A stretch of 64,000 bases of DNA, from assembly GCA_937973685.1 (NCBI GenBank), contig CALJKJ010000042.1, positions 1,551 to 65,550 on the forward strand. The letters are read 5' to 3'. The first letter of the stretch is position 1. The number at the start of each line of letters is the position of its first letter. Below are positions 1 to 64,000 of this stretch, piece by piece. The DNA is from an uncultured Flavobacteriales bacterium (GTDB lineage Bacteria > Bacteroidota > Bacteroidia > Flavobacteriales_D > Crocinitomicaceae). The position numbers and the translations under genes are program-made. The notes under the pieces were generated by a model. That model was not told the origin of the DNA and searched no databases. It saw only the letters and a list, made by a program, of their open reading frames with translations.

Positions 1-720
1 CACCATCAACGCGTCCGTAACTTTGATAATCTCATCGATATCATCAATTGCTTCCGGTTTTTCAATTTTGGCTACAATACGTGCTTTCGCTTGGCGTTGT
101 GAAATCTCGTGTTTCAATTCAATGATATCACGCGCAGAACGCACAAACGACAAGCCAATCCAATCCACCTCATTTGTTAATGCAAATGCTAAATCTTCTC
201 GGTCTTTCTCCGTTAACGAAGGAAGCGAGATTTTTGTATTTGGTAAGTTCACCCCTTTTTTAGAAGACAAAATACCACCGTGAATGACACGCGCTTTGAT
301 TTCGGATTTACCATCCGTACTGACAATTTCCATCATCAATTTTCCGTCATCCAATAAGATGCGTTCACCAGGAAGCACATCTTTCGGCATTAAGCTATAA
401 CTGATTCCAAATTTCTCCGCTGTACCAACAACACGCTCAGTAACGATGGTAACAATCGAATCGTTTTCCATCATCACGCCATTGTTCTCCATTTCGTAAG
501 TTCTGATTTTCGGACCTTGTAAATCGGCTAATATCGCTACATTTAAACCTGTTTCGCGGTTTAAATCACGAATCATGTCGATACTTTTTTGATGGTCTTC
601 ATGCGAACCGTGCGAACAATTCAAGCGACATACATTGACACCCTCCAACATCATTTGTTTCAACACTGCTCTATCTGCAGTTGCTGGTCCAAGGGTTGCA
701 ACAATTTTAGTTTTTTTCAT
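1..720 (-). CDS. pyk: Pyruvate kinase (5' part; runs off the window start)
   Basis: Absent from the ORF track because it is truncated. Hand translation from the ATG at 720 gives MKKTKIVATLGPATAD...RLNCSHG...DLQGPKIRT...KKGVNLP...IGLSFVR...AKIEKPEA...DALMV. Confidence 0.97.
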   Translation of the reverse strand, partial: MKKTKIVATLGPATADRAVLKQMMLEGVNVCRLNCSHGSHEDHQKSIDMIRDLNRETGLNVAILADLQGPKIRTYEMENNGVMMENDSIVTIVTERVVGTAEKFGISYSLMPKDVLPGERILLDDGKLMMEIVSTDGKSEIKARVIHGGILSSKKGVNLPNTKISLPSLTEKDREDLAFALTNEVDWIGLSFVRSARDIIELKHEISQRQAKARIVAKIEKPEAIDDIDEIIKVTDALMV

Positions 721-1149
721 TTAAAATAATATTTGTTCCGCAGACGGCGCTTCATCGGAATCGATTATGAACGCTGCCATTACGCTGGTTACTTTTTTTA
801 CGTTATCCAAGATGTCATCGAGCTCAAAAAAAACGTTTTCTCTCAAAAACAAAAAATAGTCAATCTGGTTTTTTTCTGGAATCAAAAACTTTCCTTCGTA
901 TTTATTTTTTATCAGATAATATTCCATGTGGTTCGCCTCATCAGACCAGAAATAATAACTGTGTTGGGACTGAGTTGTGCCTTTTTTTGAATGTATTACA
1001 AACAAATCATCTGCTTTTGCAAGGTGCAATTTTAGTTGCTGATTGAGACCCCAAACTAGCCGATAATCACTGTGATGGGAACAAATTCCAATCATTTCAA
1101 AATCAACGGTCTGATCTAACGCAAGGACATGGCGTTTTACTTTGCTCAT
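721..1149 (-). CDS. IPExxxVDY family protein (Bacteroidota conserved hypothetical)
   Basis: LIPEKNQIDYFL motif and the usual position upstream of pyk. Likely start is the ATG at 1149 (MSKVKRH); the ORF track extends it to 1206. Confidence 0.8.
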   Translation of the reverse strand: MSKVKRHVLALDQTVDFEMIGICSHHSDYRLVWGLNQQLKLHLAKADDLFVIHSKKGTTQSQHSYYFWSDEANHMEYYLIKNKYEGKFLIPEKNQIDYFLFLRENVFFELDDILDNVKKVTSVMAAFIIDSDEAPSAEQILF

Positions 1150-1258
1150 ACACTTGTAATTAGTGTCAAATTTACACATTAATTTAAGTAAATACAAACG
1201 AAGCACGTGTAGGGAACGAGGAATTAACTCAAAAATAATACGCGTGCGTACTTTTGGC

Positions 1259-1984
1259 TTAAATTTCCCCGACCAAAATCAGGGTTTCTTTTGCGGCTGC
1301 TTGTTCCGCTGCTTTTTTGGATGTTCCGATTCCTTTGCCGTAGTTTTTATTGTTTACTAACGCAACAACTTCGTATTTCCAATTTCCGTGATTGTTTTCT
1401 TCGGTAATTACTGAAAATTCGATGGTCAATTTACGTTTTTGGCACCAAATAAATAACTTGGATTTGAAGTCAATTTCTTCTTCCAACACTTTATTCAAAT
1501 CAACATATTTTCTAAAAACGTATTGATGAATGATCCGTTTGGTGACGTCATAACCACCATCCAAATAGATAGCGCCAATAATCGCTTCGAAGGCATTTCC
1601 CTCTAAGGAAGACAGGTTGATCGAACGACCTTTGCTGTATCGAAGTATTTTTCGCAATCCCAACTCTTCACCAATTTCAGAAAGCGTTTTACGCGAAACG
1701 ACTTTTGACTTGACTTTCGTCAGGTAACCTTCGTCTTGATCGGGAAATTTTTGATAGAGAAATTCGGCAATAATAGCATCTAAAATAGCGTCCCCTAAAA
1801 ACTCAAGCCGTTCGTTCGATAGTTCGACTGTTGAATCCACATAAGTAATAGACGAATGTGTTACGGCTTCCCGAAAGTGTTTCAATTGTTTTGGACGATA
1901 GCCAAAGCGATCGATAAAAAATCGAATTAATTGCAAGTCTTCATCAGACTTTTTTGGGGCAAGAAATGGAAATTTAAGCCGCAC
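1259..1984 (-). CDS. rnc: Ribonuclease III
   Basis: Signature NERLEFLGDAIL, FEAIIGAIYLD, and a C-terminal dsRBD (DFKSKL...KKAAEQAAA). GTG start. Confidence 0.97.
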   Translation of the reverse strand: MRLKFPFLAPKKSDEDLQLIRFFIDRFGYRPKQLKHFREAVTHSSITYVDSTVELSNERLEFLGDAILDAIIAEFLYQKFPDQDEGYLTKVKSKVVSRKTLSEIGEELGLRKILRYSKGRSINLSSLEGNAFEAIIGAIYLDGGYDVTKRIIHQYVFRKYVDLNKVLEEEIDFKSKLFIWCQKRKLTIEFSVITEENNHGNWKYEVVALVNNKNYGKGIGTSKKAAEQAAAKETLILVGEI

Positions 1985-2001
1985 TTATAGAGCTTGAAGG
2001 A

Positions 2002-3255
2002 TTATCCCTTATACTTTCGAACAATTACAGAGGTATTGTGCCCACCGAATCCAAATGTATTGGACAAGGCAACATCAACAGTTCTGTATTGAGGTTTGTG
2101 GAATGTAAAATTCAAACGGTTATCAATTTCTGGATCATCTGTAAAGTGATTGATTGTTGGGGGAACAACATCATTTTTTACAGATAAAATACACGCAATA
2201 GCTTCAATAGCTCCTGCTGCACCTAACAAGTGACCTGTCATTGATTTTGTTGAACTGATGTTCAATTTGTATGCATGTTCACCAAAGACATTCAAAATTG
2301 CTTTTGTTTCAGCAATATCCCCTAATGGAGTTGATGTACCGTGAACATTTACATAATCGATTGCTTCTGGAGCAATTTCTGCATCTTCTAATGCTGCTTT
2401 CATAACGTTAATTGCGCCAATTCCGTCTGGATGAGGAGCAGTCATGTGATAAGCATCACCCGACATACCGCCACCAATAACTTCAGCGTAAATTTTTGCA
2501 CCACGTTTGATTGCGTGTTCGTACTCTTCTAAGATTAATGCGCCACCACCTTCGCCTAACACAAATCCATCACGATCTAAATCGAATGGACGAGAAGCAG
2601 TTTCTGGAGATTCATTTCTTGTTGAAAGTGCACGTAGGGCGTTAAAACCACCCATTCCCATTTCGTTCACTGCAGCTTCAGAACCACCCGTTACAATCGC
2701 ATCAGCTTTCCCTAAACGAATGAGGTTGAAGGCATCAATAATTGCATTAGTGGCAGATGCACATGCAGAAACGGTTACATAATTTGGACCACGCAAACCA
2801 TATTTGATTGAAATATGACCAGCAGCGATATCCGAAATCATTTTTGGGATAAAGAACGGATTAAATTTAGGAGTACCATCACCACCAAAGAAATTTTCCG
2901 CTTCGTCTTGAAACGTTTTTAATCCTCCGATTCCAGAACCCCAAATCACTCCAATACGATTCAAATTTGGATCTGATTCCATTAACATAGAATCAGCCAT
3001 GGCTTCTGATGCAGAAACCATGGCGTATTGTGAAAATTGATCTAATTTCCGTGCTTCTTTTCTGTCGATAAAATCCTCGACATTGAAGTTCTTGATTTCA
3101 CAAGCAAACTGAGTTTTAAATTTAGAAGCGTCATATTGTTGAATTGGTGCAGCTCCACTTCTTCCACTCAACAATCCTTCCCAAAATTCTGAAACGGTAT
3201 TACCGATAGGTGTTATAGCGCCTAAGCCAGTAACAACAACTTTTTTCAACTCCAT
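2002..3255 (-). CDS. fabF: 3-oxoacyl-ACP synthase II
   Basis: VVVTGLG, TVSACAS (catalytic Cys), HGTST, GHLLGAAG, SNTFGFGG; lies downstream of acpP. Confidence 0.97.
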   Translation of the reverse strand: MELKKVVVTGLGAITPIGNTVSEFWEGLLSGRSGAAPIQQYDASKFKTQFACEIKNFNVEDFIDRKEARKLDQFSQYAMVSASEAMADSMLMESDPNLNRIGVIWGSGIGGLKTFQDEAENFFGGDGTPKFNPFFIPKMISDIAAGHISIKYGLRGPNYVTVSACASATNAIIDAFNLIRLGKADAIVTGGSEAAVNEMGMGGFNALRALSTRNESPETASRPFDLDRDGFVLGEGGGALILEEYEHAIKRGAKIYAEVIGGGMSGDAYHMTAPHPDGIGAINVMKAALEDAEIAPEAIDYVNVHGTSTPLGDIAETKAILNVFGEHAYKLNISSTKSMTGHLLGAAGAIEAIACILSVKNDVVPPTINHFTDDPEIDNRLNFTFHKPQYRTVDVALSNTFGFGGHNTSVIVRKYKG

Positions 3256-3300
3256 AAATTAGCTTTTGTTTGTTAACCTTGATAAATCAAGTAACTCAAA

Positions 3301-3537
3301 TTAGTTTGCGTTTTGCTCAATGTAAGAAACCGCGTCACCAACTGTTTGGATGTTTTCAGCTTGATCATCCGGAATAGCAATATTGAATTCTTTTTCGAAT
3401 TCCATAATTAACTCAACAGTGTCAAGTGAATCAGCTCCTAGATCATTTGTAAAGCTTGCTTCATGCGTTACTTCACTTTCTTCAACTCCTAATTTATCTA
3501 CAATAATAGATATTACTTTTGACTTGATATCAGACAT
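3301..3537 (-). CDS. acpP: Acyl carrier protein
   Basis: 78 aa, acidic, with the DLGADSLD phosphopantetheine site. Confidence 0.98.
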
Positions 3538-3684
3538 CTCAAATACGTTTATAAGTTTATTCAGCTTGCAAAGAAAAGAGGAAATGCCGTAAAAACAAAA
3601 TATATAAGCAACTAATTATCTGTTTTGTGTATTTTTTATTAAAAAGTGTCCTGTTTTTGGGCGTGTTGAGTGAAATAGATTCCT

Positions 3685-3692
3685 TAAATTTG
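3685..3692 (+). promoter_or_regulatory. Bacteroidota -7 promoter box for purN (TAAATTTG), 4 nt before the ATG
   Basis: Exact TAnnTTTG match followed by CACC-ATG. Confidence 0.65.
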
Positions 3693-3696
3693 CACC

Positions 3697-4278
3697 ATGA
3701 ATAATCATTCAATTGCACTTTTTGCTTCCGGAAATGGGTCAAACGCACTGAATATTATTGGATATTTCAAAGAAAATCCAACGATTCATGTTGCCGTATT
3801 AATTTGTAACAAAAAAGATGCGCCAATTGTTCAAAAAGCTACAGATGCCGGTGTAGAAGTGCTTGTATTTGACAACGAAGCGTTTGAAAATGGATTGACC
3901 GTCCTGCAAGAACTCGATTACCGTGCAATTGACTGGATCGTCTTAGCAGGTTTTTTACGTAAAATCCCTACCAATTTAATCAATGGATTCCCAAACCGTA
4001 TCATCAATATTCACCCATCGTTGTTACCCAAATTTGGCGGTAAAGGTATGTATGGACACTTTGTTCACCAAGCAGTTTACGACGCAAAAGAAACTGAAAC
4101 AGGAATTACTATTCATTTAGTAAACGAAGAATTTGACAAAGGGGAAATACTCGCACAATTTAAAACGCCACTTTCACCAGCAGATACTCCAGCGTTGATC
4201 GCACAAAAAATAAGTTTGTTGGAGTTGTCCAATTTTCCTACTATTGTAGAACGCACCATAAAAAACCAACAACAATGA
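3697..4278 (+). CDS. purN: Phosphoribosylglycinamide formyltransferase
   Basis: FASGNGSN, LAGFLR, INIHPSLLP, GITIHLV...D motifs. Confidence 0.96.
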   Translation: MNNHSIALFASGNGSNALNIIGYFKENPTIHVAVLICNKKDAPIVQKATDAGVEVLVFDNEAFENGLTVLQELDYRAIDWIVLAGFLRKIPTNLINGFPNRIINIHPSLLPKFGGKGMYGHFVHQAVYDAKETETGITIHLVNEEFDKGEILAQFKTPLSPADTPALIAQKISLLELSNFPTIVERTIKNQQQ

Positions 4279-4877
4279 TTGCTTTCTTTAATGATTTTGA
4301 TGTTTATGAAATTTTCAAAACAGCTACCGTATTATTTGCTGTAATTGACATTGTTGGATCTGTTCCAATGATCATAAAAATTAAAGAACAATCGGGTGAT
4401 ATTCATCCCATTCGAACGAGCTTGGTTTCATTGGGAATCATGATTGGTTTTTTTGTATTAGGAGAAAGTATTTTACAATTGTTTGGTGTGGATGTTCGTT
4501 CGTTTGCTGTAGCTGGTTCCATCATCATTTTTGCAATGAGTTTGGAGATGATTTTAGGTGTGCGTTTGTTTCGCGATAGTGTCTCTGGTAAAACAGCGAG
4601 TGTCGTTCCGTTAGCCTTTCCAATCATTGCTGGGGCAGGAACAATGACAACCATCATTGCCTTGCGTGCTGAGTTTGCAAGCATCAATATTATCATAGCT
4701 ATACTCATCAATATCATCGTTGTTTATGCTGTGTTGAGATTAACGAAGAAAATTGAACAATTATTGGGCGAAGGTGGTATTGCAATTTTGAAAAAGGTGT
4801 TTGGTATCATTCTCTTAGCAATTGCTATCAAATTATTTACTACCAACATTGCCGCTTTGTTTGAGGCTGTAAACTAA
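4275..4877 (+). CDS. MarC family inner-membrane protein
   Basis: About 6 hydrophobic segments, VVPLAFPIIAGAG motif, C-terminal GIILLAIAI; ATGA overlap with purN. Confidence 0.85.
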   Translation: MIAFFNDFDVYEIFKTATVLFAVIDIVGSVPMIIKIKEQSGDIHPIRTSLVSLGIMIGFFVLGESILQLFGVDVRSFAVAGSIIIFAMSLEMILGVRLFRDSVSGKTASVVPLAFPIIAGAGTMTTIIALRAEFASINIIIAILINIIVVYAVLRLTKKIEQLLGEGGIAILKKVFGIILLAIAIKLFTTNIAALFEAVN

Positions 4878-4933
4878 AAAACGCCATAACTTTCGTTACA
4901 GCGTTTTCAATAAATACTTATTTTATTCTATGA

Positions 4934-5959
4934 TTAGTCTCTAATCAAGAATTGGAATCTGTCTAAGTTCTTCAATGCGATACTTGTTCCACGTGCTACT
5001 GCTCTTAGTGGATCTTCAGCAATGTGCACCGGTAACTTGGTTTTCTCGCTAATACGTTTGTCCAAACCACGTAACATCGAACCACCTCCAGCTAAATAAA
5101 TACCTGTTTTGTAAATATCTGCAGATAATTCTGGTGGTGTTTGTTCCAATGCACTCAAAATCGCTTCTTCAATTTTAGAAATTGTTTTATCCAAAGCATG
5201 TGCTACTTCTGAGTAAGTAATGATGATTTCTTTTGGAATACCCGTCATTAAATCACGTCCACGAACGGCATAATCAGCTGGTGGATTGTCTAATTCTGGT
5301 AAAGCTGCTCCTACTTCAATCTTGATTTGTTCCGCAGTACGCTCTCCAACAAGAATGTTGTGTTGACGGCGCATGTATTCTTCGATGTCCGAAGTGAAAT
5401 CATCACCAGCAATACGAATTGATTTATCACAAACGATACCACCAAGTGCAATGACTGCAATTTCTGAAGTACCACCACCGATATCAATGATCATATTTCC
5501 CATTGGCTCTTCTACATCGATACCGATACCGATTGCAGCTGCCATTGGTTCGTGAATCAAGTAAACTTCTTTTGCACCTGCATGTTCAGCAGAGTCACGA
5601 ACAGCACGTTTTTCCACCTCCGTAATTCCTGAAGGGATACAAACAACCATACGTAACGTAGGATTAAACATTCTTTTTCCTGGATTGATCATTTTGATGA
5701 ATCCACGAATCATTTGTTCCGCACTTTGGAAATCCGCAATCACACCATCTTTCAATGGGCGAACGGTTTCGATCAATTTGTGCGTTTTACCGTGCATTTG
5801 TTGTGCTTTTTTACCAATCGCTACAACCTTACCCGTTTGTATGTCTTTTGCTACGATAGACGGTTCATCCACAACCACTTTGTCATTCATGATGATCAAT
5901 GTGTTTGCAGTACCTAAGTCAATAGCAACTTCTTGTGTCAGAAAATTAAATAATCCCAT
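4934..5959 (-). CDS. mreB: Rod shape-determining actin MreB
   Basis: IDLGTANT, EPMAAAIG, DIGGGTSE, LAGGGSML. Confidence 0.97.
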   Translation of the reverse strand: MGLFNFLTQEVAIDLGTANTLIIMNDKVVVDEPSIVAKDIQTGKVVAIGKKAQQMHGKTHKLIETVRPLKDGVIADFQSAEQMIRGFIKMINPGKRMFNPTLRMVVCIPSGITEVEKRAVRDSAEHAGAKEVYLIHEPMAAAIGIGIDVEEPMGNMIIDIGGGTSEIAVIALGGIVCDKSIRIAGDDFTSDIEEYMRRQHNILVGERTAEQIKIEVGAALPELDNPPADYAVRGRDLMTGIPKEIIITYSEVAHALDKTISKIEEAILSALEQTPPELSADIYKTGIYLAGGGSMLRGLDKRISEKTKLPVHIAEDPLRAVARGTSIALKNLDRFQFLIRD

Positions 5960-6018
5960 TTATTGCGCGAAATTATGCGTGTCCACTTTCCTTATTCGTA
6001 AAATCTTGGAAATGGTTA

Positions 6019-6026
6019 CAAAAATA
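6019..6026 (-). promoter_or_regulatory. Candidate -7 box for mreB (TATTTTTG); a second variant TAATTTCG at 5968-5975
   Basis: TAnnTTTG match in the 165-bp purH-mreB gap. Confidence 0.55.
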
Positions 6027-6124
6027 GGGTAAAAAAATGAAATTTTTGCAATGCAAAATGAATTACACTGGATTATTTCAGAAATCGCTTTTTTTTAACG
6101 AAAGTTATCGATCCGTTTTGCAAA

Positions 6125-7657
6125 TTAGTGTTTAAAATGTCTATTGCCTGTAAACACCATTGCTACGCCGTGTTCGTTGCAATAAGCAATAGACAATTCA
6201 TCTTTGATTGAACCACCAGGCTGAACAACTGCTGTAATTCCAGCAAGATGTGCAATTTCAACACAATCAGGGAAAGGGAAAAATGCATCAGAAGCCATTA
6301 CTGCTCCATTCAAATCAAAACCAAAATTGCGTGCTTTTTCAACTGCTTGCTTCAAGGCATCAACACGTGATGTTTGCCCTGTTCCACTTGCAATCAACTG
6401 ACCGTTTTTAGCAAAAACAATGGTATTTGATTTGGTGTGTTTAACCAATTTATTCGCGAAAACCAAATCTTCTACTTCTTGAGCAGTTGGTTGTTTGATG
6501 GTACGTGATTCAAAATTAGCGCCTGTTTCAGAACGCAAATCTTTGTCTTGTTCCAAAACACCATTCAACAATGTTCTGAATTGTTTTTTAGGTAATTCAA
6601 CTTGTTTTTGAACCAACAAAATTCTGTTTTTCTTAGTTGCAAGGATGTCAAAAGCTGCTTGGTCATAACCTGGTGCAATGACTACTTCACAAAACAAGTC
6701 ATTGATCAACGTTGCGGTAGCCACATCAATCGTTCGGTTTGCAATTAAAATTCCGCCAAAAGCCGAGGTTGGATCACCAGCTAACGCATCTTTGTATGCT
6801 TGTTCCAACGTAGGTCGAGTAGCCAATCCACACGCATTGTTGTGTTTCAAAATGGCAAAGGTTGGATCGTTTTTACTAAATTCCTCCATCAATTGAACAG
6901 CTGCATCAACATCTAATAAGTTGTTGTACGACAATTCTTTGCCATGAAGTGTGTCAAACATTTCAGCAAAGTTTCCATGGAACCAACCACGTTGATGCGG
7001 ATTTTCACCGTAACGTAATGATTGTGAAGACAAGATACTTTGTTTGAAAACAGGCACCTCATCAGCTTCATTAAAGTAATTGAAGATGTGCGTATCGTAA
7101 TGCGATGAAACCATGAACGCATCACGTGCAAACGCCTTACGTTGTGCCAATGTCGTTTGATTGCCCGATTCATTTAAAATGGATAAAAACGCTGCATATT
7201 GGTCAACTGACGGAATGATAACCACGTCGTTGTAGTTTTTTGCAGCAGCACGAATCAATGAAATTCCACCGATATCAATTTTCTCAATAGTTGATTGATG
7301 GTCCGCACCAGCAGCAACAGTTTCTTCAAACGGATACAAATCGACAATCACTAAGTCAATTGTTGGGATATCAAATTGAGCAGCTTGATCCATGTCAGCT
7401 TGCACGTTTCTACGGTGTAAAATACCGCCAAAAATTGCAGGGTGAAGCGTTTTTACACGTCCGCCAAAAATTTCAGGGTAAGATGTAACACTTTCAACAG
7501 GGATGACAGGAATGCCGAAAGATTCAATAAATGTCTGTGTTCCACCAGTTGAGTAAATAGTCACATTGTTTTCGTGTAACTTTCTAACAATTGGTTCCAA
7601 TCCATCCTTGTAATAAACTGAAATTAAAGCCCCTGTGATTTTTTTTGTCTGTTCCAT
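6125..7657 (-). CDS. purH: Bifunctional AICAR transformylase / IMP cyclohydrolase
   Basis: ALISVY, GRVKTLHP, IDIGG, RYGENPHQ, SDAFFPF, RHFKH. Confidence 0.97.
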   Translation of the reverse strand: MEQTKKITGALISVYYKDGLEPIVRKLHENNVTIYSTGGTQTFIESFGIPVIPVESVTSYPEIFGGRVKTLHPAIFGGILHRRNVQADMDQAAQFDIPTIDLVIVDLYPFEETVAAGADHQSTIEKIDIGGISLIRAAAKNYNDVVIIPSVDQYAAFLSILNESGNQTTLAQRKAFARDAFMVSSHYDTHIFNYFNEADEVPVFKQSILSSQSLRYGENPHQRGWFHGNFAEMFDTLHGKELSYNNLLDVDAAVQLMEEFSKNDPTFAILKHNNACGLATRPTLEQAYKDALAGDPTSAFGGILIANRTIDVATATLINDLFCEVVIAPGYDQAAFDILATKKNRILLVQKQVELPKKQFRTLLNGVLEQDKDLRSETGANFESRTIKQPTAQEVEDLVFANKLVKHTKSNTIVFAKNGQLIASGTGQTSRVDALKQAVEKARNFGFDLNGAVMASDAFFPFPDCVEIAHLAGITAVVQPGGSIKDELSIAYCNEHGVAMVFTGNRHFKH

Positions 7658-7697
7658 CTTTTTTGTTTTACCCTCGAAATATTATTTTTCGAAGGCG

Positions 7698-7705
7698 CAA
7701 AAATA
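7698..7705 (-). promoter_or_regulatory. -7 box for purH (TATTTTTG)
   Basis: Exact TAnnTTTG match about 40 nt upstream of the ATG. Confidence 0.6.
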
Positions 7706-7768
7706 CGGACTTTAGTTGAAAAATCGTTTTAGCAATCGGCGTAACTTATCAACTTTTTTGAGAAGTTA

Positions 7769-8800
7769 TTACCTTCTAGCTTTGAAAAGTGCGTGGTGCA
7801 AATTGACGTAACTCAGTGAGAATTCCACACTACTCATACCAGCGGCTTTACGTAATGTTGAGTAAGTATTGTCGTACGATAATCCAAAACGAAATCCCTT
7901 CCAATCAACTTGAAATGTTGGAATGATTGCATCTTTTAAACGCGCGTAACAACCAAATCCAATAGATGCATCTCTTTTAAAACCTGTCGTTTTGGAAGAT
8001 TCACTAAATCGTCTCCGAAAGATTCCTCCTAATAATGTTTCGTAATGACCACCTTGAATAAATTGCACTGCTTGTATGTCGTACGACCAACTTGAATTTG
8101 GAACATCGGTTGTGAAGTTTGTCATCAATACATATTTTCTTTCCAACTTTTCTGTGGTGCCTACATGGTATTTTAACAACGGAGCATTGGCATGATAAAC
8201 CGCAAAACCAGCTTGAAACTTTGTGTCATTATTGCGGGCAAAGGTAGACCTGTCACCATCATACTGATAAAAAACACCTGCCGAAGCATCAAAGTAGGCA
8301 AATGAATTTAAGCCGTTCACTTCTCCACTTAGCAATGTTGGGTCATAGCCCGAACCAGCCCATTGTGAATCGTAAATTAATTTTGAAATATCTCCACGTT
8401 TACTACCAAAACCCGCTTGAATCCCCAAAGAAAATTGACTTGAACGATTAATCGGCAGAATTCCCGACAAAGTTAAGGCCCCTGTCTGCGTTCCGAAATT
8501 TGCAACACTAATAGCATCGTTGTAAAATTGAAGTCCTACCCCAATATGAGCTTTTGGTTTGTACACATTTTTAAAAAAAGTAGCATCGGCATTCAACCCA
8601 GTCGAAGTAAATTGTGTATTACTGCCAAGCCATTGATTATGTTGGTGAATTGCCACACGCTCCCATCCATCATAAACTCCAACAGCACCTGGATTTAATA
8701 GGTTTGGTGATTGCATGATTTGTGAAAAATGCAAGTCTTGTGCAAGAATAGGGAATAAAAAAGCACAAACAAACCAAGTCGATAAGATCCTTTTTTTCAT
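7769..8800 (-). CDS. PorP/SprF family T9SS outer-membrane beta-barrel
   Basis: Signal peptide, then QDLHFSQ...LNPGAVG, HNQW, FYND, GLSYD...SSVEFSLSY; starts 2 nt after the stop of a type-B CTD gene. Confidence 0.85.
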   Translation of the reverse strand: MKKRILSTWFVCAFLFPILAQDLHFSQIMQSPNLLNPGAVGVYDGWERVAIHQHNQWLGSNTQFTSTGLNADATFFKNVYKPKAHIGVGLQFYNDAISVANFGTQTGALTLSGILPINRSSQFSLGIQAGFGSKRGDISKLIYDSQWAGSGYDPTLLSGEVNGLNSFAYFDASAGVFYQYDGDRSTFARNNDTKFQAGFAVYHANAPLLKYHVGTTEKLERKYVLMTNFTTDVPNSSWSYDIQAVQFIQGGHYETLLGGIFRRRFSESSKTTGFKRDASIGFGCYARLKDAIIPTFQVDWKGFRFGLSYDNTYSTLRKAAGMSSVEFSLSYVNLHHALFKARR

Positions 8801-8802
8801 GC

Positions 8803-11800
8803 CTATCTAGTTACAGTTACGCTTGAATTGATTGTTTCTTTTGTTCCACTGATGTACTTCACTTCTACAACTACTGGGTAAACACCTGTGGCTACTTTAA
8901 CGCCATTAACATGTCCATTCCAACGATTATTTTTATTCGTTGAAGTAAACACTTTGTTGCCCCAGCGATCAAATACTTCCAAACTAAACGAGGCAACATC
9001 CTTCCCAACTTTTGGCCCGAACGTATCATTCAACCCGTCACCGTTTGGCGAGAAACCAGTTGGCAAAAAGAATCCAAGGAAACAATTATCTCCAACTGGA
9101 TTTGGATCACAATCATCTAACGGATCCGAACCATTTGTTACTTCGTTCCCATCAGACAAACCATCACCATCCGTATCTGGATTAGTTGGGCTAGTGCCTA
9201 ATGCTGTTTCTTGTGCGTCTAAAAGACCATCACCATCTGTATCAATATTACAAGCAGGAGTTGCATTTGGCGGATCGCATGGATCTAGTGGATCTGTTGT
9301 GTTTGTGTTTTCAGTTCCATCGTTGATGCCATCTCCATCTGTATCTGGATTCGTTGGGTTTGTTCCCAAAGTCGCTTCCACTGAATTGATTAACCCATCA
9401 TTATCTTGATCACACGGTCCAGCAGCAGGATTTGGTATGCATGGGTCGTTATTTGCTGGATCCATTTCATTGTTTACACCATCATTATCCGAATCAACGG
9501 CTGATGATTCCAACGCATCAATAATGCCATCACCGTCTGTATCGGTTGGAGTCGATGGATTACTACCTACTTCCAGGTTGTCGTTTTCGCCGTCACCATC
9601 CGTATCTGGATTTGTTGGGTCTGTTCCTGCAATAACCTCATCTACATTCAAAATACCATCACCATCAATGTCTGGACTATCTGGAACAAAAACAGCAGTA
9701 ATTGTTACAGGTGCGTTTATCACCATTCCATTTGTATCTTGCGTAGTTGGTTGCAATAACGTATTTGCCGTTACTGTCCAATGAGAAAAAGTAAAGCCTG
9801 TTTGAGCACTTGCTATCAAATTCGTGTTTATTCCACCAAAATAAGTAGTTGTCCAAGGGTATGTTGGTGCCCAAACTGAATTCACTTTTACTGTTCCAGC
9901 TAGTGGTGGTGAAACATTGACGACAACCTGATAAGGTCCCGTTAAATTGTAGCAGTTAATCATTCCTTGAGCTAAGGTTGCACAACGAGTATTTATAAAT
10001 GTTTTCATTGCCAACACATTTGCTTGCCATCCAGCAACAGAGCCTCCCCATCTGGTACAATGTTGTTGCATTTCGGGAGAAATCTCTGCAATCATGCTAT
10101 CTAATAACTGATTCATGTATGCACACGAAAAATGGGTGTTCACCAAGTCAATATAACGTGTGATATAATATTGTTTTACTATGGGATTTTCGTTAATTAA
10201 CTTCTGAAGGATTGCCGTGTGACCTTGCCCCCCTGGATTTGGTAAATTTTCAACATTACATGGACTTGCGTTAGCTGTTGCATCCGGGATTCCAGTATAA
10301 TTGACATAATGTCCAAATGTTGCATCCATGTCCCACAGGGTATAACGCCATTTCTTTTTATCACCAAGGGGATTGATTCCGCGCCACCAAGCTGTATTCC
10401 AATTTAACCAATCCTGGTTGACGATGTATGAATTTATCACAAAGTAATCAACCAACGATTCCCAATTCAATAAACTATCAACATAAGCGAAGTTTGTTGG
10501 GTTTGCCATGCTATTACTAGTAACATAAGTGCGCAAGGCATTCCAATCAGGTAAGGCATTTGGTGATCCATATTCTTGCCAAGTTCCACCCCAAGTTTTT
10601 AGAAAATACAGGTTAAATTTATCTTGATTAGCATAATAATCTGTGAAGTCTGCATCGTCTACTTTTTCTCTAATTTCATAAACTCCCCAATATTGACCAT
10701 TTACATACACCACACATGGGCGCCAAGTTCGTTCTTCTAGTTTTAAATCAGCTTTTTGAGATAAGGTATGAACAAAGGCATCACGAATATGAGCGCCCCC
10801 TGTTTCAAATGGATAATTATCACTAGCTCCTGGTTTCAGGATAACACGTTGAAATTTATCTCTCGGAGTATCTGGAAAAATTTGGTGATCTAATTCATCA
10901 TTATAACCAAATTGATCTTTCATTACAAAATCAAAACCTCTTTGATCGTATGCCCACGAATCATTTCCGTGTTTGTTAAATTCTCCTTCACCTTTATCAA
11001 CAAATGACTTATCTTCCTCCCATAATTCAAAAAAACCTTGTGGATTGATGCCACTATTTCCGTTTAGTAAACTGATGACACTATTATTACCAAATCCAGC
11101 CACAGAGACTACAGGAACGGTGTGGTTCACATTGATGAAATACGTCCCGGATTGCGTAAAACTTGATTCCCCTGGTCCAAATGCTTTTGCGCGTAAGACG
11201 GTGGTCGTACTAATCGTAATAGGTCCTGAATATAACGTAGCAGTCCCATTTGGCGTTGCGCCATTGGTCGTGTAACGAATGGTTGCTGTTGGATCAGAAC
11301 AGGTAATTGTAACGGTTTGGGTTGCAGGATAAAATCCTGGTGCAACACTAAAAACAGGTGTCGGAGCATAGAAATCTACTGCTCCAGCATTCACTGCATT
11401 GGGAGTGGGAGTTGTGAATAATTTCCAAACTGCAGCACCATCCGTTTGACGTCCAACAGAATGATTATTTTTAGTAAGATGTATTATTTTTAACGAATCG
11501 ACAACAGTTGTGCCGTTGGGAGCAGTTAAAATAATCCATTCATTTTTTGTTTGTGTCAATCCAAAAGCTGGGTGAATTTGAGTTCCACTTACGAGACCTC
11601 TACCAGAAAAATAAATCATTGTTTTTCCATTCGCAGGAACTGTTCCGGAAGGGATTTGCCATTTTGTCAAATTAGAAGCTTTATCCGAAAGGTAGTATCC
11701 TGTTAAATTAACAGCAGTTCCTAAAGTATTCATTAATTCAGCCCAATCTTCTTTTTCACCAAATGCATCAGACGGTCCATTAATATTGGAACACGAGTAT

Positions 11801-11886
11801 TCATTGATAAGCAGTTGCGCATTTGAACCAAAAATGACGAAGATAAAAGCAAAAAATAACTGTAAGTGTTTGTTTTTCTTATGCAT
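8803..11886 (-). CDS. T9SS type-B cargo: lamin-tail domain, Fn3-like domain, CotH-family kinase, TSP3-like Ca-binding repeats and gliding-motility-associated CTD
   Basis: LLINEY...DWAEL (LTD); PTPVFS...IRYTTNG (Fn3-like); YWGVYEIRE, NQDWLNWN, WDMDATFG (CotH); 8 DxDxDG motifs; C-terminal PTGFSPNGDGLNDTF...FDRWG...WNG...VTVTR. Likely start is the ATG at 11886. Confidence 0.85.
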   Translation of the reverse strand: MHKKNKHLQLFFAFIFVIFGSNAQLLINEYSCSNINGPSDAFGEKEDWAELMNTLGTAVNLTGYYLSDKASNLTKWQIPSGTVPANGKTMIYFSGRGLVSGTQIHPAFGLTQTKNEWIILTAPNGTTVVDSLKIIHLTKNNHSVGRQTDGAAVWKLFTTPTPNAVNAGAVDFYAPTPVFSVAPGFYPATQTVTITCSDPTATIRYTTNGATPNGTATLYSGPITISTTTVLRAKAFGPGESSFTQSGTYFINVNHTVPVVSVAGFGNNSVISLLNGNSGINPQGFFELWEEDKSFVDKGEGEFNKHGNDSWAYDQRGFDFVMKDQFGYNDELDHQIFPDTPRDKFQRVILKPGASDNYPFETGGAHIRDAFVHTLSQKADLKLEERTWRPCVVYVNGQYWGVYEIREKVDDADFTDYYANQDKFNLYFLKTWGGTWQEYGSPNALPDWNALRTYVTSNSMANPTNFAYVDSLLNWESLVDYFVINSYIVNQDWLNWNTAWWRGINPLGDKKKWRYTLWDMDATFGHYVNYTGIPDATANASPCNVENLPNPGGQGHTAILQKLINENPIVKQYYITRYIDLVNTHFSCAYMNQLLDSMIAEISPEMQQHCTRWGGSVAGWQANVLAMKTFINTRCATLAQGMINCYNLTGPYQVVVNVSPPLAGTVKVNSVWAPTYPWTTTYFGGINTNLIASAQTGFTFSHWTVTANTLLQPTTQDTNGMVINAPVTITAVFVPDSPDIDGDGILNVDEVIAGTDPTNPDTDGDGENDNLEVGSNPSTPTDTDGDGIIDALESSAVDSDNDGVNNEMDPANNDPCIPNPAAGPCDQDNDGLINSVEATLGTNPTNPDTDGDGINDGTENTNTTDPLDPCDPPNATPACNIDTDGDGLLDAQETALGTSPTNPDTDGDGLSDGNEVTNGSDPLDDCDPNPVGDNCFLGFFLPTGFSPNGDGLNDTFGPKVGKDVASFSLEVFDRWGNKVFTSTNKNNRWNGHVNGVKVATGVYPVVVEVKYISGTKETINSSVTVTR
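9083..9672 (-). repeat. Thrombospondin type-3-like acidic repeats with three Cys pairs, inside the CotH protein
   Basis: DIDGDG, DTDGDG x5, DSDNDG, DQDNDG; DPCIPNPAAGPC, DPCDPPNATPAC, DDCDPNPVGDNC. Confidence 0.85.
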
Positions 11887-12031
11887 GAACTTAATTTTCA
11901 AGTATCAATAATACTTCATTTTTATGAATTAGTTGCTTTTTTCAAGCAATTTCAAAAGATAAATCATCTTTTTTATAGAAATAAAATTGATTAACTTTAT
12001 TTTCTATTAATATTGTGAACACATTAAAAAA

Positions 12032-12460
12032 ATGAAAATGAAAAAAATCATAGTTAGTAGTTTCGTGTTTTTAGCTCTTGCCGCTTGTAAAAAAGTTGAA
12101 GGTCCAGGTGGTAAAGGAACAATTTCAGGAAAAATAATGATTAATCAATGGTCATATATTGACAATGTTCCAAATTTAGAAGGGTCATATGCAGGTGCTG
12201 GTGAAGATGTGTATATCATTTATGGAACTGATGATGAGATTTTTGATGATAAAATTGAATGTAATTTTGATGGAACGTTTGAGATTCCAAATTTAAGACC
12301 AGGTAAATACACCTTATTTGGATACAATAAAGTTTTCCATCCAGGGGCAAGCATAACAAATAATGATGATGATTATTATACACTTGAAGCTGTAAAAACG
12401 ACTGTTGACCTTTCCAAAAAAGAAGCAAAAGACATTGGGACTATTACTTTAAAAAAATAA
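12032..12460 (+). CDS. Hypothetical lipoprotein (possible Cna-B / carboxypeptidase-regulatory-like beta domain)
   Basis: MKKIIVSSFVFLALAAC lipobox; GTISGKI...DGTFEIPNLRPGKYTLF. Confidence 0.65.
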   Translation: MKMKKIIVSSFVFLALAACKKVEGPGGKGTISGKIMINQWSYIDNVPNLEGSYAGAGEDVYIIYGTDDEIFDDKIECNFDGTFEIPNLRPGKYTLFGYNKVFHPGASITNNDDDYYTLEAVKTTVDLSKKEAKDIGTITLKK

Positions 12461-12466
12461 TAGAAG

Positions 12467-12494
12467 AAGGTAACAGTAACTGTTACCTTTTTTT
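12467..12494. terminator. Intrinsic terminator between the convergent lipoprotein gene and rodA
   Basis: 10-bp stem AAGGTAACAG-taa-CTGTTACCTT followed by a T run. Confidence 0.8.
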
Positions 12495-13896
12495 ATGATA
12501 ATACATCTCTTCGTTGGCTGTCTAATTTAATCAGTACAAACAACATTATTGAAAAAGACATCAAAGACGAACCTCCATAGCTAAATAAGGGTAGTGGAAT
12601 CCCAATTACCGGTGCAAATCCGATGTTCATCCCGATATTTACTGCAAAGTGATAAAAAATAATCATCGCCACACTATACGCATAAACCCTGTTAAATGTC
12701 GAGCGCTGCCTTTCTGCAATTATGAGAATCCGAACAAGCATAAATAGGAACAAAAACACAATTGTCGCGCTTCCCAAAAATCCCCATTCTTCTGAAAGTG
12801 GACAAAAAATAAAGTCGGTTTCACTTTCTGGAACGTGATTTGAACGAACAGATGCTACACTAGCTTGGCGGTATCCTTTACCAAAAAGTCCTCCTGATCC
12901 AACTGCAGCCATTGCTCGGTTTCTGTTGTAATCTTTTCCGTCTTTCTCATCTTTATCACTTATTCCAAGAACCAACTCAATACGATCTTTTTGATGTTGA
13001 GCCAAACTAGAAAAAGAAAAATTGACGATACTAGCTAACAAGGAAGATAAAAACCACCCCACAACAACAATCAAAATAATGCGTCCTCTTTCTCTTCGGG
13101 TTGAAAACCAACTAAAAATAAGATAAGCAATGACCGCTAGAAGAATTAATACTGAAAGTACCCCGTAAAATCCAGGAATCAATACACCCGGCAAAAAGAT
13201 AAACTCATACTCATTTTTACTCATCAACAAGGTGATGATTGAGAGAAAAAGGGCGTAAAACAAAATAGGAATAAAGTGGCTACCAACCCATGTTTGTTTG
13301 AATTTGATACCTGGGATAACATTAACAAACTTAAGTACCAAAGGGTCAAATGTAATTCCCTCACGGTAAAGCACAAAAAAGAAAGATGTAAACACGACAA
13401 AAGTACCTGCATCTGGTTGTAACAATATCAAAACCATTGGTACCATAACAATTGCCAATGCTATCAATACTGTTTGGATGTTTTGTTGTTTCACGTTTAC
13501 ACTTGAAATATAACTTGCTAAGGCAATTGCAGTAGCAATCTTCATGAATTCAGCAGGTTGGATTCCCATTGAACCAATACCAAGCCAAGCACGTGCTCCA
13601 TTAATTGGGGGCGTAAAAAGCACCAGAATTAATAGTGAAAAACAAAACAAATAGATGGGAATAGCAAACTTTCGATAAATATCAGAATCAATCAAAAAAA
13701 CAAGAAATCCAAGGAAAAGAGAGATGCCAACCCACATGATTTGTTTCCCATATTTTTGTGAAAAATCAAATATGCTGGGAAAGTCTGGATCGTATGCCGC
13801 TGAATAAACATTAGCAATCCCCATCGTTAACATCAAGATAACAATGCCAAACAACCACCAGTCGACATGCTGCGTAAGGGAATCTGACTTTCTCAT
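12493..13896 (-). CDS. rodA: Rod shape-determining SEDS protein RodA
   Basis: GARAW, IQPAEFMK, LQPDAGT, PESETDFIF, GIPLPLFSYGGSS; TAATG overlap with mrdA. Confidence 0.96.
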   Translation of the reverse strand: MRKSDSLTQHVDWWLFGIVILMLTMGIANVYSAAYDPDFPSIFDFSQKYGKQIMWVGISLFLGFLVFLIDSDIYRKFAIPIYLFCFSLLILVLFTPPINGARAWLGIGSMGIQPAEFMKIATAIALASYISSVNVKQQNIQTVLIALAIVMVPMVLILLQPDAGTFVVFTSFFFVLYREGITFDPLVLKFVNVIPGIKFKQTWVGSHFIPILFYALFLSIITLLMSKNEYEFIFLPGVLIPGFYGVLSVLILLAVIAYLIFSWFSTRRERGRIILIVVVGWFLSSLLASIVNFSFSSLAQHQKDRIELVLGISDKDEKDGKDYNRNRAMAAVGSGGLFGKGYRQASVASVRSNHVPESETDFIFCPLSEEWGFLGSATIVFLFLFMLVRILIIAERQRSTFNRVYAYSVAMIIFYHFAVNIGMNIGFAPVIGIPLPLFSYGGSSLMSFSIMLFVLIKLDSQRRDVLS

Positions 13897-15770
13897 TACT
13901 TCTTTTTTGGTTTCGCAATCATGTGCAATAAATTTGCTTCCAAAATGTATTTCTCTTTGTCTTTATCCAACACTTTTCGGTTGATGTATTTTTCAATCAT
14001 CAAACTAGCAATTGGAGCAGCCCAAGTTCCACCAAATCCGGCATTTTCCACAAAAACAGCAATGGCAATTTTTGGACGATTCATTGGAGCAAAAGAAATA
14101 AATATGGAATGGTCTTCACCATGAGGATTTTGTGCCGTTCCTGTTTTACCACAAACGACAATTCCTTTTACTGCTGCTTTTTTACCTGTTCCCCCATCTT
14201 CGTTTACCACACGGCGCATCCCTTCGATAACAGGTTCGAAATGTTGAGCATCAATCAATGTTCGGTGCCGTTGATTTTTTGTAACTATCTTTTTATTTCC
14301 GATACTTCTTACAAAATGCGGCGTATAAAACCATCCTCTATTAGCAATTAATGCTGCAATATTTGCCATTTGTAACGGTGTAACTTTTACCTCACCTTGC
14401 CCAATAGCAATGGAACGTATAGTTGAAAAAGCCCACGTGTGATGACCGTACCATTTGTCATAATAAGCGCCATCAGGAATTAATCCAGGGCGAACGCTTG
14501 AAATGTCTGTAGCTAGTTCACGTCCCAAACCAAATGCATGCATGTATTTCGCCCATTTGTTCAATCCTGCTTCTGCATCTGCAAAATTTGATTTGAATTT
14601 ACCTTGTTGAATTATCTTTTTAACGGCGTAATAATAGTACGGATTACAAGAATATTGAACGGCTTTTCTTAAATCTGTGGCTGTTGGATGATTGTGACAA
14701 CCTACCATGCTTTTAGTACATGGGAATCCAGTATCCGGAGTAATAACACCTTCTTGTAACCCAATTAACGATTGCAATAATTTAAAAATTGAACCAGGAG
14801 GATATTCTGCGGCAAGTGGTCTTGGAAAGAGCGGATTCCCGGGATCCAACGCCAATTTGGGGTAATTTTCAGAGATATTTTTTCGTCCAACCAATAAATT
14901 AGGATCAAAACTAGGTGATGAAACCATGGCGATAATTTCACCAGTTTTCGGTTCAATTGCAACAATACAACCACGCTTATTTTTCATTAATCGTTCACCG
15001 TAATATTGCAAATCAATATCCAAACCTAATTTCAAAGGAGCGCCTTGTTTTGCTAAAGTATCGTATTTACCGCCAGCATATGATTCAATTGCATTATTCA
15101 ATGCAGATGTAACAACGTATTTAATACCTTTCTGACCACGTAATTCTTTTTCGTAGTAACGTTCCAATCCAGCACGACCAATCAAATCACCGTTTCGATA
15201 AAAACGGTCAGCTTCAATTTCTTCGCGATTTGTTTCACTCAAATAACCAAATATGTTAGCTCCACCAGCATAAGGATAAAAACGCATAGAGGTTAAATCT
15301 TCAAAAAATCCTGGGAATTTTTCTAAATGTGGAGCAATTCGTGTGATTTCATCGTTGGTTAATTCCTTGATAAAAGGATATTTTCGTTGTGGTTGATAAT
15401 TTTCTTGGTATTTACCAATGTTTTTATTGAAATAGCGCCCTTCACCTTTTTTGATTTCGTAAAATCTATTTTTTACTTTTTGGGGTGTCCAGCCGAGTAA
15501 TTTTGCAAATTCAACGGTATCAAATTCGGTCATTTCTTCTTGACACATCAACAAATTGTAGTAGCTCTTATTAGTCACTACTTTTTTATCGTGACGATCA
15601 AAAATAATAGCACGAGGAGGAGTAATTTCTTTGCGCTTTTCAGCAATTTCTTGTGCACGCAATTTCCATGTATCATCAATAACTTGCATGAAAAAAAGGC
15701 GCGATAAATAGATCACACCAACGGTAAAGAAAAATACAATGATAACATTTTTTCGACCGTCTAAATTCAT
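13896..15770 (-). CDS. mrdA: Penicillin-binding protein 2
   Basis: PPRAIIFDR, SxxK (GSIFK), SxN (SCN) and KTGT motifs. Confidence 0.95.
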   Translation of the reverse strand: MNLDGRKNVIIVFFFTVGVIYLSRLFFMQVIDDTWKLRAQEIAEKRKEITPPRAIIFDRHDKKVVTNKSYYNLLMCQEEMTEFDTVEFAKLLGWTPQKVKNRFYEIKKGEGRYFNKNIGKYQENYQPQRKYPFIKELTNDEITRIAPHLEKFPGFFEDLTSMRFYPYAGGANIFGYLSETNREEIEADRFYRNGDLIGRAGLERYYEKELRGQKGIKYVVTSALNNAIESYAGGKYDTLAKQGAPLKLGLDIDLQYYGERLMKNKRGCIVAIEPKTGEIIAMVSSPSFDPNLLVGRKNISENYPKLALDPGNPLFPRPLAAEYPPGSIFKLLQSLIGLQEGVITPDTGFPCTKSMVGCHNHPTATDLRKAVQYSCNPYYYYAVKKIIQQGKFKSNFADAEAGLNKWAKYMHAFGLGRELATDISSVRPGLIPDGAYYDKWYGHHTWAFSTIRSIAIGQGEVKVTPLQMANIAALIANRGWFYTPHFVRSIGNKKIVTKNQRHRTLIDAQHFEPVIEGMRRVVNEDGGTGKKAAVKGIVVCGKTGTAQNPHGEDHSIFISFAPMNRPKIAIAVFVENAGFGGTWAAPIASLMIEKYINRKVLDKDKEKYILEANLLHMIAKPKKK

Positions 15771-16285
15771 CTTTCTTTTTTTGATTTATCCATGAAAGCT
15801 GTCCGAACAAGTAAACTTAATCCAAAAGAAATGGGAACACTTAAAATGATTTTTTGAAGAATCAGTAAAAACTCATTCCATTTAAATACTTCAATAATGA
15901 AGAACCAAGTATGATGAATGAACAACAATACAATGTATGAAACAATAAACCAACGAACTGCCAATAAATTCATGGCATTCATTTCACCCATTTCAAAACC
16001 ATCTCGGGGGGCAAATAATTTAAACACCAATGGTCTAAAAAAGGCAAAAACAACCGCTGCCGATGCATGTAGACCAAATGTATTTGAAAAGGCATCGATC
16101 GTTAATCCAAAGAAAAAACTAACAAACATCAACGTGACAGTTGCCATTTCAATCGGTAATAATAAAATAAACAACGGGTATAACATGGGATAAATACCCG
16201 CGCCAACTTCCAAATTATTTAATATCAATACTTGGACAAGTACTAACAAAACAAAACGGATACTATTACTTACAATTACATTCAT
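15767..16285 (-). CDS. mreD: Rod shape-determining protein MreD
   Basis: Hydrophobic, with IDAFSNTFGLHA. Start at 16285 (MNVIVSN), 1 nt after the mreC stop; ATGA overlap with mrdA. Confidence 0.88.
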   Translation of the reverse strand: MNVIVSNSIRFVLLVLVQVLILNNLEVGAGIYPMLYPLFILLLPIEMATVTLMFVSFFFGLTIDAFSNTFGLHASAAVVFAFFRPLVFKLFAPRDGFEMGEMNAMNLLAVRWFIVSYIVLLFIHHTWFFIIEVFKWNEFLLILQKIILSVPISFGLSLLVRTAFMDKSKKER

Positions 16286-16286
16286 C

Positions 16287-17135
16287 TTACAAATCTTCTT
16301 CTTCTTTGTCTGCAGGAATTGCATCTTGCAGTTGTTCTAATTCATCCAAATGAATATTCTTCACAACATAAACTTGTTGCACTGTTCGAAAGTCCACAGC
16401 AGTTAACAAATGAATGTCCCACAAAGGTCTTCCTTCCATGAATCGTTTTTCAACTACTTTTCCAACTGGAATTCCTCTTGGGAAAATACCAGAGCCTCCT
16501 TTTGTCGAAACGGTTGACCACTTTTTGATCCGCATATCATTTGAAATACCTGAAATTTGAACATACTTAGCATTTTCACCATCCCATTTTAACAAGCCAA
16601 AAGCACCACCTTTATCCAACATAACGTCAATGTTGATGTTTTTAGACAAAATCGTTTTCACTAAGGAATATCTTTTGCCAACTGTGTGCACAATTCCAAC
16701 AACTCCCTTGGAAGAAAACACTCCCCATCCTCTTTTAATTCCATGATTGGAACCAATGTCAATGGTCATGTAATTATTACGTTTGTCAAAAGTGCTATTG
16801 ATTGCTGTTGCAGGAATATATTTGTATTGTTGGTTATACAAAGTGTCGTCTATTGCAACAAATCCTTTTTTTAATTGATAGTTGGAAAGCTTTAATTGCT
16901 GTTTTAACCATGCATTCTCCCAAGCAAGTTGCTTGTTTGTTTCTTCCAAATTAAAATGTTTCACCACATCATTGCGCACCGACATTACAGAGCTATTAAT
17001 GCCAGATATGGTTGAAAGTGCTTGTAATCGAGCAAATTCAGAATAACGAACATATGTAGATAATGCTACAATTTGCAACAAGACAAAAACTAAAAATATT
17101 CGAAAACGCTGAAAAAAAGCAAGCAAATTACGCAT
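16287..17135 (-). CDS. mreC: Rod shape-determining protein MreC
   Basis: N-terminal TM, coiled coil (ENAWLK), IDIGSNHGIK, STKGGSGIFPRGIPVG. Confidence 0.93.
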   Translation of the reverse strand: MRNLLAFFQRFRIFLVFVLLQIVALSTYVRYSEFARLQALSTISGINSSVMSVRNDVVKHFNLEETNKQLAWENAWLKQQLKLSNYQLKKGFVAIDDTLYNQQYKYIPATAINSTFDKRNNYMTIDIGSNHGIKRGWGVFSSKGVVGIVHTVGKRYSLVKTILSKNINIDVMLDKGGAFGLLKWDGENAKYVQISGISNDMRIKKWSTVSTKGGSGIFPRGIPVGKVVEKRFMEGRPLWDIHLLTAVDFRTVQQVYVVKNIHLDELEQLQDAIPADKEEEDL

Positions 17136-17139
17136 ACTG

Positions 17140-17147
17140 CAAAAGTA
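17140..17147 (-). promoter_or_regulatory. -7 box for mreC (TACTTTTG), 4 nt before the ATG
   Basis: Minus strand reads TACTTTTG-CAGT-ATG. Confidence 0.65.
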
Positions 17148-17241
17148 GTGAGTTTAACCGTTTTTAAAATAGAAAAGTATGAAATAAATGAACAATTTTT
17201 ACGCGCTTGTTGTTAACTTATCCACTATGTTGAAAGAATCT

Positions 17242-18258
17242 TTATTCCAAGCCTTTTGCGACACGGAATTTTTCCCATTTCCATGCATCCGAAACAGCTT
17301 CTTCTACAGAAAATTTTGCTTCCCAATTTAATTCCTTTTTTGCTTTGTCAGCTCGTGCAAAAATAGCAGTTACATCTCCTGCTCTTCTGGGACCAAATTG
17401 CCAATTAATTTTGTTCCCTGTTGCTTTTTCAAAGGCAGCAATTAATTCAATCACTGAAGTACCTTTGCCTGTTCCAACATTGAAAATTGCTGGTTCATTG
17501 GCTTGTACAACTGCTAACGCTTTGATGTGAGCAAGCGCCAAATCACACACATGGATATAATCGCGGATGCATGTTCCATCTTCCGTTGGGTAATCCGACC
17601 CGAAGACAGTTAATTGTTCGCGAATTCCTGCTGCAGTTTGAGTGATATATGGGACGATATTGTTTGGAACGCCTTGTGGCAATTCACCTATAATCCCACT
17701 TTTATGTGCACCAATTGGGTTGAAATAACGCAATAAAACGGCATCTATACTTCCTGTTTTAGCAACATCTTTGATGATTTGTTCTCCCATGTATTTTGTC
17801 CATCCATAAGGAGAATTGGGTGTTTCTAGCTGAGTTTCCTCACTCACTTGCGTTCCATTCTTTGGAACTCCGTAAACGGTACACGAGGAAGAAAAAACAA
17901 ATTGACGTACACCAAATTGCTCCATAGTTTTTAAAACCGTTATTAATCCATTCAAATTATTATTGTAATACATTAAAGGATTGTCAACTGATTCCCCAAC
18001 TGCTTTGTGTGCTGCAAAATGGATAACCCCTTGAATGGCATGTGTTTTAAAAATAGTTGCTACTAATGCTTCATCCGAGCAATCGCCAGTAATAACGGTT
18101 AAATCTTTCCCACACAACTCGTTTATTCGCTCAATAACAGATGTGCTAGCATTAGAAAAATTATCTAAAATGATCGGTTCAAATCCATTGGCTACAAGCT
18201 CAACAACAGTATGCGATCCGATATAGCCAGCACCACCAGTTACTAAAATATTTTTCAT
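17242..18258 (-). CDS. galE: UDP-glucose 4-epimerase
   Basis: TGGAGYIG, HFAAHKAV, FSSSCTVYG, YGWTK, LRYFNPIG, RDYIHV. Confidence 0.95.
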   Translation of the reverse strand: MKNILVTGGAGYIGSHTVVELVANGFEPIILDNFSNASTSVIERINELCGKDLTVITGDCSDEALVATIFKTHAIQGVIHFAAHKAVGESVDNPLMYYNNNLNGLITVLKTMEQFGVRQFVFSSSCTVYGVPKNGTQVSEETQLETPNSPYGWTKYMGEQIIKDVAKTGSIDAVLLRYFNPIGAHKSGIIGELPQGVPNNIVPYITQTAAGIREQLTVFGSDYPTEDGTCIRDYIHVCDLALAHIKALAVVQANEPAIFNVGTGKGTSVIELIAAFEKATGNKINWQFGPRRAGDVTAIFARADKAKKELNWEAKFSVEEAVSDAWKWEKFRVAKGLE

Positions 18259-18277
18259 GCAATTGCTTTGGTTAAAA

Positions 18278-19759
18278 TTACTGAATTTTTTCGGGAGAAT
18301 CTTTTTTTGTTATTAGCACTAACATTGACTGGATATCAATGATTTTTAATCCAAACACGAGTATTATCCAAACAGCACCAAGCAGCAATATGAATGTCAA
18401 CGGACTAATTACCGTTGTTAATTCAATAAAAAGTACTGACCCTAATCCTGCTGATAAAAGAGCGAGTTTTATCCAGGTAAACTGTGCTAATCGGTGCTTC
18501 ATGTTGTACCTAACTTCCCAATATTGAAGAACACCGATTGTTAATTGAGAGGAAAACAATGCGATTGCAGATCCAACTGCACCTAAACTCGGAACCAATA
18601 AAAAATTAAGTACAACCATGGTAATCAATCCCAACAAAGCTATTTGGTTCAATTTACGCATCGATTTATTTGCGGTCAATAACGTGCCAAAAACAATTGT
18701 AAAACACATTGGGACAAAAGTCATTGATAAAAATATCCATGAATTATACGAGTAGTAACTCACGTCTTTGTACAACATGTTAAAAATGATTTCCTTTAAA
18801 CCTACGGTGAAAGCTATCATTAATAATCCACCCGCAACAAGCAAATTTAATGCACTTGTCATGATCCCAGTGGTGGAGGTTTTCTCTTTGAGAACGCGTG
18901 AAAAGACTGGCAACAAAATACTCCCAAACAAAACGCCAAACATCCAACAAGCATCTAATAACCTGAAACTTTGAACGTAATAAGCTACTTGTTGTTGCAC
19001 TTGGTCATCTGGCGACAAAGAACCCAATAATACCGTGCTCATTCGTATGGTTAACATCATCAAAATAACCAAAATTGCATACGGATAAGATTGACGAAAA
19101 ATTGATCGAAAAAACACGGTGTTCCAATGTAATTTGGGGAATGCAACCAAACGAACATATATTATGATAGCTGCCACTAATGAAAGCGACGATGAAGTAA
19201 CAAATACAGTGATGAAAAGTGGCAAAGTAATGGGTTCGATAAAATGCCCATACAACAATAAACAGCCCAAAACAAAGTAAACACTTCTTTCAATAACACT
19301 TAATAAAGCATCCAATCCAAATTTTAATAATCCTCCAGTATATGCACGAACATAATTCACGGAAATAATGTTTATTTGATGTATGATGAGCACCAATAAT
19401 ATCCATAGCCAATCCATTGAGATTTTAGTGGGCACTATGAATTGTAACAATGCAAATAAACTAAGTGAAAGGAAACAATAAGCCACAACCAACACCAAGC
19501 GCATTGTAAACAAGCGGTTACTATATTTTTGAATCATGTGGGGGTATTGAGCAATCAAGCGGGTCATGAAATTGGTCATTCCCATATCCAATATCATTGA
19601 AAATAGAAAAGTGAAATCAAGCATCACTTGAAAAACTCCATAATCATTAGCACCTAAGACATTTTGCATGCGAATGTCAACCAAAAAAATTGTTGCAGGC
19701 TTTACTAATAAATTGAGCAATAACGTAATGCCCAAACCTTTTAAAAAGAGTCGTTGCAT
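18278..19759 (-). CDS. Wzx-like polysaccharide flippase (MOP superfamily)
   Basis: About 12-14 TM segments, NLLVKP near the N-terminus, DMGM, LNFLLVPSLGAVGSAIA. Confidence 0.8.
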   Translation of the reverse strand: MQRLFLKGLGITLLLNLLVKPATIFLVDIRMQNVLGANDYGVFQVMLDFTFLFSMILDMGMTNFMTRLIAQYPHMIQKYSNRLFTMRLVLVVAYCFLSLSLFALLQFIVPTKISMDWLWILLVLIIHQINIISVNYVRAYTGGLLKFGLDALLSVIERSVYFVLGCLLLYGHFIEPITLPLFITVFVTSSSLSLVAAIIIYVRLVAFPKLHWNTVFFRSIFRQSYPYAILVILMMLTIRMSTVLLGSLSPDDQVQQQVAYYVQSFRLLDACWMFGVLFGSILLPVFSRVLKEKTSTTGIMTSALNLLVAGGLLMIAFTVGLKEIIFNMLYKDVSYYSYNSWIFLSMTFVPMCFTIVFGTLLTANKSMRKLNQIALLGLITMVVLNFLLVPSLGAVGSAIALFSSQLTIGVLQYWEVRYNMKHRLAQFTWIKLALLSAGLGSVLFIELTTVISPLTFILLLGAVWIILVFGLKIIDIQSMLVLITKKDSPEKIQ

Positions 19760-19764
19760 GCTAA

Positions 19765-20502
19765 TTATTGAACAGTGAAAATGAAGTTTTGTGTGGTATG
19801 AATTGTTGGATTAAATGGTATGAGCTGTTTATTCTCACATACAAAAACTGAATAATTCATTGCTGTTAAAAAATCAATGCATCGCTTACGGTTATCATTG
19901 TCCCATAATTCCGCATAGATAACAGGGTGTTGAGTAGATAAGATCACTTCTGCTCCTTTTAATGCAAAGTACTCGAAATTTTCAACATCTATTTTGATCC
20001 CTTGAACAGCATTACTTCCAATAATATTATCTAATTTCTCAATGGGTACTTCAACTTCTTTTCCTTCGTTCCAATCAGAAATTGAATCATGTTTGATGTG
20101 ACTTAATCCTTGTTTTACCGTTTGATTATCAATAGGAAGAATCATTTTTGCAATGCCTTTTTCTTCGCCTAATGCCAATTCATGAATCATTACATTTTTT
20201 AACTGAAATGCGTTACATATTTTATGTAAAACTTCATGGTTTTCAGGCATTGGTTCAAATGAATGGATAACCGTATTCGGTAATTTCTTCGCTAAATGAA
20301 CCGTCATTATTCCCAAATTTGCACCAATATCTAAAACAGCGCCTTTCCCATCTGCTAGTAAGGATAAAAAAAGGAAAAAATCATTTTCTTTTTTATCCAT
20401 TTTTAGCGTTCTGATTTTATACATAGCAAAGAGGTACAAATACCTTTGTAGCCCTAAAATTCGTTGTAAAAAATATTGAATGCTGTTTTTCATAGCGTGC
20501 AT
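19765..20502 (-). CDS. FkbM family SAM-dependent methyltransferase
   Basis: LDIGANLG, SFEPMP, ELALG, IKIDVEN. Start may be 20493. Confidence 0.88.
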   Translation of the reverse strand: MHAMKNSIQYFLQRILGLQRYLYLFAMYKIRTLKMDKKENDFFLFLSLLADGKGAVLDIGANLGIMTVHLAKKLPNTVIHSFEPMPENHEVLHKICNAFQLKNVMIHELALGEEKGIAKMILPIDNQTVKQGLSHIKHDSISDWNEGKEVEVPIEKLDNIIGSNAVQGIKIDVENFEYFALKGAEVILSTQHPVIYAELWDNDNRKRCIDFLTAMNYSVFVCENKQLIPFNPTIHTTQNFIFTVQ

Positions 20503-20645
20503 GCGAATGCGAAGTTAGAAAAACTTGGAAACTCAAGGCCTTAATTTGCAAGATTTTTGTCTCAAACAACTGATTTTGACAAAATAAATGGACTTTTAAT
20601 TGAAATCATGACTTTCAAAGCAAATCTTTGTACTTTCGTGGCTGT

Positions 20646-21770
20646 ATGCGGATTGGAATAAATACACGTTTTTTGCTTTCATCTAAAATGGAAGGATTTG
20701 GGTGGTACACTTATGAAGTTGTTAAACGAATGGTCCTTGAACATCCCGAACACGAATTTGTGTTTTTCTTTGATCGACCTTTTGACAAACAATTTGTTTT
20801 TGCGAAAAATGTCACACCAATTGTTCTTTTCCCTCCAGCAAGACATCCTTTTTTATTTGTTTGGTGGTTCGAAATATCCCTAAAAAAAGCATTAAAAAAA
20901 CACCAAATCGATGTGTTTTTTTCACCAGATGGTTATCTTTCTTTAGGTGCTGTGACCAAACAAATTGGTGTCATACACGATTTGAACTTTGAACACAATC
21001 CAACGGATGTCCCACCAATAGCGCGCTGGTACTTGCGTACATTTTTTCCGCGATTTGCCAAAAAAGCTTCCGCAATAATTACTGTTTCTGATTTTTCAAA
21101 AAACGATATTCGTACAACTTATGGCATAGATGCTTCTAAAATTCATGTTGCTTGGAATGGTGCGTCAACCGAATTTAAACGCCTCAATAACGAAGAAAAA
21201 TCAGCTGTAAAAGCGCATTTCAGTAAAAACAGACCTTACTTCCTATTTGTCGGTTCGCTTCATCCGCGTAAAAACTTGCCCAATTTATTACGCGCTTTTC
21301 ATGCGTTTGCACAAAACAATCATGAAATTGATTTGATTATTGCTGGCGCCGAAATGTGGAAAAACAAACAAGTTGACACTTCCTTTTTGGACGAACAAAC
21401 AACATCTCGGATACAATTTACTGGTCATGTTTCGCTAGCAACCTTAACTTCATTAATGGGAGCTGCACACACGTTCATTTACGTTCCATACTTCGAAGGC
21501 TTTGGTATTCCATTAGTGGAAGCGATGCGTTGTGGCATTCCAATTATTGCAGGAAACAAAACGGCTTTGCCAGAAGTCGCAGGAGATGCGGCTCTATTAG
21601 TTGATCCACACAATGTTCAGGAAATTGCAACTAAAATGCAGGAACTAGCAACGAATGAAACGATTCATGCTGCATTAAGCGAAAAGAGTTATGCACGCAG
21701 TACTTTGTTCTCGTGGGACAATTCAGCTGCGCTTGTTTGGCAAATTATTGAAGACGTTTATAACGATTGA
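20646..21770 (+). CDS. Glycosyltransferase family 4 (GT-B)
   Basis: MRIGINTR, IHDL, VGSLHPRKN, EGFGIPLVEAM, FSWD. Start at ATG 20646, after a TACTTTCG box. Confidence 0.9.
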   Translation: MRIGINTRFLLSSKMEGFGWYTYEVVKRMVLEHPEHEFVFFFDRPFDKQFVFAKNVTPIVLFPPARHPFLFVWWFEISLKKALKKHQIDVFFSPDGYLSLGAVTKQIGVIHDLNFEHNPTDVPPIARWYLRTFFPRFAKKASAIITVSDFSKNDIRTTYGIDASKIHVAWNGASTEFKRLNNEEKSAVKAHFSKNRPYFLFVGSLHPRKNLPNLLRAFHAFAQNNHEIDLIIAGAEMWKNKQVDTSFLDEQTTSRIQFTGHVSLATLTSLMGAAHTFIYVPYFEGFGIPLVEAMRCGIPIIAGNKTALPEVAGDAALLVDPHNVQEIATKMQELATNETIHAALSEKSYARSTLFSWDNSAALVWQIIEDVYND

Positions 21771-21771
21771 T

Positions 21772-23019
21772 TTACTTTTCAACTTCGTTGTCACGAAAAG
21801 CAGAAGGGATTAGTGTTGGAATGATTTTTAAAACGATAGGCAATAATAGTGCGCCGCCAGGCAGTAAAAATATTGCCAAAGCCGGCATCGATTTAGCGAT
21901 ATCTAAGAATTGAGTTTTTACTTTTTCTTTTTCTTCTTTGGTCAATTCTTCTGCTGTTGATTTCCGTATCAAAGCAACTAATTCTTTGCTTTGTTTTAAT
22001 TCAACTGCTAACTTATCTTTATTACGTCCCAATATCTTTATCCATCTTTTTGAGACATTCGTCACCATCAATTCAACCGTATTCGCATCTTTCAAATAAC
22101 CAACTTGCTTGTGATTTTCGAGCACAAACTGTTGGGCCATAATTACCGCTTGGTTCAAATCTTCTGGTGCCAAATTCAACCAACTGCGCAATTCTTCTAG
22201 AAAATCTTTTTCTTCGCTGTGCGCGTCGTGATTTGCATAAATCGTTAACGAAGATAAATCCAGTAAATAGCGTTTGAAATTCCAAGATGCAATTAACTCT
22301 GCATCTAATTCATTCAATGAAGTGCCATTTTTAAACCGCAACTTTGCTAATTCACGCTCGTCGTGGTCTAAGTCTGCTGACACTAAAAATGCATCAAACA
22401 ATGCTTTTTCGCTATCTTCGATTTTTCCATCAGAATAAGCTGATAATGAAATAATTGACAGTGATAAAACAGCTAGGGATTGATAATCAACTGTAGATTT
22501 ATCGGATTTCAAAAACTCCTCAAACAATAAAATATCCAGGTAAATAAACGCATTATTAAACAAGCCAGCCCACGATTTTGTGTTACTCAATTGAACTTGT
22601 GCATCTGTTCGTTTTGCTAAAATCCGTTCTAATTTTTCACTTTTCGCTTCTTTGAATAAGTAACCTAAAAAAGAGCCTAAGGATTGTACGCGGTGATTTT
22701 TATAAAAAACGTACAAGGTATCTAAGAAATGATTGCTATCAAATTGTTTCGTTTTATTAAAATTGCAATAGGTAAACAATAAGGATTCAAATAATAAAAC
22801 GGTCAATTTTTCATCTTGCGTCCACTTAGATTGATTGAAAGACGTCCCTAAAATCAAGCGGGATGGATAACCATAAACAATACCTGATTGTGCTAAAAAG
22901 TGGTGATTAAATTGTTCATTTGTAAGAGTAGCTGGTCGTTCAATTTGTGTAACAATTTCACCTTTCTCAACAAGTGTTAAGTACTTAGCAATCCAACCTT
23001 TAGAACCAGGAGCAATCAT
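21772..23019 (-). CDS. LETM1-related / TerB-like Bacteroidota protein
   Basis: N-terminal PGSKGWI, AYSDGKIE...E (TerB-like), and C-terminal KVKTQFLDIAKSMPALAIFLLPGGALLLP (LETM1-like). Confidence 0.7.
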   Translation of the reverse strand: MIAPGSKGWIAKYLTLVEKGEIVTQIERPATLTNEQFNHHFLAQSGIVYGYPSRLILGTSFNQSKWTQDEKLTVLLFESLLFTYCNFNKTKQFDSNHFLDTLYVFYKNHRVQSLGSFLGYLFKEAKSEKLERILAKRTDAQVQLSNTKSWAGLFNNAFIYLDILLFEEFLKSDKSTVDYQSLAVLSLSIISLSAYSDGKIEDSEKALFDAFLVSADLDHDERELAKLRFKNGTSLNELDAELIASWNFKRYLLDLSSLTIYANHDAHSEEKDFLEELRSWLNLAPEDLNQAVIMAQQFVLENHKQVGYLKDANTVELMVTNVSKRWIKILGRNKDKLAVELKQSKELVALIRKSTAEELTKEEKEKVKTQFLDIAKSMPALAIFLLPGGALLLPIVLKIIPTLIPSAFRDNEVEK

Positions 23020-23083
23020 TTGATAAAGTTAGGCAATATTGTAATGAGAATGAAAAAATCTTTTTCGAATAAGAAAAATCGCC

Positions 23084-23114
23084 AAAAAAAACCCTGACAA
23101 ACATGTCAGGGTTT
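23084..23114 (-). terminator. Intrinsic terminator downstream of infB
   Basis: Stem AAACCCTGACA-aaca-TGTCAGGGTTT, with a U run on the minus strand. Confidence 0.85.
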
Positions 23115-23132
23115 CAATTATTTTTCTGTTTA

Positions 23133-26012
23133 TCATAACTTTCTAGCTACTTCTACTTCTTCGTAGGCTTCCACTAAATCGCCGATTTTAATATCATTGA
23201 ATTTATCAATATTCAAACCACATTCGTAGTTGTTTTTTACTTCACGTACATCGTCTTTGAAACGTTTCAATGATCCTAATGTACCTGAATGAATAACAAT
23301 TCCATCTCGGATAACACGTATTTTTGAAGAACGTTTGATGATACCATCCAACACATAACATCCTGCAATTGTACCAACTTTAGTAATGTCAAACGTTTCA
23401 CGAATCTCAGCAGTACCGATAACTTTTTCTTCGATATCTGGCGAAAGCATTCCTTCCATTGCAGCTTTCAATTCCTCGATTGCTTTGTAGATGACAGAAT
23501 ACAAGCGAATATCAATTTGTTCGTTTTCAGCTAATTTACGTGCAGCAACAGATGGTCTAACTTGGAAACCAACAATGATTGCCTCCGAAGCGGCAGCCAA
23601 ATTGACATCAGCTTCAGTAATTGCACCAACACCTTTGTGAACAATGTTGATTTGAATTTCTTCCGTAGATAAACGCAACAAGGAATCAGATAATGCTTCG
23701 ATAGAACCATCCACGTCACCTTTAACAATTAAGTTCAATTCTTTGAAATCACCAATTGCTAAACGACGTCCAATTTCATCCAACGTAATGTGTTTGTTTG
23801 TACGTAAACCTTGCTCTCTGTATAGTTGTTCGCGTTTCGAAGCAATTGATTTTGCTTCGCGTTCATCGTCCATAACATGGAAAGTATCACCCGCTGATGG
23901 GGCACCATTGATACCTAATACAGCAACAGGTTGAGCAGGACCAGCTTCTTTCAAAGCAACTCCATGTTCATCGTGCATTGCACGAACACGACCATAGTTT
24001 CTTCCTACTAAAATAACGTCTCCAACACGCATTGTACCTGCTTGTACTAACATATTAGTAACGTATCCTTTTCCTTTATCTAAAGAAGACTCGACAACAG
24101 TACCGATTGCATTTTTAGCAGGATTAGCACGTAAATTCAAGATTTCCGCCTCTAATAATACTTTTTCCAATAAGTCGTCGATGTTCAAATTTTGTTTTGC
24201 AGAGATTTCTTGACATTGGTATTTTCCACCCCATTCTTCCACAAGAATATTCATTGCAGAAAGTTGTTCACGAATACGGTCAGGACTTGCGCCAGCTTTA
24301 TCAATTTTGTTGATTGCAAAAACCATTGGCACGCCTGCTGCTTGCGCATGCGAGATTGCTTCTTTGGTTTGTGGCATGACATCATCATCTGCTGCTACAA
24401 TGATAATTGCAACGTCAGTAATTTGTGCACCTCTGGCACGCATTGCGGTAAACGCTTCGTGACCTGGAGTATCTAAGAAAGTCATTTTACGACCATCTTT
24501 TAATGTTACAGAGTACGCACCAATGTGTTGCGTAATTCCTCCAGCCTCACCTGCAGTAACATTTGCATTTCTAATTTTATCTAACAATGACGTCTTACCG
24601 TGGTCAACGTGACCCATTACCGTAATAATTGGCGGACGATCAACTAAATCTTCTTCTTTGTCTTCCACTTCAGGAATCGCATCTTGTACTTCAGCAGATA
24701 CAAATTCTGTTTCAAAACCAAATTCTTCAGCAACAATTTGAATTGTTTCTGCATCCAATCGTTGGTTGATAGAAGCAAATATACCTAAAGACATACATGC
24801 AGAAATAACTTGAGTAGGTGAAACATTCATCATACTTGCAAGCTCAGAAACAGTAACAAATTCTGTTAGTTTCAAGATTCCTTCTGCCATTTCAGCAGCC
24901 ATTTGCTCCTGTTCTCGACGTGAAGCACGATCATCTCGTTTTGCACGACGATTTTTCGACGCTTTCGATTTACCTCCTGTTGAAGATAAACGCGCTAACG
25001 TGTCTTTGATTTCTTTTTGAATATCACGTTCAGTTGGTGCAGCTTTTTCAACTTTTCCTTTGTTGAATCCACCACCTGGACGATTATTTCCTGGGCCACC
25101 ACCCGGACGGTTATTTCCTGGACCACCACCTGGACGGTTATTTCCTGGACCGTTATTTGGTCGTTGACCTGGTTGCCCTACGCCTGGTGTTTGACCACCT
25201 GGTGCATCTTTCTTAATGCGTTTGCGTTTTTTACGATCGTCACCTGGGCGAGAAGAACCAACAGATTTTGGTTTTTCAACAGGCAATTCAATTCTTCCAA
25301 GAACAGTAGGTCCTGTTAATTTTCTCGTCTCAACACGAATCGTTTCTATTTCTTTTGGCACATCCGTATTAGCTGAATCAACTTCAGGCACAACTGGAGC
25401 AGCTGTTACTGGAGGAGCTGTTACAGCTTTAGGATATTCCGATTTGTCAATCGGGCCATCTTGTTTTTTTCGTTTGTCTGGACGTGTTTTTGTGTTTAAC
25501 TTATCCAAATCAATTCTGCCAATTACTTGAATTCCGGCCCCATTATCTGCTGACTTATCATCATCAATACTTGGTGCAGGCGCTTCTGCAATTACAGGTG
25601 TTTCAACAACTTCAACTTTTGCTGGAGGAATTGGTGTTTCCACTTCTTTCGCTACAACTGGAGTTGCTTCAGGTTTTGGCGCTGCTACAGCTTCCTCAAC
25701 TTTTGGTGTTGTAGGATTTGTTGCAACAACAGGAGAAGCTGGAACTACTTCCGGCTCATCTTCACCTTTGATATCACGAAGCGTGATTGTTTCACGTTTT
25801 TCACGTTTCACTGCAGTCAACTTTGATTGCTCTTTTAAGTTTTGGTCTGCAGCAAATTGAGTACGAAGCATGTCGTACTGCTCTGGCTCCAATTTGGTAT
25901 TCGGATTTGAGTCAATAGCAAGGCCTTTCGAGCCTAAAAACTCGACAATTGTGGCGATTCCCACATTTAACTCTCCTGCTGCTTTGCCTAAACGCTGTGT
26001 TTTACCGGCCAT
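23133..26012 (-). CDS. infB: Translation initiation factor IF-2
   Basis: GHVDHGKT, GGITQHIG, DTPGHEAF, NKID, C-terminal ECGL. Confidence 0.99.
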   Translation of the reverse strand: MAGKTQRLGKAAGELNVGIATIVEFLGSKGLAIDSNPNTKLEPEQYDMLRTQFAADQNLKEQSKLTAVKREKRETITLRDIKGEDEPEVVPASPVVATNPTTPKVEEAVAAPKPEATPVVAKEVETPIPPAKVEVVETPVIAEAPAPSIDDDKSADNGAGIQVIGRIDLDKLNTKTRPDKRKKQDGPIDKSEYPKAVTAPPVTAAPVVPEVDSANTDVPKEIETIRVETRKLTGPTVLGRIELPVEKPKSVGSSRPGDDRKKRKRIKKDAPGGQTPGVGQPGQRPNNGPGNNRPGGGPGNNRPGGGPGNNRPGGGFNKGKVEKAAPTERDIQKEIKDTLARLSSTGGKSKASKNRRAKRDDRASRREQEQMAAEMAEGILKLTEFVTVSELASMMNVSPTQVISACMSLGIFASINQRLDAETIQIVAEEFGFETEFVSAEVQDAIPEVEDKEEDLVDRPPIITVMGHVDHGKTSLLDKIRNANVTAGEAGGITQHIGAYSVTLKDGRKMTFLDTPGHEAFTAMRARGAQITDVAIIIVAADDDVMPQTKEAISHAQAAGVPMVFAINKIDKAGASPDRIREQLSAMNILVEEWGGKYQCQEISAKQNLNIDDLLEKVLLEAEILNLRANPAKNAIGTVVESSLDKGKGYVTNMLVQAGTMRVGDVILVGRNYGRVRAMHDEHGVALKEAGPAQPVAVLGINGAPSAGDTFHVMDDEREAKSIASKREQLYREQGLRTNKHITLDEIGRRLAIGDFKELNLIVKGDVDGSIEALSDSLLRLSTEEIQINIVHKGVGAITEADVNLAAASEAIIVGFQVRPSVAARKLAENEQIDIRLYSVIYKAIEELKAAMEGMLSPDIEEKVIGTAEIRETFDITKVGTIAGCYVLDGIIKRSSKIRVIRDGIVIHSGTLGSLKRFKDDVREVKNNYECGLNIDKFNDIKIGDLVEAYEEVEVARKL
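25071..25151 (-). repeat. 3 x 27-nt in-frame tandem repeat (GPGNNRPGG) in the IF-2 linker
   Basis: Copies at 25071-25097, 25098-25124 and 25125-25151 differ only at synonymous positions. Confidence 0.92.
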
Positions 26013-26020
26013 ATATTTTG

Positions 26021-26026
26021 CTCCTT
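26021..26026 (-). promoter_or_regulatory. Shine-Dalgarno-like AAGGAG upstream of infB
   Basis: Minus strand reads AAGGAG-CAAAATAT-ATG (8-nt spacer). Confidence 0.55.
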
Positions 26027-26137
26027 GTTAATAATCAGTACGTTGGTACTGGTAATTTGTGATAAAGATAGTCAGTTGTTGCTTATATTGATACAAATTC
26101 AGCAAGGTAAATTACCTCGCCGAATCTGTTTCATCTT

Positions 26138-27373
26138 TTATTCGAATTCTGAGCGAAGAATTTTCATGACCTCTTCGATCGTTTCTTCTTCTAAATCTGT
26201 ACGTTGTGCTAAATCAGCAACACTTATTTCTAATACCGATTTTGCAGTATCACATCCAATAGCTTTCAACTCATCTAAGATCCAGCTATCGATTTCATCT
26301 GCAAATTCTTCTAAATCGACATCTTCAGCATCTGCTTCACCATCACGATATACATCAATTTCGTATCCAGTCAATTTTCCAGCCAAACGAATGTTATATC
26401 CTCCTTTTCCAATTGCTAAAGAAACCTGATCTGGTTTCAAATAAACACTTGCACGTTTATCCTCTTCAGAAATTTCAACATTGGTAATTTTTGCTGGTGA
26501 TAATGCACGTTGTATCAACAACACAGGATTATTGGTGTAATTAATTACGTCGATATTTTCATTTCTCAACTCACGAACGATACCGTGAATACGAGATCCT
26601 TTCATTCCAACACATGCTCCAACTGGATCAATGCGGTCATCATATGATTCAACAGCAACTTTTGCACGCTCTCCTGGCTCACGAACAATTCGTTTGATGG
26701 TAATCAAACCATCAAATACCTCAGGAACTTCCAATTCAAATAAACGTTCCAAAAATTCTGGAGCAATACGTGAAAGGATAATTACCGGAGAACTGTTACG
26801 CATGTCTACTTTCGATACAACCGCACGAACAGACTCACCTTTTTTGAAGTAATCTGATGGGATTTGTTCCGATTTTGGTAAAATCAACTCATTGTTTTCA
26901 TCATCCAAAACCATGATTTCTTTCTTCCAAACTTGGTAAACCTCACCAGTAATGATTTCTCCAATACGCTCTTTGTATTTTTTATACAAATGATCTTTTT
27001 CTAACTCTAAAATTCGAGAAATCAAGTTTTGACGTAATGAGAGAATGTTTCTACGACCAAAGTCATTAAAACGAAACTCTTCGGATACCTCTTCACCGAT
27101 TTCAAAATCCGGCTCTATTTTAATAGCATCCGAATACGCGATTTCTGTGTTTGAATCTTCAACTTCACCATCTGCAACGATTTCCTTATTCACGAAAATC
27201 TGAACGTCTCCTTTATCAATGTTAACAATCACATCAATGTGTTCGTCAGTGTTGAATTTCTTTTTCAACATTGCACGGAACACATCTTCAAGAACGTGTT
27301 GCATTGTTTGTTTGTCAATGCTTTTTAGTTCTTTAAACTCCGAAAACGAATCTACTAATTCCAAGCTGTTCAT
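26138..27373 (-). CDS. nusA: Transcription termination/antitermination factor NusA
   Basis: S1 and KH domains: REPGERAKVAV, DPVGACVGMKGSRI, AIGKGGYNIRLA. Confidence 0.98.
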   Translation of the reverse strand: MNSLELVDSFSEFKELKSIDKQTMQHVLEDVFRAMLKKKFNTDEHIDVIVNIDKGDVQIFVNKEIVADGEVEDSNTEIAYSDAIKIEPDFEIGEEVSEEFRFNDFGRRNILSLRQNLISRILELEKDHLYKKYKERIGEIITGEVYQVWKKEIMVLDDENNELILPKSEQIPSDYFKKGESVRAVVSKVDMRNSSPVIILSRIAPEFLERLFELEVPEVFDGLITIKRIVREPGERAKVAVESYDDRIDPVGACVGMKGSRIHGIVRELRNENIDVINYTNNPVLLIQRALSPAKITNVEISEEDKRASVYLKPDQVSLAIGKGGYNIRLAGKLTGYEIDVYRDGEADAEDVDLEEFADEIDSWILDELKAIGCDTAKSVLEISVADLAQRTDLEEETIEEVMKILRSEFE

Positions 27374-27379
27374 AGCTTC

Positions 27380-27856
27380 CTATTTAAATGTAATAACAAT
27401 TCTTGCTTCACTTATATCACTAAATGCAATCGCTTCCGTGATTACAACTAGTTCTTTTTTCTTTTTTCCTTCAATTTGTTGCTTTTCAGAACGTTCTAAA
27501 ACAATTCCTTGTTCTGAAACAGCAGTCAGAATTCCCGATGTTTTTTCTTTGTTTTTCAACTTCACATCAAGTCCTCTTCCTATGTTTTTCACATATTGTG
27601 CATGCACACGTAACGGCTTGTCCAATCCTGCTGATGACACGTGTAACTCAAAATCAACTTCTTCACGATCTAGATTGTGTTCGATGTTTCGAGAAACCGA
27701 CATGCAATCTTCAATCGATACGTTTCCTTCTGTTTTATCAAGTTCTAGACGGATAACAAATGACGAGCTGATGCTTAATTCCACAATAAATAACTTATCG
27801 TCACGCTCTTGTATGCGCTCCTCTGCCAATGTCCGTACTAGTTGCTTTGTAATCAT
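27380..27856 (-). CDS. rimP: Ribosome maturation factor RimP
   Basis: IEDCMSVSRNI, LHVSSAGLDKPL, YVKNIGR; first gene of rimP-nusA-infB. Confidence 0.95.
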   Translation of the reverse strand: MITKQLVRTLAEERIQERDDKLFIVELSISSSFVIRLELDKTEGNVSIEDCMSVSRNIEHNLDREEVDFELHVSSAGLDKPLRVHAQYVKNIGRGLDVKLKNKEKTSGILTAVSEQGIVLERSEKQQIEGKKKKELVVITEAIAFSDISEARIVITFK

Positions 27857-27864
27857 ACTTTCAT

Positions 27865-27889
27865 AAAAAGAGGGGACTTGCGTCCCCTC
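27865..27889 (-). promoter_or_regulatory. rimP leader terminator-like hairpin (attenuator)
   Basis: GAGGGGAC-GCAA-GTCCCCTC-UUUUU, 8 nt before the rimP ATG and downstream of a TATCTTTG box at 27912-27919. Confidence 0.8.
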
Positions 27890-28003
27890 ATCCTTTAATC
27901 AAAATGTGGTACAAAGATACAAAACTTTTGTTGAAAATCAAGTTTTTGGAATATTTGTTTTAACTCCGCTGGAATTGTACTTTCGCTTTTCAAAAGAAAA
28001 TAA

Positions 28004-28855
28004 ATGGATTTTATTCGTATTCAAGCAAACGGACTATCAGCACGCATTCAATTAAAAGGTGCAGAATTGACTCATCTTGCAAGAGAAAATGGGGAAAATT
28101 TGATGTGGCGTGTTAATGACGCATTTTGGAATAGATGCGCGCCAGTATTATTCCCAATTGTTGGAAAATTAAAAAATGATACCTTCCATTGGAACAAGCA
28201 AACTTACCACATGAAACAACATGGGTTTGCTCGTGATAGTCAATTTGAAATTGTAGAGCAGTTTGCGCATAAAGTCGTTTTACAACTCATTGCAACGGAT
28301 GAAACCAAACTACAATTTCCGTTTGACTTTCGATTAACCATTACTTATGAATGCTCATCTACAGGACTTATAATCTCCCAAGAAGTTCACAATACCAACG
28401 AAAGTGATTTGCCTATTTCGTTTGGTGGACATCCAGGATTTCACTTAGCCGATTCTTTGGAGAACTATAAATTGGTTTTCCCAAATGCATTTACCGAAAA
28501 ACGTTGGTTGATAGAAAACGGACTTTATACAGATGAATTTGAGGTAATGAAGATTAACAAAGAGCTTCTGCTAAATAATGACTTGTTTGCATCTGATGCC
28601 ATCGTATTTAAAAATCCACCGTTTCAATCGGTTGATTTGGTGCATAAAACACGTGGTAAAATAGTTACAGTTTCTTGTGAAGATTGGGATGCAGTTGGAT
28701 TTTGGACGAAAAAAGATGCCCCATTCTTTTGTATTGAACCATGGTGGGGATGGGCCGATAAGAGCAATCAATCGGATGATTATCGGGAAAAAGAAGGGTT
28801 GTATTGGTTAAAAGCAAATGAACTTAAAACATTTACATATCGAATAAACGCATAA
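28004..28855 (+). CDS. Aldose 1-epimerase (galactose mutarotase-like) family protein
   Basis: GAELT, APVLFPIVG, QHGFARD, GGHPGF, FFCIEPW. Confidence 0.88.
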   Translation: MDFIRIQANGLSARIQLKGAELTHLARENGENLMWRVNDAFWNRCAPVLFPIVGKLKNDTFHWNKQTYHMKQHGFARDSQFEIVEQFAHKVVLQLIATDETKLQFPFDFRLTITYECSSTGLIISQEVHNTNESDLPISFGGHPGFHLADSLENYKLVFPNAFTEKRWLIENGLYTDEFEVMKINKELLLNNDLFASDAIVFKNPPFQSVDLVHKTRGKIVTVSCEDWDAVGFWTKKDAPFFCIEPWWGWADKSNQSDDYREKEGLYWLKANELKTFTYRINA

Positions 28856-28886
28856 AAAAAAGCTGTCTCAATAGAAACAGCTTTTT
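28856..28886. terminator. Bidirectional terminator between the epimerase gene and purD
   Basis: AAAAAGCTGTCT-caat-AGAAACAGCTTTTT, with one mismatch in the stem. Confidence 0.75.
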
Positions 28887-28904
28887 AATAAATTATTCAG
28901 TTAA

Positions 28905-30185
28905 TCAATTTTTCTTTACATCAAATCCGATGTCTTTTCTGTAATTAGCGTTTTCAAATTGAATCTTTTCAATTGATTTATATGATCTCTCTAATGCACT
29001 TTCTAGGTTTTTTCCATATGAAGTAACCGCTAAAACGCGTCCACCATTTGAAATAACAACTGGTCCGTCACTTGCTGTTCCTGCATGGAAAACAATACTT
29101 TCAGTTACATTATTAATGCCTTGAATCACTTTCCCTTTTTCATAAGCTTCTGGATAACCTCCAGCAACCATCATGACAGTACAAGCACTTCTATCTTCAA
29201 ATTGAACGTCACATTCTGATAATGTGTTTGTTGCAACTCCTTCTAATAAATCAAGCAAATCGGAACGTAATCGTGGCATAACAACTTCTGTTTCTGGATC
29301 ACCCATTCTGCAATTGTATTCAATTACAAAAGGCTCACCTTTCACATTGATTAAGCCAAAGAAAACAAATCCTTTGTACAAGATTTTATCTTGTTTTAAT
29401 CCTTTTATTGTTGGGATAATGATTTGATTTTCAATCTTATCCATGTATGTTTTATCGCAAAAAGGAACTGGAGAAACAGCACCCATTCCGCCTGTATTCA
29501 ATCCATTGTCACCTTCGCCAATGCGTTTGTAATCTTTTGCTTCAGGTAAAATTTTATACGAATCACCATCTGTTAACACAAAGACTGAACATTCAATTCC
29601 AGTTAAAAATTGTTCAATAACAACGCGTGAACTAGCTTCCCCAAATTTGGCGTCTGCTAGCATGTTTTTCAACTCCGCTTTTGCTTCTGCTAAATCAGTT
29701 AAAATTAATACGCCTTTTCCAGCTGCAAGACCATCTGCTTTTAATACATATGGCGCTTTCATGCTTTCTAGAAACGCGTACCCTTTTTCAAGTGTGTCTT
29801 TAGTAAACGTCGCGTATTTAGCTGTTGGAATTCCGTGACGCATCATAAAGGCTTTTGCAAAATCTTTGCTACCTTCTAATTGAGCCGCTTCTTTTGATGG
29901 TCCAATAACTGGAACGTTTTTTAATTGTTCATCAGCTAAAAAGAAATCATGAATACCCAAAACAAGTGGATCTTCAGGACCTACAACAACCATCGAAATA
30001 CTTTCTTTTAAAACAAATGCTTTGATTGCTTGAAAATCAGTTGCAGACATATCAACATTTGTACCATGTAAGCGTGTACCTGCATTTCCTGGCGCAATGA
30101 ACAACTGCTCTAAATGTGAACTTTGCGCTATTTTCCAAGACATAGCATGTTCGCGACCTCCAGAGCCTAATAAAAGAATACGCAT
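28905..30185 (-). CDS. purD: Phosphoribosylamine-glycine ligase
   Basis: GSGGREHA, EGSKDFAK, KADGLAAGKGV, NTGGMG, RMGDPE, GGRVL. Confidence 0.98.
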   Translation of the reverse strand: MRILLLGSGGREHAMSWKIAQSSHLEQLFIAPGNAGTRLHGTNVDMSATDFQAIKAFVLKESISMVVVGPEDPLVLGIHDFFLADEQLKNVPVIGPSKEAAQLEGSKDFAKAFMMRHGIPTAKYATFTKDTLEKGYAFLESMKAPYVLKADGLAAGKGVLILTDLAEAKAELKNMLADAKFGEASSRVVIEQFLTGIECSVFVLTDGDSYKILPEAKDYKRIGEGDNGLNTGGMGAVSPVPFCDKTYMDKIENQIIIPTIKGLKQDKILYKGFVFFGLINVKGEPFVIEYNCRMGDPETEVVMPRLRSDLLDLLEGVATNTLSECDVQFEDRSACTVMMVAGGYPEAYEKGKVIQGINNVTESIVFHAGTASDGPVVISNGGRVLAVTSYGKNLESALERSYKSIEKIQFENANYRKDIGFDVKKN

Positions 30186-30186
30186 A

Positions 30187-30873
30187 TTAGCAGAATTTCA
30201 AAATAGATTCAAAAAAACGTTTCCCGTCTTGATTTGCCAAATTTGCGTCAGCAGCACGTTCTGGGTGAGGCATCATTCCAAACACATTTCGTTGTTTGTT
30301 GCAAATTCCAGCAATATTCAACAACGAACCGTTTGGATTGAATTCATCCGCAACTTCGCCATTTTCTGAACAATATTTAAATAATAGCTGATCGTTATCT
30401 AAAATAGACTTCATGGTTTCATCCGCAGCATAAAAACGCCCTTCACCATGAGCAATTGGAATTTTGTATGCTTTTTCCAAATCAAGTCCTTTTGTGATAG
30501 CCGTTTCAGCAGTAGCTGGTTTTAAGAACACATTTTTGCAGATAAACTTTTGAGTATTGTTGTGCAACAAAGCACCTTCCAACAAACCTGATTCGGTTAA
30601 GATTTGGAAACCATTACAAATTCCCATTACATAACCACCTTTGTTTGCATGATTGATGACTTCACCCATTATTGGGGACAATTTTGCAATTGCGCCAGAA
30701 CGCAAGTAATCTCCATAGGAAAATCCACCAGGTAAAATAACAAAATCAACACCTTTTAAATCAGTGTCTTTATGCCACAAACGTTCAACTTTTTGTCCCA
30801 TGATATTTTCCAAGACATATGCCATGTCTTCATCACAATTGGAACCAGGAAAGGTTACTACACCAAACTTCAT
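30187..30873 (-). CDS. purQ: FGAM synthase glutaminase subunit (small form)
   Basis: FPGSNC, GGFSYGDY, GICNGFQ, HGEG, MPHPER. Confidence 0.96.
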   Translation of the reverse strand: MKFGVVTFPGSNCDEDMAYVLENIMGQKVERLWHKDTDLKGVDFVILPGGFSYGDYLRSGAIAKLSPIMGEVINHANKGGYVMGICNGFQILTESGLLEGALLHNNTQKFICKNVFLKPATAETAITKGLDLEKAYKIPIAHGEGRFYAADETMKSILDNDQLLFKYCSENGEVADEFNPNGSLLNIAGICNKQRNVFGMMPHPERAADANLANQDGKRFFESILKFC

Positions 30874-30937
30874 CGCTATCTATTTTCGACACAAAATTCG
30901 TGTCATTATTTGAATGTTGGCAAAGTTAGTCAATCGT

Positions 30938-31915
30938 TTACAACAACCACTGCGAATGAAGGAAAAATTTAACAACAGCCAACAAAAAAGTAGCATAAAA
31001 AAACCAAGTCGCTACTTCCTTCCAAAACTTGTGAATAAAGGCAAATGTAAAGAAAAAAGACAGTGGAATAAATATCAAATTAAACCAGTCCAGTTGTTGA
31101 TAAAAAATTAAATCTGAGGCGCCCAATAGTACAGCTCCTACTAAAATCCAAAGCATAGCACTGTTTAATTTCTTGAACCTTACAGTACTTTTGATCAACC
31201 GTACACGAATACCAATAATACTCAATAAGAATAAGAAAAAAATAGCCAGTCCTGAAGCATAATATAACATTGATTCATACTGAACAGGTTGATTGGTCGC
31301 TTTTAAAACATTTAAATTGATTGAGTGACCTGAAAACCACCAAAACATCAACCCGTTGAAAATTGGGAATGCTGCGCCAATTAACAACATGACCCATTCT
31401 TTTAGAAAAAATGATTTCAAAGCCCACAAAGCAAAGGATAAAAAAAGAAGCAAAATTGCAGATTGAGGAAATACAACCACCCCAATACCTGCAAAGAATG
31501 CTGCATTGAAAGCTTGTTTACGGTTATCTTCGTTTGAACGCATTTGAAACAAAATTCGAATTACTTGTAACCAGCAAAAATGAACAATTAGTAAGGCGTC
31601 AAATTGATAAAATGAAAAACTAAACGACATCAATACCACATAAAACAACGCTGGTGCATAAGTGTTTCTATCCAAAAACTCGTGTTCATTAAACAACCGG
31701 TTCAATTGCAATGCGTTCAAACCTATTACCAATGCTGCAGGAATACCGGTCCACCAATCGTTAAATAAAGCTGTTTTACCGAGTAAGCCTAAGGAAATTT
31801 CTTGAAATGTTTGGTGAAAGTGAAAATACCCATTGAGTAATTGAAATAACGCAATGATTGGAATTAAAAAAATTAATACCAAGGGTTGGTTACTCAAAAA
31901 CGATCTCAACATCAT
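30938..31915 (-). CDS. Multi-pass membrane protein, DUF6427-like
   Basis: About 10 TM segments; near purD as in other Bacteroidota (family call from memory). Confidence 0.5.
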   Translation of the reverse strand: MMLRSFLSNQPLVLIFLIPIIALFQLLNGYFHFHQTFQEISLGLLGKTALFNDWWTGIPAALVIGLNALQLNRLFNEHEFLDRNTYAPALFYVVLMSFSFSFYQFDALLIVHFCWLQVIRILFQMRSNEDNRKQAFNAAFFAGIGVVVFPQSAILLLFLSFALWALKSFFLKEWVMLLIGAAFPIFNGLMFWWFSGHSINLNVLKATNQPVQYESMLYYASGLAIFFLFLLSIIGIRVRLIKSTVRFKKLNSAMLWILVGAVLLGASDLIFYQQLDWFNLIFIPLSFFFTFAFIHKFWKEVATWFFYATFLLAVVKFFLHSQWLL

Positions 31916-31952
31916 AGTGCGAATTTAGTGTTTTCTGAAAATTAAACAGGAA

Positions 31953-32393
31953 TTAAAAGAACAAACGCCCGTTAATCCATTCATCGTCTAACAACGCAGC
32001 TTGTTTTCTATAAAATGCTAATGCCGGTTCATTCCAAGCTAATACTTGCCAATCCATTCGTTTTACATTATTCGATTTGGCTGCTGAAACAACTGCATCG
32101 AAAAGTTGCTTGCCAATTCCATGTTGACGAAAAGTTGGTTGAACAAATAAATCTTCTAAATACAAACATTGTCCTTTCCAGGTGGAATACGCAAAATAAT
32201 ACAAGGCAAATCCGACAATTTCTCCTTGAATTTCTGCTACAATTGCATGACATATCTTTTTTTCGAATAAATCACGCTGCAAATTAGCGGCTGTATTGAT
32301 AACCTCATTTGGGGCTTTTTCATAAACTGCTAATGCATGGATTAACTCCAAAATTTTTACCTCATCTCCTTGTTGTGCTTCTCGAAGTCGCAT
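31953..32393 (-). CDS. GNAT acetyltransferase (SSAT-like)
   Basis: YSTWKGQCLYLEDLFV...RQHGIG, WNEPALAFY. Start at ATG 32393, 1 nt after the sprA stop. Confidence 0.9.
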   Translation of the reverse strand: MRLREAQQGDEVKILELIHALAVYEKAPNEVINTAANLQRDLFEKKICHAIVAEIQGEIVGFALYYFAYSTWKGQCLYLEDLFVQPTFRQHGIGKQLFDAVVSAAKSNNVKRMDWQVLAWNEPALAFYRKQAALLDDEWINGRLFF

Positions 32394-32394
32394 G

Positions 32395-35300
32395 TTATAA
32401 TCCACCTAAATTGAAGCGTAATTTAAATCCAGTACTCAAATTCCCAGTTGGATATGAAGTCCCTATTTTTGGAGTTGTAATCACTTGGTCGTAATAAAAT
32501 TGAAGGGTCAAATTAGTTCCCAAGTTGTAATCCAACGATGTTTTGATTGAAACAACTTTCTGACCGGCAGTTGCTTGATTTGTTCCTTCAATCACACGTC
32601 GAATAACAGTAACATTATCTCTGAACGTAAAGTCAAATCGGAAGTTTAATGGATTTTCAACTTTTCGGTTATTGATCTTAAATGGAAAACGAACTTTGGC
32701 AAATTTATATCCCGTTCCAATCACTATTTCATTACCTAGCACTTCCGTCAATTGATTGTTGTTTAATGACAAAGTTGACGAACGATCACGTTTGATTTCA
32801 AACTTGGTAATCAACCCTTGATTTTTAATTGTCCAAGTAGCATCTAAGCCGATTAAAGGTGAAAAACGCTCTGATATAGTAATGTTCTGAACATTATTAA
32901 ACGAAATAAAATTATCATTCAAATCGCGCGCTGTAGCATGACCGTTTGCATCTGATACAGCGTTCAAATTAGACATTACTCCAGACATACTCACTGATGA
33001 TGAATATGCATGGCGAACAACAAAATTCTTTACATATTTTTTCATGAACTCGAATTTTGAAAGTCCATTGTAATTAACCGTCCAGTTTGGTAAGGGTGCT
33101 GAATTGAATGGATTGATAGATCGATCGTTTACTTTTTTATTTGTGAAAGCGGATAAGAATGATCCAATCAACACTTCTTGTTGCGTTTGACCATATCCAT
33201 TTGCATAACCATTAATAATTCCAATTGAATTGGCGTTTTGAGCGCCCAAGTAAGCTGAAACTTCTTTGGTGTGGTCCCTCAAATAATTAAAGTTTGGAGA
33301 GTAATAATTGTCCTTACTCGATAACTTCTCAAAAGCACTTCCAATAGATATCGTTGAATAAGTTAACGATGACGTTTGCATTGAACTTTGTGATTCAAAA
33401 ACATTTGTCAATGGATTGAAACGGAAAAAGTCACTCGTGTTTTGTGTTAACGTTTTGTTCATTGATAAATCAATGGTGAAATCTTTGAATGGCTCTAACG
33501 TAGCACGGGCATTAAAAATTTGATTGTGAGTCAACGCGTGCTGGCGATTGATTGCTGGATTAGTTGTCAACCATCCGTTATCCGCAGCAGTTCTAGCAAA
33601 ATTGTAACCTGTTTGTTGCCCAGAAACCGAATACGATTGCTGACCAAATAAAAATCCACCTAGACCTTGGCTAAAGTTTGGATTGTAACCCAATATACTC
33701 GTTTCTTGATTATATCCTGGTAAAAGAGTTCCATCAGTTTGCGCATAAGTAGCAGATACAGTGCGAACAGACATGACTAATCGCCCTATAAATCCTACAA
33801 CAGGATTGAGTTTTTTCTCTAATCGCTCTTTGCGTTTTTGTTCCCTATCGAATTGTCGTTTTTTTCTTTCCCATTGACGCAATTCTTTTTTTGTCATTTC
33901 TTCAACTGGCTTCGGAGGTTTTAACTCCGCTTTTTGTTTCGGTTTATTTGCATCTTTCGGTTTGTCTTCTTGTTTGGAATCGGTGCCTAATTTTGAATCA
34001 GCTGCCTTTGCACGACCACTTTTTCCATCACCATTTATTTTCTTAAACAAAGGAACCTTGTTGTAAAAATTGGTGAAATTCATCTGTAATTGAGCGTTCA
34101 CTGTTCTGCTATTTTGCATCACATTTCCATACGATTCTTGACCAAGAGGTGCGCGTTGCCAATTATAAGTACCCGCATATTTCACATTTCCAGTTACCCA
34201 ATTAACAATTGGAATTTTGTCAAACGGCACATTATACGACAACGAATAATCGTGAGTGTAATCCATTGTTTTACCCAATGTACGCATCTGGTTCCAAACA
34301 GTATCTTTAAAAACACGATAACTTTCAGGATCGTTTTTTCTGTCTACAGCTCCATTTCCCTCGTCAAAAATGGCACGAGAAGTAGCGTTAAAAGTTGTTT
34401 TAAGATTTTTAGTGAAATCCCACCCGACTTTATATGTTCTGTTCCAATTAAAGTTTTTAACGTATACTGGTGTAAATTCAAAAGATGAATTGGTGTCAAT
34501 TGTGTTTCTCACCTGACGTTCGTTATAATTTCGCATCACGTCATTGGTAAACGAAATTGTTTTTGGCGTTAATGATAAATTCATGTCGCGAACAATAGCC
34601 CACCAAGGTTTGTCTTGCATGAATTTCACTTTCTTAAAAGGCTCTAACGGTTTCGTTGTGAAAGTATAGGCATATGCCAAATTTCCTTTCCATGTTTTAA
34701 CACGATCATATTTTGTGTTGAAGTCCCTGTGGAAGTTCTCTCCATAAGAATAACCTGCAGTCCAATTGGATATGCTATACATGTGTGCTTTTTTACCAGC
34801 TCCCAATTCTTTTCGAACCCCTTGAAAATTATACGAACGTCTTTCCGTAAAATCTTGTGAAATGCGCGCAACACTTCTTCTTGAATCGCTGTCGTATTGG
34901 TTCAAGCGAATATCTGGATTAAACGGGTCGTATTCCGGATTAATAACCCCAACCGAATATCCGTAAAAGAATGGAACCGTCACTTTTGCACGTGATCCAA
35001 AAAACTGTCCCAATTGAACTGTTGATTGGAAATCAAATCCGATTTTTTGATTACGCTGTCTTTCTTGAACACGACTATCAACTGCTCCCCAATTGACGCC
35101 AGAATAATTTCCAGACATGGTAACATTTGCAAAGTCAGCTGCCTGTAATTGCATCTGAGCAACAGCAGCAGAACCTCCATCATCAACAAAATCAGACAAG
35201 CGCAATTCATTCAACCAAACTTGAGCACATTTTGCTAATCCATCATCATTCCAAGGAGTTTGTGCTGATTTACTTGGGTTACGTACACCAATCATAATGG

Positions 35301-38300
35301 TGCGAATACCTTGTAAATTGGGACTTCCTTTCACTTTGATGCGACGGTCTGGATTTGCTGGATCTGTGATAAAATATTCCACATTAGTTGAAACACTCGA
35401 GCCAGATTGACCGATTAATTGATTGCGTTTCATTTTCAGATTCAATAAATCTTGAAACACAATTTCCATGTTATTCGCTTCCGGCCAAACAGCTTCTGGT
35501 GAAGAAGCAGAATGAGGAGTTAAATACAATGGCATTTCGTATTCGTAGTAATTGTCCGTGAAGTCAGTACCCAAACGTACAAAAACAGTCAAATCTTTGT
35601 CTGCCATTGTGTTGTTAACCTTCTCTTCACCGTGAACAAACATTTTTAATTTTTTGTACGTCCGCACATCAAACTGAACATTTCGATAAGCTGCTCTGGC
35701 ATCACCATCTTGTAACCCACAAACATCTAAAGTCAACGATTGCTCGTTCATTTGTCGCTGAACAGGTTGTGATGGATCGATTTCACGCGTTATTCCTGGT
35801 GGTATTTTATACCCAATTGGTAATTTTTCTGCGTTTTCCTCAAAATTGATCGCTCCGATGTTGAACAAGGTTAAATTTGGATCAACTTGAATATTTTCGC
35901 CAGGTTGCGTTAAATCATGCAGGTATTGCCGCCATTCTCCGCGAATAAATTCTAATTTGGCAAAACGCAATAGCACTTCTTCATCAAATCCTTTCAAATA
36001 CATCCGCATAAAACGAATTGAACGGAAATCACGAATGCCATTTACTACTCGTTCAGGAGTTCGTAAAGGAATTTTGAACTGATACCATTTTTCAACTTTC
36101 GTAGAACCCTCAGGTTGAAAAGTAACAACAGATGTAATAAAGTTTTTGCCAACAGCCATTTCTTGTGGCGTTAAACTGACTTTGTATTGGAAATACGCTT
36201 CTGACTCACTCAAATTATTATCTGAATTAATGTCCTCGTTATCCGGTAATTGGTTTGCACGTGTTGCATATTTATCCGCATTTAACGTGTCAGCGACTTC
36301 TTGAGGTGCTGAGTTTCCTTGTAAACCATTGTATTTTTTATAGCGCTGTAAAATGTTTAACTCTTGTTGATCGTAAACATCATCACGATAAAAATTATAA
36401 TCATCTGTTGAAGGGTCTGCTATCATCCTTGCCTTTGCAGCTGCAGATAAATTACTGTTTTGAACCCAATTTACATATTGAGCATATGCTGTTACTTCTT
36501 CTTGATTATTATAGCCATCCAACCCAACATCTTGTTTTACAAGTGACGTCGGTTCTAAATCAAATGCATTTACCACAATTTGTTGATCAGCTACTTTTGC
36601 CCAAGGGGTGTAATCAACTGGAAAATTTGCCCCAGCAAATGGAGGAATTCCACTTTCAATACTTTTACGTGAATCGGCTAACACATCTTCAGAAATGTTC
36701 CCCAAGTTGAAATACAAATCACCACCCGAATGACTACTGTTTGGGTTTTGGGCTTCTGCATCAGAGTTAAATGGATCTAATAACCAAAATTGGATATATT
36801 CAACATTTGCTTGCTCAAAATCATTGGTAGATAATGAGCGTTGAATGCCTCCCCAACGATCACGTGGATTTGTGAAAAGGCCTTCAATATCAACACCTGT
36901 TGTATCGTAATTGTACATTCCTCTTTCTGCAGGATAATATGCTACATCCAAGATTGGAAGAATCGGAATTGCACCGTATGTTAATTGAGTGTTTGGAAAA
37001 ATATCTGTTTGAGAAACCAATCGCATGCGACTATCTGATAACATTTCAGGATTGTCAATGATATGTTGTGGGGTATATCCATTTGACGCATAAAACAAGT
37101 TATCAACCGTATACCAAGCGATGCGCGATCGTTTGTAACCATTCGCAAGTGTTTTTAATTCACCTTCTGGAAATAAATTGTTTTGACCTTGAGGTGTGGA
37201 TGCAATTTTCCAAGCATTTTGAGTGCGTAAATCAATGGTACTTTGACTTCCTTCAAAATCGTCAACGTAGGAAATACCAACTTTTGAAATCGCTTTCGGT
37301 GTACCTGGAATTAAATGAGCAAATTCTCCTTTAAACGTGATAAACGACTTTTCCTTTGTTGAAATAACAGGTAATAAATCGACTAACTTTGTGACAAATG
37401 GCAATTCCGAACGGTAATTGATATCAAAACCTATTACATTATTTTTATAAGGTTCTGAACCGATATCTACTTTTTGGGTTACCGGTCGTTCCATCATTCG
37501 TAACCAAGTAGCACCAATGTTGAAGTCTTTATTAAAACGATAGTTGGCATGCGTACCAAGCATTGATTTGGACTGAAAACCAAATACCGAATTACTTTCA
37601 ATTGAAATTTTTATCGGTGTGTTTGACTCTAAGATTCCACTATTTAGGATTTTCACTCGTCCTAAGTTATAATCGACAGTGTAATCGACTCCTTCTTTTA
37701 ATGCAATTCCTCCAGCAGTCACTTTTACAGCGCCCTCGGGAACATTTAATGCATTTAATGGAATATCTGAAGAAACAGAAGATTGGTATTCCCCTTTTAT
37801 AACAAAGCGGTTTTTTGAAGGAATTTGTTGCGCTGCAGTTTTGGTTGAATCATATAATTCAGTGTAAGCTGTGCGATCAATGATCAAATCGGGAACACCT
37901 GCTGTTTGCATTTTTGTTTTTAGCGTTTGACCAAAGGGCTCAATCGTAGAAAAGAATACACGTCCATTTTTGGTGTTAATCGTTCCACCCGTTTCAGCAC
38001 GTTGACCATTATAAATAACTGGAACAAAATCAAAAGTACCATCCGAAAATGCTTGATTATTTACATTGTATCGGTCCATGTCCAAGATCGTAATCAATTG
38101 GTCTGTTCCTAATAAATCATTTGGGAAAATAGGCGCTAACACACTGGTATTTGGATCGTTATAAAACACATTTAGTCTGAATCCGTTTTTATCCACTTGG
38201 TAAGCTCCCATTGAATAAACGTTTTTCATCATCAAATCCCAAATCTTCAATGTTGGATTGGTGATAGTTGGTTTTATCAATTTCAAAATCAATGCATCTT

Positions 38301-39747
38301 GACCGCTGATTCCATCTGTTGAAAATTCCCCAACCTGATAGGTCGTTCCTCGATACGTATATTCGTAAGCAACTGCTAAAACCTCGTCATTATTAAGAGG
38401 TTGATTCAACGAAATAAACCCTAAAAGTGCATTGTATGAATATTCAGACTCACTTAATTTTCGTGCATTTTCAACTTTCTCATAATGAATTGCTTGTTGA
38501 AATGGCCCAGGAGTTGCTGTCTGTGTACTCAAAGTAGCTACAGCTCCACTAAATCCGCGAATTGCAGAATTATTTTGCGCCCAATTATACAAGCCATTTG
38601 CATCGTTATCTGGAAAAGAAACGGGATTATACGTTCCTGGATTTCCTTGACAATTTGCTGCATTTGCCTCACCTAAATCAGAAAACGCAATAATATTTCG
38701 CGCATTTTCAGTACTATTAACTCGGTTTGTTACCCAAACTTCCATCCGTGTAATACTCGTTTCCGATGCAACATTTGGCAATTGTGCCATGGAGGAATTA
38801 TAGGTATTATTGAAATATAGATTCAAAAAATAATGGCGATTCGCTTCGTAATTATCTGCAGAAAACTCAAATGGCTGCACCTGTGCTTTCCCTGTGATAT
38901 TAATTTCTGTTCGCTTACCTTTTGCAGAAGCACCAATCGCATCTATTGTCAAATTTCCAAATCGCATTTTGGTATACGCCCCGAACAACGTTTGAGAACC
39001 AGGAATCAACGATCCAAAAGATGGAAAACTTACATTTCCTAATTCAATCCGTTGTAAAATCTGATCTTCATCTCCAGAATATCCCAATTTGGTTATATTG
39101 TCAAAATCAAAAGCTGCTTGGGTATTATACGATGTGTTTAATTTTAATTTGGTTCCTATTTGCCCAACCAAATTCATTTGAATTTGTTGTTGGAAATCAA
39201 ATCGTGTGATTTTTCGTTGACGAACCGGTAACATTGGATTGTCATAACGAGATGAATTTACTCCAAATGACAACTCAACTGATCCTTGCGGTCGAATAGT
39301 AATTTCATCTGATCCAAAGAAATTTTCAAAAGTTTTGGAAGGGATTTTGATTGGAAACTCTAGAGCTCTACTTTGTGCCGTTTGTTGATCAATTTTATCT
39401 TTCCAATTTTCTTTTAATGCTTTTTTGCGCTCGTATTCCAAGTATTCTTCCAAAGTCATCATGGAAGGATTTCGATACATCAGATTCGATTTTCCAATTG
39501 ATTCCTTGAAAATATAAGTGCCTGTTGCTGGATCATAAACAATCGTTTGTTGAACCGATGACGGATCTCCTAAATCGAAACTTTGCGGTGTCGTTTGGGT
39601 TGGATCAAGTGGGTTTGTTATCGGAAAAGGAAGTTGTACATTCCCAGTATCCGGCTGTGACCAAGATATATTCACTAAAAAGCAAGAAACAACTGTCAAA
39701 AACAGTTGCCCTAACAAATTCCCGTAAATCTTCTCTTCCTGTTTCAA
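32395..39747 (-). CDS. sprA: T9SS outer-membrane translocon SprA/Sov
   Basis: 2450 aa; IRPQGSVEL, YEVGEFS-like YQVGEFS, WDLMMKNVY, DDFEG, RFMRMY, WLNELRL, C-terminal LRFNLG; maeB-ruvA-sprA gene order. Confidence 0.96.
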   Translation of the reverse strand: MKQEEKIYGNLLGQLFLTVVSCFLVNISWSQPDTGNVQLPFPITNPLDPTQTTPQSFDLGDPSSVQQTIVYDPATGTYIFKESIGKSNLMYRNPSMMTLEEYLEYERKKALKENWKDKIDQQTAQSRALEFPIKIPSKTFENFFGSDEITIRPQGSVELSFGVNSSRYDNPMLPVRQRKITRFDFQQQIQMNLVGQIGTKLKLNTSYNTQAAFDFDNITKLGYSGDEDQILQRIELGNVSFPSFGSLIPGSQTLFGAYTKMRFGNLTIDAIGASAKGKRTEINITGKAQVQPFEFSADNYEANRHYFLNLYFNNTYNSSMAQLPNVASETSITRMEVWVTNRVNSTENARNIIAFSDLGEANAANCQGNPGTYNPVSFPDNDANGLYNWAQNNSAIRGFSGAVATLSTQTATPGPFQQAIHYEKVENARKLSESEYSYNALLGFISLNQPLNNDEVLAVAYEYTYRGTTYQVGEFSTDGISGQDALILKLIKPTITNPTLKIWDLMMKNVYSMGAYQVDKNGFRLNVFYNDPNTSVLAPIFPNDLLGTDQLITILDMDRYNVNNQAFSDGTFDFVPVIYNGQRAETGGTINTKNGRVFFSTIEPFGQTLKTKMQTAGVPDLIIDRTAYTELYDSTKTAAQQIPSKNRFVIKGEYQSSVSSDIPLNALNVPEGAVKVTAGGIALKEGVDYTVDYNLGRVKILNSGILESNTPIKISIESNSVFGFQSKSMLGTHANYRFNKDFNIGATWLRMMERPVTQKVDIGSEPYKNNVIGFDINYRSELPFVTKLVDLLPVISTKEKSFITFKGEFAHLIPGTPKAISKVGISYVDDFEGSQSTIDLRTQNAWKIASTPQGQNNLFPEGELKTLANGYKRSRIAWYTVDNLFYASNGYTPQHIIDNPEMLSDSRMRLVSQTDIFPNTQLTYGAIPILPILDVAYYPAERGMYNYDTTGVDIEGLFTNPRDRWGGIQRSLSTNDFEQANVEYIQFWLLDPFNSDAEAQNPNSSHSGGDLYFNLGNISEDVLADSRKSIESGIPPFAGANFPVDYTPWAKVADQQIVVNAFDLEPTSLVKQDVGLDGYNNQEEVTAYAQYVNWVQNSNLSAAAKARMIADPSTDDYNFYRDDVYDQQELNILQRYKKYNGLQGNSAPQEVADTLNADKYATRANQLPDNEDINSDNNLSESEAYFQYKVSLTPQEMAVGKNFITSVVTFQPEGSTKVEKWYQFKIPLRTPERVVNGIRDFRSIRFMRMYLKGFDEEVLLRFAKLEFIRGEWRQYLHDLTQPGENIQVDPNLTLFNIGAINFEENAEKLPIGYKIPPGITREIDPSQPVQRQMNEQSLTLDVCGLQDGDARAAYRNVQFDVRTYKKLKMFVHGEEKVNNTMADKDLTVFVRLGTDFTDNYYEYEMPLYLTPHSASSPEAVWPEANNMEIVFQDLLNLKMKRNQLIGQSGSSVSTNVEYFITDPANPDRRIKVKGSPNLQGIRTIMIGVRNPSKSAQTPWNDDGLAKCAQVWLNELRLSDFVDDGGSAAVAQMQLQAADFANVTMSGNYSGVNWGAVDSRVQERQRNQKIGFDFQSTVQLGQFFGSRAKVTVPFFYGYSVGVINPEYDPFNPDIRLNQYDSDSRRSVARISQDFTERRSYNFQGVRKELGAGKKAHMYSISNWTAGYSYGENFHRDFNTKYDRVKTWKGNLAYAYTFTTKPLEPFKKVKFMQDKPWWAIVRDMNLSLTPKTISFTNDVMRNYNERQVRNTIDTNSSFEFTPVYVKNFNWNRTYKVGWDFTKNLKTTFNATSRAIFDEGNGAVDRKNDPESYRVFKDTVWNQMRTLGKTMDYTHDYSLSYNVPFDKIPIVNWVTGNVKYAGTYNWQRAPLGQESYGNVMQNSRTVNAQLQMNFTNFYNKVPLFKKINGDGKSGRAKAADSKLGTDSKQEDKPKDANKPKQKAELKPPKPVEEMTKKELRQWERKKRQFDREQKRKERLEKKLNPVVGFIGRLVMSVRTVSATYAQTDGTLLPGYNQETSILGYNPNFSQGLGGFLFGQQSYSVSGQQTGYNFARTAADNGWLTTNPAINRQHALTHNQIFNARATLEPFKDFTIDLSMNKTLTQNTSDFFRFNPLTNVFESQSSMQTSSLTYSTISIGSAFEKLSSKDNYYSPNFNYLRDHTKEVSAYLGAQNANSIGIINGYANGYGQTQQEVLIGSFLSAFTNKKVNDRSINPFNSAPLPNWTVNYNGLSKFEFMKKYVKNFVVRHAYSSSVSMSGVMSNLNAVSDANGHATARDLNDNFISFNNVQNITISERFSPLIGLDATWTIKNQGLITKFEIKRDRSSTLSLNNNQLTEVLGNEIVIGTGYKFAKVRFPFKINNRKVENPLNFRFDFTFRDNVTVIRRVIEGTNQATAGQKVVSIKTSLDYNLGTNLTLQFYYDQVITTPKIGTSYPTGNLSTGFKLRFNLGGL

Positions 39748-39752
39748 TGCTC

Positions 39753-40331
39753 TTATAATATTTTTAACGCTCCTTTGATGAGAACTTCAACAGTTTCATC
39801 GCCAGTTGCAATTTTTTCAATTGCTTTTTCAGCTGCTTTTTTATCAAAACCTAATGATATTAATGCTGTTAACGCATCAAATCGATTTGTATTGTGGCCA
39901 TTGAAAATATTTGCATTTCCAGACCACTCCATTTTAATCATTTTGTCTTTCAAATCTATGATAACACGTTGGGCTGTTTTTGCTCCAATCCCTTTAATGG
40001 ATTGAATGGTCATCACATCATCTGTTTGAATCGCTTGAGCAATGTCAACAGGTTGTAACGATGACAACATCAAAATGGCCGTATTCGGACCTATACCAGA
40101 AACACTCAATAATAAATTGAATATGTCGCGTTCTTCCGTAGTAGCAAATCCAAACAACAGGTGCGCATCTTCGCGAATGATTTGTTGCGTGTATAATTTC
40201 AATTGTTCCTCTGAACCTAATGCAGAAAATGTATTCAATGAAATTTTCACAAAATAACCTACTCCGCCACACTCAATAATGACATTTGTAGGATTTTTTT
40301 CGACTAATCTTCCGTTTAGATGTGCAATCAT
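39753..40331 (-). CDS. ruvA: Holliday junction DNA helicase subunit RuvA
   Basis: IECGGVGY, IREDAHLLFGF, VSGIGP, KGIGAKTAQR, ALISLGF. Confidence 0.97.
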   Translation of the reverse strand: MIAHLNGRLVEKNPTNVIIECGGVGYFVKISLNTFSALGSEEQLKLYTQQIIREDAHLLFGFATTEERDIFNLLLSVSGIGPNTAILMLSSLQPVDIAQAIQTDDVMTIQSIKGIGAKTAQRVIIDLKDKMIKMEWSGNANIFNGHNTNRFDALTALISLGFDKKAAEKAIEKIATGDETVEVLIKGALKIL

Positions 40332-40334
40332 AGC

Positions 40335-42599
40335 TTATTTTGTTTGTGCATCAACCACAGCAACTTTTACCATATTTACTATTTCGCGCACTGATGAACC
40401 CATTTGAAGTACGTGAATTGATTTTTTCAATCCAACTAAAATTGGACCAATCGCATCGCCTTCTGTTATTTCTTGCAATAACTTATAAGCAATATTACCT
40501 GCTGATAAATTAGGGAAAATCAATGTATTTACTTGTTTATTTGCCAAATGTGAAAACGAGAACTTCTCATTCATCAATTCTTGGTTCAATGCGAAATTTG
40601 CTTGTAATTCCCCGTCTACACACAATGCAGGATGTTTTTCATGCAAAATCTTAACAGCATCACCCATTTTCTGAGCATCTTCACCTGGAGCTGAACCAAA
40701 GTTAGAATAGCTCAATAATGCAATTTTCGGAACAACCTTTAATTTCTTAAGCATTTTAGCGACATTCGCAGTTATCTCAGCAATTTGTTCAGCGCTTGGA
40801 TTTTTATTTATCGTTGTGTCAGCCAAGAACATTGGTCCACGCTTGGTCATTAAGATATATAACCCAGCAACTGTATTTACATCTTTTTCTAATCCAACTG
40901 TTTGAATAGCAGGTCGGACAACATCACGGTAATTCCGAGTTAAGCCAGAAATCATTGCATCTGCATCACCTGTTTCAACCATCATCGCTGCAAAGTGATT
41001 CCGTTCGCGCATGATTTGAATTGCTTCAAACTCAGTAACACCTTTTCGTTTTCTTTTTTCAAAAAACACATTTCCATATGCTTGTCTGCGTTCTTTTTCA
41101 GTGTCTGACTTTGGATCAATAATTTCAAGATTTGGAATTTCTATGTTATATTCTTCAATCAAACTTTCAATTACTTCACGTCTGCCCAATAAAATTGGCG
41201 TACAAACACCTTCTTCCGTGACCGTTTGGGCGGCTTTTAATATTTTTAAATGATCAGCTTCAGCAAATACAACACGTTTTGGATTCTGTTGCGCTTTTGA
41301 AGTCATTTGTCGGACAAGTTTGTTGTCAAGTCCCAAACGCTTCTTTAATTCAGTTTCATATGCTTCCCAGTTTTCAATCGGATTTTTAGCAACACCCGAT
41401 TCCATTGCTGCACGAGCAACTGCAGGAGCTACATAATAAATCAAACGTGGGTCGAGAGGCTTTGGAATAATTTGATCGCGGCCAAATGAAATATGTTTTT
41501 CACCATAAGCCTCAATAACTTCATCAGGAATTGTTTCTTTTGCAAGATTAGCAATGGCTTTCACAGCTGCCAATTTCATTTCCTCGTTGATACACGTTGC
41601 ACGCACATCCAAAGCACCTCTAAATATGTAGGGAAATCCAAGTACATTATTCACTTGGTTAGGATGGTCCGATCGACCTGTTGCCATGATGATATCACCA
41701 CGAACAGCCATTGCATCTTTGTACGAAATTTCAGGTTCAGGATTAGCCAAAGCAAAAACAATTGGTGATTCCGCCATCGCTGCAATCATCTCTTTAGATA
41801 CTAAATTTCCTTTTGACAATCCTAAAAAGACATCAGCATTTTTGAATGAATCTTCCAAAGAAATATCAGTTTGATGAACAGCATATACTTGTTTCATCTC
41901 ATCTAAATCAGTTCGGTGCGCATGAATTAGTCCTTTGCTGTCGAACATGAAAATATTTGGCAATTGTGCGCCCAACGCAACATACAAGTTAACGCATGAA
42001 ATTGCTGCTGCACCCGCACCAGAAATAACTATTTTAATGTCTTCAATTCTCTTTTCAGCAAGTTCCAACGCATTTAACAAGGCAGCAGATGAAATGATTG
42101 CTGTTCCGTGTTGGTCGTCATGCATGATGGGAATATCCAACTCAGCTTTTAACCTTCTTTCTATTTCAAAAGCTTCTGGAGCTTTGATATCTTCTAAATT
42201 AATTCCTCCAAAAGTTGGCGCTATTGCTTTAACAGTTTGAATAAATAATTCAGGGTCTTTTGCATCAACTTCAATGTCAAAAACATCTATATCGGCAAAA
42301 ATTTTGAAGAGCAAACCTTTCCCCTCCATTACTGGTTTTGATGCAAGCGGTCCGATATCTCCTAAGCCTAAAACAGCTGTTCCATTTGAAATTACTGCAA
42401 CTAAATTTGCTTTTGCAGTGTATTTGTAAACATCATCTGGAGTTTCTGCTATTTTCAAACAAGGTTCAGCAACTCCTGGAGAGTAAGCCAAAGACAGGTC
42501 TCTTTGTGAAGCATACGGTTTCGTAGGTATAACTTCAATTTTACCAGGTCTACCAGATGCATGATAATCGAGCGCGTCTTGTTTACGTATTTTTGCCAT
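40335..42599 (-). CDS. maeB: NADP-dependent malic enzyme with C-terminal PTA-like domain
   Basis: AYSPGVA, VISNGTAVLGLG, INLEDIK, HDDQHGTA, NQVNNVLGFP, followed by a PTA domain (NLSAGNIAYKLL). Confidence 0.96.
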   Translation of the reverse strand: MAKIRKQDALDYHASGRPGKIEVIPTKPYASQRDLSLAYSPGVAEPCLKIAETPDDVYKYTAKANLVAVISNGTAVLGLGDIGPLASKPVMEGKGLLFKIFADIDVFDIEVDAKDPELFIQTVKAIAPTFGGINLEDIKAPEAFEIERRLKAELDIPIMHDDQHGTAIISSAALLNALELAEKRIEDIKIVISGAGAAAISCVNLYVALGAQLPNIFMFDSKGLIHAHRTDLDEMKQVYAVHQTDISLEDSFKNADVFLGLSKGNLVSKEMIAAMAESPIVFALANPEPEISYKDAMAVRGDIIMATGRSDHPNQVNNVLGFPYIFRGALDVRATCINEEMKLAAVKAIANLAKETIPDEVIEAYGEKHISFGRDQIIPKPLDPRLIYYVAPAVARAAMESGVAKNPIENWEAYETELKKRLGLDNKLVRQMTSKAQQNPKRVVFAEADHLKILKAAQTVTEEGVCTPILLGRREVIESLIEEYNIEIPNLEIIDPKSDTEKERRQAYGNVFFEKRKRKGVTEFEAIQIMRERNHFAAMMVETGDADAMISGLTRNYRDVVRPAIQTVGLEKDVNTVAGLYILMTKRGPMFLADTTINKNPSAEQIAEITANVAKMLKKLKVVPKIALLSYSNFGSAPGEDAQKMGDAVKILHEKHPALCVDGELQANFALNQELMNEKFSFSHLANKQVNTLIFPNLSAGNIAYKLLQEITEGDAIGPILVGLKKSIHVLQMGSSVREIVNMVKVAVVDAQTK

Positions 42600-42667
42600 A
42601 GTGCCGTTTTTGTAGGATGGTAAAGTTAATAAAACTATGGCGAATATGAAGAAAAGTATGGATAATA

Positions 42668-42700
42668 AAAAAGCCCGAAAGAAAAATCTTTCGGGCTTTC
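42668..42700. terminator. Intrinsic terminator downstream of the Omp28-CTD gene
   Basis: AAAGCCCGAAAG...CTTCGGGCTTT-like stem preceded by an A run (U run on the minus strand). Confidence 0.8.
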
Positions 42701-42717
42701 AATGTATTAGAACAAGC

Positions 42718-44514
42718 TTATTTCACAATTAAATTTTGTGTGTAAGTTGCACCATTGTTTAAGATTGAAACTAAGTAGTTACCAGCTTTCAATTCAGCAA
42801 CTGGTAAAGTAACAGTCGTTTTACCTGAAGCATTGTTTACATTTTCTGTAACAACTCGACGTCCAGCTAAATCTGTAATAGTTACGATGTAATCACCACC
42901 TTGTGCATCGAAGTTAACATTTACTAAACCACTTGTAGCAGGATTAGGGAAAACTTCCATAGCGATCGCTGCAGTAACTTCGTTAATAGAAGCAGTTGCG
43001 CTAGCTTTCATTTTATCAAACATAAATTTACCAGTAGCAAAAGTAGGGACACCTGCAACAGCTGTTCCGTTTACTTGGATTTCAATGTTTCCATCGCCGT
43101 AACCAGAATCATATCCATCACCATAAGCATCGTTTACTTCTAATGTATAACATTCGTTAGCAGATAAGTTAAAATTAACATCCGCTTGAACGATTGCACC
43201 ATTTGCAGCGCCATCAGTGTAAGGACCACCAGAAGCTACTGTTGTTCCAGCACCATTTTTAACAGCCCAAGTTGTCTCAGAACCGTAACGGTCAGTTGTA
43301 ACTTTTACAGTTGCAGCTGTTCCATTTGCGACAGTTGCAATATCAATTGCTTTCGTAGCTGATGCTGTTGCACCAATACCACTTGTACCACCATTTACAC
43401 CAGTAATTGTAACAACTACTGAATTTGTACCTTGCGGTGTAAATGCAACGGCAGGAATTTGAATTTCAGCTGAACCAAATTGTGCAATTGGTGTTGAATA
43501 AGTATAAGCAACTGGAGTACCACCATTTACTGAAGTAGAAAAGTTAACTGAAGTAATTGCAGCACCTGAATTTGAAACTCTTACTTTAGGAGCAACTGAT
43601 TCACCTGCACAAAGATTCAACGTATTTGTAATACCCATGTTAGTTAAAGTTGCAACTGGAACATTTGTATAAGTAGGACTTACTTGTGCACCTGTGAAAA
43701 CTTCACTAGTTGTAACAGCATTATGTCCTTGGTGGACTACAGCAAAAAACTCTAATTGACCAATTTCCAATGTTGTTCCAGCAATAGAAGCAGGTAATGT
43801 ATACGTATACGTTTTAGTAATTACACCTGTTGATGAAGCATCAATTGATTCTCCCCAAGTTCCTCCAGTATTGATAAATCCACGGAAAATGTGTTGGTGT
43901 AAATAATTACCATTTGGTAAAATCGCAGCAGTATTGTAAGGACCGTAATTTGATTGAGGACCCTCAAAATTGTTTTGTAAGATACCTACATTTAAAAAAT
44001 GATTTGTACCTGCAGCAAAAGGTGAAGTGTAAAACGCTTCAACTGTAACTGTAACAACTCGCGTTGCTGCATCAATTGTTGCATTCATTGCTAAGTTTAC
44101 TGGAGATGGCTCTGCAAGAACAGTTGTTGCTTGGGCAGCCCAGTTACCACGACCTGTAGAAATACGTGTCATGTCAGATGAATGAGGTCTTCTTTGAACT
44201 GATCCTGCTGGGTAACCAGTTGGATTAAAAAATGTATTCAATGTTGTCCCATCAGTAGTTCTTAAATCTGGCTCACCAGTACCTGGAGTAGCATAAGAAC
44301 CCGCGTGAATGTTTACTAAAACAACACGCCCTGGATTAGCAGCAGCAATATCATTTGCACGTTTGTGTCCATCTGGACAATATCCACAGTGGATACCTGT
44401 TAATTCCTCTAAAACAACATTTTTGTTTAATGGAGTTTGAGAAACAGGGGTGTTCTGTGCGTTTACAACAAATAGTGATAAACAACTAGAAACAAAAAGT
44501 ACTATTTTTTTCAT
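42718..44514 (-). CDS. Secreted Omp28/HBP35-like thioredoxin-fold protein with Ig-like domains and T9SS type-A CTD
   Basis: Signal peptide; VVLEELTGIHCGYCPDG; HQHIFRG; TTDRYGSETTW domain; C-terminal VFPNP...GNYLVS...LIVK. Confidence 0.85.
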   Translation of the reverse strand: MKKIVLFVSSCLSLFVVNAQNTPVSQTPLNKNVVLEELTGIHCGYCPDGHKRANDIAAANPGRVVLVNIHAGSYATPGTGEPDLRTTDGTTLNTFFNPTGYPAGSVQRRPHSSDMTRISTGRGNWAAQATTVLAEPSPVNLAMNATIDAATRVVTVTVEAFYTSPFAAGTNHFLNVGILQNNFEGPQSNYGPYNTAAILPNGNYLHQHIFRGFINTGGTWGESIDASSTGVITKTYTYTLPASIAGTTLEIGQLEFFAVVHQGHNAVTTSEVFTGAQVSPTYTNVPVATLTNMGITNTLNLCAGESVAPKVRVSNSGAAITSVNFSTSVNGGTPVAYTYSTPIAQFGSAEIQIPAVAFTPQGTNSVVVTITGVNGGTSGIGATASATKAIDIATVANGTAATVKVTTDRYGSETTWAVKNGAGTTVASGGPYTDGAANGAIVQADVNFNLSANECYTLEVNDAYGDGYDSGYGDGNIEIQVNGTAVAGVPTFATGKFMFDKMKASATASINEVTAAIAMEVFPNPATSGLVNVNFDAQGGDYIVTITDLAGRRVVTENVNNASGKTTVTLPVAELKAGNYLVSILNNGATYTQNLIVK

Positions 44515-44625
44515 GGTTTAATTTTAGAATAGTCAAATATAACATTGATTATTGACCAATGCAAATATCTGTTGCTTTTTTTAATGAATTATGCTAATTC
44601 GCACAAAACTAAAAGTTTAGCACAT

Positions 44626-44651
44626 AAAAAAAGGAGCTGTAAGCTCCTTTA
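44626..44651. terminator. Intrinsic terminator between the two T9SS cargo genes
   Basis: AAAGGAGC-tgtaa-GCTCCTTT with a flanking A run. Confidence 0.8.
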
Positions 44652-44672
44652 ATAACTATGTTTTGAAATAAA

Positions 44673-45428
44673 TTAGTGTTTTATAACAATGCGTTTTGTT
44701 TGAATAGCAACACCTTTTTCAATGATTGAAACGATATAAACGCCATTTTTCAATTCTGAAACATCAACTTTTTTTGTTTTTGTTGCTGTTTCATCGTAAA
44801 TTATTTTACCCAAAACGTCAACAATTCGAATATCAAATTTATCAAGCCCTTCAGCATTTATTGTTAAAACTGATGAAACCGGGTTTGGATAAACAGAAAT
44901 TGAAACTGGTTCTTTTTCATCAATTGAAGCACACGAAAAGATGACACGTACATCAACCGAGTCAAGGTATGCCCCTCCTTCTTCGTGAACATAATACCTG
45001 TATGTAGCAGTGCCACAATTTTGAGCTACATAATGAATTGCAGCTGAACCAGATTGACCTACTGGAAGTCCTGAAACAGGATTGAATTGACTATCAAAAA
45101 TAGTTAATGGATCAGGAGTAGTCCAATTAATTGCTGCACTTGACGAATAACATTGACCTGCTTCACCTTCGATTCCCCAGCAAATATAATCTTCCCAATT
45201 AGAAGGTATAACTGTTAAGTGTTTACGCGTTATTTTCCAAGATTTATCTGTAGTTCCTATATTTTTAAACAACAACTCAATGTTTGAATCACCGTTTGAA
45301 GTAACTACATGAACAAGTTGCGTCCCGTTTAAAATAGTCGTGTTACCCAGTTTCGTAATTTCAACTTGTGAATGTCCAAATCGTGCAATTGCAACAATCA
45401 CTGCAAATAAAAGTATTAGTTGTTTCAT
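44673..45428 (-). CDS. Small T9SS type-A cargo protein of unknown function
   Basis: Signal peptide, an Ig-like domain with ICWG...QCY, then SVYPNP...GVYIV...KRIVIKH. Confidence 0.8.
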   Translation of the reverse strand: MKQLILLFAVIVAIARFGHSQVEITKLGNTTILNGTQLVHVVTSNGDSNIELLFKNIGTTDKSWKITRKHLTVIPSNWEDYICWGIEGEAGQCYSSSAAINWTTPDPLTIFDSQFNPVSGLPVGQSGSAAIHYVAQNCGTATYRYYVHEEGGAYLDSVDVRVIFSCASIDEKEPVSISVYPNPVSSVLTINAEGLDKFDIRIVDVLGKIIYDETATKTKKVDVSELKNGVYIVSIIEKGVAIQTKRIVIKH

Positions 45429-45623
45429 TCTTTTGTGTTTCCAACAAATTTAATAAAAAAATGTATTCACACTTGCCTAAATTGTTGAAATACGTTAAAA
45501 AAGAAAAAAAGGTATATTGATTTAGTTGTTATTATTTTTCAAAATAGTGCTAAAACATCAACATTTGAATGTATCTTTGATTTACGGCATGAAAATTGAA
45601 ATGCTAACAATAAAATTTGAAAC

Positions 45624-46121
45624 ATGAAAAAAATTGCACTTTTAGTAGTTTGTTTGTCAGTGATGTCAAGCATTTTCTCCCAAAACGATGGTAAAAAAGT
45701 TCCTGCTATTCAACTTACAGACTTGAATGGAAAACCAGTTAATACTGCGAAACTTTTTGAAAATGGTCCAATTGTAATTTCTTTTTGGGCAACTTGGTGC
45801 GCTCCTTGTAAACGTGAACTAAACACTATTCACGAGGAATACGAAGAATGGCAAAAAGAAACAGGTATTACTATCGTTGCTGTTTCTATTGACGATGAAA
45901 AAACAAAAGCACAAGTTCCATTATATGTAAATGGAAAAGGTTGGGAATATGTTGTCTTACTAGATCCAAACTGGGATTTCAAACGTGCAATGGGCGTTGG
46001 AAATGTTCCACATACATTTTTAATAGATGCTGAAGGGAATATCGTTTACTCACACACAGGATACTCTGAAGGTGACGAAGAAAAATTATTGGAAGAAATA
46101 AAAATGTTGAAAAACAGATAA
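45624..46121 (+). CDS. TlpA-family thiol-disulfide reductase, exported
   Basis: SPI-type signal, FWATWCAPC, VAVSID, VPHTFLID. Confidence 0.9.
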   Translation: MKKIALLVVCLSVMSSIFSQNDGKKVPAIQLTDLNGKPVNTAKLFENGPIVISFWATWCAPCKRELNTIHEEYEEWQKETGITIVAVSIDDEKTKAQVPLYVNGKGWEYVVLLDPNWDFKRAMGVGNVPHTFLIDAEGNIVYSHTGYSEGDEEKLLEEIKMLKNR

Positions 46122-46126
46122 GCCGT

Positions 46127-47827
46127 ATGAAAAATTGGTTATTCGGATTAACAACATTTTGTAGTATTCAGTTAACTCTTGGTCAAACCACCAATGATGG
46201 TTCGTTAACTGGAAACATGGAAACAACCTTTCAGTACTTAAATGCAGATTCTTTAATCGGTGCAACTCAACCTGAATCTAAAGGATTGATGAGTTCATAC
46301 ATGAACGTATTTTACCGCAATGGAAACTTCAAAGCAGGAATGCGTGTTGAGTCGTACTTACCTAGAATTCAAGGTTACCCGAATCGTTTTGATGGAACGG
46401 GAATAGGAATGCGCTATATAGGTTATGCGAATGATTTCATTGACATTACACTTGGGCATTTCTATGAACAATTTGGACAAGGTACTGCGCTTCGTGTTTA
46501 TGAAGACCGCAACTTAGGCTATGATAATGTGTTAGATGGAGCACGCATAATATTAAAACCCGTAAAAGGTGTTCAATTAAAAGGTGTTTACGGTTATCAA
46601 CGTTATTCATTCCAGAATGGAAGTGTTGTTAATTCAGCTGGTATTACTCGAGGAGCGGATGCTCAATTTCATTTAAACGACCTCATCAAACCATTAACAA
46701 AAAGTGGGTTAGACATAACGCTTGGCGGTTCATTTGTAAGTAAATACCAAGTTGACAACGATCCCGATTATATATTACCGCAAAACGTAGGTGTTTATGG
46801 TGGTCGTGCAGACATTCGTTATAAAAAATGGACGTTAAATGCCGAGTTTACTCACAAAGACAATGACCCATCAGCTGATAACAATTACAGTTATAATCCA
46901 GGTCACTCTGCGATATTAAATGTTGGTTACTCAAAAAAAGGGTTAGGTATTGTTTTCTCTGCAAAATCAGTAGACAACATGAGCTTTCGATCAGACAGAA
47001 CAAAAGATTTACAAGACTTAATCATTAATTATTTACCTGCATTAAACAAAACTCACTCGTATAATCTTGTCGCTACTCTTTACCCCTATGCAACTCGTCC
47101 AGTTGGTGAAATTGCTTTTCAAGGTGAAGTGTTGTACATGATTCCAAAAGGGAAAATCAACAAGAAATTTGGTGTGCCAATCAATGTCAATTTTTCAACA
47201 GCTTATTTACCTATCAAATCTACTTCAGGAATTAATCCAAATGACTCATCTCGAATTAATTATGTAGGTAAACCATTTAATATGAGCGACTCTTTACTTT
47301 GGAGAGATTTCAATGTGAATGTTACTTATAAATTCACCAAAACATTCTACTTAATTGCTGCTTATTACAACATCTCAATTAACAATGATGTCTCTAAAAT
47401 ATCAGGAGATGCGCATGGGTTAATCCGCTCAAATATTGGAGTAGCTGAGTTGGGTTGGAAAATCAATAAAAACAATAATTTACGCATGGAATTCCAAGCA
47501 TTATTCACTAATAAAATTGATAAGGTTAATGAAGACCAAACGATTTCTCGTGTGAGTAATGACAAGGGAAATTGGGCAACAGTTGTAGCTGAATATTCTA
47601 TTTCGCCAAATTGGTTCTTTGCTGTAATGGATCAATACAATTATGGAAACAACAATCCTGAATTACGATTACATTATTTAATCGGAACTGTTGGTTATTT
47701 GAAAGATGCAACACGTATAGCAGTTAATTATGGCCGTCAACGTGCAGGGTTATTTTGTGTTGGAGGTGTTTGTCGATTTGTTCCAGCTTCCAATGGTTTA
47801 ACATTGACTGTTTCTCATAGTTTCTAA
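46127..47827 (+). CDS. Outer-membrane beta-barrel, DUF6029-like
   Basis: Signal peptide, amphipathic beta strands, GHFYEQFGQG, LGYDNVLDG, C-terminal GRQRAGLFCVGGVCRFVPASNG...F. Confidence 0.7.
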   Translation: MKNWLFGLTTFCSIQLTLGQTTNDGSLTGNMETTFQYLNADSLIGATQPESKGLMSSYMNVFYRNGNFKAGMRVESYLPRIQGYPNRFDGTGIGMRYIGYANDFIDITLGHFYEQFGQGTALRVYEDRNLGYDNVLDGARIILKPVKGVQLKGVYGYQRYSFQNGSVVNSAGITRGADAQFHLNDLIKPLTKSGLDITLGGSFVSKYQVDNDPDYILPQNVGVYGGRADIRYKKWTLNAEFTHKDNDPSADNNYSYNPGHSAILNVGYSKKGLGIVFSAKSVDNMSFRSDRTKDLQDLIINYLPALNKTHSYNLVATLYPYATRPVGEIAFQGEVLYMIPKGKINKKFGVPINVNFSTAYLPIKSTSGINPNDSSRINYVGKPFNMSDSLLWRDFNVNVTYKFTKTFYLIAAYYNISINNDVSKISGDAHGLIRSNIGVAELGWKINKNNNLRMEFQALFTNKIDKVNEDQTISRVSNDKGNWATVVAEYSISPNWFFAVMDQYNYGNNNPELRLHYLIGTVGYLKDATRIAVNYGRQRAGLFCVGGVCRFVPASNGLTLTVSHSF

Positions 47828-47836
47828 TTTATTATC

Positions 47837-48784
47837 ATGAAAAAAATAAGTATATATTTAGGATTCATTCTCTTGCTAGTTATTATTTCAAGTTGTGATA
47901 AAGTAACAAATCCTTATCCACCAACCAGTGGAGGAAATGGTGAACTAGACTGGAGTTTATATCCGGATGGAGATTCTGCTCATTATGCGCAAAATAAATG
48001 GCCAACATTTATTGCTAATACAAATTCATTGCGCAATGTACTCATAGAAGATTTTACAGGTCATACATGTAACAGTTGTCCTGCTGCAGCAACTCTAGCA
48101 CATACCCTAGAAACGAACAATCCAGCACGTGTATTTACGGCAACTATTCATACTGGACCAACAGGAATGGGACCTTTACAAGCTGTCCAATTACCAGACT
48201 ATCCTACAAATTGGACAAATCCACAAGGTTTAGAAATTGGTAAGTATTTTGGGTCAATACCAGGTTCAGCTTTTCAAGGTAATCCACGAGGAACAATCAA
48301 TCGGACAAATAATGGCGGACAATTAACATTACATCCATCTGGCTGGACGAGTAAAGTCAATAGTATTATTGCTGCAAACGATTTAAAAGTAAATGTTCAA
48401 GCACACAGTAATTATTTTGCAAGTACACGTGGTTACTTTTTGCATACAGAACTTGCTCTTTTAGATGCTTCACTTGTTGCAAACCAGTTAGGTATGGTTG
48501 TTTATTTGATAGAAGATTCTATTATCGGCGATCAAAAAATGTCTGATAACTCACACAATCCTACTTATGTTCACCGTGATGTGATGAGAAGTTGTATCGA
48601 TGGAAAAGCTTTTGGAAGAACAATTTCAACCTCAAACCTTTCAACGAATGGCAACTACTATTTGAACTATAGCTACAAATTGCCCGCATCTTATGATCCG
48701 ACAAATACGCATGTGTTGATTTATGTCTACGACAAAACAACCATGGAAATTTATCAAGTCATTGAACACGAAATAATTGAATAA
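47837..48784 (+). CDS. Omp28 family outer-membrane lipoprotein with CxxC
   Basis: Lipobox ISSC; VLIEDFTGHTCNSCPAA; YLIEDSI; HRDVMR. Confidence 0.85.
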   Translation: MKKISIYLGFILLLVIISSCDKVTNPYPPTSGGNGELDWSLYPDGDSAHYAQNKWPTFIANTNSLRNVLIEDFTGHTCNSCPAAATLAHTLETNNPARVFTATIHTGPTGMGPLQAVQLPDYPTNWTNPQGLEIGKYFGSIPGSAFQGNPRGTINRTNNGGQLTLHPSGWTSKVNSIIAANDLKVNVQAHSNYFASTRGYFLHTELALLDASLVANQLGMVVYLIEDSIIGDQKMSDNSHNPTYVHRDVMRSCIDGKAFGRTISTSNLSTNGNYYLNYSYKLPASYDPTNTHVLIYVYDKTTMEIYQVIEHEIIE

Positions 48785-48817
48785 AAAAATGCTGTCTTAA
48801 TTAGACAGCATTTTTTT
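48783..48817. terminator. Bidirectional terminator after the Omp28 operon
   Basis: AAAAAAATGCTGTCT-taatt-AGACAGCATTTTTTT perfect stem. Confidence 0.9.
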
Positions 48818-48836
48818 AAACTATTGTAATCTATTA

Positions 48837-49307
48837 TTATTCGAATTCGATTAATAACCCACCTTTTTCTACTACATCTTGTGGATTGATTGAAATATGC
48901 TTAACGACGCCTATTCCTTCAGCCTTCAACACATTTTCCATTTTCATTGCTTCCAATGTTAGTAATGGGTCACCAACTTGAACCTCTTGTCCGATTTGAA
49001 CTGATATGCCAACAACTCTTCCAGGCATTGGCGCTTTCAATTGTTTCAACTTACGCACTTTTGGTTTGTCCAATCCCATTGAAGCAATTAATGCATCGAG
49101 AGGTTGTCCTTTTTTAACTTCAAAAACGCGGTGGTTTAATTTCAAGGTCAATAATCCTTCTTCTTGACGATTTGACATGACTTCACCTCTGTATTTTTTT
49201 CCTTTGTAGGTGATGGAGAAAAACTGTTGATTTTCCCATTTCAGGTTTACGCCATCTGTATTTGTGATGAAGTCTTTTCCGTCTAACTGCCAATTTGAAG
49301 TTTGCAT
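48837..49307 (-). CDS. Biotin carboxyl carrier protein (acyl-CoA carboxylase biotinyl subunit)
   Basis: LKAPMPG...LEAMKMEN biotinylation motif. Likely start is ATG 49307. Confidence 0.9.
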   Translation of the reverse strand: MQTSNWQLDGKDFITNTDGVNLKWENQQFFSITYKGKKYRGEVMSNRQEEGLLTLKLNHRVFEVKKGQPLDALIASMGLDKPKVRKLKQLKAPMPGRVVGISVQIGQEVQVGDPLLTLEAMKMENVLKAEGIGVVKHISINPQDVVEKGGLLIEFE

Positions 49308-49427
49308 TGTTTTAAGCTTTGAAACAAATTTAAAAACAATTTTATGCAATTGAAGTAAATTTCTCTCAAAATCACTGAAATGAATAATTTGAATTGGTAT
49401 CTTCGAAACTTAAAATTAAAAATGAGT

Positions 49428-52037
49428 ATGAAAAAAATACTATTCTTCATCGGATTATCCTTGATTAGTTGTCATTCAACAAAAGGGAAATTGAATGGAA
49501 AAGATGGAGTAAATACAGTTGTTACCACTACAAATGAGCAACTTACAACTGAAAACAAAAAGATTTACCACGGAAGTGAAACACTTTTAACAGATTTGAT
49601 TCATACCAAATTAGAAGTGTCATTTGATTGGACAAAATCGTGGATGTATGGTAAAGAAACACTGACTGCGAAACCACATTTTTATGCTACAAACGAGTTG
49701 ATTTTAGATGCAAAAGGAATGGAAATCAAAGCTATTAGCTTAAATGGAGCACCATTGAAATATACCTACAGCAATGATGTGTTAACTATTACTCTTGACA
49801 AAACCTATCAACGAACACAACAATATACGGTTGTTATTGATTATATCGCAAAACCAGATGAACGGTTAACTTCTGGTTCTTCAGCCATTTCAAGTGATAA
49901 AGGACTATATTTCATCAATCCAAAAGGATTGGAAAACAATAAAATGCCGCAAATTTGGACACAAGGTGAAACAGAAGCTAGTTCAGTTTGGTTTCCAACA
50001 ATTGACGCACCTAATAGTAAAACGACACAAGAAATTTTTATTACCGTTGACAACAAATATGTTACACTTTCGAATGGTAAATTAATTTCTTCGAAAGAAA
50101 ATGGAAACGGAACACGTGTTGACCATTGGAAACAAGATTTGGCGCACGCTCCTTATTTATTCATGATGGGAATTGGTGAATTCAAAGTGGTGAAAGATTA
50201 TTACACACGCCAGAATGGAACCCAAATGGAAGTCAATTATTATGTTGAACCAGAGTGGGAATCAAGTGCAAAAGCAATTTTTGGTGAAACACCTGCAATG
50301 ATTGACTATTTCTCCAAGTTATTGGGGGTAGAATATCCTTGGGACAAGTATTCCCAAATTGTTGTGCGTGATTATGTGTCTGGGGCGATGGAAAACACCG
50401 GCGCTGTTGTTTTTGGAGACTACGCTTACAAAACCGAGCGTGAGTTGTTAGATGGTAACGATCAATCGACGATTGCCCATGAATTGTTTCACCATTGGTT
50501 TGGCGATTTAGTAACGTGTGAATCGTGGTCGAATTTATCTTTAAACGAATCGTTTGCAAATTATTCGCAATACTTATGGGATGAATTTAAATTTGGAAAA
50601 GACGAAGCAGATTATCGTGCAATTGAAGAAGCTGAAGGTTATTATGCCTCTGCTGATCAAGGTGGTTTCCACAATTTAATTTGGTTCGACTACAATTCGC
50701 AAGAAGACATGTTTGATGGTCACTCGTACAACAAAGGTGGGCGTATCTTACACATGTTGCGCTCATACCTTGGAGACGAAGCTTTCTTTTTAGCACTACA
50801 AAATTACTTGAAAACGAATGCATATCAACCTGCTGAATTCAACCAATTGCGTTTGGCATTTGAGTCAGTTTCTGGAGAAGATTTAAACTGGTTTTTTAAC
50901 CAATGGTATTTGGACAAGGGTCATCCGACTTTGAACTTGAAATATTCTTTCAATGCTGCTGAAAAAACGGTAAGCTTGACTGTAGATCAAACTCAAGCAG
51001 CTGAATTCAGAACGTTTACATTACCTGTTAACGTAACAGTATTTGATGACAGAGGTGAAACGACGCAACGTATTTGGATTGATAAAAAAAGTGAAGTGTT
51101 TACTTTTCCAGTAGTAGGAACACTTAAAAACGTATTGTTTGATAACCAAGCGATGGTTTTGGCACGTATAGTAGAAGAAAAACCGCAAGAGTGGTACATT
51201 CATCAATACTACAATGGAAAAAAATATATTCATCGTAAAAATGCATTTCAGTTTGGTTTGACGACACAATCTGCTGCTACAGATCAATTAATCCTGGACG
51301 GTTTAAAAGATCCATTTTGGGATATTCGTTCTGTTGCAATGAGTAATTATGCACGTTTATCGGGTGATGCAAAATTACGTGCAATGGCTATCATTAAAGC
51401 TGCTGTTCAAAATGATGCTTCGCCAAGCGTGCGTGAAAGTGCATTAACAATCGTAAGTAATAATGCATCAACGGAAGAAGCGACTGCTTATCTTGAAGAT
51501 CGAATTAAAAATGATCGTTCTTATGCTGTAATTAGCAAAGGATTGGAAGAACTTGCTAAAATTGATGTGTCAAGTGCACTCAAATTTGCAAAACAATTAG
51601 AAAAAGAAAAATCTTCTAAAATGATTGGTAGTATTTGTGGTTTATATGGAAAAGTAGGAACAACAACATACATACCTTTTTTTCAAACTGCATTTAATAA
51701 CAATTTATTACAAGGTTCAGATAAATTGGAAGCATTGTTTGGGTTTACCGTACTTTTAGCAAAACAAGATGCTTTAGTGCAACGTCAATACTTGCCGATT
51801 TTAGAAGATCAAGGTAAAAATGGTGGGATTTATGCACAAATGTTCTATCCGCAATTTATTGGCTACTTATCCGATGCATTAACAAATAGTATCGTTGATT
51901 TGAAAGACAAAGAAGCACAAGCTAAAAAATCAGGAAATACCAATGCAGAATCAATTGCAAATGGAAAAAGAATAGAAGCCGAAGCATTGTTGCATGATTA
52001 TGAAAGCATATTAAATACTTTAAATAAAGAAGATTAA
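49428..52037 (+). CDS. M1 family aminopeptidase, lipoprotein, with C-terminal HEAT-like repeats
   Basis: Lipobox LISC; GAMEN; HELFH-x18-E zinc motif; YNKGG. Likely start 49428. Confidence 0.92.
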   Translation: MKKILFFIGLSLISCHSTKGKLNGKDGVNTVVTTTNEQLTTENKKIYHGSETLLTDLIHTKLEVSFDWTKSWMYGKETLTAKPHFYATNELILDAKGMEIKAISLNGAPLKYTYSNDVLTITLDKTYQRTQQYTVVIDYIAKPDERLTSGSSAISSDKGLYFINPKGLENNKMPQIWTQGETEASSVWFPTIDAPNSKTTQEIFITVDNKYVTLSNGKLISSKENGNGTRVDHWKQDLAHAPYLFMMGIGEFKVVKDYYTRQNGTQMEVNYYVEPEWESSAKAIFGETPAMIDYFSKLLGVEYPWDKYSQIVVRDYVSGAMENTGAVVFGDYAYKTERELLDGNDQSTIAHELFHHWFGDLVTCESWSNLSLNESFANYSQYLWDEFKFGKDEADYRAIEEAEGYYASADQGGFHNLIWFDYNSQEDMFDGHSYNKGGRILHMLRSYLGDEAFFLALQNYLKTNAYQPAEFNQLRLAFESVSGEDLNWFFNQWYLDKGHPTLNLKYSFNAAEKTVSLTVDQTQAAEFRTFTLPVNVTVFDDRGETTQRIWIDKKSEVFTFPVVGTLKNVLFDNQAMVLARIVEEKPQEWYIHQYYNGKKYIHRKNAFQFGLTTQSAATDQLILDGLKDPFWDIRSVAMSNYARLSGDAKLRAMAIIKAAVQNDASPSVRESALTIVSNNASTEEATAYLEDRIKNDRSYAVISKGLEELAKIDVSSALKFAKQLEKEKSSKMIGSICGLYGKVGTTTYIPFFQTAFNNNLLQGSDKLEALFGFTVLLAKQDALVQRQYLPILEDQGKNGGIYAQMFYPQFIGYLSDALTNSIVDLKDKEAQAKKSGNTNAESIANGKRIEAEALLHDYESILNTLNKED

Positions 52038-55000
52038 TTAGAAAAACGCTTTTAATTCCATTCCGCCAGCATGAACAAAAGGTGAAAGCTGACTTTTTCT
52101 GCCGGAATATTGAATGGCTAATTGCAAACTTTTTGATATGGTTCGTTGATACCCAACGGACCATATTGCGTTTTTACCCGCTTTTAAAGCTTCTAATAAT
52201 TCAAAACCTAATGGAGAATTTGCATTGCCAATAAAATCAATTTGAACGACATTTAATTGAACTTGAAGGCTTCCTTTTTGCGCTTGGTTATATTTGACAG
52301 TACAACCAATATCTTTTACCGTAGCTGATTCTCCCCCTAAATTAATTGCATTTTGTTTCTTCGAATAACGCGCATCCAAACTCAAACGTAAAGTTGTTGA
52401 TGGTTGAAAAACAAGTGATGGTTTCCAAATAAAGTAATTTAATTGATAGTTACGTCCTGTAGTATAATCGACAATAGATTGTTTTTCACCCGTTTCAAAC
52501 GATTGCAATACACTCCATTCTTTGTGAAACGTATACCGACCATTGATACTGTGACTCGCTTTGTATTTACCATCATAACCAGTGGCTAACAATAGTTTTG
52601 ATTGAGAAACATCGTACGAATAATCTGCACTAAAAACCGCACTCGTGCGATTAAAATAAACCGTATGTTTCATATTGGTCGTTGCAGAAATAATATCCTG
52701 GTTATCAATACGTCCTACAAAAGGATTGTACGCGTTGATGCCTTCAAAAAAAGCTGTTTTCCGTTGAATCCGCAAACGACTTTGTGTTGAAAATCGAGCT
52801 AATTGTTTTTTCAATCGGTTGTTTGAAGACGCCCACAAACGTTCTGGTCGAATGGTTAACGATTGATTAAACTCATTCGAATATGTTTTGCTGTATTCAT
52901 TCGAAGGCGTAAAAACACGGATATAACTAGCTTGATCGGCATACGCAGCAATTTCAAATTCATTCAAATCTTTGATATTATCTCCATTATAATCAACCCA
53001 AGTATACACCCCTTGACCATCGTTTACTTTGATATAAATAAACGCTTTTTTCAATTCTAATCCCGCACCTACTTCATAAAAAGTTGTCAATTGCACCGCA
53101 TTCTTTGCAAAGCGCCATTCGTGATCAATCCGACCATTTGTTGTGTTTTCTGGTTGTTGATTGATTAATGTACTATCAACAATTGCAAGTACCCTGTAAT
53201 TACCAATGAGTAATAAGCGTTGGTTTTTCCAATTTTTCTTTGACCACTCAATACTTGCTGTTTTTGCCTTTGCTGCAGTTGCAAATTGGGATAAATTGGA
53301 GCGTCCATCTAACCGTTCTCGGTACGACAATCGAAATTCACCTGATGTTGAATCGCCAAATACGGCATACCCTTGATAATCGAAAAATGAATACGACGCT
53401 GTTGTCAATGTTGTTGCGGATTTATAGGCATTCCATTCTTGATCGGCTTTGTAGCCAACTTTTAGCCAACGGTAACTTTTTGACACATCTACTTTATGGC
53501 GAAAAAACCGATTGCTCGCTACTGTTGTTGCGCTTAACATACTTCCATCTCCTTGAATGCGCAAACCGTTTTTATACCAAGCAACTAAGACTTGACTTTT
53601 TACTCCCGAAAAATCATTTCCAATTTTAAAGTTTTGTGCATTCCATTCAATGGATCCATATTGTTGATGCTTCAACGCTGTTCTGAAGGTTGTATAAATC
53701 TGATTCCCTTCGTAATGTTGATTTCTTGTGTTCCAATCGCGGTCAAATTCAACAGCTCTGTATTGTTCAATTGGTTTAAAAAACGGATCCAATAATTCGC
53801 ATTCGAGTTGGTTTTTCCACGACCATTTTTTAACCGTGTCTTTACCGAAAGGTACGGAATGAGTTAGTTGTGCCCGAAAAGAAAATCCTTTATCGTCTCG
53901 TTTATCTTTCGAAGAAAACGTGTTTTTATCGGTCGTGCTCATAGCGGTTTCAGTCAGTAGGCTCAGGCGATCTGAAAAACGATACTTTCCGCCTAGCGCA
54001 ATTAATTGTTGCTTTTTTGGAGTGATCAACATTTTAACTGGCGCATAATCTCCTTGAGGAATTCCACCAACAGGTTGAAGCCATTTGTACACTTTCCCAA
54101 GCGCATTGAATTTTTCAAAAACATAATCACCATTTCCCTGACCAACGTATGAAAAAGTCACTTTGTAAATAGCTAGTGTTGGATTGATAGATGCAACTAA
54201 AACGGTATCAAATCCCAATGAATCGACTAATTGATACATGACCAAGTTTTCGGAAAAACCAACGGAATCAATGACGAAGCTTTGAGCCAATTCCAAACTG
54301 TCACCAATAGCTGCAAGCAATCCCTTCTGTTGATCGGTTAAATTCTGTTGCAGGGGCTGGTTTTTAACATCTTGTTCCGAATACGCATTGAACCACCAAT
54401 CCATTTTTTTAGTTGTCCCAACTGTTGAAAATTGAAAAAGCGAGCGGGCATAATTTTGATCGGCATATTGAAATTCAATGACAATTCGAATGTCTTTCGT
54501 CATTAAATTACGAGCAGTAAATGTTACTTCGGCAGTGTTGTAATCAATGACATAATCGAATTCTTGACCTCTTTTCATGAGCTTTCCATCAATAAAAACG
54601 CGTTCAGTTCCTGAAAGCACCACAATAAATGGTTCGTTTTCATTCCCGCGCAAACGATATGGTCCTTGATTCCCTTCTATTCCTGTAATTATTTGCCGGT
54701 TGAATTTTCCTTTAGACAACGCACCACTGACTTGTGTTTTAATGGTGTTAGTAGGTTTTGTTTTCCACGTGTATTCGCCTGTTAAACCTTGACCTCGTTT
54801 TTTATACGTCATGAAATAACCTTCGGGTTTACTCAACCAGAAATCACCGACTGTCATTTTAAATTGATCATTAAATAATTGAACAAATACTTGATCAAAT
54901 TCCTGTAATTTATTGGTGTTCCCTTCTGGTTGTATGGGAAGATTATTGTCGGTTACTGAAGCTAATATTTGCAAATTAGGTGCTATGTAACCAGATAATT

Positions 55001-55481
55001 CTAGGTTTAAATTAGAATTTACCGACAAATCCTGTTTGTTTCCAAAAGACACCCCTCGGGCTATACTCCCTGTTTTCTTTAAGCCTGCTGTTTCCATCAA
55101 ATCAATTGGATCATCAGTCGGTGGAATCAAAAATAAATCGCGGTTTCCTTTTGTTACACGGTACAATTGACTGGTATCGCGGTGTTGTTGCATTTGGGCG
55201 AAAGAAATGGGCAAGACACGGTATGTCAAACTGAGACTGTCTATACATTTTTGATTCAAAACTAGTCGTGCTTTTGCATAATCTATTTGATAGTAACTAG
55301 GTAAAAGCACCGCATCACCACAACGAATGACCAGTGAATGGGGTAAGATGGATAAGGTGTCGAATTGAATACTAGCGGTAGAATAAGCGATTTTTTTTGT
55401 GCGTAACGAGCTCAATTGCCCCCAAATTGATTGGGAGAAAAAGACCAAGAATATCATCCAAATAAGTTGTTTGAAACGCAT
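52038..55481 (-). CDS. Large uncharacterised outer-membrane protein with a SprA-like N-terminal half
   Basis: Signal peptide, terminal MELKAFF, beta-rich; GSIARGVSFG, ALSKGK and DYVIDYN echo SprA motifs. Confidence 0.6.
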   Translation of the reverse strand: MRFKQLIWMIFLVFFSQSIWGQLSSLRTKKIAYSTASIQFDTLSILPHSLVIRCGDAVLLPSYYQIDYAKARLVLNQKCIDSLSLTYRVLPISFAQMQQHRDTSQLYRVTKGNRDLFLIPPTDDPIDLMETAGLKKTGSIARGVSFGNKQDLSVNSNLNLELSGYIAPNLQILASVTDNNLPIQPEGNTNKLQEFDQVFVQLFNDQFKMTVGDFWLSKPEGYFMTYKKRGQGLTGEYTWKTKPTNTIKTQVSGALSKGKFNRQIITGIEGNQGPYRLRGNENEPFIVVLSGTERVFIDGKLMKRGQEFDYVIDYNTAEVTFTARNLMTKDIRIVIEFQYADQNYARSLFQFSTVGTTKKMDWWFNAYSEQDVKNQPLQQNLTDQQKGLLAAIGDSLELAQSFVIDSVGFSENLVMYQLVDSLGFDTVLVASINPTLAIYKVTFSYVGQGNGDYVFEKFNALGKVYKWLQPVGGIPQGDYAPVKMLITPKKQQLIALGGKYRFSDRLSLLTETAMSTTDKNTFSSKDKRDDKGFSFRAQLTHSVPFGKDTVKKWSWKNQLECELLDPFFKPIEQYRAVEFDRDWNTRNQHYEGNQIYTTFRTALKHQQYGSIEWNAQNFKIGNDFSGVKSQVLVAWYKNGLRIQGDGSMLSATTVASNRFFRHKVDVSKSYRWLKVGYKADQEWNAYKSATTLTTASYSFFDYQGYAVFGDSTSGEFRLSYRERLDGRSNLSQFATAAKAKTASIEWSKKNWKNQRLLLIGNYRVLAIVDSTLINQQPENTTNGRIDHEWRFAKNAVQLTTFYEVGAGLELKKAFIYIKVNDGQGVYTWVDYNGDNIKDLNEFEIAAYADQASYIRVFTPSNEYSKTYSNEFNQSLTIRPERLWASSNNRLKKQLARFSTQSRLRIQRKTAFFEGINAYNPFVGRIDNQDIISATTNMKHTVYFNRTSAVFSADYSYDVSQSKLLLATGYDGKYKASHSINGRYTFHKEWSVLQSFETGEKQSIVDYTTGRNYQLNYFIWKPSLVFQPSTTLRLSLDARYSKKQNAINLGGESATVKDIGCTVKYNQAQKGSLQVQLNVVQIDFIGNANSPLGFELLEALKAGKNAIWSVGYQRTISKSLQLAIQYSGRKSQLSPFVHAGGMELKAFF

Positions 55482-55672
55482 TTTGCTAAGATACTAACGA
55501 AATGGAAAAGAGCTTAGTATATTAATGAGAGATTTCTTTAAGAACCAAAGGATAAACCTCTCGTCATTTTGGAAATTTCCAATAAAGGAAAAAAGTAATA
55601 TTACTTCTTTCATTCTGATTATTTGAAGAAATGTTCACTCAATAAAATTGAACAAACGACTTATATAAACAA

Positions 55673-55703
55673 CAAAAATCCCTCCGATTAGAAGGGATTT
55701 TGT
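55673..55703 (-). terminator. Intrinsic terminator downstream of nrdA
   Basis: AAAATCCCT...AGGGATTTT stem, with a U-rich tail on the minus strand. Confidence 0.75.
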
Positions 55704-55770
55704 CGTGTATGTTTCATTAAAACGGCACAATAATTAACATCACACTCGTTTTATAATGTTTGATCAAGTT

Positions 55771-58131
55771 CTACCCTGAACACATTTCACAATTGTCTGG
55801 ATTCTCTAATGAACAAGCTAATGCAGCTTGCTGATCTTCCAAGGATTGAGCAGTTGGTTCTTCTACCATGTCTTTGTTCACAGTAAATTTAATCGCATCC
55901 GTTGCTGCTTTTGTACGCAAGTAATACATACCTGTTTTCAAGCCTTTTTTCCATCCGTAAAAGTGCATTGAAGTCAATTTTCCAAAGTTGGCATTTTCCA
56001 TGAAAATATTCAACGATTGTGATTGACAGATGTATGCGCCACGATCAGCTGCTTGTTCAATGATTGCTTTTTGAGAAATTTCCCAAGCTGTTTTGTACAA
56101 GTCTTTGATACGTTGTGGAATCTCATTGATGTTTTGAACTGAACCATTCGATGCCATCAATTTTTGACGCATTTCATTTGTCCAAAGGTTTTCTTTTACC
56201 AAGTCTTTCAATAAGTGTTTGTTAACCACAATAAACTCACCTGACAATACACGACGCGTGTAAATGTTTGATGTGTATGGTTCGAAACACTCGTTATTTC
56301 CTAGGATTTGAGCAGTAGAAGCAGTTGGCATTGGTGCAAGTAATAATGAATTACGAACGCCGTGTTTTTTCACTTCTTCTTTCAATAAATCCCATTCCCA
56401 TCTGTTTGTTGGTGTTACACCCCACATATCGAATTGGAAAATTCCTTGAGATACAGGTGATCCTGCATACGATTCATACGGACCTTCTGCGATAGCTAAA
56501 TCTTTAGAAGCCGTCATTGACGCATAATAAATTGTTTCGAAAATCTCGCGGTTCAATGCACGTGCTTCTTCCGACTCAAACGGGAATCCAAGCATGATAA
56601 ATGCATCTGCCAAACCTTGAACGCCTAATCCAATTGGACGGTGACGTAAGTTTGAGTTTTTCGCTTCTGGAACTGGGTAATAGTTCCCGTCGATAATGCG
56701 GTTCAAGTTTATCGTCGCTTGGTACGTTACTTCAAACAATTTATCGTGATCAAACGTACCTTGTTCCGTTACATATTTTGGCAATGCCAACGAAGCTAAG
56801 TTACAAACAGCCACCTCATCTGGTGCAGTGTACTCCATGATTTCAGTACAAAGGTTCGATGATTTGATTGTTCCTAGATTTTGCTGATTTGATTTTTTGT
56901 TTGCAGCATCTTTGTACAACATGTAAGGCGTACCCGTTTCAATTTGAGATTCCAAAATCTTGAACCACAAATCTTGCGCTTTAATTGTTTTACGTCCTTT
57001 TCCAGCTGCTTCGTACGACAAGTATAATTTTTCAAATTCATCCCCGTACGTATCAGAAAGTCCTGGACATTCGTGCGGACACATCAACGTCCACTCGCCA
57101 TTTTCTTCAACACGTTTCATGAATAAATCTGGAATCCATAACGCGAAGAACAAATCGCGTGCACGCATTTCCTCTTTTCCTGTATTTTTTTTCAAATCCA
57201 AGAAATCGAATACATCTGCATGCCAAGGTTCGATGTACATTGCGAAAGAACCTTTACGTTTTCCTCCACCTTGATCAACGTAACGAGCAGTATCATTGAA
57301 TACACGTAACATTGGTACGATACCGTTTGATGTCCCGTTTGTTCCTTTGATGTATGATCCTGTAGCACGGATATTATGAATAGCTAAACCAATTCCACCA
57401 GCCGACTGAGAAATCTGAGCGCACGATTTCAATGTGTCGTAAATACCTTCAATACTATCTTCTTTCATTGTTAACAAGAAACAAGAAGACATTTGAGGTT
57501 TTGGTGTACCTGCATTAAACAATGTTGGTGTTGCATGCGTGAACCAACCTTCTGACATCAAGTTGTATGTTTTGATAGCAGCAGGCATGTCATTTTTGTG
57601 AATACCTAATGCAACACGCATCAACATTTGTTGCGGACGTTCAACGATAATTCCGTTCACACGTAACAAGTAACTTCTTGTCAACGTTTTGAAACCAAAG
57701 TAATCGTAACGGAAATCGCGGTCATAGATAATACTTGAATCAAGTAAATCTCTGTTTTCGCTAATAACCGCATACACATCTTCAGCAATCAACGATGCAT
57801 TTTGTCCTGTTTTCGGATCGATGTAATTGTATAAATCGTCCATTACTTCCGAAAACGATTTTTTCGTTTCCTTGTGCAAGTTAGAAACCGCAATACGCGA
57901 TGCTAACAAAGCATAATCTGGATGATCCATTGTTTTTCCTGCTGCTACTTCAGCTGCAAGATTATCTAAAACGGTGGTGGTAACACCGTCATAAATTCCC
58001 TCGATAACTCTCATTGCCACTGCTTCTGGCGAAACAAGAGGGTCGAGTCCGTAACACATCTTGATGATGCGTGCAGTGATTTTGTCAAATTTCACTGCTT
58101 CTTTTCTTCCGTCTCTTTTGATAACGTACAT
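55771..58131 (-). CDS. nrdA: Ribonucleotide reductase class Ia alpha subunit with ATP cone
   Basis: VIKRDGR (ATP cone), [32 protein letters not shown]-terminal CxxC (CEMC). Confidence 0.98.
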
Positions 58132-58169
58132 GGTGCGCTCTTAATTTATTCTATTAGTAATTCTATGCT

Positions 58170-59144
58170 TTAAAAATCTTCGTCTAAGCTAAATGGCTGA
58201 GCTTCTTTACCAGACATAACGCCTGCTTTTTGATACTCAGCTACACGTTTTTCGAAGAAATTTGTTTTTCCTTGGATGGAGATCATATCCATAAAATCAA
58301 ATGGATTTGATGTGTTGAACTCACGGTCATTTCCTAATTCTACCAACAATCTGTCAGCTACGAATTCAATGTATTGTTGCATTAAATCTGCGTTCATTCC
58401 GATCAACTTCACTGGAAGTGCGTCAGTTACGAATTCTTTTTCGATTGCAACAGCATCTAAAATGATTTCACGTACTTGTTCTTTTGGCAATTTGTTCACC
58501 AAGTGTTTGGTGTACAACAAACATGCGAAATCACAATGTAACCCTTCGTCACGAGAAATTAACTCATTAGAAAACGACAATCCTGGCATCAATCCGCGTT
58601 TTTTCAACCAATAAATCGAACAAAACGAACCTGAGAAGAAAATTCCTTCAACTGCTGCAAACGCAACCAAACGTTCTGCAAACGAACCGTTGTCTATCCA
58701 ACGCAACGCCCATTCCCCTTTTTTACGAACACAATCGATTGTATCAAGCGCGTTGAACAAATGCGCTTTTTCTTTTGAGTCTTTGATGTACGAATCGATC
58801 AACAACGAATATGTTTCGGAGTGAATGTTTTCGATTGCAACTTGAAAACCGTAAAAGAATTTTGCCTCTGTGTATTGCACTTCTTTCAAGAAATGTTCTG
58901 CTAAGTTCTCGTTAACGATACCATCAGAAGCAGCGAAAAATGCTAAGACATGTTTCACAAAGTGACGTTCGTCATCATTCAATTTCGTTTCCCAATCAAT
59001 TAAGTCAGGAGAAAGGTCGATTTCTTCTGCCGTCCAGAAACTTGCTTCTGCTTTTTTGTAAAATGACCAAATATCATCATGTTGAATTGGAAACAAGACA
59101 AAACGATTGTTGTTTTCTTGTAAAATTGGTTCTAATTGTGCCAT
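58170..59144 (-). CDS. nrdB: Ribonucleotide reductase class Ia beta subunit
   Basis: [36 protein letters not shown]. Confidence 0.98.
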
Positions 59145-59544
59145 TTAATTGTGTTAAAAAATTATGTCAAAAATTATAATCCACGATGTGTAATTTATCG
59201 TAGCTTATTGGTATTTTTTATTCAAAAACTGTTTATTTCCCTCATTGTATTGGTTTGCAACAGAATGCGCAAACTTGTGTCAATCGGGGCATACAAAAGT
59301 TGTTAAAATTCTTTCATTTCACAACTAAAGAAATTCACAATCCCTCAAGGTTTTCAACATGTGCGGGCTAAAAGCCTTTACCATGAACACTTAACGAGTT
59401 TATCAACATTTGAATTAAAGATATTCACACTAAAACTCAACTATTTCTTTCGTTTTTAGAAATGATACAGTTTTGTAACCCTATCGAAACTTTTATAAAA
59501 TTACGACTGTATTTTACGTATTTTTTTTTATTTTTCGAGAGTTA

Positions 59545-60312
59545 ATGAACACTCAATTGTTGATTAATCCAAAACACACATTAGACGCAGAGATGACGAA
59601 AAAAATCACTCAAAAATTTAACATTTGGAAGAATGATTTCCTCCATTTGTTGTATCCACGGTACTGCATTATTTGCAACATGGACACCCCACAAATTCAA
59701 GCGACAATTTGTCCCGTTTGTAGTAGTGAACTTCACTATTCAAATTATGAAAATTATTTGGAAGCTACGCCCCTAGATAAAATTTTCTGGGGAAGAACGC
59801 ATGTACATCACACGTATGCCTTGTTGTTGTTTGGCAAAGGAAGTGCAACGCAAAAAATACTACACACATTAAAATACAAAGATCGCGCTGATTTAGCCAA
59901 ATACATGGGAAGCGAAATTGGTCGCAGAATCGAACACATGACCCGTTTTCAAGATTTAGACGCGCTAATTCCTGTTCCATTACATCCAAAAAAAGAATTT
60001 ATGCGCGGATACAATCAAGCTGAAAAAATTGCAGATGGCATTGCAGATATTCTTAACATCCCCGTAAACTCAGAACTAATAAAACGTGCTGTCTTCACTG
60101 AAAGCCAGACTAAAAAGGGGCGCCTTTCACGTTGGGACAACGTACAAGATCGTTTTGAAAGCTACCGCAACAAAGGGAAGGCATTCAAACACATTGCGTT
60201 GATAGATGATGTAGTGACGACTGGTGCAACTATCGAAACGTGTATACAAATCCTTCGGAAACAATTTCCTGACGTACAAATTAGCATCTTAACAATCGCT
60301 GTTGCGCAATAA
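59545..60312 (+). CDS. ComF family phosphoribosyltransferase-like protein
   Basis: CIIC...CPVC zinc site, PVPLH, RGYNQ, LIDDVVTTGAT. True start may be 59593. Confidence 0.9.
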   Translation: MNTQLLINPKHTLDAEMTKKITQKFNIWKNDFLHLLYPRYCIICNMDTPQIQATICPVCSSELHYSNYENYLEATPLDKIFWGRTHVHHTYALLLFGKGSATQKILHTLKYKDRADLAKYMGSEIGRRIEHMTRFQDLDALIPVPLHPKKEFMRGYNQAEKIADGIADILNIPVNSELIKRAVFTESQTKKGRLSRWDNVQDRFESYRNKGKAFKHIALIDDVVTTGATIETCIQILRKQFPDVQISILTIAVAQ

Positions 60313-60339
60313 CATTAACTTTGTGTCAAAATTGATGCA

Positions 60340-61392
60340 ATGCACTTTTTAATTGTCGGAGCTGGATTAGCAGGAACAACAGCTGCACACTTGTTACGGG
60401 AACGTGGCTTTACTTTTGAACTACTAGATAGTGGTGAAAATGTTTCCTCTGCTGTAGCAGGTGGCATTATCAATCCGCTTGTTTTTAGGCGCATGACCTT
60501 GAGTTGGCGCTTGGATGAATTTTTACCGGTTGCACTCCGTTTTTTTGAAAAACGTACGCTAGAAATGAACCAACAATTTTATCATGCAGTTCCAATAAGA
60601 CGTTTTTTTGCCAGTGAACAAGAACGAGAGTTTTGGTTGAAAAAGCAAGCCTTACCTGACTTTCAGCCATACATGCAACAACAAACTGCATTCGATGCAG
60701 CTTTTCCAAATCCAAACAATACGTATGGAACTGGTCTTGTTTTACAAAGTGGTTATGTTGATGCCGCTCGTTACACGGAAGCAAATCGGTTGTTTTTTGA
60801 GCAGCTCGGTGTTTTACGCAAAGAGAAAATGGATTACGCGCAACTAGATCCCGTCGCTGGAAGTTACAAAGGTGTTGCTTATGACTGTATTCTTTTTTGT
60901 GAAGGAAAAGATGCGCTGTACAATCCCTGGTTTCGAACCATTCCACTTCAAGCAACAAAAGGAGAAGTGTTAACAATTGACTGCGCGAAAGCTTCACAAG
61001 AAGAATCCTACAACCGTAAATGTTTCATGATGCCGATTGGCAATCACCAATTTCGCGTTGGCTCGACCTATGATTGGGATGTAGACAATACTACTCCAAC
61101 AGAACTTGGTAAAAAAACAATCACCGATAATTTAGCATCCATCTTAACTGATGCTTACACAATCTCTTCGCATCATGCTGGCGTTCGACCAACCATAAAA
61201 GATCGCCGACCTGTACTTGGAAGGCATCCGCATTTTCCAAAATTGTCAATCGGAAATGGATTAGGCGCAAAAGGATACATGTTAGCACCGTTAATCCTAG
61301 AAGAATTGTTGAATCACCTAATTGACGGGGCTCCGGTTCATCCAGAAACACGCATCGAACGGTTTCAATTCCCAGAGAAAGTTGGGGAATAA
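60340..61392 (+). CDS. FAD-dependent oxidoreductase (DAO/glycine oxidase-like)
   Basis: VGAGLAG, KGEVL, VGSTY, AGVRP...DRRP, NGLGAKG. Confidence 0.82.
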   Translation: MHFLIVGAGLAGTTAAHLLRERGFTFELLDSGENVSSAVAGGIINPLVFRRMTLSWRLDEFLPVALRFFEKRTLEMNQQFYHAVPIRRFFASEQEREFWLKKQALPDFQPYMQQQTAFDAAFPNPNNTYGTGLVLQSGYVDAARYTEANRLFFEQLGVLRKEKMDYAQLDPVAGSYKGVAYDCILFCEGKDALYNPWFRTIPLQATKGEVLTIDCAKASQEESYNRKCFMMPIGNHQFRVGSTYDWDVDNTTPTELGKKTITDNLASILTDAYTISSHHAGVRPTIKDRRPVLGRHPHFPKLSIGNGLGAKGYMLAPLILEELLNHLIDGAPVHPETRIERFQFPEKVGE

Positions 61393-61491
61393 GTTGCATG
61401 CATTACGACAAATACATAAAATTGGTTAAAAGCAGTAAAAATTGAAAACAAACGAATTAAATGAATTAAATTTGCGTAAAAAATAATAGAT

Positions 61492-61905
61492 ATGTATCCG
61501 GCAGAACTCGTAAAACCAATGAAAGAAGACCTTACGAATGTAGGTTTTGTTCAATTAGAAACAGCAGCAGCTGTTGACCAAGCAATCCCAACAAGTGAAG
61601 GAGTAACGTTAGTCGTTGTGAATTCAGTTTGTGGATGTGCAGCAGGTAATTTACGTCCAGGCGTGAAATTATCGTTGAAAAATGAAAAAACGCCCGCTCA
61701 TCTATACACTGTTTTTGCAGGAGTTGATACGGAAGCAACACAACAAGCAAGAAATTACTTTTTGCCATTTCCTCCGTCTTCTCCATCAGTGGCGTTGTTC
61801 AAGGATGGTAAACTAATTCATTTTTTAGAAAGACATAATATCGAAGGTGTTACAGCGGCAATGATTGCTGAAAATTTAGCTGCAGCATACGACGAATTTT
61901 GTTAA
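61492..61905 (+). CDS. Bacilliredoxin (BrxA/BrxB family)
   Basis: NSVCGCAAG (CGC motif), TVFAGVD, PPSSPSVALFKDG. Confidence 0.93.
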   Translation: MYPAELVKPMKEDLTNVGFVQLETAAAVDQAIPTSEGVTLVVVNSVCGCAAGNLRPGVKLSLKNEKTPAHLYTVFAGVDTEATQQARNYFLPFPPSSPSVALFKDGKLIHFLERHNIEGVTAAMIAENLAAAYDEFC

Positions 61906-61927
61906 TCCCAACTTATTAAACAACTAA

Positions 61928-61961
61928 AGGCTTCAAAGGGAACTTTGAGGTCTTTTTTTTT
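61928..61961 (+). terminator. Intrinsic terminator after the bacilliredoxin gene
   Basis: AGGCTTCAAAG-ggaa-CTTTGAGGTCT followed by a long T run. Confidence 0.78.
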
Positions 61962-61969
61962 AGCTTACT

Positions 61970-62743
61970 ATGTTTATCGATACGCATACACATTTGAATT
62001 CGGAACAGTTTGATACTGACCGAAATGACGTTATTCAACGTGCTATTCGTGACGGCGTTTCACGCTTTTACATCCCAAATGTAGATCTCGCTTCGATAGC
62101 TGGGATGCATGCGTTAGAAAACGCTTTTCCCAACCATTGTTTTGGCATGATGGGACTTCACCCGTGTTCCGTTGGTGCAGATTGGGAAGCGGTTTTAGCT
62201 ACCATGAAGGAATATTTGGACCAGCGTTCTTACGTCGCAATTGGTGAAATTGGCATCGATTTGTATTGGGACAAAACAACCTTTCCTGAGCAACAAGCTG
62301 CTTTCCGAACCCAAGTAAAATGGGCGAAAGCAATGAATTTGCCAATTGTCATTCATGCGCGTGATTCTTTTCAAGAGATTTACGAAATTTTAGACGAAGA
62401 AAATGACGCAACGTTACGCGGAATTTTTCATTGCTTTACAGGAAACGTGGAAGATGTGAAAAAGATTGACGCTTACGGAGGCTTTTTATTTGGAATTGGC
62501 GGTGTAGTAACCTATAAAACTTCCGATTTGCCAACTGTTATTCCTGCAATTCCAAGCGATAAATTGGTATTGGAAACTGACGCGCCTTATTTACCTCCTG
62601 TTCCTTACCGAGGTAAACGAAACGAGAGTAGTTACCTTGTTCATACCGCAGAAAAGGTTGCAACAATTTTAGATCTTCCCCTTACCGAATTAGCTGCACT
62701 CACGACAAAAAATGCACTGCGCCTTTTTCAACCAGAAAAATAA
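61970..62743 (+). CDS. tatD: TatD family hydrolase
   Basis: DTHTH, GLHP, GEIG, IHAR, HCF, ETDAPY. Confidence 0.93.
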   Translation: MFIDTHTHLNSEQFDTDRNDVIQRAIRDGVSRFYIPNVDLASIAGMHALENAFPNHCFGMMGLHPCSVGADWEAVLATMKEYLDQRSYVAIGEIGIDLYWDKTTFPEQQAAFRTQVKWAKAMNLPIVIHARDSFQEIYEILDEENDATLRGIFHCFTGNVEDVKKIDAYGGFLFGIGGVVTYKTSDLPTVIPAIPSDKLVLETDAPYLPPVPYRGKRNESSYLVHTAEKVATILDLPLTELAALTTKNALRLFQPEK

Positions 62744-62794
62744 ACTTGTGTTTTCAAGAAATTCAAGCAACTTTGTACTGTTAAAACAAAGTGC

Positions 62795-63820
62795 ATGAAA
62801 ACAACCCCACACGTTCTTGTAATTTACACAGGTGGTACAATTGGAATGGTCAATGACCCGTTAACAGGTTCATTAACGCCCTTTGATTTTGGTGATGTGT
62901 ACAAACATATCCCAGAATTAGCACGCTTAAACGTGCAATTGACAACCCATGCCTTTGAACGCCCAATCGATTCTTCTGAAATGCAACCAAGTTATTGGAA
63001 AACGATGGCGGAATTGATTGATCAGCGTTACAACGAATTTGATGGTTTTGTTATCCTACACGGATCAGACACCATGGCTTTTTCTGCATCTGCACTCAGT
63101 TTCATGTTACAAGGCATTCAAAAACCTGTGATTTTTACTGGTTCACAATTGCCTATCGGAACCATTCGTACAGATGGAAAAGAAAACCTCATCACAGCTA
63201 TTGAAATAGCGGCAGACAAAAACGAAGATGGTTCTGCAAAAATTCAAGAAGTGGCCATTTATTTTGAATACTCCTTGTATCGTGGCAACCGAACATCCAA
63301 AATATCAGCATCCTCGTTTGAGGCTTTTCGCTCACCTAATTTACAGCCTTTAGCCATTGCAGGTGTTCACATTGATTACAAAGAAAGCGGTTTGAAAGGA
63401 AGCGGTGAACTTGCTTTGTTTACGGACTTCGATTCGTCAGTTGGATTGATCAAATTGTTCCCAGGATTGGATTGGAACAGTTATTCGTTGTTTTTTCAGC
63501 CGACTGTTTTCAAAGCAATCGTATTGGAAACTTATGGATCAGGAAACGCACCTTCTGACAAACGTTTTCAGGAATTAGTGTTGGGATATATCGCGCAAGG
63601 CGGAGTCGTTTTGAACACAACACAATGTGCAACAGGAATGGTCGAGCAAGGCAAATACGAAACGAGTTCATTTTTTGAGAAACACGGAGTTATTTCGGGG
63701 AAAGATTTAACAACGGAAGCAGCGGTAACAAAAATGATGTACGTCTTGGGGAAAGCAAAAGGTGACATGCAGCAAATCAAACAGTTGTTGACCAGCAATC
63801 TTTGCGGCGAACAAAATTAA
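62795..63820 (+). CDS. ansA: L-asparaginase, type I (cytoplasmic)
   Basis: YTGGTIGM, DSSEM, HGSDT, TGSQLP, ETYGSGN, EAAVTK. Confidence 0.9.
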   Translation: MKTTPHVLVIYTGGTIGMVNDPLTGSLTPFDFGDVYKHIPELARLNVQLTTHAFERPIDSSEMQPSYWKTMAELIDQRYNEFDGFVILHGSDTMAFSASALSFMLQGIQKPVIFTGSQLPIGTIRTDGKENLITAIEIAADKNEDGSAKIQEVAIYFEYSLYRGNRTSKISASSFEAFRSPNLQPLAIAGVHIDYKESGLKGSGELALFTDFDSSVGLIKLFPGLDWNSYSLFFQPTVFKAIVLETYGSGNAPSDKRFQELVLGYIAQGGVVLNTTQCATGMVEQGKYETSSFFEKHGVISGKDLTTEAAVTKMMYVLGKAKGDMQQIKQLLTSNLCGEQN

Positions 63821-63842
63821 TCGGAAACTAAGATAATTTATG

Positions 63843-63850
63843 TATTTTTG
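63843..63850 (+). promoter_or_regulatory. -7 box for tRNA-Ser (TATTTTTG)
   Basis: Exact TAnnTTTG match 17 nt upstream of the tRNA. Confidence 0.65.
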
Positions 63851-63867
63851 TCGTCCACAAAACACAT

Positions 63868-63954
63868 AGAGAGGTGTCCGAGTGGTTGAAGGAGCTACCC
63901 TGGAAAGGTAGTATACGGGTAACTGTATCGAGAGTTCGAATCTCTTCCTCTCTG
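63868..63954 (+). tRNA. tRNA-Ser (anticodon GGA)
   Basis: Acceptor AGAGAGG/CCTCTCT, anticodon arm CTACC-CTGGAAA-GGTAG, long variable arm ATACGG-GTAA-CTGTAT, T loop GTTCGAAT, discriminator G; CCA not encoded. Confidence 0.96.
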
Positions 63955-63971
63955 CGAAAATCAAATTATTA

Positions 63972-64000
63972 AAACCTGTAAAAATTAACTTTTACAGGTT
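63972..64000 (+). terminator. Probable terminator hairpin after the tRNA (cut by the window end)
   Basis: AACCTGTAAA...TTTACAGGTT inverted repeat. Confidence 0.65.

Follow-up and report, generated by a model that had tools for sequence, protein, structure and literature searches.

Five adjacent genes of a Fluviicola-like bacterium form a real, unstudied and phylum-wide envelope thiol-redox module, which points to undescribed thiol chemistry at the cell surface. They lie in the window (the whole stretch of 64,000 nucleotides that was analyzed) and encode an exported thioredoxin of the TlpA type, a large DUF6029 β-barrel, an Omp28-family lipoprotein and two proteins with a type IX secretion system (T9SS) sorting domain. 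The reading proposed here, tentatively although it is quite possible, is that the barrel and the lipoprotein together hand TlpA-derived electrons to thioredoxins at the surface.

Organization of the locus

All five open reading frames and their cysteine motifs, as described in a first-pass annotation of the sequence, were recovered at the same positions in an ORF and motif check. Their family assignments agree between Pfam and NCBIfam (Redoxin/AhpC-TSA, DUF6029, Omp28 and Por_Secre_tail). The genes for the TlpA-like protein, the barrel and the lipoprotein follow each other on the plus strand with intergenic gaps of 5 and 9 nt, i.e. as the tight operon that had been noted, and the two T9SS cargo genes are transcribed divergently. 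The cluster had also been described as bounded by terminators, and hairpins are indeed found 3' of both minus-strand genes and of the plus-strand operon. The one behind the large T9SS gene (42669..42700, minus strand) has a 14-pair stem followed by a T-run, and the one behind the small T9SS gene (44630..44650, minus strand) was located by a hairpin scan. The third (48791..48818, no strand assigned) reads as GCTGTCT-TAATT-AGACAGC between an A-run and a T-run, and is a predicted two-way terminator that separates the operon from the convergent downstream gene.

Candidate promoters were sought with the Bacteroidota-type -7 box consensus TAnnTTTG. Motif matches lie 17 nt upstream of the small T9SS gene (TAAATTTG, 45445..45452, minus strand), 45 nt upstream of tlpA (TATCTTTG, 45572..45579, plus strand) and 20 nt upstream of the large T9SS gene. 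Inside the operon, the motif search of the plus strand found no such box before the barrel or the lipoprotein gene. Because the motif is not enriched window-wide, the boxes are taken as supportive at most.

The DUF6029 barrel and its cysteine pair

The outer-membrane β-barrel (566 aa, about 24 strands; 46127..47827, plus strand) matches DUF6029 (PF19494) with E=1e-169 and 565.7 bits over profile positions 1-538 of 538, and is encoded by a single copy in this genome. More than 4,000 DUF6029 homologues were found, and a literature search returned no experimental data for any DUF6029 protein. In an HHpred analysis, plug-less Wzi-like barrels were reported to be similar to DUF6029 (PMC9603273). 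Wzi-type barrels occur near polysaccharide export genes, whereas none of the 142 DUF6029 loci sampled here lies among such genes and the neighbors are thioredoxin genes instead. A structure search with the barrel model returned only generic large barrels (TM of 0.51 or less in either normalization).

The mature barrel had been said to contain only two cysteines, which is correct. Cys544 and Cys549 flank the Gly-Gly turn of the last β-hairpin (Cys544-V-G-G-V-Cys549; 47756..47773, plus strand; alignment and model), and the stretch CVGGVCR (residues 544-550) forms a C-terminal C-x-x-G-x-C hairpin ahead of the last strand. This motif is kept in 138 of 141 full-length barrels; the three exceptions are due to a contig end or to assembly faults, and the intact barrels all keep the pair. 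Among the closer homologues the columns C544, G546, G547, C549, R550 and P553 are invariant in the alignment (Arg550 and Pro553, which follow the pair, being near-invariant overall), and with the distant members included invariance remains only for C544, G547 and C549.

In the AlphaFold2 model (pLDDT 87.9, pTM 0.81) the hairpin strands span residues 541-545 and 548-552, and the two cysteines lie 16-21 residues from the periplasmic C-terminus. Strand parity in this model would place the pair outside the cell, at the tip of the last hairpin (23/24), and not within the membrane. A cross-strand cysteine pair around a two-residue turn has a geometry typical of strained, reducible disulfides. At about a membrane's width from TlpA, the pair could also be a simple structural staple.

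The thioredoxin-like partners

The exported TlpA/ResA-type thioredoxin (165 aa; 45624..46121, plus strand; Redoxin 87.2 bits, AhpC-TSA 79.5 bits) carries the active site W-C59-A-P-C62 (WCAPC, residues 58-62; 45798-45809, plus strand) in its sequence. Its N-terminus, MKKIALLVVCLSVMSSIFS/QND, reads by eye as a signal peptide without a canonical lipobox and is probably cleaved before Q20. The best PDB match is 2m72 (E=1e-42), as against 7e-20 for ResA, and DsbE was also matched. The protein stays below the NCBIfam cut-offs of its relatives, with 91.8 vs 170 bits for ResA, 70.3 vs 123 bits for DsbE and 47.2 vs 230 bits for the rhizobial TlpA. On sequence comparison, the module's TlpA is a separate subfamily with 2m72 as its nearest PDB entry. 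TlpA proteins are periplasmic reductants that are usually fed by DsbD/CcdA. Elsewhere in the genome, on a different contig, lies a gene for a DsbD that has both membrane cysteines and a CVNC domain. DsbD adjoins the module in only one of 142 loci, which counts against the proposal.

The Omp28-family lipoprotein (315 aa; 47837..48784, plus strand) scores 73.1 bits against PF11551 (cut-off 34.9 bits) and 112.9 bits against NF033782, under the cut-off of 150 bits. With its lipobox VIISS-C20 and lipid Cys20, it is the only one of the two Omp28-family proteins that classifies as an outer-membrane lipoprotein. An N-terminal thioredoxin-like domain, with C78-N-S-C81 (48068-48079, plus strand) in its sequence, is followed by a C-terminal β-sandwich, and the C-terminal half matches Omp28 (PDB 2r2c). 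Its mature N-terminus is CDKVTNP (CDK[VI][ED]xP in relatives) and agrees only in part with the signal published for surface export, C-X-K-(D/E)2. We infer the sidedness of the lipoprotein, and the partial match counts against a firm surface placement.

The barrel and the lipoprotein were also modeled as a read-through fusion with a paired alignment, a crude single-chain test and the only complex test made. Both parts are well folded (pLDDT 88.3), and in the lipoprotein the CxxC comes after a strand and sits at the start of a helix (pLDDT above 90), which is the geometry of a thioredoxin active site. No confident docking and no insertion of the partner into the barrel were predicted in this fusion model. 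The pTM of 0.62, compared to 0.81 for the barrel alone, is by our estimate the value expected of two independently placed domains.

The secreted proteins

The larger T9SS-secreted protein (598 aa; 42718..44514, minus strand) scores 51.9 bits against Omp28 (PF11551) and 43.2 bits against Por_Secre_tail over residues 521-597, and 96.3 bits against NF033782, again under the cut-off of 150 bits. It resembles HBP35 of Porphyromonas gingivalis (PG0616, PDB 5y1a), likewise T9SS-secreted with an N-terminal CGYC and a type A sorting domain, which spans residues 521-598 in the window protein. The region around its CGYC (C43-G-Y-C46; 44377-44388, minus strand) aligns with C48/C51 of HBP35 (VVLEELTGIHCGYCP vs VVLEVFTAEWCGYCP). 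HBP35 measures 344 aa and the window protein contains a long extra middle region. The thioredoxin motif of HBP35, named in the first-pass annotation, is borne out by a published DTT-driven insulin-reductase activity that requires C48/C51 (PMC2907840).

The smaller T9SS-tailed protein (251 aa; 44673..45428, minus strand; Por_Secre_tail 55.8 bits) has the four cysteines that were ascribed to it (residues 83, 93, 138 and 166), and its type A sorting domain spans residues 179-249. What had been overlooked is its probable kinship with PorA. The pair C83/C93 (45150-45182, minus strand) is invariant in 35 homologues. A profile of these homologues matches the N-domain of PorA (PDB 6kjk) at full length, over 115-119 positions, with marginal E-values of 0.021 and 0.062, and C83/C93 align with the C-F-G-Q-C of PorA in the profile alignment; as a single-sequence query, the protein gave no match. 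The two proteins are similar in length (251 aa vs 246 aa for PorA, PGN_0123). The small T9SS protein is probably a remote PorA homologue.

Conservation across the Bacteroidota

The conservation of the core trio was assessed in 142 DUF6029 loci. A TlpA-like gene lies directly upstream of the barrel gene in 122 of 137 loci, and a gene for a CxxC lipoprotein directly downstream in 115 of 132. Since this arrangement recurs in about 90% of the 142 loci across the phylum, it is far beyond chance. Co-conservation of the neighborhood, set beforehand as a test, was thus strongly confirmed. The cysteine pairs, on whose conservation the original proposal had been staked, are kept by the barrel, TlpA, the lipoprotein and both the large and the small T9SS protein. 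In many loci one or two extra T9SS-tailed CGPC thioredoxin proteins are encoded beside TlpA.

The most distant clade has 502-aa barrels with the motif CTSGICY. There, a CPHC lipoprotein of the Redoxin family stands in place of the Omp28 lipoprotein, and the next gene encodes a protein that combines Redoxin with Por_Secre_tail. This non-orthologous displacement indicates that the role has been selected, and not the fold family. CPHC is a DsbA-type oxidizing motif. The CxxC dipeptides vary widely across the loci (CGNC, CPNC, CIYC, CPHC and others), so that the redox direction cannot be read from them, which counts against the proposal.

DUF6029 is present in 79 of 301 sampled genomes, about a quarter of the Bacteroidota sample. 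Omp28 was detected above the Pfam cut-off in 48 genomes, and all 48 also contain DUF6029 (Fisher 6e-35, uncorrected for phylogeny); an Omp28-family protein without the barrel was found in none of the 301 genomes. Even if the proposed relay is wrong, this is a firm new constraint on Omp28 biology. Where PorA-like genes were found, the genome also had DUF6029 in 34 of 36 cases, and in at least 21 genomes they lie within 5 kb of the barrel gene.

Proposed mechanism and alternative explanations

What is shown here is the set of parts with their cysteine pairs, how well these are conserved and that they occur together; from this we infer the electron-transfer steps and their direction as follows. 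A candidate single promoter would drive tlpA, the barrel and the thioredoxin-like lipoprotein, with the two T9SS cargo genes divergent to them. Reducing equivalents from the cytoplasm would pass via the genome's DsbD to periplasmic TlpA. From there they would reach proteins of the thioredoxin fold, which the barrel and the lipoprotein together would keep at the outer membrane or beyond it, and HBP35-type surface oxidoreductases would stay able to reduce or isomerize disulfides outside the cell. The barrel may serve as a physical conduit or scaffold and the thioredoxin domain of the lipoprotein as the carrier, while the cross-strand cysteine pair at the outer rim, beside the conserved Arg, would be a late or terminal exchange station. 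The first-pass annotation had proposed such a relay across the outer membrane, with electrons passing through the barrel's own cysteine pair. Co-conservation and the retained cysteine pairs give the relay partial support. Strand parity in the model counts against a direct passage through the barrel pair: at the extracellular tip, the pair would be out of reach of periplasmic TlpA unless a carrier crosses the lumen.

A bolder version, which we regard as unlikely though worth serious attention, would have DUF6029 and the lipoprotein form a protein-thiol conduit through the outer membrane, the first in any bacterium. Electrons would run from DsbD to TlpA, the CxxC of the lipoprotein, the rim pair of the barrel and finally HBP35-like oxidoreductases, and the same barrel might also be a T9SS-independent route for PorA. 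[quoted passage not shown] This, together with the PorA-like genes near the barrel gene, would suit an export or assembly device. DUF6029 would then be a dedicated outer-membrane translocon or assembly partner, comparable to Slam or LptD/E, that brings the lipoprotein to the cell surface and perhaps proteins of the PorA type as well. Until they have crossed, TlpA would maintain the cysteines of these proteins in the reduced state, and the disulfide of the barrel would be structural. The constant lipoprotein gene downstream of the barrel, the occurrence of Omp28-family proteins only together with it in the 301 genomes, the conserved CDK[VI][ED]xP after the lipid cysteine as a possible recognition or export signal, and a width of about 24 strands, as in usher and LptD pores, fit this explanation as well. 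However, it leaves unexplained the invariant extracellular cysteine pair beside a conserved Arg and the retention of a thioredoxin lipoprotein despite the swap of fold family, no docking was predicted in the fusion model, and a general pathway for flipping lipoproteins to the surface already exists in Bacteroidota (PMC5080379). We consider it unlikely, and less probable than the bolder version.

Alternatively, the barrel might import a disulfide-bearing or oxidized substrate (peptides, a cofactor or heme-related compounds), which the TlpA-recharged lipoprotein, facing the periplasm, would reduce on entry. TlpA could then reach the lipoprotein without any membrane crossing, the weak export signal of the window's lipoprotein is compatible with a periplasmic side, the barrel has a generic likeness, but no more, to large substrate channels and to the barrels of TonB-dependent transporters, and HBP35 binds hemin and supports growth at low hemin (PMC2907840). 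We nevertheless judge this uptake quite improbable: the remaining conserved proteins of the module are T9SS cargo destined for the outside of the cell, the barrel's sole conserved cysteines are predicted on the outside, and no TonB box, plug domain or inner-membrane transporter was conserved with the barrel in the model and the loci examined. Somewhat less probable again is that the module feeds redox information into T9SS regulation by setting or reading the thiol state of the PorA-like surface protein, whose P. gingivalis counterpart signals to the two-component system PorXY. PorA acts upstream of PorXY-SigP (PMC7712824), its gene lies beside omp28, PG2174 and PG2175 (PMC13744359, PMC4335976), and both the aligned cysteine pair and the near-confinement of PorA-like genes to DUF6029-positive genomes agree with such a role. 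Against it, mutating the four cysteines of PorA left activation unaffected and Cys92/Cys96 are dispensable for its known signaling role (PMC12152298), which counts against the proposed relay too; moreover, the PorA homology is marginal and many DUF6029 genomes, including the whole distant clade, keep the trio with no PorA-like gene detected at the level used. That TlpA paralogues and Omp28 proteins merely lie by chance beside an unrelated porin is very improbable. It is true that TlpA-like proteins are numerous in Bacteroidota and that these genes have not been linked by experiment, but order, strand and motifs are conserved across distant families, the genes are only a few nucleotides apart, the phyletic coupling is perfect and the module's TlpA is far closer to 2m72 than to ResA.

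Relation to known systems

The proposed handing of TlpA-derived electrons to surface thioredoxins would extend the pathway from DsbD/CcdA to TlpA/ResA/CcmG, with which the module shares an exported WCxPC thioredoxin, a DsbD in the genome and an outward chain of cysteine pairs. The clients at which the known branches of that pathway end, such as cytochrome c, Sco and CoxB, reside in the periplasm or the inner membrane. These branches lack a barrel with a cysteine pair, a thioredoxin lipoprotein in the outer membrane and secreted thioredoxins, all of which the window's module has. We know of no pathway that takes thiol reducing power beyond the Gram-negative periplasm. Surface thioredoxins such as HBP35 show measurable reductase activity with, to our knowledge, no known extracellular electron source; for HBP35 itself we know of no identification of the surface source of its reducing power.

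By locus tag, P. gingivalis seems to have the module as well. A similar neighborhood around omp28 had been suggested in the first-pass annotation and does exist in the literature, where PG2172 is PorA, PG2173 Omp28, PG2174 uncharacterized and PG2175 a thioredoxin-domain protein (PMC13744359, PMC4335976). By locus tag, the same four kinds of gene would adjoin each other there, with PG2174 as the putative counterpart of the barrel; in the window the lipoprotein matches 2r2c, the family of the small T9SS protein 6kjk and TlpA 2m72. Of these four, PorA alone has been studied functionally, and the papers leave its neighbors unmentioned. DUF6029, a large barrel family without assigned function, would adjoin a T9SS regulator in P. 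gingivalis, by locus tag. The module is a genetically testable candidate for the recharging of surface oxidoreductases, for the function of DUF6029 and for the T9SS-independent crossing of PorA.

Two other outer-membrane systems can be compared. In LptD/LptE, a large barrel is likewise encoded with, and needs, a lipoprotein partner, and the disulfides of LptD are functionally important. However, LptD has no sequence or close structural kinship with the DUF6029 barrel, and its disulfides link the N-terminal domain to the barrel, whereas the single pair of DUF6029 staples one hairpin tip. In MtrCAB of Shewanella, a large barrel has been proposed to allow electron exchange between redox proteins on either side of the outer membrane, and MtrB is found at rank 48 among the generic structural matches of the barrel model. 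MtrCAB conducts through heme chains, and a periplasmic cytochrome is inserted into its barrel, whereas the module would use cysteine pairs that need direct contact. A protein-thiol conduit through DUF6029 would resemble DsbD in its logic and MtrCAB in its architecture.

Gene cluster in the window

The module consists of a core trio on the plus strand and two divergent genes on the minus strand. The first gene of the trio (45624-46121) encodes a TlpA-like thioredoxin, predicted to be exported, with the motif WC59APC62. The second starts 5 nt past tlpA and encodes a DUF6029 barrel of 566 amino acids (full-length Pfam match, E=1e-169), whose mature part contains only two cysteines, C544 and C549. 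The third, an Omp28-family lipoprotein of 315 amino acids with the lipid Cys20 and the motif C78NSC81, starts 9 nt past the barrel gene. On the minus strand lie a small T9SS protein (251 amino acids) and a large Omp28/HBP35-like T9SS protein (598 amino acids, C43GYC46), both carrying a T9SS type A sorting domain.

In a motif scan, candidate Bacteroidota -7 boxes were found before tlpA and before both minus-strand genes, and none was found ahead of the barrel or the lipoprotein gene. All three transcription units end in hairpin terminators, as judged by a terminator scan together with direct reading. The clear hairpin terminator at 48791-48818, with A/T runs on both sides, was overlooked by the scan and seen by direct reading. 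An ORF and motif check of the window returned the five ORFs of the first-pass annotation with the motifs and spacing described there. Close homologues place the organism with Fluviicola / Crocinitomicaceae in the Flavobacteriales.

Conservation across Bacteroidota

The module is genuine and widely distributed, and no description of it was found in the literature that could be searched. In an even sampling of Bacteroidota, 79 of 301 genomes (46 of 144 genera) contain DUF6029, nearly always as a single copy. A total of 142 DUF6029 loci was collected: 30 from the 301-genome search, 32 from the weakest family matches and 80 named loci. The latter are the closest 80 in the genome collection and come mostly from metagenome-assembled genomes labelled Flavobacteriales or Bacteroidales, with one isolate (Hymenobacter duratus). 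Neighbours were counted with profiles made from the module's own proteins.

The first-pass annotation had proposed neighbourhood co-conservation across Bacteroidota as a check, and the module passed it. In 122 of 137 loci the TlpA-like gene immediately precedes the barrel gene on the same strand, and in 115 of 132 a CxxC lipoprotein gene immediately follows it; in most other loci these genes are close by, in a changed order. Of 141 full-length barrels, 138 carry the motif C-x-x-G-x-C; the three exceptions are a barrel cut by the end of its contig, a copy with a frameshift, and an N-containing locus with the motif legible in the next frame. One or two T9SS-tailed proteins with CGPC or a similar motif, together with the small T9SS protein, accompany the trio in many loci.

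Several apparent deviations were rejected. Locus L128, which seemed to combine a motif-less barrel with a CxxC-less Omp28, is disrupted by 15 Ns and a frameshift; reading the adjoining frame recovers both motifs. In about 10 loci a distance of 2.5 kb between the barrel and the lipoprotein gene downstream was an artefact of ORFs starting upstream and overlapping the barrel end; the gene is directly adjacent. Omp28 matches with an in-frame TGA were considered as selenoproteins, but each stop precedes its gene, so there is no evidence for selenocysteine. DsbD is not a member of the module, adjoining it in 1 of 142 loci.

Thioredoxin displacement and coupling of Omp28 to DUF6029

The most distant clade contains barrels of about 502 amino acids (Pfam E ~1e-10) with the motif CTSGICY. 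Here, a Redoxin-family lipoprotein of 173-178 amino acids with CPHC takes the place of Omp28 after the barrel, and the following gene encodes a fusion of a Redoxin domain with a T9SS sorting domain. The thioredoxin family is thus switched, while the layout of periplasmic thioredoxin, Cys-pair barrel, thioredoxin lipoprotein and secreted thioredoxin stays. As read from these sequences, the displacement argues that selection acts on the chemistry of the module.

The two families are also coupled in their distribution. Omp28 (PF11551) scored above the cut-off in 48 of the 301 genomes, and DUF6029 is present in all 48 (Fisher 6e-35, uncorrected for phylogeny). Omp28 without the barrel was seen in only four of the 301 genomes, all with weak Omp28 matches only. 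Conversely, 28 DUF6029 genomes have no Omp28 match at E ≤ 1e-5: 26 belong to the displaced clade, and in the other two a module-derived profile still detects an Omp28-like neighbour. Neither Pfam family was matched in 14 control genomes. These include Bacteroides thetaiotaomicron, where the module is either absent or diverged past Pfam detection.

TlpA-like and secreted proteins

The TlpA-like protein matches PDB 2m72 far better (1e-42) than ResA (7e-20), which places it in a distinct subfamily. The N-terminus of the large T9SS protein aligns with HBP35 (PDB 5y1a) across CGYC. HBP35 reduces insulin with DTT, in dependence on C48 and C51 (PMC2907840).

The small T9SS family has an invariant Cys pair (C-W-x(1-11)-C-Y/F). 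Its 35-member profile matches the whole N-terminal domain of PorA (PDB 6kjk) at marginal E values (0.02 and 0.06), with the Cys pair aligned to C-F-G-Q-C of PorA, the two cysteines of that motif being Cys92 and Cys96 (PMC12152298). Of the 301 genomes, 36 contain strong matches to the family, and 34 of these have DUF6029 as well. At least 21 PorA-like matches lie within 5 kb of a barrel. The remaining two genomes, G111 and G071 (5.5e-20 and 7.7e-12), have no DUF6029 match and represent assembly gaps or true barrel-less cases.

The first-pass annotation had pointed to a similar neighbourhood around omp28 of P. gingivalis. It is upheld by the consecutive tags PG2172 (PorA), PG2173 (Omp28), PG2174 (an uncharacterised protein detected in vesicles) and PG2175 (thioredoxin-domain) (PMC13744359, PMC4335976), in which PG2174 may be the counterpart of the DUF6029 barrel.

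Structure of the barrel and the lipoprotein

The barrel was modelled with AlphaFold2 from a 33-sequence alignment, and the model is confident (pLDDT 87.9, pTM 0.81). It has about 24 predicted strands, as counted from strands and loop lengths; the turns are short at the end where the termini lie (the periplasm), and the loops are long at the opposite end. C544 and C549 flank the Gly-Gly turn of a predicted hairpin formed by residues 541-545 and 548-552. By strand parity in the model, the turn caps the last hairpin and lies extracellularly, and 16 residues separate C549 from the periplasmic end of the last strand. The two cysteines are predicted to face each other, each one position off the two-residue turn, as in a cross-strand disulfide. 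Cross-strand disulfides of this kind are often strained and reducible. The residue after C549 is a nearly invariant Arg. Invariant charged residues of the barrel include D41, E240, K244, E328, E489 and R530. In a Foldseek search with the model, the matches were confined to large barrels of a generic kind (ushers, TonB-dependent transporters, AlgE, LptD, MtrB), with a TM score of 0.51 or less in either normalisation, and a PDB sequence search found no relative of the barrel.

The lipoprotein is predicted to comprise a disordered tether, a strand, the CxxC at a helix start (the thioredoxin pattern) and a beta-sandwich, the last corresponding to the crystallised part of Omp28 (PDB 2r2c). Its gene shares the frame of the barrel gene, with TAA and three codons between them, so that both could be predicted as one chain by read-through of the stop. 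The fusion alignment combined the window read-through, 25 other loci with same-frame genes and barrel-only rows. In this crude single-chain test both parts were well folded (pLDDT 88.3). The pTM of 0.62 is about that estimated for a well-folded domain of 566 residues joined to one of 300 residues in free placement; the fusion model hence does not support docking of the predicted partners, although so weak a test leaves room for it. Foldseek with the fusion model returned generic barrels only and no information on the lipoprotein.

Proposed mechanism and alternatives

The genes of the module very probably form one functional thiol-redox unit. The mechanism that we tentatively favour, at somewhat less than even odds, is the delivery of reducing power to thioredoxin-fold proteins located in the outer membrane or outside it. 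DsbD, whose gene is present in the genome, would feed the periplasmic TlpA, and TlpA would pass reducing power on to these proteins through the barrel and the lipoprotein as conduit. Such delivery would account for exported, membrane-bound and secreted thioredoxins staying together, and for CGYC/CGPC surface proteins (isomerase- or reductase-type) travelling with a reductant. That the barrel's own Cys pair acts as a relay station is a weaker claim and rather unlikely, since the pair lies on the outside and may be a staple. The thiol-disulfide relay through the outer membrane proposed in the first-pass annotation is supported in part. The conserved module stands; the membrane-crossing mechanism is a testable hypothesis, for which the extracellular Cys pair and the unsupported docking are unfavourable.

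Among the rival explanations, coincidence is very unlikely and is contradicted by the conserved gene order and by the coupling of Omp28 to DUF6029. The barrel could have an export or assembly role, a less likely reading than the favoured one; PorA arrives at the cell surface in T9SS-translocon mutants by a T9SS-independent route (PMC7712824). A separate suggestion comes from the sole mention of DUF6029 found in the searchable literature, which likened it to Wzi-like barrels and guessed at polysaccharide export (PMC9603273); supporting neighbour genes were found in none of the loci examined. Alternatively, the module could be a redox input to PorA signalling, given its PorA-like member. PorXY activation is independent of the PorA cysteines, however (PMC12152298). 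Finally, the module could be a periplasm-facing uptake-and-reduction system. The published surface-export signal of Capnocytophaga is C-X-K-(D/E)2, and other species use SDDDD or SDDFE (PMC5080379). The lipoprotein family has the consensus C-D-K-[VI]-[ED]-x-P past the lipid Cys; the window lipoprotein (CDKVTNP) has the Lys of the signal but not its acidic pair.

Genes flanking the module

Upstream of the module in the window (39753-42599) lie ruvA and a malic enzyme gene, named by resemblance only. Several Flavobacteriales loci (L060, L064, L075, L083) have this pair ahead of the module as well, so local synteny reaches beyond the module. Downstream of the lipoprotein gene, the window contains a convergent ORF resembling a biotin/lipoyl carrier and another resembling an M1 aminopeptidase, both likewise named from sequence. 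It has no PF13568 barrel gene after the lipoprotein gene. In many other loci a PF13568 (OMP_b-brl_2) barrel of 200-220 amino acids directly follows the Omp28 lipoprotein gene (L075:10528-11148, also L085, L088, L095, L099, L110), followed by a UbiX-like gene. In some loci (L031, L044, L073, L022) the barrel gene is followed by a tandem pair of Omp28 lipoprotein paralogues whose CxxC dipeptides differ (e.g. CNNC and CVSC).

Follow-up and report, generated by a model that had tools for sequence, protein, structure and literature searches.

A conserved cysteine pair, predicted to face outward, in DUF6029 outer-membrane barrels encoded between thioredoxin-like proteins of Bacteroidota

What would an outer-membrane β-barrel do with a single pair of cysteines close to its C-terminus? 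The question is raised by a 64,000-nucleotide stretch of DNA (hereafter, the window; GenBank assembly GCA_937973685.1, contig CALJKJ010000042.1, positions 1,551 to 65,550) from an uncultured member of the Crocinitomicaceae (Flavobacteriales). A single-copy gene at 46127..47827 (+) encodes a protein of 566 residues that matches Pfam family DUF6029 (PF19494) over its whole length (E = 1.3e-169; 565.7 bits against a gathering cutoff of 27; residues 1 to 566 on model positions 1 to 538) and no other Pfam family. At nucleotides 47756-47773 (+), the sequence TGTGTTGGAGGTGTTTGT is translated as CVGGVC (C544-V-G-G-V-C549) in the context GRQRAGLF-CVGGVC-RFVPASNGLTLTVSHSF, and the final residue of the protein is Phe. 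We asked what this pair contributes to the barrel and to the genes around it.

An earlier note on this DNA had claimed that Cys544 and Cys549 are the only cysteines beyond the signal peptide, and translation of the open reading frame agrees: apart from Cys12 in the signal peptide, it shows Cys at positions 544 and 549 alone, so that C544 and C549 are the sole cysteines of the mature barrel. By chance, two random positions in ~540 residues would be exactly 5 apart with a probability of ~0.004. The decisive point is conservation across the family, because of which we judge the motif to be real beyond its spacing. The C-x-G-G-x-C pattern that the note had proposed to trace through a family alignment held up well. 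All 120 close homologues of the barrel carry CVGG[VI]C, and C-x4-C is retained in 118 of 119 full-length representatives of 50%-identity clusters, down to 29% identity; one cluster representative lacks the first Cys. In an alignment of 126 DUF6029 sequences, G547 and C549 are invariant, and C544, G546, R550, P553, G557, and F566 are each at least 90% conserved. R550, which adjoins C549, is kept in 120 of these sequences, with Tyr at its position in the most distant clade. Variants such as CTSGIC, CSNGVC, and CTNGVC, all with C-x4-C, occur in distant clades of the phylum, giving the family consensus C-x-[G/S/N]-G-x-C. CVGGVC is thus a signature element of the DUF6029 family. It lies in a larger C-terminal block, YGRxRxG..C-x-[GSN]-G-x-C-R..P...G....F, which appears in the window as YGRQRAGLFCVGGVCRFVPASNGLTLTVSHSF, and in the second most conserved 12-residue stretch of the barrel, RAGLFCVGGVCR (3.32 bits versus a protein mean of 1.96). 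When column conservation was mapped onto the predicted strands, the top conserved segments, which include residues 108-134 and 280-330, all fell in the extracellular half, an unusual concentration for an outer-membrane protein. The alignment contained no conserved His or Met close to C544 or C549. Sec-for-Cys variants of the motif were absent from the DUF6029 homologues examined; the sole in-frame TGA, in one distant homologue, was mid-protein and away from the motif.

Where the pair sits was addressed with an AlphaFold2 (AF2) model of high overall confidence (pLDDT, 94; pTM, 0.89; 92 to 98 in the motif region). DSSP assigned 24 strands to the model, with short turns alternating with long loops. 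Together with a signal peptide (judged by eye) and a C-terminal aromatic β-signal, the even strand number identifies the protein as a BAM-dependent outer-membrane barrel; the terminal Phe is present in 121 of 126 DUF6029 sequences. Foldseek searches of the PDB returned outer-membrane barrels only (FimD, BtuB, OprC, MtrB, LptD, and AlgE), with TMq at most 0.41, and none of these generic matches was informative as a structural homologue. PDB matches of the family profile were artificial RecA-fusion chains aligned to profile positions 103 to 137 with zero significant stretches, and we discarded them as spurious. The last hairpin, formed by strands 23 and 24 (residues 529-566; 47711..47824, +), comprises strand segments 529-538 and 541-545, a turn at 546-547, strand segments 548-552 and 555-565, and then Phe566 (the β-signal), with matched strand breaks at R539-A540 and P553-A554. 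Its distal part, residues 541-552, overhangs the neighboring strands 516-526 and 26-38 as a finger.

The extracellular placement that the earlier note had given to the motif agrees with this model, since a barrel of 24 strands with both termini in the periplasm and a C-terminal Phe should, by standard outer-membrane protein topology and the AF2 strand register, hold the motif at the extracellular tip of the last hairpin. The other structural claims were not supported. The note had placed the motif in the loop before the final strand and had described a Gly-flexible dithiol loop reachable from both sides of the membrane. In the model, the motif is a two-residue turn between outward extensions of the last two strands, with G546-G547 joining strands 541-545 and 548-552 and with C544 and C549 predicted as cross-strand neighbors in a geometry suited to a disulfide. 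The pair lies 17 to 22 strand residues away from the periplasmic end of the hairpin. Given how tight the turn is, and the high confidence of its prediction, the motif looks like a rigid, hydrophobic, protruding β-finger rather than a flexible loop.

The genes on either side of the barrel encode thioredoxin-like proteins. Upstream, at 45624..46121 (+), lies a gene for a 165-residue periplasmic thiol-disulfide oxidoreductase with a Sec signal peptide and the active-site motif W58-C-A-P-C62 (nucleotides 45795-45809); its stop codon is 5 nt ahead of the barrel start codon. Matches to Pfam Redoxin (1e-24), to PDB entry 2m72 (the best PDB match, 1e-42), and to ResA (7e-20) place it, with its Redoxin/thioredoxin fold, WCxPC motif, and export signal, in the TlpA/ResA/CcmG class. 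Downstream, 9 nt past the barrel stop, the gene at 47837..48784 (+) encodes a 315-residue lipoprotein with a lipobox Cys20, a linker of ~45 residues, a thioredoxin-like domain bearing C78-N-S-C81-P (nucleotides 48068-48082), and a C-terminal Omp28 β-sandwich. Its Pfam Omp28 match (3e-20) and profile matches to PDB entries 2r2c (3e-31) and 5y1a (3.4e-8, spanning the CxxC) were accompanied by a Foldseek best match to HBP35 (5y1a; E = 2e-13; TM = 0.60). In its AF2 model, a strand (68-74) is followed by the CxxC and a helix (81-94), so that the CxxC stands at a helix N terminus as expected for an Omp28/HBP35-type protein. HBP35 of Porphyromonas gingivalis (PDB 5y1a) and Omp28 (PDB 2r2c) are therefore homologues of this partner, not of the barrel, and share with it a (V/I)xExFT..CxxCP motif, the thioredoxin-like domain, and the Omp28 sandwich. 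The CxxC of HBP35 has thioredoxin activity in vitro (PMC2907840). The residues after the lipid-modified Cys, C-D-K-[VI]-[ED]-N-P, bear only a loose likeness to the published surface-export signal K-(D/E)2 (PMC5080379), so that the lipoprotein is only putatively exposed at the cell surface.

Two divergent genes complete the cluster. The first, at 42718..44514 (-), encodes an Omp28-type protein with a type IX secretion (T9SS) C-terminal sorting domain and the motif C43-G-Y-C46-P (nucleotides 44374-44388), resembling secreted thioredoxin-like cargo of the HBP35 kind. The second, at 44673..45428 (-), encodes a 251-residue protein with a T9SS C-terminal domain and four cysteines; its synteny with the module extends to most Crocinitomicaceae-type loci, and it is possibly a client or partner. 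Pfam searches found no cytochrome domains in the genes neighboring the barrel, and the cluster contains no metal-handling genes. A scan of the operon for sigma-70 promoters and terminators, a method ill-suited to Bacteroidota promoters, gave matches no commoner than in shuffled sequence.

We then compared this arrangement across the phylum. In 80 genome loci with barrels at 42 to 67% identity, a TlpA gene lies directly upstream of the barrel in 74, all of which encode WCxPC and a signal peptide, and 73 have an Omp28-like gene immediately downstream of the barrel. Where the downstream gene is complete, it encodes a lipoprotein with E[DE][FY]TGHxCxxCP (68 of 68). Distant clades of the phylum retain the upstream TlpA gene, and the downstream gene is always one for a CxxC protein; this combines an Omp28 domain with a T9SS C-terminal domain, except in the most distant clade, where it is a Redoxin lipoprotein bearing CPHC. 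Spacing is also tighter in distant loci, where the TlpA and barrel genes overlap by 4 nt, compared with the 5-nt gap here. Among 301 Bacteroidota genomes, with Omp28 counted above the Pfam cutoff, all 48 genomes with Omp28 also had DUF6029, and 51 of 52 genomes with DUF6029 had Omp28 when the most distant clade was excluded (Fisher P = 6e-35, phylogeny ignored); no Omp28_seleno member scored above the cutoff in the same set. The genome studied here has only two Omp28 genes, both in the barrel cluster, and about a quarter of the phylum genomes sampled carry a module of this trio type. In every lineage sampled, then, the barrel gene is flanked by genes for a periplasmic TlpA-like reductase and for a CxxC thioredoxin-like protein. 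This context links the barrel very closely to thiol-redox proteins on either side of the outer membrane. Such linkage makes the barrel a member of the module but does not give its cysteines an active role.

A different context had been suggested for this family. Wzi is an 18-stranded barrel, against ~24 strands here, and we rejected a Wzi-like polysaccharide porin for this locus since there are no OPX, Wzx, Wzy, or Wzi genes nearby and the context is invariably thiol-redox. Wzi was also absent from the top 50 Foldseek matches of the barrel. In the literature searched, DUF6029 appears in one paper only, on polysaccharide export, which reports distant HHpred similarity to DUF6029 for some Wzi-like barrels encoded near OPX genes (PMC9603273). 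No publication linking HBP35 or Omp28 to the DUF6029 barrel or its Cys pair was found in the searchable literature, and searches for Omp28 with thioredoxin or for PG2173-PG2175 returned proteome lists only.

The motif is probably involved in a thiol-redox system that has not been described before. Because the barrel always lies between a TlpA-like reductase and a gene for a CxxC thioredoxin-like protein, we propose that the Cys pair is more than a staple. C544 and C549 would most likely form a cross-strand disulfide on the short, hydrophobic, protruding finger, and this pair would serve as the barrel's own site of thiol-disulfide exchange, engaged at the outer mouth by the thioredoxin domain of the Omp28/HBP35-type protein. 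A cross-strand disulfide that exchanges with surface thioredoxin-like partners is the best reading of the locus, which we hold tentatively and with a little less than even confidence. What the analysis shows is the motif with its conservation, the fold class, the strand register, the gene linkage, and the thioredoxin-like character of both partners; disulfide formation, the surface location of the lipoprotein, exchange with the partner, and any link to the periplasmic TlpA-like protein are inferred. Adjacent-strand disulfides within one sheet form a strained, labile class (PMC1949407). The arrangement would resemble that of nDsbD, an all-β redox domain whose C103-C109 pair is serviced by thioredoxin folds (PMC3137068). 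Both are all-β, non-thioredoxin elements with a close Cys pair, C-x5-C with Gly inside in nDsbD and C-x4-C on a β-hairpin in DUF6029; nDsbD has thioredoxin-fold partners on both sides of its relay (PMC3137068), and the barrel is encoded between two thioredoxin-fold proteins. However, nDsbD, an Ig domain with a cap loop, is soluble in the periplasm, and its cycling has been demonstrated experimentally, whereas the DUF6029 pair is on the extracellular side of a barrel and its role is predicted. Neither Pfam nor PDB sequence searches indicated homology between the two, and the fold here is a transmembrane barrel.

It is appreciably possible, though doubtful, that the pair is purely structural and that its disulfide only stiffens the protruding last hairpin in aid of folding, stability, or the docking of a partner. 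The TlpA and Omp28-type proteins would then act on other substrates, and the barrel would be a channel, an anchor, or a sheath. Stapled β-hairpins classically have just this geometry, a tight GG turn flanked by Cys at i and i+5, here modeled with high local confidence, and a stapling disulfide would give equal conservation. The distance of the pair from the periplasm and the lack of Sec variants also speak for such a role, and the conserved extracellular segments 108-134 and 280-330 could be the real functional site. What argues for exchange instead is partly the rest of the envelope. The genome has a DsbD gene but no detectable DsbB, VKOR, or DsbA-like Thioredoxin_4, and for this reason a conserved pair of envelope cysteines is conspicuous; it is not obvious that such a cell would support routine structural disulfides. 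In addition, the pair is the barrel's only thiol chemistry for two obligatorily linked thioredoxin-fold partners, and the conservation of R539, G541, R550, and P553 goes beyond what a simple staple needs.

A more ambitious proposal, which we consider unlikely, is that the trio works as a counterpart of DsbD or MtrCAB and conducts reducing equivalents across the outer membrane by thiol chemistry. Starting from cytoplasmic thioredoxin, these would be handed through DsbD to the periplasmic TlpA-like protein and then up the barrel lumen, either by entry of TlpA or of the lipoprotein's thioredoxin domain or by the finger dipping in. They would then move from the C544/C549 finger to Omp28/HBP35-type thioredoxin proteins on the cell surface. 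Within such a relay, the Cys pair would be the mechanistic core that the earlier note had made of it. The module shares with MtrCAB a periplasmic redox protein, a large barrel (24 to 26 strands), and a cell-surface redox lipoprotein, and MtrB, which has a conserved Cys motif of unclear role (PMC12175506), was among the generic structural matches of our barrel (6r2q_B; TMq = 0.40). However, electrons in MtrCAB travel via MtrA hemes threaded into the barrel, whereas the DUF6029 cluster encodes thioredoxin-like proteins and no cytochromes; moreover, the CxxC of MtrB is N-terminal, and the DUF6029 pair is near the C terminus. With no cytochrome neighbors and only generic structural similarity, the barrel does not belong with the MtrB/PioB porin-cytochrome proteins.

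An assembly checkpoint of the LptD/LptE kind is improbable. Under that hypothesis, the pair would be kept reduced or correctly oxidized during BAM-dependent folding and lipoprotein pairing, with TlpA, the Omp28-type protein, or both as dedicated folding factors. As in LptDE, a large barrel with a disulfide is encoded with a lipoprotein, LptD structures were among the generic Foldseek matches, and translation of the TlpA and barrel genes is closely spaced, with 5 nt between them here and an overlap of 4 nt in distant loci. In LptD, the functionally important disulfides lie on the periplasmic side, connect the N-terminal domain with the barrel, and are products of the general Dsb enzymes. DUF6029, in contrast, has just one local pair, at the tip of an extracellular hairpin, and dedicated thioredoxin genes adjoining, and Pfam gave no sign of homology to LptD or LptE. 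Since no third Cys exists in the mature barrel, a lone i/i+5 pair cannot mispair and would leave an isomerase or reductase without a task; moreover, the linked partner in several classes is a T9SS-secreted protein rather than a plug lipoprotein.

A further rival is that the reduced pair, at the mouth of the barrel, binds heme or a thiophilic species (Cu(I), Hg, As, or Se) that the thioredoxin-like partners would process. TlpA-family proteins serve copper-centre assembly in other bacteria. HBP35 binds hemin (PMC2907840), and the copper transporter OprC was among the generic barrel matches. Even so, ligand binding is very improbable, given that cross-strand Cys residues modeled ~4 to 5 Å apart over a two-residue turn favor a disulfide over linear metal coordination, that no conserved His or Met is close by, and that the cluster lacks metal-handling genes.

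To our knowledge, no mechanism is known that supplies thiol reducing power beyond the periplasm in Gram-negative bacteria. Yet Bacteroidota display catalytically competent thioredoxin-like proteins (HBP35 and Omp28-type) on their surface. With an invariant Cys pair predicted to face outward, and with its gene locked between those for a periplasmic reductase, presumably fed by DsbD, and those surface proteins, the DUF6029 barrel is the obvious candidate to fill this gap. Redox activity would make the pair the first thiol-disulfide exchange site on an outer-membrane β-barrel, and a function would be assigned to both DUF6029 and Omp28. If the conduit were true, Bacteroidota would have powered reductase or isomerase activity outside the cell. 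Even if the pair is only a staple, the module would still define an undescribed outer-membrane complex, for which the cysteines offer a simple handle for study.

The 566-aa barrel protein encoded at 46127..47827 (+) is a full-length member of the Pfam family DUF6029 (PF19494; E = 1.3e-169, model positions 1-538 of 538). Its gene is present as a single copy in the source genome (2.7 Mb, 99.98% complete), and its closest named relatives come from Fluviicola and Crocinitomicaceae. Cysteines occur only at positions 12, 544, and 549. While Cys12 lies within the N-terminal signal sequence, the other two are encoded by nt 47756-47773 (TGT GTT GGA GGT GTT TGT), which translate to C-V-G-G-V-C in the context GRQRAGLF-CVGGVC-RFVPASNGLTLTVSHSF, with Phe as the final residue. 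An earlier note had described this motif as the sole cysteine pair after the signal peptide, and that description is accurate.

The pair is conserved across the family. CVGG[VI]C was found in 120/120 of the closest homologues (61-92% identity). Clustering at 50% identity gave 119 full-length representatives that share 29-60% identity with the query; 118 of them retain C-x4-C, mostly in the form C-x-G-G-x-C, and the remaining one lacks the first Cys. Within a same-family alignment of 126 sequences, G547 and C549 are invariant, C544 is kept in 125, and G546, R550, P553, G557, and F566 are each conserved in at least 90%. Among the family's 12-residue stretches, RAGLFCVGGVCR ranks second in conservation (3.32 bits/column versus a mean of 1.96). 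In a survey of 301 genomes from the phylum, the most divergent members kept the pair as CTSGIC, CSNGVC, CTNGVC, or CANGIC. Together, the close homologues, cluster representatives, and divergent variants point to C-x-[G/S/N]-G-[V/I/L]-C as the family motif. C-x-G-G-x-C itself, whose invariance the earlier note proposed to check, holds for most representatives but gives way to SG or NG in divergent members. Where the motif was missing, the locus also had sequence problems or an ORF that ended prematurely. The motif is confirmed and highly non-random. Separately, the reading frame of one distant homologue (L131; G108:C1:113003-114409, minus strand) contains a lone TGA in mid-protein (GAS*EYKNY). 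This codon lies away from the Cys motif and could reflect a pseudogene, sequencing error, or read-through.

The barrel gene is the middle member of a tight trio. Upstream, ending 5 nt before the barrel start, a gene at 45624..46121 (+) encodes an exported TlpA/ResA-like protein of 165 aa with WCAPC (Redoxin, 1e-24; best PDB match 2m72, 1e-42). Downstream, after a 9-nt gap, lies the gene for a 315-aa lipoprotein with CNSCP (47837..48784, +). Its AlphaFold2 model (pLDDT 93) contains a strand (68-74), C78-x-x-C81, and a helix (81-94), followed by an Omp28 beta-sandwich; as modeled, the strand/CxxC/helix order is the thioredoxin active-site arrangement. The best structural match was Porphyromonas gingivalis HBP35 (5y1a; E = 2e-13, TM 0.60), and the family profile matched both Omp28 (2r2c, 3e-31) and HBP35 across the CxxC (3.4e-8). 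The CxxC of HBP35 has thioredoxin activity in vitro (PMC2907840). Two genes are divergent from the trio: one (42718..44514, -) encodes another Omp28-type protein, which has CGYCP and a T9SS sorting domain, and the other (44673-45428, -) a Cys-containing T9SS cargo protein. The lipoprotein gene and the former of these are the only Omp28 genes of the source genome, both in the cluster at 42718-48784.

Several other features of this region were recorded. In most loci of the Crocinitomicaceae type, the T9SS cargo protein (251 aa; Cys at 83, 93, 138, and 166) is encoded in synteny with the trio; its sorting tail is the sole assigned domain. After the lipobox, the module lipoproteins share C-D-K-[V/I]-[E/D]-N-P-[Y/F]-P (residues 20-27 of the 315-aa protein, and 52 aligned homologues). 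Although acidic, this sequence differs from the K-(D/E)2 signal published for surface export in Bacteroidetes, and it may act in sorting or threading as a signal specific to the module. A nearby 1147-aa ORF (52038-55481, -) had no Pfam match at E < 0.001.

The trio recurs across Bacteroidota. We compared 80 loci from other species (42-67% identity; Hymenobacter, Bacteroidales, and Saprospiraceae-labelled records are among them). The barrel gene is immediately preceded by a TlpA-like gene in 74 of these, always with WCxPC and a signal peptide, and immediately followed by an Omp28-like gene in 73. Each of the 68 downstream genes that are complete encodes a lipoprotein with an invariant E[DE][FY]TGHxCxxCP. 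An invariant Cys pair is present in each of the three trio proteins. In 49 further loci, which include the most divergent, TlpA still adjoins the barrel and a CxxC protein is encoded after it in nearly all. In other classes (L118:3242-4891, L120:3963-4979, L122:6393-7418, and L125:6483-7520), this protein is not a lipoprotein but combines an Omp28 domain and CxxC with a T9SS CTD, which implies surface export of the barrel's immediate partner in those lineages. In the most distant clade (L111:6381-6902, L112, L129, and L130), the partner is a Redoxin-fold lipoprotein with CPHC instead of Omp28, and the barrel has CTSGIC with Tyr replacing the Arg after the second Cys. The motif variant (GG, NG, or SG) tracks partner type, a pattern confounded with phylogeny.

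The barrel was found in 79 of the 301 genomes, with one gene each. Omp28 exceeded the Pfam cutoff in 48 genomes, all 48 of which encode DUF6029, and an Omp28 match was present in 51/52 DUF6029 genomes outside the most distant clade. The 222 barrel-less genomes yielded only eight sub-threshold Omp28 matches (Fisher P = 6e-35 for co-occurrence across the 301 genomes, uncorrected for phylogeny). Given this co-occurrence and the gene linkage, the barrel is obligatorily associated with one periplasmic thioredoxin-fold protein and another outside or at the outer membrane.

We modeled the barrel with AlphaFold2 from the 126-sequence alignment and read the result using DSSP and confidence values (mean pLDDT 94, pTM 0.89; blocks covering 531-560 scored 98, 92, and 97). 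The model has 24 strands, joined alternately by short turns (2-5 residues) and long loops, an arrangement that fits standard outer-membrane protein topology, with termini and turns periplasmic and loops extracellular. This topology and the strand order support the extracellular position previously proposed for the motif. Strand 516-526 is followed by turn 527-528; strand 529-538 continues as 541-545; and G546-G547 leads into strand 548-552, which continues as 555-565 before F566. Rather than the loop before the final strand, the motif is thus predicted to be the two-residue turn of the last hairpin, with arms of 17-18 residues. The lipid-facing pattern (I531, V533, and Y535; L558, L560, V562, and F566) puts only 529-536 and 558-566 of this hairpin inside the membrane, and R537 and R539 lie where basic residues usually meet LPS. 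In the model, residues 541-552 form a two-stranded finger overhanging neighbor strands 516-526 and 26-38, and a kink is suggested by matched breaks at 539-540 and 553-554, which adjoin the conserved G541 and P553. The finger is hydrophobic on one face (L542, C544, C549, and F551) as on the other (F543, V545, V548, and V552, with R550), so it is probably packed against other parts of the barrel or against a partner. Foldseek returned only generic large barrels (FimD, BtuB, OprC, MtrB, and LptD; TMq ≤0.41), and the family profile had no meaningful match among PDB sequences.

Besides the Cys finger, the most conserved barrel segments are residues 108-134, 280-330, and 339-350, comprising loop 3 (TLGHFYEQFGQG/RVYEDRNLGYDN), the 43-residue loop 7 (NYLPALNKTHSY, YPYATRPVGEIA), and a 10-residue periplasmic turn (IPKGKINKKFGV). 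It is unusual for conservation in an outer-membrane protein to center on extracellular loops, and this pattern suggests that the outer mouth holds a plug or active site; the periplasmic turn is a possible docking site.

The source genome encodes a DsbD-type protein (654-aa frame with DsbD_TM), and DsbD is the usual electron source of TlpA-like reductases. We found no DsbB, VKOR, or DsbA-like Thioredoxin_4 domain in this genome. The usual machinery for oxidative folding is thus not apparent. A conserved Cys pair in the envelope stands out all the more for this, and permanent oxidation of C544 and C549 is not guaranteed. To our knowledge, DUF6029 has no assigned function. Its only published mention that we found concerns distant HHpred similarity of some polysaccharide-export-associated barrels (PMC9603273); that export context is absent at the window locus. 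P. gingivalis proteome papers describe PG2175 as a thioredoxin-domain protein, PG2174 as an uncharacterized vesicle protein, and PG2173 as Omp28, and our literature search found no publication linking the DUF6029 barrel, its Cys pair, TlpA, and Omp28/HBP35.

We tentatively favor, at slightly under even chances, a reading in which a disulfide would link C544 and C549 across the two strands of a rigid extracellular beta-finger. The finger would serve as the barrel's own thiol-disulfide exchange site, engaged at the outer mouth by the Omp28/HBP35-type thioredoxin domain. When a hairpin turns through two residues, i and i+5 become cross-strand neighbors, the usual hairpin-disulfide position, and the two cysteines are accordingly predicted to be placed to form such a bond. 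Disulfides joining adjacent strands of one sheet belong to a strained, labile class (PMC1949407). The nearest functional precedent is nDsbD, an all-beta domain whose C103-x5-C109 is reduced and re-oxidized by thioredoxin-fold partners (PMC3137068). The earlier note's interpretation is partly supported; electron transfer via the pair is a hypothesis.

The main rival, which we regard as a real possibility, is that the pair is purely structural and the barrel only a channel, sheath, or anchor; the modeled geometry is indeed that of a stapled hairpin, and the thiol-redox module around it is the context that points to exchange. A full trans-membrane relay through the barrel is doubtful. Standard geometric estimates put the C-alpha diameter of a 24-strand barrel at about 45 Å, wide enough in principle to admit a small thioredoxin-fold domain in the way that MtrB admits MtrA. 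The lipoprotein linker of ~45 residues could also thread the pore. The earlier note saw the motif as the core of such a relay, on a Gly-flexible loop reachable from both sides. Its extracellular position within a strikingly conserved thiol-redox gene module stands, but a flexible, two-sided loop is not supported: the turn is tight and confidently predicted, the pair lies 17-22 strand residues from the hairpin's periplasmic end, and the conserved long loops 117-135 and 284-326 may fill the lumen. We consider an LptD-like assembly checkpoint quite unlikely, since no mis-pairing can arise with a lone i/i+5 pair; that the pair binds a ligand or metal is very improbable. The module can be read as extending a reductive branch of the DsbD/TlpA type to an outer-membrane barrel; the relay, if true, would be categorically new.
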